In this document: one piece after another, positions 1-40,746 of the stretch
Layout: every line of letters starts with the position of its first letter
How positions within the stretch are numbered: position 1 is the first letter of the stretch
Program-made: the position numbers and the translations under genes
Notes under the pieces: model-generated
What the model saw: only the letters and a program-made list of their open reading frames with translations
Databases searched by the model: none
Told to the model about the DNA's origin: nothing
Source of the DNA: Candidatus Babelota bacterium
Lineage (GTDB): Bacteria > Babelota > Babeliae > Babelales > UASB340
NCBI GenBank assembly: GCA_018897535.1
Contig: JAHIKO010000039.1
Location: 1 to 40,746 of the forward strand
Direction: 5' to 3'
Length of the DNA: 40,746 nucleotides

Positions 1-774
1 AAAAAGCTACCGGCGATTGTTATAATTTCATATTTGGTCAAAACATTCGTACTTACAAAATTATTTGAAATATTCAGAACTGAACCGGGCGCACAAAACA
101 CCATGTTTAAGATTTCACACTACATAATAATAGCGTTGGCAATAATTTTGGGATTTATAACAATACAATTAAGAGAATTTATAACAATCGCCGGTAGCTT
201 TTTGGCAATCGGTATAGGTTTTGCATTAAAAGATCTTGCATCAGATTATGTAGCAGGCTTATTTATACTTATAGAAAGACCTGTAGAGATTGGAAATTAT
301 ATTCAACTTGATGAACATACAATTGGTACGGTACAAAAAATATCCGCCAGAGCCACAACTATACGAACCGCCAGAAATTTTTCAATTATAGTTCCAAATA
401 AAGATCTGGTTTCAAAACAAATAATTAATTGGGGTGATGGTAGGATATCGGTTGGCTTTGAATTGAGAGTTTCGGTTGATTACAACCAAAATCTTGAACG
501 AGTAAAAGAAATTTTACACAAAACAATCCAAAGTCATGATGCTATTTTAAAAGTACCTACCACAGTTATTAGAATTGAAGATTTTGGCGATAGTGGTGTA
601 AATTTTTTCATAAGAGCATTTATAAGCGCAAGAAGAGTCCGTGAACAATGGGATATTTCAAGCGATTTACGATTCGCAATAATGAAAGTATTTAAAGAAA
701 ACAATATAACAATTCCATTTCCACAAATTGTTGTTCATAGAACGGACGAAAAAGCTATTAATTCTATAAAATAG
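1..774 (+). CDS. MscS-family mechanosensitive ion channel, C-terminal part (5' end lies outside the window)
   Basis: Frame 1 is open from base 1 into the listed 34..774 ORF. A TM helix is followed by GFALKDLASDYVAGLFILIERPVEIGNYIQLD..GTVQKISARATTIRT..N..IIVPN.....IINW, the conserved MscS TM3/beta-domain pattern. Confidence 0.8.
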   Translation, partial: KKLPAIVIISYLVKTFVLTKLFEIFRTEPGAQNTMFKISHYIIIALAIILGFITIQLREFITIAGSFLAIGIGFALKDLASDYVAGLFILIERPVEIGNYIQLDEHTIGTVQKISARATTIRTARNFSIIVPNKDLVSKQIINWGDGRISVGFELRVSVDYNQNLERVKEILHKTIQSHDAILKVPTTVIRIEDFGDSGVNFFIRAFISARRVREQWDISSDLRFAIMKVFKENNITIPFPQIVVHRTDEKAINSIK

Positions 775-780
775 ATATAA

Positions 781-814
781 AAAGTAATGGGCATATTAAT
801 ATGCCCATTACTTT
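781..814. terminator. Perfect 34-nt palindrome between convergent genes (bidirectional rho-independent terminator candidate)
   Basis: AAAGTAATGGGCATATTAATATGCCCATTACTTT equals its own reverse complement. It has A/T runs at both ends and lies between the stops of the 1..774 (+) and 833..1066 (-) genes. Confidence 0.6.
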
Positions 815-832
815 AAAATTAATCTTTTGATT

Positions 833-1066
833 CTACTCTTTTAAGCTTGCTTTTATTTTTCTAATCATTTTATCAATAAAATTAATTATTGGAGATGCAT
901 TTATTTTCACTAATCCAAAATATGTAAGAGCAACACCAACAGTAAAAAGAATAATATTTAAAATAATTTTGTAAGTGAAACCAAGTAATACCAAGCCTGA
1001 AATTACAGCCAAAATTCCAGTCATATTATTTAAAAACCATTTTCCAACTTTTCCAGTTTCTGCCAT
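833..1066 (-). CDS. Small two-TM membrane protein, unknown function
   Basis: 77-aa ORF with an ATG start. A strong AAAGGAG Shine-Dalgarno lies about 6 nt upstream on the minus strand. Two hydrophobic helices. Resembles the 5668..5874 ORF. Confidence 0.6.
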   Translation of the reverse strand: MAETGKVGKWFLNNMTGILAVISGLVLLGFTYKIILNIILFTVGVALTYFGLVKINASPIINFIDKMIRKIKASLKE

Positions 1067-1161
1067 TATTTCTCCTTTAATTAATAAAAATCTTTAAAGT
1101 AAAAGAATGCTAACAAAAAAAAATATTTTTTTTCAAGATAATTTATTTTTAAATTTTTTAA

Positions 1162-2142
1162 TTATGCAAAAGCTGTAATAATTTCAAAAGCCAAACCGAC
1201 CAAGGCAATTGTTCTATCTATCTTTTTTTTCGTCCAATTGATTCCAAAACATGTACATTCTACATCATCTTTATGCTGATATTTTAAAAATTTTTCTGCA
1301 TCTTCCAGCGTAATTAAAATCATAGGCACTCTTTTATCTTCAATAATTATCTTTTGTCCTTTATTTTCAATATTTTTAGAACTACTTGAATAACTTTGTG
1401 TAGAACTTTTTTTTGATGTATCAGAACTTAATAATTCGCTTTTTGAACTACTATCTGAACTGTACGATTCATCATCATCTTCTTTTTCAGGTATGTTTTT
1501 AAGTTTATTTGTTTTTATTGGTGTTAACTCAGGTCTATCGTTTTCATCATATTTAATATTACCATCTTCATCATAAGATACGACACTAAATTCTTTTTTT
1601 ATAATTCTACTTTTACATGCACCTGCTATCGGGCTGTAATTAAGATTTTCAACTAAATCTATAGAAACAACAGATTTTATATATTCATTTATTTCTTCAA
1701 AAATATCACTAATAACTTTTGCACCCAAACCAACAGTTACAATAGTTATTTTCTCATTTATATTTTTATCAATATTTTCAATATCTTCAATTAATCGCTC
1801 TCTGAAATCTCTAATATTTTCTCTATAACACAGACGTATATCATTTTCATCCATAACTTTATTGATAAGTTTGGTTTCATCATCTTCGAACTTAGTATTT
1901 AGCATAAGAAATAAAAGTAAGTAATTTTTTTCGCAATTTTCTTCATCTTCATTTAATAAAACTGTATTTTTTTCTTTTATTTCCAAATTAAACTTATCGT
2001 AAATTTTTTGAATTTTTTCTCTGTCATATTTATAATCAAAAAGACTTGACTGAGTTGGTCCATAAACAAAAAGTATTGGATTATAAGATTTAAGAGAAAA
2101 AAAGATAAAAAACAACAAAACAAAATACCTAGAAATCTTCAT
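1162..2142 (-). CDS. Hypothetical exported protein with an acidic/Ser-rich low-complexity region and a C-terminal hydrophobic tail
   Basis: Start moved to the internal ATG (MKISRYFVLLFFIFFSLKS, signal-peptide-like), which has AGGGGGA about 7 nt upstream. Contains a DDDESYSSDSSSKSELLSSDTSKKSSTQSYSSSSK tract and the terminal hydrophobic segment IALVGLAFEIITAFA. I recognise no family. Confidence 0.5.
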   Translation of the reverse strand: MKISRYFVLLFFIFFSLKSYNPILFVYGPTQSSLFDYKYDREKIQKIYDKFNLEIKEKNTVLLNEDEENCEKNYLLLFLMLNTKFEDDETKLINKVMDENDIRLCYRENIRDFRERLIEDIENIDKNINEKITIVTVGLGAKVISDIFEEINEYIKSVVSIDLVENLNYSPIAGACKSRIIKKEFSVVSYDEDGNIKYDENDRPELTPIKTNKLKNIPEKEDDDESYSSDSSSKSELLSSDTSKKSSTQSYSSSSKNIENKGQKIIIEDKRVPMILITLEDAEKFLKYQHKDDVECTCFGINWTKKKIDRTIALVGLAFEIITAFA

Positions 2143-2397
2143 ACAACATCCCCCTATAAAATACCCCAAAATGTCCAAGCTATAAGCAATTTAGTATTTT
2201 TATGTACACTTTTGCAACAAAAATGTTTTTTAGAAAAAGTATTTGGAATAATTAAATAATTATATGTAAATATAAACAATTAATAATCTATTTAGAGTTA
2301 GCTATAAACGATGTCATCAAATGGGCTAATGATAGATTTGATAAAAATCTGTCTGTAAAATATAAAAATAGAAAGATTGATAATAAAAGAGAGCTTC

Positions 2398-5300
2398 TTA
2401 TGGTCTGCGCTCTTCTCTTTTTCCAGAAATATCAGATTTAGAAATTTTAGGTTTTAAAGCAGTAATTCTTATTGATAAATATGATACCATTTTATCTTTT
2501 GAGGGGTTAGCCTTTTCAATTATATTATTAAATCTATCTTTATATTGCATTTTTGCATCTAAAACAATATTTCCTTTTAATTCAGTATAAATCCGTATAC
2601 TAAAAGGTAGTAATAAGTATAATAAAGTAATTGCCGACTCTTTATCCCCATCAATCAATTCTTCAGATTTTTTCAAAATATCGTCGATAAGCTTTGGATT
2701 ATATGTAACCTCTTTATTCGATTGTGTATAAATTAAACCATCGAAAAATAAATCTCCAAATTCTTTATTCAATGATATTATTTCATCCAATACATTTATG
2801 CCTATTTCATGCTCTTGTAATTTTTTTATTAAATTTTTTAAATTAGCAATAATTGCTGGGTCACAATACATTCTAATTAAAAAATTAACTGCTGAAATTG
2901 CTCTTTTTTTAAAATCCCAATTATTAGAGTCTAAATCCTCTTTTAGTTTTGTTATAATCACATCTCCTTTTTTTTCAAAAAGAATCTCCAAAATATTTCT
3001 AGACCGTTTTTTAATATCCTTTATCTGATCCAATGATTCTCGTGAAAAAAAAGTTGATTCTACATATTCCAATATTTTATACACAACTTCTTTTGACGCA
3101 TTATCAAAAAAAGACGTTTCACAAAGTTTTTCAACAAAAACATTCAAATTATAATTGAAAACAAAATAAAACTTCTTTTTTTTATCTCTAAAACCATCCA
3201 ATATTTCAATATATTTTAAAAAAATATCTTCCGTAAAAATATCTACATTATTAAATAAAATACTAGTAAAATCCGAATTCTTTTTTTGTTGTTCTTCTGA
3301 ATTATTAAATTCTTTTTCTAAAAATTTAAGATATTCCCATACTTCTTTTTGTATATCAATAGATTGCAATTTTTCAAAACTATCATCTTTTCGCTTAGCA
3401 ATGTATGCATCTCTATTTTCTAGCATTTGTTCTTTGAAATAAACTCCTTCTTCAGGATATTTTTCAGAAAATCGTTTAACTATATGCTCGGTATAATAAT
3501 ATAGATCAGGATTGTTTAAAGAAAGATCTCTAATTTTATCCTTTAAAGCTTTTGATAATATATAATTTTTATTAGGATTAAGGATTACTTGAATATATGT
3601 CATCAGTTTTTTAATATTATCCTGACTATATATATTTTTAGTTTTCAACATTTCGTCTAATATCTTTTCGAATTGTGATTCAGTTAAATGTTCTATTTTT
3701 TCATTGTTAAAAACATCTTCATCTTTAACAATAATATTTTTGTCATAAAAATTATCCAACAAATTAAATTCTTTTATATAAGCTAATACTTTAGAAGAAA
3801 TAAATAATTGTTGTTCGATATAATTATATAAAAGGTTTTTAAAAATTGTTTTTAAATCCTCATCAACTTGATCTAATTTTTTCGCAAATTTTTCAAATAT
3901 AATTTCAATAAATTTTTCGTTTGTATTTGTATATATCTTTTCATACCAATTTTTATCATTGTATAAAGTATTCAACGTCCTAAAACATTTTTTTTTATAA
4001 AAATTATCAGTTGGCTTATCTAAGTATTCATCAATATTTTTAAGCATTATTTCCTGAAAATAAGTTTCAGGAAATAAATTTTCAAAGAATGAAATAAAAA
4101 AAGAATCAAGTAAATAAAAATTTAGTAAATCACTATTTTTCAGAAAAATATTTTTAAATTTTTCTATCAATTTTAGGTCTGATTCGCTTTTATTTTTTTT
4201 GTATATTAACAGACGCGCAAAAAAACGCAGTATATTTATTTTATATATATTGGAAAACTCTTCAAAGTTATCCAATATATTATTTGATATATTTTCATAA
4301 TCTTTGCATTCTCTTAATTTTAAAGCATATTTAAGATCACTACGGGCCATTACACCCAAACAAAATTCACAAGCAGCCTTATATTCATCTATGTTTTCAA
4401 AAATTTTTTTTACAATACTAATAAAATTTTCATTAAATATATTATCTTTTGCTATTGATTTATAATTCTGAGCCGATTTATCGGCGCTACTTATATATTT
4501 TATTAATGAATCTACAGGATCATTTGAATATTTTAATGTATCTGGAATATCTTTTTTAATATAATTTATAGCGTATTCTTTTTGACTTAAAATATATTTT
4601 TTTACACCGCCTATCCATTCATCTACCGAGCTATAATCACACATTTGATAATTTTTATCATATTCACTTTCTTTAGTTAAAATTGCGTCATCCAAAGAAT
4701 CCACATATAAATAATCAAAAAAATATCTCTTGGTTAATTCTTCATTTCCAAGAATACGTTCTTTGGTTAACAAATTATATATACTACTTATTATTGATTT
4801 ATAAAATTCATTTATATCCAAGGCAACAGCCTTACTAGAATAATGATACGATAATAATATATGATAATTAATAGTGGCTGGAATTGCTCTAAAAATAAAA
4901 GGCGATTTTACTCTTTGTTCCTTTTGATATTCATATCCATAATCTTTATTAATAAAAAAGATTTTTATTAAATCATTGGCTTTTAAATATTTTTCAAAGA
5001 TTTTTAAAAATTTGGGAAACAGATCCTTAAAATCTTTTTCTGAATAAATAAAGTCTGATTTTATAGATGCAAAATAGACTTGCCTAATAAATGCCGCAAA
5101 AATTGTTCTATAACGATTATTGTTTTTTAAAAATAAATTTTTAATCCGCTCTTTATTACAATTAAATTCATATATCTTATCAAGAATAACTGAAACACAA
5201 TCTGTTTTTGCTATTGAAACTAATAACTCAAATACTGTTGGACGGTATCCTTCATCCCAAAATACAATACTTTCTGTATTAAGCTTTTTTATTAACTCAT

Positions 5301-5442
5301 CCGCATTTTTTATAGCAATGAATTCTTTTTTTAAATCTTCTATATATCCAGAATATTTAGGTGCCGGCTTTATAAAAGAGACAGATGTAAAAAAATAAAT
5401 TCCAAGCAATATAACTAAATATCGTTTAAAAATATTTTTCAT
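2398..5442 (-). CDS. Large (1014 aa) hypothetical exported protein, predicted mostly alpha-helical
   Basis: Uninterrupted 3-kb ORF in an AT-rich genome, where stop codons are otherwise frequent. N-terminal signal-like segment KRYLVILLGIYFFTSVSF. No recognisable catalytic motif. Confidence 0.7.
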   Translation of the reverse strand: MKNIFKRYLVILLGIYFFTSVSFIKPAPKYSGYIEDLKKEFIAIKNADELIKKLNTESIVFWDEGYRPTVFELLVSIAKTDCVSVILDKIYEFNCNKERIKNLFLKNNNRYRTIFAAFIRQVYFASIKSDFIYSEKDFKDLFPKFLKIFEKYLKANDLIKIFFINKDYGYEYQKEQRVKSPFIFRAIPATINYHILLSYHYSSKAVALDINEFYKSIISSIYNLLTKERILGNEELTKRYFFDYLYVDSLDDAILTKESEYDKNYQMCDYSSVDEWIGGVKKYILSQKEYAINYIKKDIPDTLKYSNDPVDSLIKYISSADKSAQNYKSIAKDNIFNENFISIVKKIFENIDEYKAACEFCLGVMARSDLKYALKLRECKDYENISNNILDNFEEFSNIYKINILRFFARLLIYKKNKSESDLKLIEKFKNIFLKNSDLLNFYLLDSFFISFFENLFPETYFQEIMLKNIDEYLDKPTDNFYKKKCFRTLNTLYNDKNWYEKIYTNTNEKFIEIIFEKFAKKLDQVDEDLKTIFKNLLYNYIEQQLFISSKVLAYIKEFNLLDNFYDKNIIVKDEDVFNNEKIEHLTESQFEKILDEMLKTKNIYSQDNIKKLMTYIQVILNPNKNYILSKALKDKIRDLSLNNPDLYYYTEHIVKRFSEKYPEEGVYFKEQMLENRDAYIAKRKDDSFEKLQSIDIQKEVWEYLKFLEKEFNNSEEQQKKNSDFTSILFNNVDIFTEDIFLKYIEILDGFRDKKKKFYFVFNYNLNVFVEKLCETSFFDNASKEVVYKILEYVESTFFSRESLDQIKDIKKRSRNILEILFEKKGDVIITKLKEDLDSNNWDFKKRAISAVNFLIRMYCDPAIIANLKNLIKKLQEHEIGINVLDEIISLNKEFGDLFFDGLIYTQSNKEVTYNPKLIDDILKKSEELIDGDKESAITLLYLLLPFSIRIYTELKGNIVLDAKMQYKDRFNNIIEKANPSKDKMVSYLSIRITALKPKISKSDISGKREERRP

Positions 5443-5585
5443 AAAATTCTCTTTTTTAAAGATTGGCTCTTGACTAATAATTTCTTTAAAATTTACTAAT
5501 TATTTTTACTATATAATATTTTTTTAAAAAATAGATAACAAAAAAAACATCTCTTGAATTTAACGTTATTTCAAATTATTCTTAC

Positions 5586-5663
5586 TGGCGTCCCCAAGGG
5601 GATTCGAACCCCTGTTACAAGAATGAGAATCTTGTGTCCTAGACCGGGCTAGACGATGGGGAC
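5586..5663 (-). tRNA. tRNA-Glu (anticodon CUC), CCA encoded
   Basis: The reverse complement reads GTCCCCATCGTCTAGCCCGGTCTAGGACACAAGATTCTCATTCTTGTAACAGGGGTTCGAATCCCCTTGGGGACGCCA. It is collinear with E. coli tRNA-Glu. Anticodon stem CAAGA/TCTTG, loop TTCTCAT. Confidence 0.9.
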
Positions 5664-5667
5664 ATAT

Positions 5668-5874
5668 TTAATCTGAAAAATTATCGTGAAATTTATCTCT
5701 GAATCTATAAACATAAAAAAGGGCTCTATTCGCATTTTTAAGCTGCAAACCCTTAAATATAAGATACAAACCGAAAGCAGCAATAGCCATTTTGATGATA
5801 AAAATACCGGCAACAAAAAAAACTATTAAACTACCAAGAAATATATAAAGAAAACCCTTAAAACCATTATCCAT
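5668..5874 (-). CDS. Small two-TM membrane protein embedded between two tRNA-Glu genes
   Basis: 68-aa ORF with an ATG start 22 nt downstream of tRNA-Glu(UUC). Its stop lies 4 nt before tRNA-Glu(CUC). Two hydrophobic helices. The C-terminal part of helix 2 (GLYLIFKGLQLKNAN) resembles ALTYFGLVKINAS of the 833..1066 protein. The Shine-Dalgarno is weak. Confidence 0.45.
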   Translation of the reverse strand: MDNGFKGFLYIFLGSLIVFFVAGIFIIKMAIAAFGLYLIFKGLQLKNANRALFYVYRFRDKFHDNFSD

Positions 5875-5896
5875 AATAACCTAAACTTGGAAAATT

Positions 5897-5973
5897 TGGC
5901 GTCCCCAAGGGGATTCGAACCCCTGTTACAGGAATGAAAATCCTGTGTCCTGACCAGGCTAGACGATGGGGAC
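5897..5973 (-). tRNA. tRNA-Glu (anticodon UUC), CCA encoded
   Basis: The reverse complement reads GTCCCCATCGTCTAGCCTGGTCAGGACACAGGATTTTCATTCCTGTAACAGGGGTTCGAATCCCCTTGGGGACGCCA. Anticodon stem CAGGA/TCCTG, loop TTTTCAT. Confidence 0.9.
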
Positions 5974-5982
5974 ATAAATATT

Positions 5983-6030
5983 GCCAACCGTTTGGTTGGC
6001 CTGCCAGCCAAAGCCACGAAGGGCGTAGAC
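5983..6030 (-). repeat. GC-rich tRNA-Lys 3' trailer box, same family as the boxes at 26384..26415 and 26796..26827
   Basis: The minus strand reads GTCTACGCCCTTCGTGGCTTTGGCTGGCAGGCCAACCAAACGGTTGGC. It shares an exact 13-mer, GGCTGGCAGGCCA, and the leading CTACGC with the tRNA-Val trailer. It also holds a GCCAACC/GGTTGGC hairpin. Confidence 0.55.
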
Positions 6031-6106
6031 TGGTGAGCCGCGTAGGAATCGAACCTACGACCCACAGCTTAAAAGGCTGTTGCTCTACCAACTGAGCTAG
6101 CGGCTC
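6031..6106 (-). tRNA. tRNA-Lys (anticodon UUU), CCA encoded
   Basis: The reverse complement reads GAGCCGCTAGCTCAGTTGGTAGAGCAACAGCCTTTTAAGCTGTGGGTCGTAGGTTCGATTCCTACGCGGCTCACCA. Anticodon stem ACAGC/GCTGT, loop CTTTTAA. Confidence 0.9.
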
Positions 6107-6126
6107 CTGTGTTTTACACAATGAAA

Positions 6127-6155
6127 AATTTACAAGAATTATAACACACTGTCAA
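6127..6155 (-). promoter_or_regulatory. Candidate sigma70-type promoter for the Lys-Glu-ORF-Glu tRNA operon
   Basis: The minus strand has TTGACA, a 17-nt spacer, then TAAATT, ending about 20 nt upstream of tRNA-Lys. Confidence 0.35.
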
Positions 6156-6203
6156 GAAAATTGGCTTTTTATAATTATTTTAATAACAAAAGTTTAAAAA
6201 TAT

Positions 6204-7571
6204 TTAGCCTAAAATACGACTCACAACAAAACAATAAATTGTTACCCCTAAAATATCCATTAAAGTTGCCAAAAAGGGTGCTGCCGAATGTGCCGGATCC
6301 AAATTAAATCGTTCCAATAATAATGGCAAAACCGTTCCCAAAATCATAGACACCATTATTATAAAAAACAAAGCTATGGCAACAGCAAATGCACTCATTA
6401 GATCTTGTTTAAATAAAAAAACTCTTGTAAATGCAACGACAACTAAAATAAGTGATACAAAAATGGAAACACCAAATTCTCTTAATAAAACTCTCAATCC
6501 ATCTTTTCTTGATATTTGTCCAGTTGCAAGACCTCGGATAATAATAGCAGAGGATTGATTGCCGGCATTACCGCCCGTACCGATCAGCATGGTTAAAAAC
6601 ATTGGTATTATAAAATATTTATCAACAACATAGTTATAACCGGAAAGAATAAAGCTTGATATGCTTTGCAATAAAAGAAGCCCAACAAGCCAAGGTGTTC
6701 TTTGCCAAACAAATTTCCATAATGGTGTTTGTAAATATTCATCTTCAGATGGGCTTAATCCTGACATTTTATAAACGTCTTCACTAGCCTCTTCTTCTAA
6801 AACTTCGATAACATCATCTGCAGTAATTACACCCAAAAAATTATTTTCATTATCTACAACAGGTGCACTTAATAATCCATAGTGACTAAATTGATTTGCA
6901 ACATCTTCCTGATCTTGATTTACATTAATTACCAAAACATTTTTACGTATTATATTTTTCAATACCGTTTCAGGCTTGTTTACAACAAGGTCCCCTAAAG
7001 TTATATTTCCTAATAATTTTTGGTCCTGATCGGTAATATAAACAACTTTTAATAACTCCTGTTTTTCGCCCAAACGCTGCAATATTGATAAACTTTTTTT
7101 AATGGTAAAATCTTTTTGCAAGTTTATCACTTCCGAATTCATTATTCGTCCGGCAGAATCGGGCTTAAAATTAAGTCGTGAAATTATATCAGATCGCTGT
7201 TTTTTCTGTAAAAGTTTTAAATATTTTTTTAAATCTTCATCAGATAAACTATCAAAAAGTTTTATGATTGTTTCTGTCGGTATTGTTTTTAATAATTCCG
7301 AAGAAGCCTCATCTCCAAGATTAACAAGTAAATTTGCCTGACTGTTTTCGGATAATTCATTAAAAACTCGAGTTTTTAAATTATGTGAAAATTTTTTGAA
7401 TAATAATAACTGTTCTTTTTCATTAATCACACTATCAAAAAACAATGCTATATCCGCGGGGTGCTGACTAACTAAAAGATTAAACAGGTCTGTACCTAGA
7501 GGTGTTTTTTCTTTTATTACATCATCCAAATTTTTTTCTATTTGAAAGAATATTTTTTTTAACTTTAACAC
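6204..7571 (-). CDS. mgtE: Magnesium transporter MgtE
   Basis: The N-terminal MgtE_N region, tandem CBS region and C-terminal TM domain are all recognisable (..GTGGNAGNQSSAIIIRGLATG.. and ..DPAHSAAPFLATLMDILGV..). GTG start preceded by AAGGGGG. Confidence 0.9.
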   Translation of the reverse strand: MLKLKKIFFQIEKNLDDVIKEKTPLGTDLFNLLVSQHPADIALFFDSVINEKEQLLLFKKFSHNLKTRVFNELSENSQANLLVNLGDEASSELLKTIPTETIIKLFDSLSDEDLKKYLKLLQKKQRSDIISRLNFKPDSAGRIMNSEVINLQKDFTIKKSLSILQRLGEKQELLKVVYITDQDQKLLGNITLGDLVVNKPETVLKNIIRKNVLVINVNQDQEDVANQFSHYGLLSAPVVDNENNFLGVITADDVIEVLEEEASEDVYKMSGLSPSEDEYLQTPLWKFVWQRTPWLVGLLLLQSISSFILSGYNYVVDKYFIIPMFLTMLIGTGGNAGNQSSAIIIRGLATGQISRKDGLRVLLREFGVSIFVSLILVVVAFTRVFLFKQDLMSAFAVAIALFFIIMVSMILGTVLPLLLERFNLDPAHSAAPFLATLMDILGVTIYCFVVSRILG

Positions 7572-7704
7572 AAAACCCCCTTATTTTATTTATACTACTA
7601 AGCATGTATTTTTGAGATAAAGGCTTATTTGACATTAAACTATTATAAATAATACTAAATATATGCAAATTATTAAATAGATAAAATGTTTTGGGGTCGA
7701 ATCT

Positions 7705-8634
7705 GTGAAAAATAAGCAAAAAATAGATAAAACAGATATAATTGTTTGCGAAAAAGAAGATCTAAGCAACTCTCGCTTGGATAAATTGTTATTTGCAAAA
7801 TACCCGGACTATTCAAGATCTTATTTCCAAGACTTAATTAATCAAGATTTAATATCCGTTAATGGAAAAAAAAATATAAAATCAAGTTATAAAATTAAAG
7901 AAAATGACAAAATAGAAATAAATTTTCCTAAAATAACTCAATATAATGTTAGCCCGGAAAATATTGATCTTGAAATTATTGATATTCAACCTGATTTCAT
8001 CGTCATAAATAAGCCTGCAGGTTTGGTTGTTCACCCTTCAGAAAACAATAAAGATGAACTAAGTATAGTTCACGGTCTTTTATACAAATTTAAAGAATTT
8101 GAAGATTTTAATGACAATCAACGTCCCGGAATTGTACATAGAATTGATCGTGGCACGTCAGGTCTTTTATTGGTTGCAAGAAATATAAAATCACAGATAA
8201 AAATATCCAATATGTTTAAAGATAGATTAATAAAAAAAACATATCTTGCAGTTGTTAAAGGTCATCCACCAAAGGAAGGTAAAATTGATTATCCTGTTGG
8301 ACGCCATCCATTAAAAGGACATTTAATGAGTCACAAAAGCCATGATGGCAGGCCGGCATTAACTTATTACAAAGTACTGCAATATTACAAAGATGAATCT
8401 TTAGTTGAAGTAAGAATTGTAACAGGCAGAACTCATCAAATTCGAGTACATTTTGCAGCAATCGGACATGGTCTTATTGGTGATGAAAGCTATGGCTATT
8501 TATCAAAATTAATATCTAGACCGGCTCTTCATGCTTACAAGTTATCTTTTACTTATAAAGATACTCTTTTTGAATATGAAAAAAGCGCGCCTCAAGACAT
8601 TCAATATTTATTAAATAATCTTGAGAAACGCTAA
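7705..8634 (+). CDS. rluD: RluA/RluD-family 23S rRNA pseudouridine synthase with an N-terminal S4 domain
   Basis: Motifs INKPAGLVVHP, GIVHRIDRGTSGLLLVA, KTYLAVV, TGRTHQIRVH and ALHA. GTG start. Confidence 0.85.
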   Translation: MKNKQKIDKTDIIVCEKEDLSNSRLDKLLFAKYPDYSRSYFQDLINQDLISVNGKKNIKSSYKIKENDKIEINFPKITQYNVSPENIDLEIIDIQPDFIVINKPAGLVVHPSENNKDELSIVHGLLYKFKEFEDFNDNQRPGIVHRIDRGTSGLLLVARNIKSQIKISNMFKDRLIKKTYLAVVKGHPPKEGKIDYPVGRHPLKGHLMSHKSHDGRPALTYYKVLQYYKDESLVEVRIVTGRTHQIRVHFAAIGHGLIGDESYGYLSKLISRPALHAYKLSFTYKDTLFEYEKSAPQDIQYLLNNLEKR

Positions 8635-8637
8635 AAA

Positions 8638-9306
8638 TTACTTAACTTTTTCTTTTAAATCTTTAAAAAAATCGACTAATTTATTCTTAAAACTAACAGA
8701 TGTTTCTTTTATTACCTGTGTATTTGTTTTACTTTTTTGTGTAATCAAATTCATTGCTTGTCGGACACAATTTTTTTTCAAAAGCTCAAATTGATCCAAA
8801 TATTTTTTACACGCCAATTTATCTGCTGTACAAATTACATTTTCGTAATTTCTAGCATCTGCTTGAACTGTCCAATTAAAAGATCCTGTAATTAATTCGT
8901 CATCGATAATTACAAATTTATTATGCATAATCTGTTCTGAGTGATTTCTTTTTTTCTTTAAACTACTTTTATATACAAATATATCAACGCCATTTTCTTT
9001 TAAAAAATCTACCTTACCATATTCATACTCAAGGCATGATTGATCCGTTACAACCTGAACATCCACACCCCTTTTAATCTTTGCATCAGCCAAGGCTTGA
9101 GCTATTTTTTTATCGGTAATCATATAAACAGCAGCATAAATTTTGGATTTTGCATTATTTAATTCTTTAATTAAATTTTTACTCACATTATCATTTGGCG
9201 AAAACCAAATTTTTACATTCGATTCGACATTAGCTGCACTGCAATTAAAGAAAACTAATAAAAAAATAATAACTAATCTTTTTAAAAAAATATTATGTTT
9301 CATCAT
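8638..9306 (-). CDS. Exported phospholipase D-superfamily protein (Nuc-like endonuclease / PLD domain)
   Basis: N-terminal signal sequence (LVIIFLLVFFNCSAA) and a single HKD motif, HNKFVIIDDELITGSFNWT. Confidence 0.75.
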   Translation of the reverse strand: MMKHNIFLKRLVIIFLLVFFNCSAANVESNVKIWFSPNDNVSKNLIKELNNAKSKIYAAVYMITDKKIAQALADAKIKRGVDVQVVTDQSCLEYEYGKVDFLKENGVDIFVYKSSLKKKRNHSEQIMHNKFVIIDDELITGSFNWTVQADARNYENVICTADKLACKKYLDQFELLKKNCVRQAMNLITQKSKTNTQVIKETSVSFKNKLVDFFKDLKEKVK

Positions 9307-9413
9307 ATATTCCCATTCTTTATCTATTTTGTTTTAAAAAAAACTATTTTTTTATACTTTATTAAAAAAAAATTTTATGCAATGCTCTCAATAAAAACAA
9401 GGAGAAGTTTTTA

Positions 9414-10007
9414 ATGAAAAAGGTAGTTTTATATCTATTATTTATTACTTCAATAATATACATACAAAAATCATTTGCAAAAAAAACAGAAATTTTAATT
9501 TCAAATATCTATAATCAAATAAATCAAGATCTACTGAATATTAAAAAAGAATATCCTCAAACACAGCCAAAAGTTTATTCATTACTTGATCAAGTCTGTA
9601 AAATGTATCAAGCATCAAAGATAACTATAGAAAAAAAATCTAAAATTAAAAGTGAATTAAAATTAAAAAATGCAGAAACTTTGGCATTAAAAAATGAAAC
9701 AAGTATGTTAAAAAATAATTTAAAAAGCATAGAAGGTAAGTTGAATAACACACAAAAAGAGTTGGAAACAAAAAGTAAAACTCTTGCAAAAAGTGCATAT
9801 CTTTTAAACTCAATAAATAAAGAAAAAGAACAAATTCAAAATCAGGTAAGTCAATTACAAGAAGAACATAAACAGCTATTATTAAAAACAGAAGAATTAA
9901 ATAATATAGAAAAACAATCGCCTCAAAATTTATCTAAAAATAGCCTATTAAAAGACAATCAAAGTGCAACTCTGACTTCAACTTCAGCTCCTATTTCATC
10001 CCTTTGA
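9414..10007 (+). CDS. Exported coiled-coil protein, unknown function
   Basis: Signal peptide (VVLYLLFITSIIYIQKSFA) followed by K/E/L/Q-rich heptad-like sequence. AGGAGA lies upstream of the ATG. The 3' end overlaps the convergent TamB-like gene by 49 nt. Confidence 0.5.
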   Translation: MKKVVLYLLFITSIIYIQKSFAKKTEILISNIYNQINQDLLNIKKEYPQTQPKVYSLLDQVCKMYQASKITIEKKSKIKSELKLKNAETLALKNETSMLKNNLKSIEGKLNNTQKELETKSKTLAKSAYLLNSINKEKEQIQNQVSQLQEEHKQLLLKTEELNNIEKQSPQNLSKNSLLKDNQSATLTSTSAPISSL

Positions 10008-12376
10008 TCTTTTAGTAACCGTAGATTGATATCATCTGTTAAAAAATAATCAAGTTGTACTGAGAGATCATCTTTTAAATTAAAATCTTTTTGTATTTTT
10101 GCATGTAACTGATCACTTAAATCCACATCCAAACAACCATTAAACCCACTTTTACCTGAATTATTAATAAAATTTGGAGTTATCTGTATATAACGAAATG
10201 GGTTTAAAATTTTTTTTAAAAAATTATCAGATTCATTATTGGCTATAATACTACTTAAATTTTTTTGTAATAAAAATGAAAATTGTGATTGTAAGTTCAT
10301 ATCATTTGAACCGGACAGCAATAAACCCAATACCTGCTTTTTATCTAACTTTGGTAAAGACTCAAGTATAATTTTGGGATTACTTAAATATCCAGTAGCT
10401 TGAAGATTAATCCAATATTTACCAATTTTATTTTTTGCAACCAAATCAATAATAGGATCATTTAAATTATTCGGTAAAAACTGAATTTTACCATAATCAA
10501 TATTAAGTTTTTTATCTAAAAAATTTAAGGATCCATCTGTGATATTTAAATTTCCGGCAAATAGATAATTTACGAACCCGTCTTTTTGCAGACAAGTTTT
10601 CATATTTAGATTTGCATCGATATTTAAATCAAAAAGGCCGCCTTTAACCTGTAAGGGTGTTTTTGTTAAAAGATTTAAGTCAAAATTAATTAAATTTTTG
10701 TTTTCCAAATAACCCATATTATGAATATTTTTGTTTTGAGATTCAATATTTATCAAACTGCTATTTAAATAACTTTTAGTAAAATTAATATCACCGGTAA
10801 TACAAAAATTTTTATTGTTATTACCTGTTAAAATTAAATTTGCATCAAAAATAGAATAAAAATATCTATTAATATTAAATAAAAAATTATTGAAATTAAA
10901 CGGTATATTAAGATTTTTTATGCAAAATTTTTCATCGAAGTTTATATATCCTAAATTAGAATAAATATTACCCTTAAAAAATTTTATATTTAAATCACTT
11001 AAAATTAACTCTTTAAAATTGTTTTTGATTAAAAAATCAAAATTTAAATTTTCTATCGGATTATAAGTATCTTTAAATAATATTTTACCGTCACTAAAAA
11101 TAATTTTTCCACTTATATTTTCGAATTTAGTTTGATCTATTAAAAAACTCAAGCTATTAAGCCTACCCAAAATAAGTTTCTGCAAATTTACAGGTAAAAG
11201 TTTTTTTAATGCTAAAAAATCAATATTACCGTACAAAATCTTATCTATATTATTTTTAACTTTCGCATCTATAAATTTTTTATTGTTTTTATAAAATAAA
11301 ATTTTTTCTAAAAATATTTCAGGGTAAAAATTCAAATCCAAATTTACTTTATATATAGACTCACCAATATTCATGCTTAATTTATTTTTAGCTAAATCAA
11401 ACAAAATATCACCAACAAAATTTGTTTTGCCTGACGGTAATATAAAATCAAATAGCTCAAATTTGCCATTGATCGTTTTAAGATCATAAAATAAATTAAA
11501 TTTTAAGTTACCGGTCAAAAAATTATTACTAATTTTAAGATCAAAAATTTTAGCAATATTAGCTAAATTTTCTACGTTAGCATTACCAAAAATATTAATA
11601 TTTTCTGATAAAAAACTTATATTCAAATCAAGATTTTCAGAGCTTATATTTAAAATATTTTTATCAAAACTAACTCTATATTTTTGAATAGTATCAAAGC
11701 CGTTAAATTCAAACATACCATTGGTACATAAATCTGAAAAAACAATATTTGTTTTAAGTTTTTTAATTAAAATATTTTTTTTGTAAAAAATAGTACCATT
11801 ATTTAAATTCAAATATCCGGCCCAATATTTATTTGCGAAATATTTTAATGAAATATTACATGGAAAATTAAATATAATTGGATAATTAACATCAATAACT
11901 TCAAAAATTACATTTTTTATATTTAAAGAATTTATCTTTACATTTATATCCGAATTATTTAATAATATATTTTCAAAATGATCTTTGATTACAGGAATAT
12001 TATCTTTAAGCTCAGATTTTGTATTAATATTTTCAAAAACAAGATCCAATAGAAAAATTTTCTTAAAAATAAGATTTAACCTACTAAATTTAATAAAAAG
12101 TTTACCAAAGCTCCAAGAGAATTTATTATTGCTATCTAATTTAGAACTAACAATACCGGTTTTGATATAAATTTGGCCTGTAAAAAAATTAATCCTGTAG
12201 TCTTTTACGTTAATATCCACGCTCCAACTACGCTCTAAATCTTTTTTTAATATATTAAATATTTTTTTCTGCATTTCAGGGTTTTCTTGAACGATCCATG
12301 CTAATGCAAACAAAAAAACAATTACTAAAAAAATAAATTCAAATATATTCAGTTTTTTTATTTTGAAGAGATCCAT
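9959..12376 (-). CDS. TamB/AsmA-like translocation and assembly module protein
   Basis: 805 aa. N-terminal membrane anchor (IFEFIFLVIVFLFALAWIV), then a long N/I/F/K-rich repetitive beta-type sequence. The C-terminal region (..GYLSNPKIILES.P..D..QVLGLLL.G.. and the terminal strands) resembles the TamB DUF490 domain. Confidence 0.6.
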   Translation of the reverse strand: MDLFKIKKLNIFEFIFLVIVFLFALAWIVQENPEMQKKIFNILKKDLERSWSVDINVKDYRINFFTGQIYIKTGIVSSKLDSNNKFSWSFGKLFIKFSRLNLIFKKIFLLDLVFENINTKSELKDNIPVIKDHFENILLNNSDINVKINSLNIKNVIFEVIDVNYPIIFNFPCNISLKYFANKYWAGYLNLNNGTIFYKKNILIKKLKTNIVFSDLCTNGMFEFNGFDTIQKYRVSFDKNILNISSENLDLNISFLSENINIFGNANVENLANIAKIFDLKISNNFLTGNLKFNLFYDLKTINGKFELFDFILPSGKTNFVGDILFDLAKNKLSMNIGESIYKVNLDLNFYPEIFLEKILFYKNNKKFIDAKVKNNIDKILYGNIDFLALKKLLPVNLQKLILGRLNSLSFLIDQTKFENISGKIIFSDGKILFKDTYNPIENLNFDFLIKNNFKELILSDLNIKFFKGNIYSNLGYINFDEKFCIKNLNIPFNFNNFLFNINRYFYSIFDANLILTGNNNKNFCITGDINFTKSYLNSSLINIESQNKNIHNMGYLENKNLINFDLNLLTKTPLQVKGGLFDLNIDANLNMKTCLQKDGFVNYLFAGNLNITDGSLNFLDKKLNIDYGKIQFLPNNLNDPIIDLVAKNKIGKYWINLQATGYLSNPKIILESLPKLDKKQVLGLLLSGSNDMNLQSQFSFLLQKNLSSIIANNESDNFLKKILNPFRYIQITPNFINNSGKSGFNGCLDVDLSDQLHAKIQKDFNLKDDLSVQLDYFLTDDINLRLLKDQRDEIGAEVEVRVAL

Positions 12377-12885
12377 TTTTTATTCTGATATTTGTATTTT
12401 ATTATAGTAGCAAAAGGTGACACGGAACAACCAAGCGACATTAAATTCTTTTTATCTTTAGTAATCATATAAGCATTTCCGGAAGCAATTCTACCATCGG
12501 TAAAAAAAATTATTTCAAATAAATTTTTATCTATTTTTTTAAAAGTTATAGGAACCGTAATTTTATTCTCAGGTTTTGACGGAGGACCATAGACATTATC
12601 AAAAACACCAAACTGTATTTTATCAGGTAAAATATAATTTTGTTTCTTACCAAATTTACCGAGATATTCGTAACTATTTAAATCAATATTAAAATATAAT
12701 TTTTGTTCTTCGCCTGAAGTAATTGCTTTTTGTTGTAAATAATAAAATGTAGAGAACAACTTATCAACTTCATTTTGTAAAATAAAATTATCTAAAAAAT
12801 TAAATTTTGGAAGTGAAACAAAAAAAAGTATGGATAAAACCGAAATAACAACTATCAATTCAAAAAGTGAAAAAGCTTTATCCAT
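12358..12885 (-). CDS. Prepilin-type N-terminal cleavage/methylation domain protein (GspH/FimT-like pseudopilin)
   Basis: The N-terminus MDKA|FSLFELIVVISVLSILF is a class III signal: short basic leader, Glu at +5 and a hydrophobic helix. Size and layout fit minor pseudopilins. Confidence 0.7.
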   Translation of the reverse strand: MDKAFSLFELIVVISVLSILFFVSLPKFNFLDNFILQNEVDKLFSTFYYLQQKAITSGEEQKLYFNIDLNSYEYLGKFGKKQNYILPDKIQFGVFDNVYGPPSKPENKITVPITFKKIDKNLFEIIFFTDGRIASGNAYMITKDKKNLMSLGCSVSPFATIIKYKYQNKKWISSK

Positions 12886-12896
12886 AGTTTTTTATT

Positions 12897-14597
12897 TTAA
12901 TCCAAAGCCTGATCTATATATGCAACATTTAAAACTTCATCCAAAGATGTTTGGCCGTTTTTTACTCTTCGAATTCCATCTTGCGCCAAAGTAACCATAC
13001 CTTTTTCTATGGCTTTTGATTTTATCACATTTGCATCAGCTTTTTCCACAATCAAATGCGCAATTTCATCATCGACTTCCATTACTTCAAAAATACCCAA
13101 TCGACCTCGATATCCGGTATTAAAACATTCTTCACATCCAACCGATTTATAAAATTTTATTTGGTTTAATTCAGATTCCGGCAATCCAAGACGCTTAATC
13201 ATATCAGGCTCAGGCTTATATTCTTGCTTACATTTATCACAAAGTTTTCTAACCAACCGTTGAGACATTATACATATAACCGATGATGAGATTAAAAATG
13301 GTTCTATACCCATATCAATTAAACGCGTAATTGTTGCCGGAGAACTGTTTGTATGAATGGTACTCAAAACAACGTGACCAGTTAAAGCCGCCTGAGTTGC
13401 AATTTGAGCCGTATCTTTATCTCGTATTTCACCAATAAGTACAACGTCCGGATCTTGACGTAAAATCGAACGTAGCGCCGCGGCAAATGTTAATCCGATA
13501 TCTTCTTTAACTTGAACTTGATTTACCCCTGTAATCGTATACTCTACAGGATCTTCAACCGTAATTATATTAATATCCGGTTTATTTAATCGAGAAAGTA
13601 TTGAATATAACGTTGTAGTTTTACCAGATCCGGTAGGACCGCTTATTAAAATTATTCCATTGGGTCTTGTAATATTTCGAGAAATCACTTCAAGGTCACG
13701 TGTTGAAAAATCAAGATGTTCAAGATCAACGGCACCTTTAGTTTTATCAAGCAAACGCATAACAACTCGCTCGCCATAATTGCAAGGCAATATCGACACA
13801 CGAATATCTATTGCCTTATCCCCTACTTTTATCTGAATTCTTCCATCTTGTGGCAATCTTTTTTCAGCAATATCAAGATTTGCCATTATTTTAATACGTG
13901 AAACAATGGCTCCCTGAAATCTTTTTGGAGGCAACACTCTTTGATACATAACACCATCAATTCTGTATCTAACGCGAAGTTCTTTTTCGAAGGCTTCTAT
14001 ATGAATATCAGAAGCATCTTCTTTTACAGCCTGAAATATCATATGATTTACAAGCTTTACAATTGGAGCTTCTTGAGCCATTTCCAAAATATCTCGTTCT
14101 TCTACTGCGGTTAAATCTATCTCGCCGGCCTCTTCTTCTTTTAACTCTTCCATCATTTCTTTACTTGTTTCCAAAGGATAATATTTGTTTATTGCTGCAT
14201 TTATAATATCATCACTTGAAACGCCATATTTTACATCACCTGATAAAAGCAGTGAAATATCGTCCAATGGCTGAATATCTCTTGGATTGGACGTAACAAC
14301 AGTTTTAAATCCTTCAAATAATATGGGTATAATTACATGCTGTCGCAAAAATTTTAATGGAATTTTGCTCAAAAGTTCTGTGTTGACCATTTGTTCAGTT
14401 ATTTTATCCACATAAACAAATCCAACTTCTTGAGCTAAAACTTTTGCAATATCCATTTTGGATACCAATTTTTTTTCAATTATTATTTGGCTTAATGGCT
14501 TACCTGTTTGAGCCGATTCAGTAACGCAACTTTGGTGCTGTTCTTTAGAAATTAGATTCAATTCCAGTAAAATATCTTGAAAATTTTTCTTATTCAT
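12897..14597 (-). CDS. Type II secretion / type IV pilus assembly ATPase (GspE/PilB family)
   Basis: N-terminal T2SSE_N-like domain. Walker A GPTGSGKTTT, Asp box, Walker B VVLIGEIRD and His box LTGHVVLSTIHTN. Tetracysteine motif CDKC...CEEC. Confidence 0.9.
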   Translation of the reverse strand: MNKKNFQDILLELNLISKEQHQSCVTESAQTGKPLSQIIIEKKLVSKMDIAKVLAQEVGFVYVDKITEQMVNTELLSKIPLKFLRQHVIIPILFEGFKTVVTSNPRDIQPLDDISLLLSGDVKYGVSSDDIINAAINKYYPLETSKEMMEELKEEEAGEIDLTAVEERDILEMAQEAPIVKLVNHMIFQAVKEDASDIHIEAFEKELRVRYRIDGVMYQRVLPPKRFQGAIVSRIKIMANLDIAEKRLPQDGRIQIKVGDKAIDIRVSILPCNYGERVVMRLLDKTKGAVDLEHLDFSTRDLEVISRNITRPNGIILISGPTGSGKTTTLYSILSRLNKPDINIITVEDPVEYTITGVNQVQVKEDIGLTFAAALRSILRQDPDVVLIGEIRDKDTAQIATQAALTGHVVLSTIHTNSSPATITRLIDMGIEPFLISSSVICIMSQRLVRKLCDKCKQEYKPEPDMIKRLGLPESELNQIKFYKSVGCEECFNTGYRGRLGIFEVMEVDDEIAHLIVEKADANVIKSKAIEKGMVTLAQDGIRRVKNGQTSLDEVLNVAYIDQALD

Positions 14598-14763
14598 TAA
14601 AAACTCCCTTAATCGCCTGGGGTTTATTTTTTATAAAAAAAGGTTAACTTATTAAATACAAAACTATCGACATAATGAATCAGTTTACTTTTTTGCCAAA
14701 TATAAAACAATAATTTAATATATTTAGCAATAAAGCTATTTTTTAATATTATTGGAGTAATAA

Positions 14764-15552
14764 ATGCATAAGATAAATAATTTTAATTTAATAAAATTAT
14801 CAAAAATAACACTTTTAGTTTTAATGTTAATAACAACACCACATTGTGCTAAAGAAGAAAAGAAAACAGAAGATCTCTCTTTTGATGAATTAAAACAAAA
14901 AACACTTGCTTCGTTAAAAGAAAAAAAATATAAAGAAGCTCTACAGCCATTGGAAGTTATGGTAGCACAACACGCTGAAAAAGATGATTTATCGGAATAT
15001 AAACTAATGTTGGCCGACAGCTACTTTAACACAGGAAATTTACCTTCTGCATTTCAAATGTATGAACATTTTAAAGATTTCTATCCATCCGACAAACAAG
15101 CTGAATATGCTTATTATCAGGCTATAAAATCTAAATTTTACCAAACATTAAAAATAGATTGCGATCAATCTGACACACAAGAAACCATAAATTTATGTAA
15201 AGATTATCTTAGAAATCCTAGTTATTCAAAATATAAAAACGATATAGAAGATATAGAACATACATGCCAACGTAAACTAATAGACAAAGAAGTTTATGTT
15301 TATAATTTTTATCTAAAAAAAGGTAAATTAAAATCTGCTAAAAACAGGCTAACGTACCTAAAAGAAAACTATTTGGATAAAGATACCAATTTAAATCCAA
15401 GATTGCTTTACTTGGAAGCAAAGTTAGCTCAAAAAGAGAAAGATAATGATACTTTAGGAAAAAAAGTTGAACAATTAATGGAACAGTATCCGGAGTCTCC
15501 ATTTACAAGAATGGCACAAGGGCTTTCGGTTAAAAACAACTTCATGTTTTAA
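14764..15552 (+). CDS. bamD: Outer membrane protein assembly factor BamD (YfiO-like TPR lipoprotein)
   Basis: Signal sequence ending ..TTPHC. TPR-like helices with typical BamD segments (..LADSYF..G....A...YE.F...YP.S..AEYAYY..., ..I....VY...FY.K.GK..SA..R...L...Y..). Confidence 0.65.
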   Translation: MHKINNFNLIKLSKITLLVLMLITTPHCAKEEKKTEDLSFDELKQKTLASLKEKKYKEALQPLEVMVAQHAEKDDLSEYKLMLADSYFNTGNLPSAFQMYEHFKDFYPSDKQAEYAYYQAIKSKFYQTLKIDCDQSDTQETINLCKDYLRNPSYSKYKNDIEDIEHTCQRKLIDKEVYVYNFYLKKGKLKSAKNRLTYLKENYLDKDTNLNPRLLYLEAKLAQKEKDNDTLGKKVEQLMEQYPESPFTRMAQGLSVKNNFMF

Positions 15553-15554
15553 TT

Positions 15555-15914
15555 ATGGATGAACGAACACAACTTGGCATTTTAGGCGAACAAGCCGTCG
15601 CTGACTATTTAAAAAAACAAAATTTTAAAATAGTTAATATAAATTACAAAACAAGATATGGCGAAATTGATATAATTGCGCAAAAAGATGAATATTTACT
15701 TTTTGTAGAGGTAAAAACCAGAATTAATGAATATTTTCCCATATCAAATGTAATAACATATACAAAGCAAAGAAAAATAATAAATACAGCTAAATTATTT
15801 ATACAAATAAATAATATTTTTGATAAAGTTTGTAGATTTGACGTTGCTACTGCAATACTAAAAAATAATAAATTTGATATTAATTACATAGAAAATGCAT
15901 TTCAAGATTATTAA
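15555..15914 (+). CDS. yraN: YraN-family (UPF0102) endonuclease-like protein
   Basis: G...E..VADYL...NFKIVNINYKTRYGEIDIIA......LLFVEVKTR matches the YraN signature. Confidence 0.8.
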   Translation: MDERTQLGILGEQAVADYLKKQNFKIVNINYKTRYGEIDIIAQKDEYLLFVEVKTRINEYFPISNVITYTKQRKIINTAKLFIQINNIFDKVCRFDVATAILKNNKFDINYIENAFQDY

Positions 15915-15931
15915 TAACTTGGGGTAAAGTC

Positions 15932-16408
15932 ATGAAAAATTCATTAAAAGTAGGTTTAGGGTTTGGAGTAACATCCGGAGTAATTACAACTCTTGGATTA
16001 ATGGTTGGGTTACATTCGGGAACACATTCAACGCTTGCAATAATCGGTGGTGTTTTAACCATTGCCATAGCCGACGCATTTTCAGATTCACTTGGCGTGC
16101 ATGTATCACGAGAATTTGAAAATCAAACGAGTAAAAAAGAGATCTGGGAATCTACTGTTACAACATTTATTTCAAAATTTGTAATCGCTTTGCTTTTTAT
16201 ATTTCCAATACTGTTATTTAATCTTTGTTTTGCAGTCTGGGTAAGTATATTTATGGGTCTGTCTCTTTTAGCAATATTCAGTTACATAATAGCTAAAGAA
16301 AAAAAAGTAAAACCATTACCGGTAATATTTGAACACGTTGGCATTGCAACAGTTGTAATAATTATTTCTCAAATAGTTGGAACTGTAATAAGTAATAATT
16401 TTATTTAA
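15932..16408 (+). CDS. Small integral membrane protein, possibly VIT1/CCC1-family related
   Basis: Four or five hydrophobic helices. The N-terminal GVTSGVITTLGLMVGL...AIADAFSDSLGVHVS resembles the VIT-family TM pattern. Recognition is from memory only. Confidence 0.4.
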   Translation: MKNSLKVGLGFGVTSGVITTLGLMVGLHSGTHSTLAIIGGVLTIAIADAFSDSLGVHVSREFENQTSKKEIWESTVTTFISKFVIALLFIFPILLFNLCFAVWVSIFMGLSLLAIFSYIIAKEKKVKPLPVIFEHVGIATVVIIISQIVGTVISNNFI

Positions 16409-16420
16409 AATATAAACAAC

Positions 16421-17353
16421 TTATACTTCAATAGGTCGACTTATATTTAAAACTGTAGTTTTTGCGGGAGCACTAGGGTCTGCCTTTCTGAAAAAATTTA
16501 TAGTCTCACCATTTTCATTAGCTAATAATGAAATATATCGAACACCAACACCAGAAAAATTTGGTGAGGTTAACACACGACTACATGGTTCATCGTTAAC
16601 AGTTGAAGAATCTATAATTACCAATTCATAAATTTTATATTTTTGACCATTTTTTTCCCAATCTTTAACAAACTTAGGTACAGATAATGCAATAACTACA
16701 TGCCCGGTATTTCCAAGTGGTTCTATTTTTTTTGTTGTTGTTTTTGAAATTATGTCTCCCGGTAAAATATTATTAATGTTTTTAATTAACTCCCAATATT
16801 CTTTTTGTTTTTTAAACGCGTTGTACATATCTATAACTTGAGGCCTTTTGCAGCTATCCCATTTACCATATTTATTTTTTTTGGGATATAAATCGCGAGC
16901 CTTAATAGAATCTTCCCAAAGAGTCCCCTCTATACTTTCCATTATTGATTTATAATGGACTTGCGAATACTTTTTTATAAGAGCACAAACAAAACCGGAG
17001 CAGTTACAATAAACATAATTATCTTTTTTATCATTTTCTTCGCAAAGAGAAAATCCTTCTATAATAGTTTCATTAACATATTTGGTTTCATACATACCAT
17101 TTAGTATTTTTTCTAATAAGCCACAAGCACCATCAACAATTTGTTTAGACAATTTATTTGGGGCAAATTTTGTAGAATTTTTAATTTTATTAAACATTTT
17201 AGAATATTTTACACCATCTTCGTCAAAATCATCCCCAACAATATAGTTTTTATTTGTATTCCACCAGTTTTTGAAATTAAAGTTTTCCAAAACACAGTAC
17301 AAATTACCAAAAAAAATTATTCCTAAAATAAAAAATATATTACGAAAGTTCAC
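16421..17353 (-). CDS. Exported hypothetical protein with a papain-like (NlpC/P60-type) Cys-His arrangement
   Basis: Signal peptide (IFFILGIIFFGNLYC). CNCSGFVCALIKKY resembles the NlpC/P60 DCSGF catalytic-Cys motif. Downstream are LPGDII and NTGHVVIAL (His), then IIDSS. GTG start with GAAAGG upstream. Confidence 0.4.
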   Translation of the reverse strand: MNFRNIFFILGIIFFGNLYCVLENFNFKNWWNTNKNYIVGDDFDEDGVKYSKMFNKIKNSTKFAPNKLSKQIVDGACGLLEKILNGMYETKYVNETIIEGFSLCEENDKKDNYVYCNCSGFVCALIKKYSQVHYKSIMESIEGTLWEDSIKARDLYPKKNKYGKWDSCKRPQVIDMYNAFKKQKEYWELIKNINNILPGDIISKTTTKKIEPLGNTGHVVIALSVPKFVKDWEKNGQKYKIYELVIIDSSTVNDEPCSRVLTSPNFSGVGVRYISLLANENGETINFFRKADPSAPAKTTVLNISRPIEV

Positions 17354-17388
17354 AAAATACCTTTCTACAAAATTTAAAACTCTAACAA

Positions 17389-17991
17389 CTATATTGTTCC
17401 AAAAAATCTATCCCCAAAATCGCCCAACCCGGGAACAATAAATTTTGTGCTGTTTAATTTTTCATCTTGTTCAACGTAAATTAACTTAATTTTTGGAAAT
17501 CTTGTTTTTATCTCATCAACGCCAATTTTTGAACAAATAACAGCAACAAAAATTATTTTTTCTTCCAAAACACCGATTTCTTTTAATATTTCTATTGCTT
17601 TTATTCCACTTCCTCCGGTTGCAATCATTGGATCAAGAATTATAACATCGTCCGTTTTTTTTATTTCAGGTAAATTTTTGTAATACAAATTTGCAATAGC
17701 CGTTTTTTCATCGCGTCTAAGACCTAAAAACCCAACTTTTGCATATTTAAAAAAATCTAAAAATTGTGGTAATAAAGATAATGCCGCACGCAATATTGGA
17801 ACAATAACTATATCGTTTTTAAATTTTGTACCGATTGCATTACCCATTGGAGTATTAATATTAATTTTTTCTTTTTCAATCAAATCACCAGCATCACAGG
17901 CCAAAATATATGCCAAATCTTTTGCAATTTCTCTAAATTTTTTTATATCCGTACTTTTGTCTCTTAGAATAGAAAGTAACACTTTTTTCAT
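17389..17991 (-). CDS. upp: Uracil phosphoribosyltransferase
   Basis: IVPILRAALSL, the PRPP-binding loop VIILDPMIATGGSGI, and the C-terminal YIVPGLGDFGDRFFGT-type motif (FIVPGLGDFGDRFFGTI). Confidence 0.9.
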   Translation of the reverse strand: MKKVLLSILRDKSTDIKKFREIAKDLAYILACDAGDLIEKEKININTPMGNAIGTKFKNDIVIVPILRAALSLLPQFLDFFKYAKVGFLGLRRDEKTAIANLYYKNLPEIKKTDDVIILDPMIATGGSGIKAIEILKEIGVLEEKIIFVAVICSKIGVDEIKTRFPKIKLIYVEQDEKLNSTKFIVPGLGDFGDRFFGTI

Positions 17992-18198
17992 AAAATATTC
18001 CCTTTATAAATATGTATTTTTTCAGTATTTATTAGAACTAAAAATAAATATTATTGTCAATAATGGTAAAATTATAGCCGTTAAATTTGCTTATGATACA
18101 ACAAAAAACTATTTTTTTTCAAAAAAATTTACTTTATTCAAACCACAATCTTAGAATATCTATCCTTAAAATTAACTCCATGTTGAAAGGATATTGTC

Positions 18199-19149
18199 AT
18201 GAAAAAATTAATTTGTATTTTATCAGTAATATGTATTTCGGTTTTTATAAAAAATACTTTTTCTATGAATAAAACTTCTAAATTTCCTGAATCAACTTCA
18301 TTAAATGATCTCAGATCATCTTTAAATCCAGAAGATTTTACTAGAACAAAAAATAAAAAAACCAAAAAAACTACTTTAAGAAGACTAAAAAGTTCATCCA
18401 GTATTTTTCCAAAAAATGAAAAAAAATACATAATAATATTAAAAGGCGCACCGGCTACAGGAAAAAGCGAAGTATTAAACGCAATAAAAGACAGTTTTAA
18501 TTCAAAAAAAATTGACTCAGAAATCATATATGTGGGAGAAACATCAACAGAAATTATAAAAGAATTACAAAAAAAAGTTGGTAAAAAATTTAAACTTGCA
18601 GATTTTTTAAAAGAAAAAGAAAATCTTTATTGGTTTCAAACGGAAATAATATTAAGACAACTGGAAAAAGAATCTCAAGCTTTAAAAAATGGAAATATAA
18701 TAATTTTGGATAGATCGCTTATAGATATAAAAGCTTATATTAGCATATATTTTAAAGATGAATTAAAAACTATTAATAAAATAATTAAAAAACAGGATAT
18801 AAAATTAAAAAATTATGAAATAAATTTTTTAGAAGCATTAAAATTACTTGAGGATGCAATTTCTCAAAAACATGAAAATTACAGATATCTTATAATTCCA
18901 TTTAAATCAAAAGAAATAAAAACAAATAAAAAATTCGATGATCCTAATCGAGCTGAAACAAGTACAGAAGAAATAAAAGCAATAGAAAAAAAAATAAATA
19001 AAAAATATGAAAAATATTTAATAAAAAATCCGGAAAAAGATACTGAAGTTTCAGAAGAATTACCTTACACAGAACAAAAAAACCCAATATCTAAAAAAAG
19101 AAAAAGGGCTCAATTAGAAATAGGAAATTTTATAAATAAAAAAACATAA
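18199..19149 (+). CDS. Signal-peptide-bearing P-loop NTPase (AAA_28/NadR-kinase-like), paralogue of the next gene
   Basis: Signal-like N-terminus (LICILSVICISVFIKNTFS), a basic low-complexity linker, Walker A GAPATGKS, and ILDRSLIDIKAY (compare FIDRSIIDTIAY in the next gene). K/E-rich tail with SKKRKRAQ. AAAGGA lies before the ATG. Confidence 0.5.
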   Translation: MKKLICILSVICISVFIKNTFSMNKTSKFPESTSLNDLRSSLNPEDFTRTKNKKTKKTTLRRLKSSSSIFPKNEKKYIIILKGAPATGKSEVLNAIKDSFNSKKIDSEIIYVGETSTEIIKELQKKVGKKFKLADFLKEKENLYWFQTEIILRQLEKESQALKNGNIIILDRSLIDIKAYISIYFKDELKTINKIIKKQDIKLKNYEINFLEALKLLEDAISQKHENYRYLIIPFKSKEIKTNKKFDDPNRAETSTEEIKAIEKKINKKYEKYLIKNPEKDTEVSEELPYTEQKNPISKKRKRAQLEIGNFINKKT

Positions 19150-19158
19150 AACAATTTT

Positions 19159-19755
19159 GTGAAAATTATTATGGAAACAAAACCAACTAAATATGTTTTA
19201 ACCGGCGGGCCATGTACCGGCAAAACTACAACAATTAATCACTTAGGCAAAATGGGTTATCAAACAATTCAAGAGGCCGCAAGTTTACTTATAGAAGAAG
19301 AAATAAAAAACGATATTCCTCTTTGGAAAAAAGATATAATTGCATTTCAAAAAAAATTAATACTAAAACAAATAGAATTTGAATCCCAAATAAATCCCGA
19401 AAAAATAACATTTATAGATAGAAGTATAATAGATACAATAGCTTACTGTAAAATTTTCAAAACCGAACCCACCAAAGAATTTGTTCATTTGGCAAAAACA
19501 CACACATACACAAATATATTCGTTTTAGATTTTTTAAACTTTTACGAAACAAATGAAATAAGACTTGAAAACAAAAAAATAGCTAAAAAAATTCATCAAA
19601 CTTTAATAAATACATATACAGAATTTGGATATGATCCAATTTTTATTCCGGCACTTGAATTATCAGACAGAATAAACTTTATTCTTAGTAAAATTTCAAC
19701 CCAAGCTGTAAATCATTTTCAAGAAACCAGGCATCAAACAAGATTAAATATATAA
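19159..19755 (+). CDS. AAA_28-family P-loop ATPase/kinase (NadR-type nucleoside kinase-like)
   Basis: YVLTGGPCTGKTTTINHL..GYQTIQEAA resembles the predicted-ATPase/RNK family, and DRS.ID..AY follows. The start may be GTG at 19159 or ATG at 19171. Confidence 0.6.
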   Translation: MKIIMETKPTKYVLTGGPCTGKTTTINHLGKMGYQTIQEAASLLIEEEIKNDIPLWKKDIIAFQKKLILKQIEFESQINPEKITFIDRSIIDTIAYCKIFKTEPTKEFVHLAKTHTYTNIFVLDFLNFYETNEIRLENKKIAKKIHQTLINTYTEFGYDPIFIPALELSDRINFILSKISTQAVNHFQETRHQTRLNI

Positions 19756-19770
19756 AAAATTATGCACAAA

Positions 19771-19802
19771 AAAAGGGCTCTTAAATTAATAAGAGCCCTT
19801 TT
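19771..19802. terminator. Bidirectional rho-independent terminator candidate
   Basis: AAAAGGGCTCTTA-aattaa-TAAGAGCCCTTTT hairpin flanked by A and T runs, between convergent genes ending at 19755 (+) and 19825 (-). Confidence 0.6.
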
Positions 19803-19824
19803 GATTTTTACTAAAAGTTAAATT

Positions 19825-20196
19825 TTAGTAGCGACCGCCACGACCACCACCAAAACCACCTCTATCACCACCGTTGCTACGAGGTCCGCCGAAACCGCCG
19901 CGGCTTCCACCACGAGGTCCACCAAAACCACCGCTTCTAGGTCTGTCATTTGTCTTAGGCTTTGCAGGGTTTACTGTAATTGTTCTGCCCTGTACATCTG
20001 TTTCATTCAATGCTTCGATAGCTGCTTGTGCTTGTGCATCATCAGGCATTTCAACAAATCCGAAACCTCTTGATGTTCCTGTGAACTTGTCCATTATTAT
20101 TGTAACTTTTTCAACTGTTCCGTATGCTGCAAAAATATCGCTTAATTCTTCTTCTTTGATACTTCTTGGTAAATTTCCAACGTAAATATTTGTCAT
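19825..20196 (-). CDS. RRM-type RNA-binding protein with a C-terminal RGG/Gly-rich tail
   Basis: RNP2 IYVGNL and RNP1 RGFGFVEM. The tail is RPRSGGFGGPRGGSRGGFGGPRSNGGDRGGFGGGRGGRY. The local GC spike comes from Gly/Arg codons. Confidence 0.9.
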   Translation of the reverse strand: MTNIYVGNLPRSIKEEELSDIFAAYGTVEKVTIIMDKFTGTSRGFGFVEMPDDAQAQAAIEALNETDVQGRTITVNPAKPKTNDRPRSGGFGGPRGGSRGGFGGPRSNGGDRGGFGGGRGGRY

Positions 20197-20433
20197 TTTC
20201 TATATTTCCTTGTAATAAATAAATAATATTCTAAACAAAACCATCCATTTTAAACTTTAATTTAATCTAACTGATTCTTCTAATAAAGCCCTTCCATACA
20301 TTTCAACTAACACTTCTCAGACTTTATTAAGAGACTAATTCTTGAATTAAGCTAGTATCTCCAATATGTCCTACGACCCAATTTCAACCCTCAAATACTA
20401 CCATATTAAAATTAAAATTTCAATAAATACTCT

Positions 20434-21141
20434 CTATTTTAAAGATATTATGGTCGATTGACGCCCAACCCCGCCCTGATTTCTTCTATATGAATGAAAA
20501 CGTTCATCGCAAATTGTACAATTATTATAACTGAAATTAATCTCTTGTTTTAAAACACCAAGTTCCATTAACTTCATCGCAACCAACTTTGAAAGATCAA
20601 AAAACATTTTATCTTCTTTTTTTATAATTACATCTTCAAAAAAAGATATTGTCTCTAAATTTTTAAAAAAATCGGCCTGAATTTCATAACAACAAACATT
20701 AGCGCATGCACCAAAATAAACAGTTAAATCTTTTGTATTTGTTTGATACAATTCTCGCATTTTCTCTACACAGTTTTCTATTATATTTGATATAGCGCCA
20801 CGCCATCCGGAGTGAACTATTCCCAAAGCATGATGAACCGGATCATAAAAAACAACGGGTAAACAATCCGCCGTAAGAACTCCAATTCCAATATTTCGTT
20901 TATTTGTAACTATATAATCTCCGGTAAGCTCAAATAATAACATGTTTTTTTCTAAAAAATTTTGATCAACACAAACTCCGGAATTTCCGTGAACCTGCTT
21001 TAAAAATACAAGTTTCTCCAAATTTAAAGTAGATCCTGTTTTTTCAAAATAGTCGATATTATAATTTCCATCAGATTTTACACAATCATCTTTAATATCG
21101 CCAAAATAAATTTTAAAAGAGGCATCTTCGTGTAAAATCAT
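20434..21141 (-). CDS. pgeF: YfiH/PgeF (YlmD) family purine nucleoside phosphorylase / peptidoglycan editing factor (formerly laccase-domain protein)
   Basis: LKQVHGN, TADCLPV, HSGWRG and the C-terminal C.C.....FHSYRR motifs. It sits directly downstream of ftsZ, as ylmD does in many dcw clusters. Confidence 0.85.
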   Translation of the reverse strand: MILHEDASFKIYFGDIKDDCVKSDGNYNIDYFEKTGSTLNLEKLVFLKQVHGNSGVCVDQNFLEKNMLLFELTGDYIVTNKRNIGIGVLTADCLPVVFYDPVHHALGIVHSGWRGAISNIIENCVEKMRELYQTNTKDLTVYFGACANVCCYEIQADFFKNLETISFFEDVIIKKEDKMFFDLSKLVAMKLMELGVLKQEINFSYNNCTICDERFHSYRRNQGGVGRQSTIISLK

Positions 21142-21228
21142 AAAAACCTTTCAATAAAAAAGGGCTACCTAAAATATGTTGTAATTTATGTATAATTAAA
21201 ATAATTTTAAATAGCCCAAATCAAAAAA

Positions 21229-22479
21229 TTAAATATTTACCAGGTTGTCATTACTTTCGTCTTTTTCTTGCATTTTTCTAAACGTATCTTCTTCTGCTTT
21301 TTTTCTTAAAAATGTTGGTGTATCCAAATCTTGTAAATCAAAAGACTGCATAGATATATTACTTGGTGTGATTTTAAAATCAATATCTTCAATATTTTCT
21401 TCAATTTTTGGTTCTTCTAAATTTATACTGTTTACTTGATTAATTTCTTGCTTAAAATTGGCAACTTGTTGCTTTTGCTGATCTTTGACTGCAGGTTTAA
21501 AATCTTGAGGTTTTGTTTCAAATCCGGTTGCAATAACCGTTATCATAATTTCATTACCAATAGAAGGATCTATTACGGAACCCAATATAATTTGAGCATC
21601 AGGACTTACCATATCATGAATTAATGTTGCAGCTTCATTGATTTCTTGTAACCCTAAATCCGTATTTCCCGTAATATTAATAAGAACACCTTTGGCGCCC
21701 TTTATACTCATATCTTCCAATAATGGAGAATTAATTGCCTTAAGAACAGCATTTTTAGCTCGACCTTCACCATCAGCTCGACCTATGCCCATAATAGCCA
21801 TACCCATATCTTTCATAACTTCTTTAACATCTGCAAAATCTACGTTAATATGGCCGGATTTCGTGATTATATCAGAAATACCTTTCACGGCATTTTTTAA
21901 AACATCATCTGACATAGCAAAAGCATTAAGCATAGATATTTTTGGATCCGCCGTTTCTAACAATTTTTGATTGGGAACTATTATTAATGTATCAACGGCT
22001 CCTTGTAAATTTTTTATTGCCTCTTGCGCATGCAATAAACGCCTATTACCTTCAAAATTAAATGGAGTTGCTACAACGGCAACAGTTAAAATCCCCATAT
22101 CTTTTGCAGATTTAGCTATTACAGGCAACGCACCGGATCCGGTTCCGCCACCAAGACCCGCGGTCAAAAATAAAATATCCGAACTTGAAATTTTTTCCAA
22201 AATAAAATCTAAATCTTCTTCAGCGGCTCGTTTTCCAACTTCCGGTTTGGCACCGGCACCTAATCCCTTTGTTATTTTTGCACCAAGCTGTAATTTTTCA
22301 TTTGCTAAAGACATATTTAAAGCTTGAGCATCGGTATTTGCAACTAAAAACTCAACTCTTTCCAACTCACCACAATTAATCATGCTATTTACAGCATTTC
22401 CGCCGGCTCCTCCGATACCCAAAACTTTTAAATTTGCACCTAAATTTTCATTTTTTTCTTCAACTGCTAGCTGTATCAT
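21229..22479 (-). CDS. ftsZ: Cell division protein FtsZ
   Basis: IGGAGGNAVN and the tubulin signature GGGTGSGALPV; NFEG also present. Start set to the ATG preceded by AAGGGAG rather than the upstream TTG used in the ORF track (22494). Confidence 0.95.
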   Translation of the reverse strand: MIQLAVEEKNENLGANLKVLGIGGAGGNAVNSMINCGELERVEFLVANTDAQALNMSLANEKLQLGAKITKGLGAGAKPEVGKRAAEEDLDFILEKISSSDILFLTAGLGGGTGSGALPVIAKSAKDMGILTVAVVATPFNFEGNRRLLHAQEAIKNLQGAVDTLIIVPNQKLLETADPKISMLNAFAMSDDVLKNAVKGISDIITKSGHINVDFADVKEVMKDMGMAIMGIGRADGEGRAKNAVLKAINSPLLEDMSIKGAKGVLINITGNTDLGLQEINEAATLIHDMVSPDAQIILGSVIDPSIGNEIMITVIATGFETKPQDFKPAVKDQQKQQVANFKQEINQVNSINLEEPKIEENIEDIDFKITPSNISMQSFDLQDLDTPTFLRKKAEEDTFRKMQEKDESNDNLVNI

Positions 22480-22506
22480 AAAACTCCCTTTCAACTACCC
22501 TTTTGA

Positions 22507-23775
22507 CTAAATAAAATCATAAATCCAAGATTTCATTTTCTTAAAAACTTTTTTAAATGCAGGTTCATTTTGCGAAGCACTAAAATCCAAATCATTATGT
22601 CCTCCGGCATAAACCAATAATCCATATCCGGTAGAATAAATTGGATTTTTCAACTCTTCAGGAACCGAATTTTGTATTAATCCCAAATCATCTTGAATTT
22701 TATCCGGATAACCAATCCTTACAGGTAATCCAAAACGCTTTTCAGCTAAATCTGCCATACCTAAAAGCATTGAACCTCCACCGGTCAAAACCAAACCCGA
22801 AGGCATAAATGCTTTTAAATTAAATTTAACAAGTTCATCACATATAAAATCAAAAATTTCTTCCGCTCTTGGCTGTAATATTTCAAATGTTGAAAAAGTT
22901 TCTATTTTTTTTGTTTTATTTTGATAACCAAGCCGAATTTCAATTTTATCTTTATCAAGTTCCAAATATTTCTCTTCCCAAACAAAACCATATTTTTTCT
23001 TCAATTCTTCAGCTTCACCAATTGGTATGCCTAGGCCAACAGCAAGATCGTTTGTAAAATGATTTCCGGCAATAGGAACTACTTTAGAGTGAATAATTCT
23101 TCCATCTTTATAAATCGCAAAATCCGATGTGCCGCCACCGATATCCAAAATACCTACACCAAGTTCTTTTTCAGATTTTGAAAGCACCGCATCAGCAGAA
23201 GCTATTTGTTCTAAAACAATATCTGAAACTTTAATTCCAGCCATTTCGCAGGACTTTATAATATTTTGAGCCGAAGAAATTGCACCGGTTATAATATGAA
23301 CTTGTGCTTCCAAACGAACACCGTTCATACCAATTGAGTCAAGAATTCTATCTTGACCATCAACCTTAAAATATTGTGTTAAAACATGTAAGATTTCCTG
23401 ATCTTTAGGTATTGGAACAGCCTTTGCAGCCTCAATAACTCTATCAATATCTTCCTGTTTTACATCGCTATTTTTTATAGCAACCACACCGGTGGAATTA
23501 AAAGATTTAATATGTCCGCCTGAAATACCAACGGTTGCATATTCAACCTTACAACCGGCCATTTGTTCTGCCTGAGCTAACGCTTTTGAAATCGATTCAA
23601 CCGTTTTTGCTATATTTACAACAACTCCCTTTTTCAATCCATAAGAAGGATATTGTCCAATTCCCAATAACTCAAGATTTCCATCAGGAGAATTTGTACC
23701 AATAAGAACACATATCTTTGTTGTTCCTATATCTATAGCTGTAAAAACATTACTAAAAATTTTATTTGATTTCAT
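22507..23775 (-). CDS. ftsA: Cell division protein FtsA
   Basis: Actin-like ATPase motifs: AIDIGTTKI, ILDIGGGTSD, LTGGGS. Lies between ftsQ and ftsZ. Confidence 0.95.
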   Translation of the reverse strand: MKSNKIFSNVFTAIDIGTTKICVLIGTNSPDGNLELLGIGQYPSYGLKKGVVVNIAKTVESISKALAQAEQMAGCKVEYATVGISGGHIKSFNSTGVVAIKNSDVKQEDIDRVIEAAKAVPIPKDQEILHVLTQYFKVDGQDRILDSIGMNGVRLEAQVHIITGAISSAQNIIKSCEMAGIKVSDIVLEQIASADAVLSKSEKELGVGILDIGGGTSDFAIYKDGRIIHSKVVPIAGNHFTNDLAVGLGIPIGEAEELKKKYGFVWEEKYLELDKDKIEIRLGYQNKTKKIETFSTFEILQPRAEEIFDFICDELVKFNLKAFMPSGLVLTGGGSMLLGMADLAEKRFGLPVRIGYPDKIQDDLGLIQNSVPEELKNPIYSTGYGLLVYAGGHNDLDFSASQNEPAFKKVFKKMKSWIYDFI

Positions 23776-23783
23776 GCCCCCCC

Positions 23784-24563
23784 CTATCGTTCAATTTTTT
23801 TATTTCTTAGTAAAATTTTATTTTCATATCGTAAATCCAAAACATACTTTTTTCTTAAATTTATTTTTTTATCATCATATAAATCATTAAATATTTTATT
23901 AGCCAAAAATAATTTTTTATTATCAAATATAGTTTTTCTATCCAGTAAAAAATTATAATTTAATTTATTGTTGTTTAGTTTTGCAAATAATAAAATATTG
24001 TTTTTATCTTTGTAATCCAACTTATAATTACACCAAATGTGTTCAGGTAATTCACTTAAAAAAGAAAATGCTTTATTTGATAAATCCTTTTCTAAAATCA
24101 ACTCTTTTGTTACTGTAAATGTATATTCACTAAAATATTTTGTATCTAAAATTGAATTATCTTGAGCCAATACAGACTGATTATTAAGCCAACAAACAAC
24201 TTGTTTTCCTATTATTTTTAAATTTGCATTTCCGGGAACGGAAAAATTCCATTCAACGTTTTTTATAAAATCAAATTTATTTTTTAATTGAGTACTAAAA
24301 TCAAGCAAATCTATTTTATCTACTTTATTTTCTTGAAAATAATTTGTGATAAAATACGTTATATTTTCTTTTAATTCAAAAGAATGTATCGATTCAAAAG
24401 ATAAAACAATATTATCGGGCCTTAAAATTTTTAAGGTTTTATCAGAAATAGAAAAAAATATTTTTTTTGATAATGGAACTATAATAAAAAATAATATAAT
24501 TAATAAAGATAAAATAAATATTACTATTCCAATTTTTTTCTTCTTATTATTATTCTCTTCCAT
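23784..24563 (-). CDS. ftsQ: FtsQ/DivIB-like cell division protein
   Basis: Bitopic layout: basic N-terminus, one TM helix (IGIVIFILSLLIILFFIIV), then an extracytoplasmic domain. Sits immediately upstream of ftsA. The sequence is highly diverged, so the call rests mainly on position and topology. Confidence 0.55.
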   Translation of the reverse strand: MEENNNKKKKIGIVIFILSLLIILFFIIVPLSKKIFFSISDKTLKILRPDNIVLSFESIHSFELKENITYFITNYFQENKVDKIDLLDFSTQLKNKFDFIKNVEWNFSVPGNANLKIIGKQVVCWLNNQSVLAQDNSILDTKYFSEYTFTVTKELILEKDLSNKAFSFLSELPEHIWCNYKLDYKDKNNILLFAKLNNNKLNYNFLLDRKTIFDNKKLFLANKIFNDLYDDKKINLRKKYVLDLRYENKILLRNKKIER

Positions 24564-24692
24564 TTTGCATCCATTTTTTATTTTTTAATAAAAACTACAG
24601 GTTTGCAGAAAGAGTGTAGAAAAAAATAAACTATTTTCGCAATAAATTAAGTTTTTTTATAAGAAATAGTAAGTTTTGTCGTTTAATTTCAT

Positions 24693-25430
24693 TCAAGAAT
24701 TATGCTTTAATAAAAACATTAAAATTCCTGCCGCAACAGAAGCATTGTAAGAAATTTCAGGGGAACGTTGTGGAATTGTAATTAAAGTACCCTTATCTTG
24801 AACAGATTTTGATATTCCTGTTTCTTCACTGCCTATAACAAGACAAATAGGCTTTTTATAACTTATAGTTGTTGCATCTTTACCATTATCCAAAACAGCC
24901 ATAAAAAAATTAAAACCCAAAGAATCTATCTGGCTTACTGCATACTCTATTGATGGAGCTAAAAAAACATCTAAATATTCTACCAGTCCGGCCGAAGCTT
25001 TGTGAGTTGCCGCAGTTATTAATGCTCCATTTTTTTGGCATAAAATAACAGCATCAACACCTATACATGATGCAGAACGTAAAATTGCTCCAAGATTTCT
25101 AACATCTTTTACTCCGTCCAATAATAAAACGAAGTTTTTACCGGCAATTTTTTTAAGATCCGTCATATATTGAAATGGTGCAACTAAGGCAACTATACCC
25201 ATATGATCGGTAGTTCCGGCCATTCTATCAAGAACTAATCGATCAACATATTGAATATTAGGAACACTTTTTGGCAAATATTGCTCAACTCTTTTGTAGG
25301 ATTTAGGTAATTGTTTTGTTGTATATATGGAAAAAAGCTTTCTTTTTCTTGATTTTAGCAATTCTATAATACTATGAGCACCATAAATCATATCCATCTG
25401 ATTTTGTTTTTTATTTTCTTTGTTTGCCAT
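24693..25430 (-). CDS. rlmB: SpoU/TrmH-family rRNA 2'-O-methyltransferase (RlmB-like)
   Basis: N-terminal SpoU_sub_bind-like segment (IYGAHSIIELL). SPOUT motifs LDGV.D.RNLGAI.RSA, LVIGSEETGIS, IP and SYNASVAAGI. Confidence 0.8.
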   Translation of the reverse strand: MANKENKKQNQMDMIYGAHSIIELLKSRKRKLFSIYTTKQLPKSYKRVEQYLPKSVPNIQYVDRLVLDRMAGTTDHMGIVALVAPFQYMTDLKKIAGKNFVLLLDGVKDVRNLGAILRSASCIGVDAVILCQKNGALITAATHKASAGLVEYLDVFLAPSIEYAVSQIDSLGFNFFMAVLDNGKDATTISYKKPICLVIGSEETGISKSVQDKGTLITIPQRSPEISYNASVAAGILMFLLKHNS

Positions 25431-25563
25431 ATTTTAATCTTTTTATATCTTCACAAAATTAAATTAATAGTTATTTTAAACTTTATACAACACAGTCTAT
25501 ATTAAAAATTTAAAGCTTACAAAAGCCAATAAACTAAATATCTAATTAAAAAAAAGGGCAAAT

Positions 25564-26259
25564 ATGTATATTTTAGAAGGCAATATTGGAGCAGGAAAAT
25601 CCACCTTTTTAAATAAAATAAAAGACTATATACCTGAACTTGAAATTTTGACTGAACCGGTAAACAATTGGACCAATCAAATATTTGGCCAATCTTTGCT
25701 TGAAAATTTTTATAAAGATACTTCCAGATGGGCTTATACTTTAGAAAATTTGGCTATGATTCATAGAGTAAAAGATCACATAGAAATACAAAATAGCAAA
25801 AATGAAAATATTGTTATTGAACGATCTATCTATTCCGGTCACTATTGTTTTTCTAAAAATAGTTACAAAAACGGACATTTAACTGAAATTGAATGGGAAA
25901 TATATTCAAAATGGGCCAATTTTTTATTAAAAAGCTGCAATACACCTAAAGGTTTTATATATCTTAAAGCAGACGCTCAAACATGTATGACCAGAATAAA
26001 AAAAAGAAATAGATTGAGTGAAAAAAAGATGACATTATCTTATGTAAAACAAATTGAAGACTGGCACGAAAAATTTCTAATCAAAAAAGAAGATATCCAT
26101 GAAAGCTTAATTAATGTTCCTGTGCTAACATTGGATTGTAATAAAGATTTTTTAGAAGACGAATCTTTACTAAAAGAACATATGTATAATGTAAGAGAAT
26201 TTATACAAAGACCACAAATTTTTAAAAACACACAAGAAAAAACAGCTTTTTTTGAATAG
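25564..26259 (+). CDS. Deoxynucleoside kinase (dAK/dGK/dCK family)
   Basis: P-loop ILEGNIGAGKST, then EPV..W, then ERS...D..F. Arg-rich lid RIKKRNR.SE. Confidence 0.85.
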   Translation: MYILEGNIGAGKSTFLNKIKDYIPELEILTEPVNNWTNQIFGQSLLENFYKDTSRWAYTLENLAMIHRVKDHIEIQNSKNENIVIERSIYSGHYCFSKNSYKNGHLTEIEWEIYSKWANFLLKSCNTPKGFIYLKADAQTCMTRIKKRNRLSEKKMTLSYVKQIEDWHEKFLIKKEDIHESLINVPVLTLDCNKDFLEDESLLKEHMYNVREFIQRPQIFKNTQEKTAFFE

Positions 26260-26264
26260 AATCT

Positions 26265-26293
26265 TTGACTTGTTGTTTTTTTTACTTTAAAAT
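26265..26293 (+). promoter_or_regulatory. Candidate sigma70-type promoter of the Val-Asn-Asp tRNA operon
   Basis: TTGACT, a 17-nt spacer, then TAAAAT, ending 13 nt before tRNA-Val. Confidence 0.45.
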
Positions 26294-26306
26294 TTATGTG
26301 CATTTA

Positions 26307-26383
26307 GGGCGAATAGCTCAGTTGGTTAGAGCACCTGCCTTACAAGCAGGGGGTCGTAGGTTCGAATCCTACTTCGCCCACCA
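26307..26383 (+). tRNA. tRNA-Val (anticodon UAC), CCA encoded
   Basis: GGGCGAATAGCTCAGTTGGTTAGAGCACCTGCCTTACAAGCAGGGGGTCGTAGGTTCGAATCCTACTTCGCCCACCA. Anticodon stem CCTGC/GCAGG, loop CTTACAA. Confidence 0.9.
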
Positions 26384-26415
26384 GCCTACGCACAAGGCTA
26401 CGGCTGGCAGGCCAG
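26384..26415 (+). repeat. GC-rich tRNA-Val 3' trailer box
   Basis: GCCTACGCACAAGGCTACGGCTGGCAGGCCAG. It shares CTACGC and the exact 13-mer GGCTGGCAGGCCA with the tRNA-Lys trailer. CTGGCAGGCCAG recurs at 26547..26558, and a degenerate copy (CTGGCAGACCAG) lies at 26570..26581. Confidence 0.6.
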
Positions 26416-26457
26416 AAATATGATCTTTATTGATATTATTAGAAAATTTGACGTAGG

Positions 26458-26541
26458 CTGTCCGCCATAGCTCGCCAGAGCGACGGCTGGACCAGTTTCT
26501 TCGCCAAGGCTTCCGCCGTCGCAAAAAGCTATGGCGGACAG
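26458..26541 (+). other. 84-nt GC-rich extended hairpin in the tRNA operon spacer (candidate structured RNA or palindromic element)
   Basis: A perfect 15-bp stem, CTGTCCGCCATAGCT (26458..26472) with AGCTATGGCGGACAG (26527..26541). A perfect inner 8-bp stem, GCGACGGC (26480..26487) with GCCGTCGC (26515..26522). The 27-nt apical region can pair further (GGACC/GG..TCC). G+C is far above the surroundings. Confidence 0.5.
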
Positions 26542-26628
26542 GTCGACTGGCAGGCCAGCAAAGTATAAACTGGCAGACCAGAAAAAATTTGCAAAAAAAT
26601 TAGTACTTTGATAATTTAGTGTAAATGT

Positions 26629-26704
26629 TCCTCGGTAGCTCAGTTGGTAGAGCAAACGACTGTTAATCGTTGGGTCGCAGGTTCGAGTCCTGCCCGGGGA
26701 GCCA
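26629..26704 (+). tRNA. tRNA-Asn (anticodon GUU), CCA encoded
   Basis: TCCTCGGTAGCTCAGTTGGTAGAGCAAACGACTGTTAATCGTTGGGTCGCAGGTTCGAGTCCTGCCCGGGGAGCCA. Anticodon loop CTGTTAA. Confidence 0.9.
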
Positions 26705-26717
26705 TAAAATTTTAGCT

Positions 26718-26795
26718 GGAGCTGTAGCTCAGTTTGGTTAGAGCGTCCGCCTGTCACGCGGAAGGTCGCGAGTTCGAGTCTCGTCAGCTCCGCCA
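26718..26795 (+). tRNA. tRNA-Asp (anticodon GUC), CCA encoded
   Basis: GGAGCTGTAGCTCAGTTTGGTTAGAGCGTCCGCCTGTCACGCGGAAGGTCGCGAGTTCGAGTCTCGTCAGCTCCGCCA. Anticodon stem TCCGC/GCGGA, loop CTGTCAC. Confidence 0.9.
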
Positions 26796-26827
26796 TACTT
26801 CGCCAAGGCTATGTATGGCACAGCCAG
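26796..26827 (+). repeat. GC-rich tRNA-Asp 3' trailer box
   Basis: TACTTCGCCAAGGCTATGTATGGCACAGCCAG. It contains the exact 13-mer CTTCGCCAAGGCT, also present at 26499..26511 inside the hairpin apex. Its overall layout parallels the Val trailer (..CGC.CAAGGCTA.G..GGCA.GCCAG). Confidence 0.5.
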
Positions 26828-26836
26828 TTAAATTAG

Positions 26837-26868
26837 AAAAAGCCGTCGATAAATTCGACGGCTTTTTT
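26837..26868. terminator. Rho-independent terminator of the tRNA operon (bidirectional; also serves the convergent HAD gene)
   Basis: AAAAAGCCGTCGA-taaat-TCGACGGCTTTTTT. Confidence 0.75.
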
Positions 26869-26898
26869 GTTTTAAAACTATTTTTTACTTTATATTAA

Positions 26899-27495
26899 CT
26901 AAATAAACTTATTAACAATGTCTTCAAATTCAATAAAATTTTTATATACAAAACTATTAAAACCATACTTATTAGCTTGCTCAATATGTTTAGGTTCATC
27001 ATCCCAAAACATAATTTCATTTTTTAAAATATTATTTTTGTTTATTTTTTTATAAATATATTCAAAAAATGTTTGATCCGGTTTTTTAAGTCCAATTTCG
27101 GCTGAAGAAAAGATATCATCAAATATATCTTTAAATCTCATTTCATTTTTCATATATTCGGTTCTATATTTTTCTTGATTTGTTGCCAAATAACACTTTA
27201 TTCGCATATTTTGCAATTCTTTAATTTTTAACAATACTCGCTTATCACATTCTTTTTGCGATTCAAACCAATATTTTATTAAAAAATCAACAGATTTATC
27301 ACACTCCCATTTTTTAAGATATTTTTGAAATTCTTCTTTTAAATCAGCATCAGATATAAGACATTTTTGAAATTCATTCTTAAAAAATAATATTGATTTT
27401 TGCAAAGAAATGCCAAATTTTACGTCAAGATCATCGCTAAATCTTTTAGATGGTGTAACCATTCCATCTGAGTCAAATATTATTGCTTTTATCAT
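26899..27495 (-). CDS. HAD-superfamily hydrolase (subfamily IA-like)
   Basis: Motif I IIFDSDGM at the N-terminus, ..LATNQ.., and the C-terminal ..FWDD motif IV region. Confidence 0.7.
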   Translation of the reverse strand: MIKAIIFDSDGMVTPSKRFSDDLDVKFGISLQKSILFFKNEFQKCLISDADLKEEFQKYLKKWECDKSVDFLIKYWFESQKECDKRVLLKIKELQNMRIKCYLATNQEKYRTEYMKNEMRFKDIFDDIFSSAEIGLKKPDQTFFEYIYKKINKNNILKNEIMFWDDEPKHIEQANKYGFNSFVYKNFIEFEDIVNKFI

Positions 27496-27617
27496 TTATT
27501 TTCCTATGTATTTTAATTTTTTTATATTTATTATTTTATACAAATTTTTTAAATTTAAATATTTTATATATAATCAAAAAAACTTTTATATTTTCAATAT
27601 TAAAAAAGGATAATTTC

Positions 27618-28526
27618 ATGAGTATAAAAAAAACAATTTTTCTTGTTTTAATACTAAACGGTATTTTTCTATCTCTATTTATTCGAAATAATAAGCAAAG
27701 TAAAATACATTTGCATAACTTTGCAAGAATAATAAAACAAGAATTAACAGAACCTGAAATAAAATACCAAAATAGAATTCCAAGTTTCGTTGAAAATATT
27801 TATAAATATTTTGTATACTTATTTTCAACAGATCATGAAAACTTGCCGGCAATAAACCATATAAGAAATTTTAAAATTCTATCCAACACAAATACAGAAT
27901 TTTATACTCTTTATCAGGAAATTTTCACAGAAAAATTATATTACTTTGATTTAAAAAATGAAAAACCATTCATAGTAGATTGCGGTAGCAATATAGGTAT
28001 GTCCATATTGTTTTTTAAATTATTATATCCAAATTCAGAAATTTTAGGTTTTGAACCATCCAATATTAACTTTAATTTATTAAAAAAAAACATAGAAAAT
28101 AATAAATTGGATAATACAAAAATATTTAAAAAAGCTCTGTCTAATAAAATTGAATCTTTAAAATTATATGGAACGGGAACTCCGCTGGGATCAATTATAA
28201 GTGATAATCCTCATAATAGATCAAATTATGAAATAATTGAAACCGATTTACTTTCAAATTACATAAATAAAAAAGTAGATTTATTAAAAATAGACACCGA
28301 AGGAGCCGAAACATTAATAATTGAAGATTTAGATTCCAAAAACAAATTAAATTTTATTGACAAAATAATAATGGAATATCATCATTTCACTACACAAAAT
28401 AAATTATCTAATTTATTGAGTATTTTAGAAAAAAACAATTTTGCATACCAAATATGCAGTGATCAACATCCGCCAATGGAAAATAGGCTAGCACAACACT
28501 TTTTTATATATGCTTACAAAAAATAA
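27618..28526 (+). CDS. FkbM-family SAM-dependent methyltransferase with an N-terminal membrane anchor
   Basis: Start set to the ATG preceded by AAAAAGGA; the upstream part of the listed ORF is promoter-like AT-rich sequence. FIVDCGSNIGMSILFF (SAM-binding G-rich motif), GFEP....F..L..N, and LLKIDTEGAE typical of FkbM. Confidence 0.7.
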   Translation: MSIKKTIFLVLILNGIFLSLFIRNNKQSKIHLHNFARIIKQELTEPEIKYQNRIPSFVENIYKYFVYLFSTDHENLPAINHIRNFKILSNTNTEFYTLYQEIFTEKLYYFDLKNEKPFIVDCGSNIGMSILFFKLLYPNSEILGFEPSNINFNLLKKNIENNKLDNTKIFKKALSNKIESLKLYGTGTPLGSIISDNPHNRSNYEIIETDLLSNYINKKVDLLKIDTEGAETLIIEDLDSKNKLNFIDKIIMEYHHFTTQNKLSNLLSILEKNNFAYQICSDQHPPMENRLAQHFFIYAYKK

Positions 28527-28536
28527 AGGATCAAAT

Positions 28537-29544
28537 ATGATAAACGAAATAACCCTTTGGCCTCAAAAAATAAAAGACGGTCTCGACTTAGCTCATAATT
28601 TTTATTTTGAAAATTCGGCAAAGCTACCAAAAAATACAAAAAAGATTGCATTTTTTGGAATGGGCGGATCGGGTATTGCCGGTCGAATAGTAAAAACATT
28701 TTTAGATAAAAAAAGCAATATACCTTCATTTATAATAGATTCCCCGGAAGTACCAAAATATATAGATACGGATACGTTATGTTTTGTTATAACATATTCC
28801 GGAAACACTTGGGAAACTATATCTGCATTAAATTATTTAACCGAAAATTTTATACCAACAATAGTAATATCTCATAACGGTAAGGCATCAGAAATCGCTG
28901 AATTAAAAAATTTACCATTTATATTAATGCCAAACTCAAGTCAACCAAGAGCCGCACTTGGTAATTTTCTGGGTTTAATCTTAGGATTACTTGATCTAAT
29001 GAATATAATTCCAACCAAATTAATGCTTGAGAATTTTATAAAACAAGCAAATCTTTATATTCCAAAATTTGAAGATGAATCCTATTTTAACGACTTTTTA
29101 TATGCCGCAAACGGTAAAAATATGTTTCATATATTTGGGATCTCAGGTGACAGTGCAGAATTTGCATATAGAGCTCAAACCCAATTTAATGAAAACAGCA
29201 AAATACGAGCTGTATATTCTTCATTTCCTGAATGTTGCCACAATTTATTAGTAGGATTTACAGATAGTAATGATAATCCGCTTGTTTTAATAACTCATAC
29301 CGATTTTATATCAAATAATCTTAATTTGGCCATTCAAGCAACTATTGAAATTTTAAAAGAAAACGGTGCTATTCTTTACAAAATGCCTGTTTTGGGTGAT
29401 AATTGGGAAGACCAGTTATTCCACATAATTTTATGGGGCGATTTTGCATCCTATTATTTGGGGAAAAAACGGGGGGTCGAAATAGCTCCGGTAAAACTTA
29501 TAGATACTTTAAAAGCTAAACATAAAGCAAAGGGTATAAAATAA
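28537..29544 (+). CDS. SIS-domain bifunctional phosphoglucose/phosphomannose isomerase family protein
   Basis: Start at the ATG preceded by [19 protein letters not shown] and [12 protein letters not shown] are SIS motifs. Length and C-terminal domain fit the PGI/PMI family. Confidence 0.65.
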
Positions 29545-29741
29545 TGAAAAAAGATATACATCCACAAATTAACGAACTAACAATACGATGTGCCTGCGGT
29601 AATGCGATAAAAACAACATCAACAAAAAAAGATATCAATATAGACATTTGTTCTGCATGCCACCCATTTTTCACTGGACAACATAAATTTGTTGATACAG
29701 CAGGAAGAATAGAAAAATTCCAGAAAAAATATAAAAAATAA
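29544..29741 (+). CDS. rpmE: 50S ribosomal protein L31
   Basis: MKKDIHP...CACG.......[28 protein letters not shown]. The start overlaps the upstream stop (TAATG). Confidence 0.95.
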
Positions 29742-29759
29742 CAATCAAAAACATCAAAT

Positions 29760-30842
29760 ATGATAAATTTAGATTGGGATTTAATATACAAAAAACACGA
29801 AGAATTTTTGCAAGCTCTTTCTAACCCTAATATGGATAAAAGAGAAAGAGCTTCTTTGCAAAAAAAAGAAACCGAATATTCCAATCTAATTTCTGCACAT
29901 AAAAATATAGAAAATACTCAAAAAGAACTTTTAGAACTTATATCTCAAAAAAATTCCGAAAAAGATCCCGAGCTTAAAGATTTATTTGAAGAAGAAATAA
30001 AAAACAACGAAGAAAAAATTAAGATTTTAGAAAAAGATCTTGAAGACACACTTTATCCTGCGGATGAAAAAGATGAACGTTCGGTGTTTTTAGAAATTCG
30101 AGCCGGTGCCGGTGGTCAAGAAGCAGCTCTATTTGTATCAGATTTGTTCAAAACATATTCCAATTATGCTTTATCAAAAAATTGGGATGTTTCAATTGTA
30201 GATACAAGCTCAACGGACCTTGGCGGTTTTAAAGAACTTATTGCATTTATTAAGGGTAAAAACGTATATAAGTATTTAAAATATGAATCCGGTGTTCATA
30301 GAGTTCAACGTGTACCAAAAACTGAAACAGCAGGAAGGATTCACACATCGACGGTAACTGTAGCAGTTTTACCGGAAGCAAAAGACCTTGATGTTCAAAT
30401 CAATCCTCAAGATTTAAGGATTGATACATATAGAGCCGGTGGAGCAGGCGGACAACATGTTAATAAAACCGAATCTGCAATACGAATTACACATATTCCA
30501 ACCGGAGTTGTTGTGACATGCCAAGATGAACGATCTCAAACAAAAAATAAAGAACGCGCTTTAAAAATGCTTCAATCAAGAATATTAAAAGCAGAAGAAG
30601 AGAGAAAAGATTCTCAAATGCGAGCAGAAAGAAAACAACAAGTTGGAATGGGCGAACGAGCAGAAAAAGTTCGTACATATAATTATCCCCAAAATAGAAT
30701 AAGCGATCATAGAATAGAATTGACGCTCAAAAAATTAGATATAATTATGGCATCGGGGCAACTTGATGAAATTATTGAACCTCTAATTATTTGGGAAAAG
30801 AAGAACGAAAAAAAGAAGATACTGAATTCTCCAAATATCTAA
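29760..30842 (+). CDS. prfA: Peptide chain release factor 1
   Basis: GGQ motif in RAGGAGGQHVNKTESAIRITH. The RF1-type tripeptide region is RVQRVPKTETAGRIHTS (P-x-T). Uninterrupted reading frame. Confidence 0.9.
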   Translation: MINLDWDLIYKKHEEFLQALSNPNMDKRERASLQKKETEYSNLISAHKNIENTQKELLELISQKNSEKDPELKDLFEEEIKNNEEKIKILEKDLEDTLYPADEKDERSVFLEIRAGAGGQEAALFVSDLFKTYSNYALSKNWDVSIVDTSSTDLGGFKELIAFIKGKNVYKYLKYESGVHRVQRVPKTETAGRIHTSTVTVAVLPEAKDLDVQINPQDLRIDTYRAGGAGGQHVNKTESAIRITHIPTGVVVTCQDERSQTKNKERALKMLQSRILKAEEERKDSQMRAERKQQVGMGERAEKVRTYNYPQNRISDHRIELTLKKLDIIMASGQLDEIIEPLIIWEKKNEKKKILNSPNI

Positions 30843-30943
30843 AATAAATAATAAAATATTTTTATTAATACAAAAAATCTAAAAAATATATATATTACTT
30901 AACAGTAAAATTTACTTTAATTTTAAAAAAGTTAGGAGTATAT

Positions 30944-31333
30944 GTGCTAAAAAAAAAATTTTTATTTTTAGGACTTGCAACAATTTTAACCTCACAAATA
31001 GATGCTACTATATATAAAGTTAATAATAAAAAAGCAACATCTTGTATAGCACTGTGTATTTATGATAACGGAGAAGAATTAATTAAAACAATAAATTCAC
31101 ATGACCAATTAATTTTAAGCCCCATAGCATCCGATCATGAAGATAAATCAGCACAAGTAAGTTCTATCTATATCTTTAAATCTTTAGACGATATAAAAAT
31201 TTATGATAATTCTATATTATCAAATTATTTATTTGTCTTATTTTTTAAAAATTCTGAAGAAAAATTTCAAGAAATAACCATTTATAGTGATAGCAGTTTG
31301 GTAGTACAAAAATTAGCAAATTTAAAGGATTAA
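30944..31333 (+). CDS. Small exported hypothetical protein
   Basis: GTG start with TAGGAG upstream. Signal peptide (FLFLGLATILTSQIDA). The stop lies 1 nt before the nupC-like start. No recognised family. Confidence 0.5.
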   Translation: MLKKKFLFLGLATILTSQIDATIYKVNNKKATSCIALCIYDNGEELIKTINSHDQLILSPIASDHEDKSAQVSSIYIFKSLDDIKIYDNSILSNYLFVLFFKNSEEKFQEITIYSDSSLVVQKLANLKD

Positions 31334-31334
31334 T

Positions 31335-32576
31335 ATGAATTTTATTTTTCAATATTTTACAACGAATAATCACTACATGAGTTTATTGGGTATATTAATA
31401 ATATTTATTGTTGCATTTTTGTTTTCACAAAAGAAAAAAAATATTAGATATTTAAAACTTCTTATTGCACTTGCTTTACAAGTATTAATAGCTTTTTTAA
31501 TTTTAAATACAAATTTAGGTAGAGACATTTTTCATAATATAGCCATAGGATTTAATAAAATTAATGCATTCGCAGATGAAGGCATAAAATTTGTTTTTGG
31601 TGATTTAGTTGATCCATCAGGAAGTTGGGGATATATTTTCGCCATCAAAGTATTGCCTATAATAATATTCTTTGGCGCATTAATGTCATTACTTTATCAC
31701 ATAGGCTTAGTCCAAATTTTTGTAAGAGCATTAAATTTTTGCTTAAGCCCTATTCTTGGGACATCCGGGGCAGAAACATTATGTGCTGCAGCAAACAGCA
31801 TGCTTGACCCAAGTGCTTCAGCATTAATAATAAAAAATGAATTGAAACATCTTACAGACTCTGAAATGTTAACGGTTATGATAGCAGGAATGTCAACAAT
31901 TACAGCATCATTGATAGCTGTTTATGGATCAATCGGTGTATCTATGATTCATATGCTCACAGCCTCTGTAATGTCTATTCCCGGAGCTCTATTGATTTCA
32001 AAAATTTTATTACCGGAAACTGAAAAACCTAAAACTGCTGCCGGAAATAAAATTAGTCTAGAAAAAGACAGCTCAAATATTTTAGATGCAATATCATCCG
32101 GAACAATGTCAGGTTTAAATGTTGCGCTTGCAGTTGGAGCAATGCTTTTAGTATTTATAGGCTTAATGTCAATGATTGATACAGGACTTACACAAATTAC
32201 AGGATATTTTTTTGAAAAACCATACAGCTTAAATGAAATTTTAGGAAAATTATTTTCAGGAATATCTTATATAATAGGAATAGAATCTAAAGATGCTGTA
32301 ACAGCCGGAGCACTTCTTGGTCAAAAAATAGCACTAAATGAATTTGTAGCATATGCAAATATGGTAAAAGCAACATTATCTGAAAGATCTGTAACTATTT
32401 TAACCTATGCTATCTGTGGTTTTTCAAATATTTCAGTAATCGGTATTTTAATTGGTGGAATCGGAGCGCTTGTCCCAAGTAAAAAACAATTTATCACCAA
32501 ATATGGCTTTAGAGCATTACTTGGTGGAACTTTGGTAAATTTATTAAATGCTGCAATTGCCAGCCTTTTAATATAA
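31335..32576 (+). CDS. nupC: Concentrative nucleoside transporter (NupC/CNT family)
   Basis: Polytopic membrane protein with CNT-like segments (..G..F.FG.L......G.IFA..VLP.IIFF.AL...LY..G..Q, ..GF..IS.IGI..G..). Confidence 0.8.
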   Translation: MNFIFQYFTTNNHYMSLLGILIIFIVAFLFSQKKKNIRYLKLLIALALQVLIAFLILNTNLGRDIFHNIAIGFNKINAFADEGIKFVFGDLVDPSGSWGYIFAIKVLPIIIFFGALMSLLYHIGLVQIFVRALNFCLSPILGTSGAETLCAAANSMLDPSASALIIKNELKHLTDSEMLTVMIAGMSTITASLIAVYGSIGVSMIHMLTASVMSIPGALLISKILLPETEKPKTAAGNKISLEKDSSNILDAISSGTMSGLNVALAVGAMLLVFIGLMSMIDTGLTQITGYFFEKPYSLNEILGKLFSGISYIIGIESKDAVTAGALLGQKIALNEFVAYANMVKATLSERSVTILTYAICGFSNISVIGILIGGIGALVPSKKQFITKYGFRALLGGTLVNLLNAAIASLLI

Positions 32577-32582
32577 ATATTT

Positions 32583-32603
32583 GGGCGGGATTTATTCCCG
32601 CCC
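32583..32603 (+). terminator. Hairpin terminator candidate after the nupC-like gene
   Basis: GGGCGGGA-tttat-TCCCGCCC followed by a T-containing tract. It is the only GC-rich stretch in this intergenic region. Confidence 0.5.
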
Positions 32604-32635
32604 TCTTAAATTTAATGAGAAAGTGTGGGGTAAGT

Positions 32636-34249
32636 ATGAAAAAAAATTTAAATATTTTTTATAAATTATATTTGTTGTTTTCAATAATCTCTATATTTGT
32701 CTTTGGTAAATTAAATTCAATAACACAAAAAGCACACTTAACATCTGCTTGGTATCCACAAGAAAAAACAGAACTTACTAAAGAATTAAATTTTTATATC
32801 AAAAAAGCAAAAGAAAAATTTAAACTTAAAAATAATCCTGCAGATATAAAGATTATTATAGCGCCACATGCAGGATATTATTATTCAGGCCTTTGTGCCG
32901 CTACAGCCTATCAAACACTTTTAAGTGAAAATAAAAAGAATTCGAAAATAAAAAATATTATAATTTTATCGCCAAGTCATACAAAATATTTTGAAGGTAT
33001 TGCAATTCCCAATTTTGATAATTACGAAAATTGCTTAGGCTCAATTAATATCGATAAAAATAAAATAGAAAAATTAAAAACAAATAGTTCTTATAAATTC
33101 GTAGAAAAAGTTTTTGAACAAGAACACGCAATAGAAATACAGTTGCCATTTTTACAACACACAGTAGAAAATTTTACAATAATTCCACTTATTGTTGGTT
33201 CTATAAAAGAACAGGATTATAAAACAATAGCTAATCATTTGAAAAATATAATAGATGAAAATACACTTATTGTTATAAGCTCCGATTTTATACATTATGG
33301 TAAAGATTATGATTACACCCCATTCGATTTATTCATACTTGATAATATACGATATTATGATACAGAGGCCTTATATGCAATAGGTAAACAATCTTATAAT
33401 AACTTTAATAATTTACTAAGAAAAACAAATGCTACAATATGTGGGCAAAACTGCATAAAAATTTTGTTAAAACTTTTAGAAGAAAAACCATTTGGCGAAA
33501 TAGAACCACGATTAACTTGCTATTACACATCTGCTCAAATGGAACAAGCCAGAAATAATAATTATATAAATATTAAAAAATTATTATCTGATTTATCTGA
33601 CGATTTGGTAAAAAATAGCGTAAGCTATGCCGGATTAATATTTACAACAGAAAAAAATAATACATTAAAACAAGATGATCAACTTACAAATTATGAAAAA
33701 AAATCTTTATATAATTTAGCAAAAAGATCAATTGAAAACGAATTTAAAGAAAATAAAATCCCGGCTAATTTATTATGGCCTGTCAGAACACTAAGTTTGG
33801 ATAAAAATTCAGGTGCCTTTGTTACTTTAAATAAAAATGGAGAGTTAAGAGGATGCATAGGCAGAATTATTTCTAATCAAGAACTTTTTAAAACAATACA
33901 AGAAATGGCAATCGCTTCAGCTTTTAATGACAATAGATTTAATAAAATTACAAAAAACGAACTAGAAAATTTAGATATTTCAATTTCAGTTTTAACAAGT
34001 CCCAAAGGTATAAATAGTTATAACGAAATAATTTTAGGCAAACACGGGATTATACTTAAAAAACTCACAAAATCAGGATATCTTGCAAACTCAGTTTTTT
34101 TACCAAAAGTTCCTGTCGATTGGGGTTGGAATTTACAAAAAACATTGGAACAGTTAAGTTTGAAGGCCGGATTAGATAAAGATGCCTGGCAACAAGATTG
34201 TTATTTTGATATTTTTGAAAGTTTTGAAATTAAAAACAACTTAGATTAA
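32636..34249 (+). CDS. Fusion protein: N-terminal signal/anchor, Memo-like domain (AmmeMemoRadiSam protein B) and AMMECR1 domain (protein A)
   Basis: Memo motifs: IIAPHAGYYYSG, EHAIEIQLPFL, SSDFIHYG, ICGQN. AMMECR1 motif: GAFVTLNKNGELRGCIGRI in the C-terminal third. Hydrophobic N-terminus YKLYLLFSIISIFVFGKL. The start could also be ATG at 32615. Confidence 0.75.
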   Translation: MKKNLNIFYKLYLLFSIISIFVFGKLNSITQKAHLTSAWYPQEKTELTKELNFYIKKAKEKFKLKNNPADIKIIIAPHAGYYYSGLCAATAYQTLLSENKKNSKIKNIIILSPSHTKYFEGIAIPNFDNYENCLGSINIDKNKIEKLKTNSSYKFVEKVFEQEHAIEIQLPFLQHTVENFTIIPLIVGSIKEQDYKTIANHLKNIIDENTLIVISSDFIHYGKDYDYTPFDLFILDNIRYYDTEALYAIGKQSYNNFNNLLRKTNATICGQNCIKILLKLLEEKPFGEIEPRLTCYYTSAQMEQARNNNYINIKKLLSDLSDDLVKNSVSYAGLIFTTEKNNTLKQDDQLTNYEKKSLYNLAKRSIENEFKENKIPANLLWPVRTLSLDKNSGAFVTLNKNGELRGCIGRIISNQELFKTIQEMAIASAFNDNRFNKITKNELENLDISISVLTSPKGINSYNEIILGKHGIILKKLTKSGYLANSVFLPKVPVDWGWNLQKTLEQLSLKAGLDKDAWQQDCYFDIFESFEIKNNLD

Positions 34250-34251
34250 CT

Positions 34252-34287
34252 AAAAAAAGAGTTGGTTTGCGCCAACTCTTTTTTTTA
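34252..34287. terminator. Bidirectional rho-independent terminator candidate
   Basis: AAAAAAAGAGTTGG-tttgcg-CCAACTCTTTTTTTT between convergent genes ending at 34249 (+) and 34308 (-). Confidence 0.7.
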
Positions 34288-34307
34288 TTTAAGTATAAAA
34301 CAGTGAG

Positions 34308-34742
34308 TTATTTGACCTCACAAGGTTTACAATTTTTGTTTTCTTTTTTAGCTTTTTTAGTGTTTTTCATTTTTTTAGCTTTTTCAGAATAAGCTAACTT
34401 TTTCTTAGAAACGGTTCTTTCTAATTTTTCATTATTAACCTTAATTCTGAAAATCTTAGTTTCATCTTTTTTTATCTTAATATCTTTTTTCCAGTTTCCT
34501 GAAAATTTAGCAGCTTTTTCATCAGCTTTTGGCATTGTACAAACATTCATATTGCTTATCAATTTTACGTCTTTAAATGTAGCTTTTTTGTTTGGTTGAA
34601 TCTTACCTGTATAAGGTAAAACACCTTTTTCAGTCTCAACCGTATATTTTATTGGGTATTTTGTGTTATTTTCCATAACAGCAATACCGGCAAACATTCT
34701 TGAGAAAAAAGCCAAACTAAGTAATATTAAACTCTTCTTCAT
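34308..34742 (-). CDS. Small exported protein with a lysine-rich C-terminal tail, unknown function
   Basis: Signal peptide (SLILLSLAFFSRMFAG), a beta-looking core, and the tail KKKLAYSEKAKKMKNTKKAKKENKNCKPCEVK. Confidence 0.5.
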   Translation of the reverse strand: MKKSLILLSLAFFSRMFAGIAVMENNTKYPIKYTVETEKGVLPYTGKIQPNKKATFKDVKLISNMNVCTMPKADEKAAKFSGNWKKDIKIKKDETKIFRIKVNNEKLERTVSKKKLAYSEKAKKMKNTKKAKKENKNCKPCEVK

Positions 34743-34874
34743 AAAATCCCCCTCATATACTACTTTAAACTTCTAGGGCTACTTCACCCTAACCAATTTT
34801 AACTTAGCATATATTATTTCTATTAGTCAATAAAAAAACAATATACTTAAAATAACAAGCTTTTTTTATAAATT

Positions 34875-35084
34875 TTAAGGTTTTTCTTCTATCTTTTTGA
34901 TTGCTTCGAATGGACAAATTAGAACGCATTGCCCACATTTTTGACATTTTTCTTCGTTTATTTTAACTTTTCCGTCATTTTCATAAAAAATTGCATCATG
35001 AGGACAAGCTTGAATGCAACCACCACAGCCAGCACAGTTTTTTTTATTCACTAAAAATTTAATCAAACTCTTTTTATTTTCCAT
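34875..35084 (-). CDS. 2x[4Fe-4S] ferredoxin
   Basis: Two canonical motifs, CAGCGGCIQACP and CQKCGQCVLICP, in 69 aa. Overlaps the upstream gene by 11 nt. Confidence 0.85.
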   Translation of the reverse strand: MENKKSLIKFLVNKKNCAGCGGCIQACPHDAIFYENDGKVKINEEKCQKCGQCVLICPFEAIKKIEEKP

Positions 35085-35892
35085 TTTCTTGTTCTTCCAA
35101 TTTCTTTTTAATAAATGGGCAATTTGTTTCCAATTTTTTATTATCTAAAACAGCTCGAATAAATTCATTACAAGATTTTAAGCCACATTTGCCACAATTT
35201 AAATTAGGAACCAATTCTTTTAATTTTTTTCCATTCAAAAATCGATTTCTTTCAAGCGCAGGGTCAAGAATTTTGCAACCATAACAATAGCCACAAATAG
35301 CTGAAGGCATTGAATGTTTTAATGTTAGTTTTTGATTTGTTGATATGGCTAAACTTTCTTTAATGTAATCAGCAAGGTCAAAAGAACCTTCACCTGAAAG
35401 ACCATTAACTTCCACTATATGTGTTTTTGAATTTACATCTAAAACATTTACTCTAAAAATTTCTCTTTCTGCTTGAGAAATTAAATCCGCTTTACTTATT
35501 GCAATAATGTCAGCCTGCGTCAAAATTGGACCATATCTGTCGGGACTGCCTGCAGTTATATCAAGAACATTTATACCTAAGCCTTCTTTTACATATGGAG
35601 AACAACGTAAACATAAACCCGCAGTTTCTATAATTAATAAATCTCTATCGGCATATTCTTTGACCATACGTGACAATTCTAAGGCTGTATAATGATCCGG
35701 GCACAATTCTTCCGCCAATCTTTTTTCAGTTTCAACTCCACACTTTTGAGAAATAAGTTCATCATCATTAGTTTTTAAACAATCAAATTTTATGAATAAA
35801 ACATTAAATTCATGTTTTAATTTATTAATTACATGTTTTATAATACTGGTTTTTCCACATCCGGGAGTTCCTGCAAATATAACCAATTTCAT
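35074..35892 (-). CDS. G3E-family (HypB/UreG-like) P-loop GTPase fused to a C-terminal Cys-rich Fe-S cluster domain
   Basis: P-loop GTPGCGKT. CPDH sits where UreG has CPH. IIETAG (Walker B/switch II), then LCLRCSP (compare HypB NLVCPA), then SKAD (NKxD). The tail has CGYCYGC and CGKCGLKSC-x16-C (C-x2-C-x4-C-x16-C). Confidence 0.7.
   Translation of the reverse strand: MKLVIFAGTPGCGKTSIIKHVINKLKHEFNVLFIKFDCLKTNDDELISQKCGVETEKRLAEELCPDHYTALELSRMVKEYADRDLLIIETAGLCLRCSPYVKEGLGINVLDITAGSPDRYGPILTQADIIAISKADLISQAEREIFRVNVLDVNSKTHIVEVNGLSGEGSFDLADYIKESLAISTNQKLTLKHSMPSAICGYCYGCKILDPALERNRFLNGKKLKELVPNLNCGKCGLKSCNEFIRAVLDNKKLETNCPFIKKKLEEQENGK

Positions 35893-40746: not shown

Follow-up and report, generated by a model that had tools for sequence, protein, structure and literature searches.

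The closest published analogue of the element analysed here is the Ssn nuclease, one of the site-specific single-stranded DNA (ssDNA) nucleases that are accompanied by NTS/SRM hairpin repeats (Chenal et al., Nat Commun 2025, PMC11893778). Ssn nucleases belong to cd10448 and cut ssDNA next to a hairpin, and a C directly after the palindrome is critical for binding by SsnA (PMC11893778). Like the cassette defined below, Ssn combines a tiny single-domain GIY-YIG gene with short flanking hairpin repeats and also has many gene-less copies, and the C after the palindrome is nearly invariant in the A and B repeat units described here. However, A and B units fall outside the SRM pattern HGTCWYN(0-2)YYVSBRHN(0-5)WNVSBRGN(0-2)RNCYNB. 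That pattern has seven matches in the genome, all in another repeat family (TGTCATCCCGGAC...) and none in the tRNA trailers of the window, by which we mean the whole 40,746-nt stretch of DNA that was analysed. The cassette nuclease also differs in belonging to another subfamily (28% identity and a probability of 89% to the genome's Ssn-type protein by hhalign), and the word "tRNA" does not occur in the main text of the Ssn paper (PMC11893778). Elsewhere, this genome does carry a true Ssn-like gene, which is accompanied by SRM repeats (contig C15, 9137-9563).

Other known systems share some of these features. REP/BIME elements and their RAYT genes resemble the units described here in being GC-rich imperfect palindromes, in forming head-to-head pairs that make large hairpins, and in having many gene-less copies against few or no protein genes. 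REPs are lineage-specific, whereas the cassette units have conserved boxes common to several phyla. In addition, the cassette protein is a GIY-YIG nuclease and not a Y1 transposase, and its units are anchored on CCA ends; we know of no REPs that anchor on the CCA ends of tRNAs. Rickettsia palindromic elements (RPEs) are likewise palindromic repeats of a reduced, intracellular-type genome and insert in frame into protein genes, as A and B units do here in a class I aaRS gene (contig C67) and in bioY (contig C85). Their sequences are unrelated to A and B units, and to our knowledge RPEs are neither anchored on tRNA ends nor linked to a nuclease gene. SegB of T4 is a larger, multi-domain protein, compared with 80 aa for the cassette protein. 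This free-standing GIY-YIG homing endonuclease of a tRNA cluster is similar in that a GIY-YIG gene lies among tRNA genes and spreads selfishly, but its substrate is dsDNA, and the abstract of the SegB study mentions no CCA-anchored hairpins (PMC2330249). Lastly, theta ribozymes resemble the units in being structured and in beginning precisely where the tRNA ends (PMC10879173).

Repeat units in the spacer between tRNA-Val and tRNA-Asn

The locus lies in a Dependentiae genome of 1.06 Mb and 29% GC. tRNA-Val(tac) (26307-26383, plus strand; ARAGORN; Rfam tRNA, 79.9 bits), which encodes its CCA at 26381-26383 and is the anchor of the spacer element, is separated by 245 nt from tRNA-Asn(gtt) (26629-26704; tRNA search). 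The original prediction placed a GC-rich double-stem hairpin in this spacer, and every detail of its coordinates proved correct when checked against the sequence. The island has more than 60% GC. Positions 26458-26472 (CTGTCCGCCATAGCT) and 26527-26541 (AGCTATGGCGGACAG) are exact reverse complements and give a 15-bp stem, and the 8-bp stem between 26480-26487 (GCGACGGC) and 26515-26522 (GCCGTCGC) is equally exact, with an apex of 27 nt that includes CTTCGCCAAGGCT. A 12-mer, CTGGCAGGCCAG, is found at 26404 and 26547, with a degenerate copy, CTGGCAGACCAG, at 26570. The complementarity first seen as CGTAGGC/GCCTACG was confirmed and can be lengthened to 9 bp, from CAGCCTACG (26382-26390) to CGTAGGCTG (26452-26460), and thus begins at C75-A76 of tRNA-Val. 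According to a genome-wide search, the 15-mer CTGTCCGCCATAGCT occurs at this single locus. The predicted fold of the spacer RNA reaches -90.9 kcal/mol, compared with -63.0 +/- 4.4 for shuffled sequences (z = -6.4; none of 200 shuffles folded as well), and the reverse strand gives z = -4.2.

Co-transcription within a tRNA operon had also been proposed, and the upstream promoter TTGACT-17-TAAAAT is indeed present at 26265-26293. However, a sequence scan revealed a separate promoter-like site, TTTGCA-16-GATAAT, just 5' of tRNA-Asn (26588-26615, plus strand), and most relatives have similar 3' parts of the spacer. tRNA-Asn and tRNA-Asp may therefore be driven by their own promoter, which makes the operon label uncertain. 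A scan for intrinsic terminators gave no sites in 26150-26950, and a terminator reading of the hairpin was ruled out because no T-run follows position 26541.

We found that the spacer is made up of repeat units. A unit #1 (CCA-GCC-TAC-GC-ACAA-GGC-TAC-GGCTGG-CAGGCCAG; 26381-26415, plus strand) was identified with model R1 (50.8 bits, E 3.6e-9) and nhmmer (E 5e-7), and its outer stem CCAGCC/GGCTGG takes in the CCA of tRNA-Val itself. It is followed by an AT-rich spacer (26416-26451), recognised from the sequence and by comparison with the full cassettes of relatives (L155, L156 and L158), which have such a spacer after the A unit too. The distal inverted box CGTAGGCTG (26452-26460, plus strand) comes next. 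This box covaries with the local trailer variant at other loci, and an inverted 10-mer with at most one mismatch lies within 160 nt downstream at 27 of 69 loci, compared with 1 upstream of the tRNA and 2 in the same sense in the controls. Abutting the box is a reverse-oriented unit (TCCGCC-ATAGC-TCGCCAGA-GCGAC-GGCTGGA; 26461-26491, minus strand; nhmmer 26490-26464, minus strand, E 0.008). It is equivalent to the second hairpin of the cassette leader, having the layout that precedes the ORF at locus L158 of relative G001 (GTCGTAGGTG-TCCGCC-ATAGC-...), and its own stem is hybrid and mismatched.

A unit #2 (CCA-GT(TT)C-TTC-GCCAAGGC-T[B unit]TC-GACTGG-CAGGCCAG; 26492-26558, plus strand; sequence parse, nhmmer 26516-26558) opens with a free-standing CCA. 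Nested within it, after the first T of its 3-nt internal loop, is a B unit (TCCGCC-GTC-GC-AAAAA-GC-TAT-GGCGGA-CAGG; 26512-26542, plus strand) with near-identical copies after tRNA-Ser(tga), tRNA-Ala(tgc), tRNA-Ala(cgc) and tRNA-Ser(gga). The same nested layout occurs after tRNA-Met (contig C7) and tRNA-Leu (contig C66). Comparison of orthologous spacers indicates that CTGGCAGACCAG (26570-26581, plus strand) is what is left of the tail of an older A unit, as it aligns with ACCGTCAAACCAT, the end of the single A unit in relative G003. Further A units are found after tRNA-Asp (CCA-TAC-TTC-GCCAAGGC-TAT-GTATGG-CACAGCCAG; 26793-26827, plus strand; R1, E 2.8e-7) and after tRNA-Lys(ttt) (5996-6033, minus strand; R1, E 4.5e-9).

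The 84-nt hairpin (26458-26541, plus strand), defined by its fold and exact complementarity, is a by-product of a reverse repeat copy abutting a forward copy. The left arms of both stems belong to the reverse-oriented unit and the right arms to the B unit, and nhmmer detects the two halves separately, on opposite strands. The 15-bp and 8-bp stems owe their existence solely to the two conserved boxes of these units being reverse complements of each other.

Throughout the family, the A unit has an outer stem in which CCA and three further nucleotides pair with three nucleotides and TGG, a 3x3 internal loop of pyrimidines, a tip that varies and the CAGGCCAG tail. In the family alignment 95% of cells are paired and four pairs show compensatory change, while 0 of 500 shuffles reach either the percentage paired or the covariation score. 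Covariation involves both outer and inner stems (GCC/GGC, TAC/GTA, GTC/GAC and GCTC/GAGC, GCTGC/GCAGC). Units lie directly behind the CCA in 22 of the 42 tRNA/tmRNA genes of this genome, and 15 of the 18 R1 matches listed for it start on a tRNA or tmRNA CCA. Across copies, any of the four bases (G, T, A or C) can follow the CCA. A generic repeat might be expected in hundreds of dispersed copies with no relation to tRNAs; instead there are about 40 copies, most of them starting exactly on a tRNA/tmRNA CCA. Others sit within loops that belong to two further repeat families. Target-site duplication (CCA...CCA for A units, TC...TC for B units) was dropped as a rule because B units begin with TCC even where the target loop is TAC (C67:23339) and because insertions in SRM loops (contigs C85 and C59) show none. 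The spacer matches no known RNA family: Rfam scans of the whole window at the gathering threshold and of 26250-26900 at E<=10 gave it chance matches only. Rfam scans of a non-tRNA copy (C11:14899) and of the RAYT region gave no match.

The full cassette, its distribution and orthologous sites

In relatives and in other phyla, the same units form part of a full cassette of about 300-750 bp. Its order is a tRNA with encoded CCA, an A unit, an AT-rich spacer, an inverted copy of the A-unit 5' box, a second hairpin in the opposite orientation, an 80-aa GIY-YIG ORF, a third hairpin, a repeat of the tRNA's final 19-23 nt and a further A unit. Cassettes with both ends were found in relatives, and the tRNA 3'-end copies were seen at L157, L160 and L161; these duplications would fit a nuclease that, like Ssn, cuts upstream of its hairpin. 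The 80-aa protein matches Pfam GIY-YIG (E about 5e-16), has no DNA-binding domain, and has UPF0213 BH0048 and Slx1 as its nearest solved relatives. We define this CCA-anchored GIY-YIG cassette here from its loci and found no description of it in Rfam or the searchable literature, including searches for GIY-YIG with tRNA/tmRNA, COG2827 and YhbQ. Searches for the repeat units (Dependentiae palindromes, Babela repeats, tRNA trailer hairpins and literal unit sequences) likewise found no description.

The cassette nuclease gene is present in 112 of 151 Dependentiae genomes, with 1-11 copies each, and R1 matches occur in 106 of the 151 sampled genomes of the phylum. Among the relatives, 25 of 31 have R1 matches, and all 31 of the matches inspected begin at a tRNA-like CCA end. 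Among the matches listed, full-length ones of 40-60 bits after tRNA ends come from Alphaproteobacteria, Nitrospira, Verrucomicrobia, Omnitrophota, Planctomycetes, Acidobacteria and CPR. The repeat-bearing element occurs in at least 8 phylum-level lineages; the list of phyla, drawn from a pattern scan of genome contigs, is qualitative and not a census. The matches outside Dependentiae include isolates and complete chromosomes. Of the 46 loci analysed from other phyla, 10-11 have the 80-aa ORF 60-200 nt downstream of the unit.

At the Val-Asn locus, the left part of the cassette is present. An A unit sits on the encoded CCA, and the AT-rich spacer, the inverted 5' box and the reverse-oriented hairpin follow in the expected order. 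The hairpin then runs straight into a CCA and A unit #2, and the closing copy of the tRNA 3' end is reduced to (A)CCA (26491-26494). The 80-aa GIY-YIG ORF that should follow the leader is missing, and we therefore file the locus as a gene-less derivative and not as a full member. Neither an ORF nor an ORF fragment is found in 26384-26628, and tblastn and hmmsearch revealed no copy of the cassette nuclease gene anywhere in this genome. The only candidates for a cognate nuclease were the Ssn-type gene on contig C15 and a spurious match on contig C51, an RHH-type ORF, and both were rejected. Relative G002 likewise has 20 units and no ORF. Since gene-less units far outnumber ORFs, some units may persist for a host function.

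Comparison of orthologous sites indicates recent gain or loss. The nearest relative, G003, is 92-97% identical in the flanks yet lacks the whole of 26392-26573, and its Val-Asn spacer of 82 nt holds one different A unit. The same site is free of units in G004 and is a multi-unit spacer of 325 nt in G001. In G010 a 733-nt cassette lies between tRNA-Asn and tRNA-Asp, compared with 13 nt in this window, and a 33-nt B unit, present as an insertion at the orthologous site in G001, is absent from that site in G002 and G010. Even between members of the genus the 84-nt hairpin is not conserved, and the tRNAs that bear units, about half of them, differ from one relative to another.

Origin of the spacer hairpin and alternative readings

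It is likely that the spacer hairpin derives from a small selfish cassette anchored on tRNA/tmRNA CCA ends, of which it would be a gene-less relic that was gained recently. This history is read from the architecture, because nothing of the ORF remains at the locus. The insertion would have arrived after the split from G003, and the ORF would then have been lost by recombination between the two similar flanking hairpins, with which the hybrid, mismatched stem at 26461-26491 is consistent. Alternatively, the units could have come as ORF-less pieces. The element is probably made as the 3' trailer of tRNA-Val, and at this locus it may well be inert, transcribed just as a trailer that needs trimming. 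Among the options in the original prediction, a REP/MITE-like palindromic insertion comes closest, as the units belong to a dispersed repeat family and the nearest relative has no such insertion at its orthologous site; what that option did not include is their role as the leader of a GIY-YIG nuclease cassette and their occurrence in many phyla.

A different view is that the units, and possibly the larger hairpin as well, are selected, functional tRNA 3' trailer RNAs which mask the CCA, block 3' exonucleases, guide 3' processing or terminate transcription, while the GIY-YIG gene merely rides along. The stem that includes the CCA covaries, the unit is kept phylum-wide and beyond, and units persist without the nuclease gene in G000 and G002. 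In addition, a T-run right after the CUGG-CAGG-CCAG tail gives 9 of 20 units from relatives a terminator-like look, but it is absent after the units of this window. We nevertheless regard this view as unlikely, given the missing hairpin in the nearest relative, the unit-free site of G004 and the varying half of tRNAs that carry a unit, as well as the copies in frame within the aaRS gene and bioY and in the loops of two other repeat families. Babela has been reported to lack RNase III (PMC4378268), which disfavours a role in double-strand processing. The lack of conservation within the genus, together with stems that are explained by two opposed repeat units, also leaves the processed small RNA, the RNase processing platform and the sponge-type transcribed spacer offered earlier unsupported.

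It is more improbable still that the hairpin is an ordinary REP/BIME-type element moved by the genome's own Y1 transposase (RAYT) and unconnected to the GIY-YIG gene. A Y1_Tnp protein is encoded at C15:20486-20824 (94 bits), its gene is flanked by inverted GC-rich repeats holding nested A and B units, and the hairpin is a BIME-like head-to-head repeat pair. However, the repeats flanking the RAYT gene are a different family (GTAG-CCCAGNGC...) whose loops the A and B units just occupy, and these units have no GTAG foot. The recurrent neighbour across phyla in the analysed loci is the 80-aa GIY-YIG ORF and not a Y1 transposase.

We give little credence to self-cleavage at the tRNA 3' end by a ribozyme, for example one of the minimal HDV-like theta type. 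Theta ribozymes are known behind phage tRNAs (PMC10879173), and the position of the units exactly at the tRNA 3' end and the long-range pairing of the first ~10 trailer nt with a downstream box would suit one. Nevertheless, even with the E limit raised to 10 there is no match to a ribozyme model, HDV-like or other, and copies are found in either orientation as well as within ORFs. Cleavage by HDV-like ribozymes takes place 5' of a conserved G1 (PMC10879173), whereas the +1 base varies here. Among theta-associated tRNAs, 95% are without an encoded CCA and 4.5% have one (PMC10879173), compared with every tRNA here. Least probable of all is that the element acts as a small RNA in its own right or, in the manner of 3'ETS-leuZ, as a sponge-type 3' external transcribed spacer. 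The stable fold in a tRNA 3' trailer might suggest this, but the element is not conserved in the closest relative, consists entirely of repeat units, has no Rfam match and shows no evident unique single-stranded seed region.

A possible mechanism and its implications

Beyond the relic reading of this locus, we tentatively put forward a broader model, although we lean against it as a whole. A and B units may act in cis as single-strand hairpin sites for 80-aa GIY-YIG nucleases that form an undescribed, pan-bacterial family. The cassettes and their gene-less derivatives would insert only at unpaired ssDNA positions, have a CCA-stem switch, and have colonised about half of Dependentiae tRNA genes and entered ORFs in frame. 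The relic reading itself already takes the hairpins, by analogy with Ssn nucleases, as probable ssDNA recognition sites of the nuclease, with units going into unpaired positions (the NCCA tail, hairpin loops and internal loops). In the broader model these positions would be the NCCA tail of tRNA/tmRNA genes, hairpin loops of other repeats and the 3-nt internal loop of the unit's own hairpin. With insertion limited to unpaired positions of folded ssDNA, tRNA gene ends could offer a safe harbour. The stem that pairs the CCA might also compete with the CUGG-CAGG-CCAG hairpin and its U-run, a read-through/termination switch that would tie nuclease expression to tRNA transcription.

Our analysis indicates that debris of mobile elements, and not regulatory RNA, can account for striking GC-rich structures between the tRNA genes of reduced, AT-rich genomes, a point that matters for sRNA annotation. 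A very small selfish element aims at the sequence that all tRNAs share and occupies half of the tRNA genes of this genome. If the nuclease does read these hairpins as Ssn does, the cassettes would represent a new set of small sequence- or structure-specific nucleases, and the widespread Slx1/UPF0213-like mini GIY-YIG proteins of bacteria would also gain a function. Each of the affected pre-tRNAs carries a stable hairpin that pairs its own CCA end, and this poses a question for tRNA 3' maturation in these bacteria.

Anatomy of the hairpin and its repeat units

tRNA-Val(tac) and tRNA-Asn(gtt) are separated by a spacer of 245 nt, between the last base of the former at 26383 and the first base of the latter at 26629. 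The original prediction had placed a GC-rich double-stem hairpin here (26416-26581), and its geometry holds: 26458-26472 is the exact reverse complement of 26527-26541 (15 bp), 26480-26487 is that of 26515-26522 (8 bp), and the repeated 12-mer CTGGCAGGCCAG is present at both 26404 and 26547 and, with one mismatch, at 26570. The short upstream complementarity is also real and extends to 9 bp in full, with CAGCCTACG (26382-26390), whose first base is C75 of tRNA-Val, pairing with CGTAGGCTG (26452-26460). The spacer RNA is predicted to fold at -90.9 kcal/mol, compared with -63.0 +/- 4.4 in dinucleotide shuffles (z = -6.4). No Rfam 15 model matches it at gathering thresholds or even at E up to 10, and the suggestion of a sponge or small RNA found no support.

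We examined the 110 nt 3' of every tRNA and tmRNA gene in the window's own genome, G000 (89 contigs, 1.06 Mb, 29% GC), and found a GC-rich module immediately after the encoded CCA in 22 of the 42. The simple form of this A unit reads CCA-NNN-TWC-GC[variable stem-loop]GC-TWY-N'N'N'TGG-CAGGCCAG. Its 6-bp outer stem takes in the tRNA's own CCA and covaries (CCAGCC/GGCTGG, CCATAC/GTATGG, CCAGTC/GACTGG), as does the inner stem (GCTC/GAGC, GCTCC/GGAGC, GCTGC/GCAGC). In an alignment of 18 copies, 95% of cells are paired and compensatory change is seen at four pairs; neither the percentage paired nor the covariation score was reached by any of 500 shuffles. A second form, the B unit (TCC-NNN-...-N'N'N'GGA-CA(A/G)G), is nested in the 3-nt internal loop of the A unit, after the loop's first T.

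The spacer can be parsed into these modules: a first A unit (26381-26415), an AT-rich spacer (26416-26451), an inverted copy of the A-unit 5' box (26452-26460), a reverse-oriented unit (26461-26491), a CCA with a second A unit (26492-26558) in which a B unit is nested (26512-26542), and the tail remnant of an older A unit (26570-26581). Two conserved boxes, GCCGTCGC and AGCTATGGCGGACAG, make up the two predicted stems; each box is supplied once by the reverse-oriented unit and once by the forward B unit. Both halves of the hairpin were detected independently by nhmmer with an A-unit profile.

The A and B units occupy positions that would be unpaired if a single strand folded: the NCCA tail itself, the loops of two further hairpin-repeat families in G000, and the A unit's internal loop. 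Alone or nested in an SRM hairpin, they also lie in frame at two sites within a class I aminoacyl-tRNA synthetase gene (C67:21744-24437) and in the 5' part of an open frame (C85:9460-9493), a placement like that of Rickettsia palindromic elements. In addition, a full A unit at C11:14899-14937 follows '...AATTAAGGTACACCA', where neither ARAGORN nor Rfam recognised an RNA gene; it may be a stray copy or mark an unrecognised CCA-ending RNA.

Distribution and turnover

R1, a covariance model of the A unit, matched in 25 of 31 relatives and, across the phylum sample of Dependentiae, in 106 of 151 genomes and 69 of 96 genera. In relatives, each of the 11 best loci begins at the CCA of a tRNA. Of 20 further matches from 20 other genomes, 18 adjoin an ARAGORN gene; of the other two, one reflects a coordinate shift at a contig end and one lies at a tmRNA-like T-arm. 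A scan for an exact pattern, with each GTDB species represented by one genome, listed 80 loci, a lower bound that names phyla only qualitatively, and at least about 50 of these are full-length R1 matches of 40-60 bits. The matches listed include Alphaproteobacteria, Nitrospira, Verrucomicrobia, Omnitrophota, Planctomycetes, Acidobacteria, Deltaproteobacteria and CPR, with complete chromosomes and the isolates Sphingorhabdus sp. EL138 and Mesorhizobium caraganae among them. Local GC at the listed loci from other phyla ranges from 36% to 72%; nearly all lie behind a tRNA T-arm/acceptor end, and three lie behind the apparent acceptor piece of a two-piece alphaproteobacterial tmRNA. Given this phylum-wide and cross-phylum distribution, the repeat is neither specific to Dependentiae nor a young lineage-specific MITE.

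Between the window and nine relatives, the orthologous Val-Asn spacers vary widely. In G003, whose flanks are 92-97% identical to the window, the spacer is 82 nt, lacks 26392-26573 and holds one different A unit, with the last bases of which the window's 26570-26581 aligns. One A unit is present in G002 (79 nt), G010 (97 nt), G006 (101 nt) and G005 (109 nt), none in G004 (73 nt), and several, some inverted, in G001 (325 nt); the G007 and G011 spacers measure 140 and 154 nt. A 33-nt B unit in G001 sits exactly where the A unit is uninterrupted in G002 and G010, which makes a filled/empty pair, and G010 carries a 733-nt ORF-bearing cassette between tRNA-Asn and tRNA-Asp, where the window has 13 nt. 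Units are thus gained and lost within a genus, while the architecture is conserved across phyla.

A GIY-YIG nuclease cassette

We clustered ORFs from the 46 loci of other phyla among the matches listed. The sole family common to several phyla, at 10-11 of the 46, is an 80-aa protein starting 60-200 nt past the unit. The protein belongs to the GIY-YIG domain family (PF01541, E about 5e-16) and matches no NCBIfam model; its nearest solved relatives are UPF0213 BH0048 (1zg2) and Slx1. A profile of ten such proteins found the gene in 112 of 151 Dependentiae genomes, in 1-11 mostly intact copies each. In close relatives the full cassette runs from a tRNA with a CCA end through an A unit, an AT-rich spacer, an inverted 5' box and hairpin 2 (TCCGCC-GAAGC...GCGAAG-GCGGAC) to the ORF, ATG to stop, followed by a 3' hairpin, a copy of the tRNA's last 19-23 nt, CCA included, and another A unit. 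The inverted 5' box was found at 27 of 69 loci, compared with 1-2 in controls, and covaries with the local trailer variant. At L160 (G004:C49), two identical cassettes stand in tandem behind tRNA-Arg(tct), each closed by 19 nt duplicated from the tRNA 3' end; cassettes can thus stack at one tRNA.

Ssn, a 94-aa single-domain GIY-YIG nuclease, binds NTS/SRM hairpin repeats in single-stranded DNA, cleaving the strand upstream of the repeats; binding depends critically on a C just past the palindrome, and the repeats typically flank its gene (PMC11893778). The A and B hairpins are likewise followed by a near-invariant C, and do not fit the published SRM pattern. All the mechanistic steps for cassette and units are ones we infer: the A and B hairpins would be the nuclease's cognate sites, and a cut upstream of the A unit would land in the T-arm/acceptor region, which fits the 19-23-nt tRNA-end duplications. 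At the Val-Asn locus the ORF may have been lost, perhaps when hairpin 2 recombined with the 3' hairpin, an event that would account for the hybrid, mismatched stem at 26461-26491. The SRM pattern itself occurs at seven loci in G000, compared with 0-2 in shuffles, and a 118-aa GIY-YIG gene of the '...AIAREKQLKGW' type (C15:9137-9563), with inverted TGTCATCCTGAAC...GATTCAGGATCCAGTC repeats on both sides, appears to be a genuine Ssn/SRM system, present here in a member of the Dependentiae.

Alternative readings and significance

The A unit may conceivably have been selected for an RNA function, such as CCA masking, an exonuclease block or termination. Its stem covaries, and in 9 of 20 units from other Dependentiae (L165-L184) the tail, CUGG-CAGG-CCAG or CUGGC-ACG-GCCAG, stands directly before 5-6 T, forming a terminator-like hairpin mutually exclusive with the CCA-pairing stem; the two could act as a read-through/termination switch. 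However, this leaves unexplained the copies inside ORFs and the specific hairpin, which the nearest relative lacks. An origin from Y1 transposases (RAYT) and REP repeats is unlikely, since the Y1 transposase of G000 (PF01797, 94 bits, 139 aa; C15:20359-21027) has a different repeat on either side, one that simply harbours nested units. Its REPtron-like layout, with inverted GC-rich repeats (GTAG-CCCAGTGCG...GAGCCTGC...) carrying A/B units in their loops, coexists with two other hairpin-repeat systems in a 1-Mb genome. Several contigs of 2-4 kb, among them C3, C5, C40, C47 and other short ones, have 40-67% GC against 29% for the assembly and are probably mis-binned contamination; a second Y1_Tnp match lies on one of these, C13. 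An HDV-like ribozyme is also unlikely, given the lack of an Rfam model match at E up to 10, a variable +1 base and unit-bearing tRNAs that encode CCA, unlike those beside theta ribozymes, whose expected features are not seen in the units.

A whole-genome search found no copy of the cassette gene in G000, and it is absent from G002 as well; the locus is therefore probably inert DNA in G000. A promoter-like TTTGCA-16-GATAAT just upstream of tRNA-Asn (26588-26615), where most relatives have similar sequence, suggests a transcription unit for tRNA-Asn/Asp separate from that of tRNA-Val. The hairpin would be transcribed only as the tRNA-Val trailer, from the TTGACT/TAAAAT promoter.

Neither Rfam nor the searchable literature yielded a description of CCA-anchored hairpins or of GIY-YIG mini-cassettes at tRNA ends; a 2006 GIY-YIG phylogenomics paper goes no further than to mention a possible role in RNA metabolism for the bacterial Slx1-like proteins. 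Relative to published knowledge, the cassette is new within the systems that combine a small nuclease with hairpin repeats, and the feature at 26416-26581 represents no more than a member without the gene.
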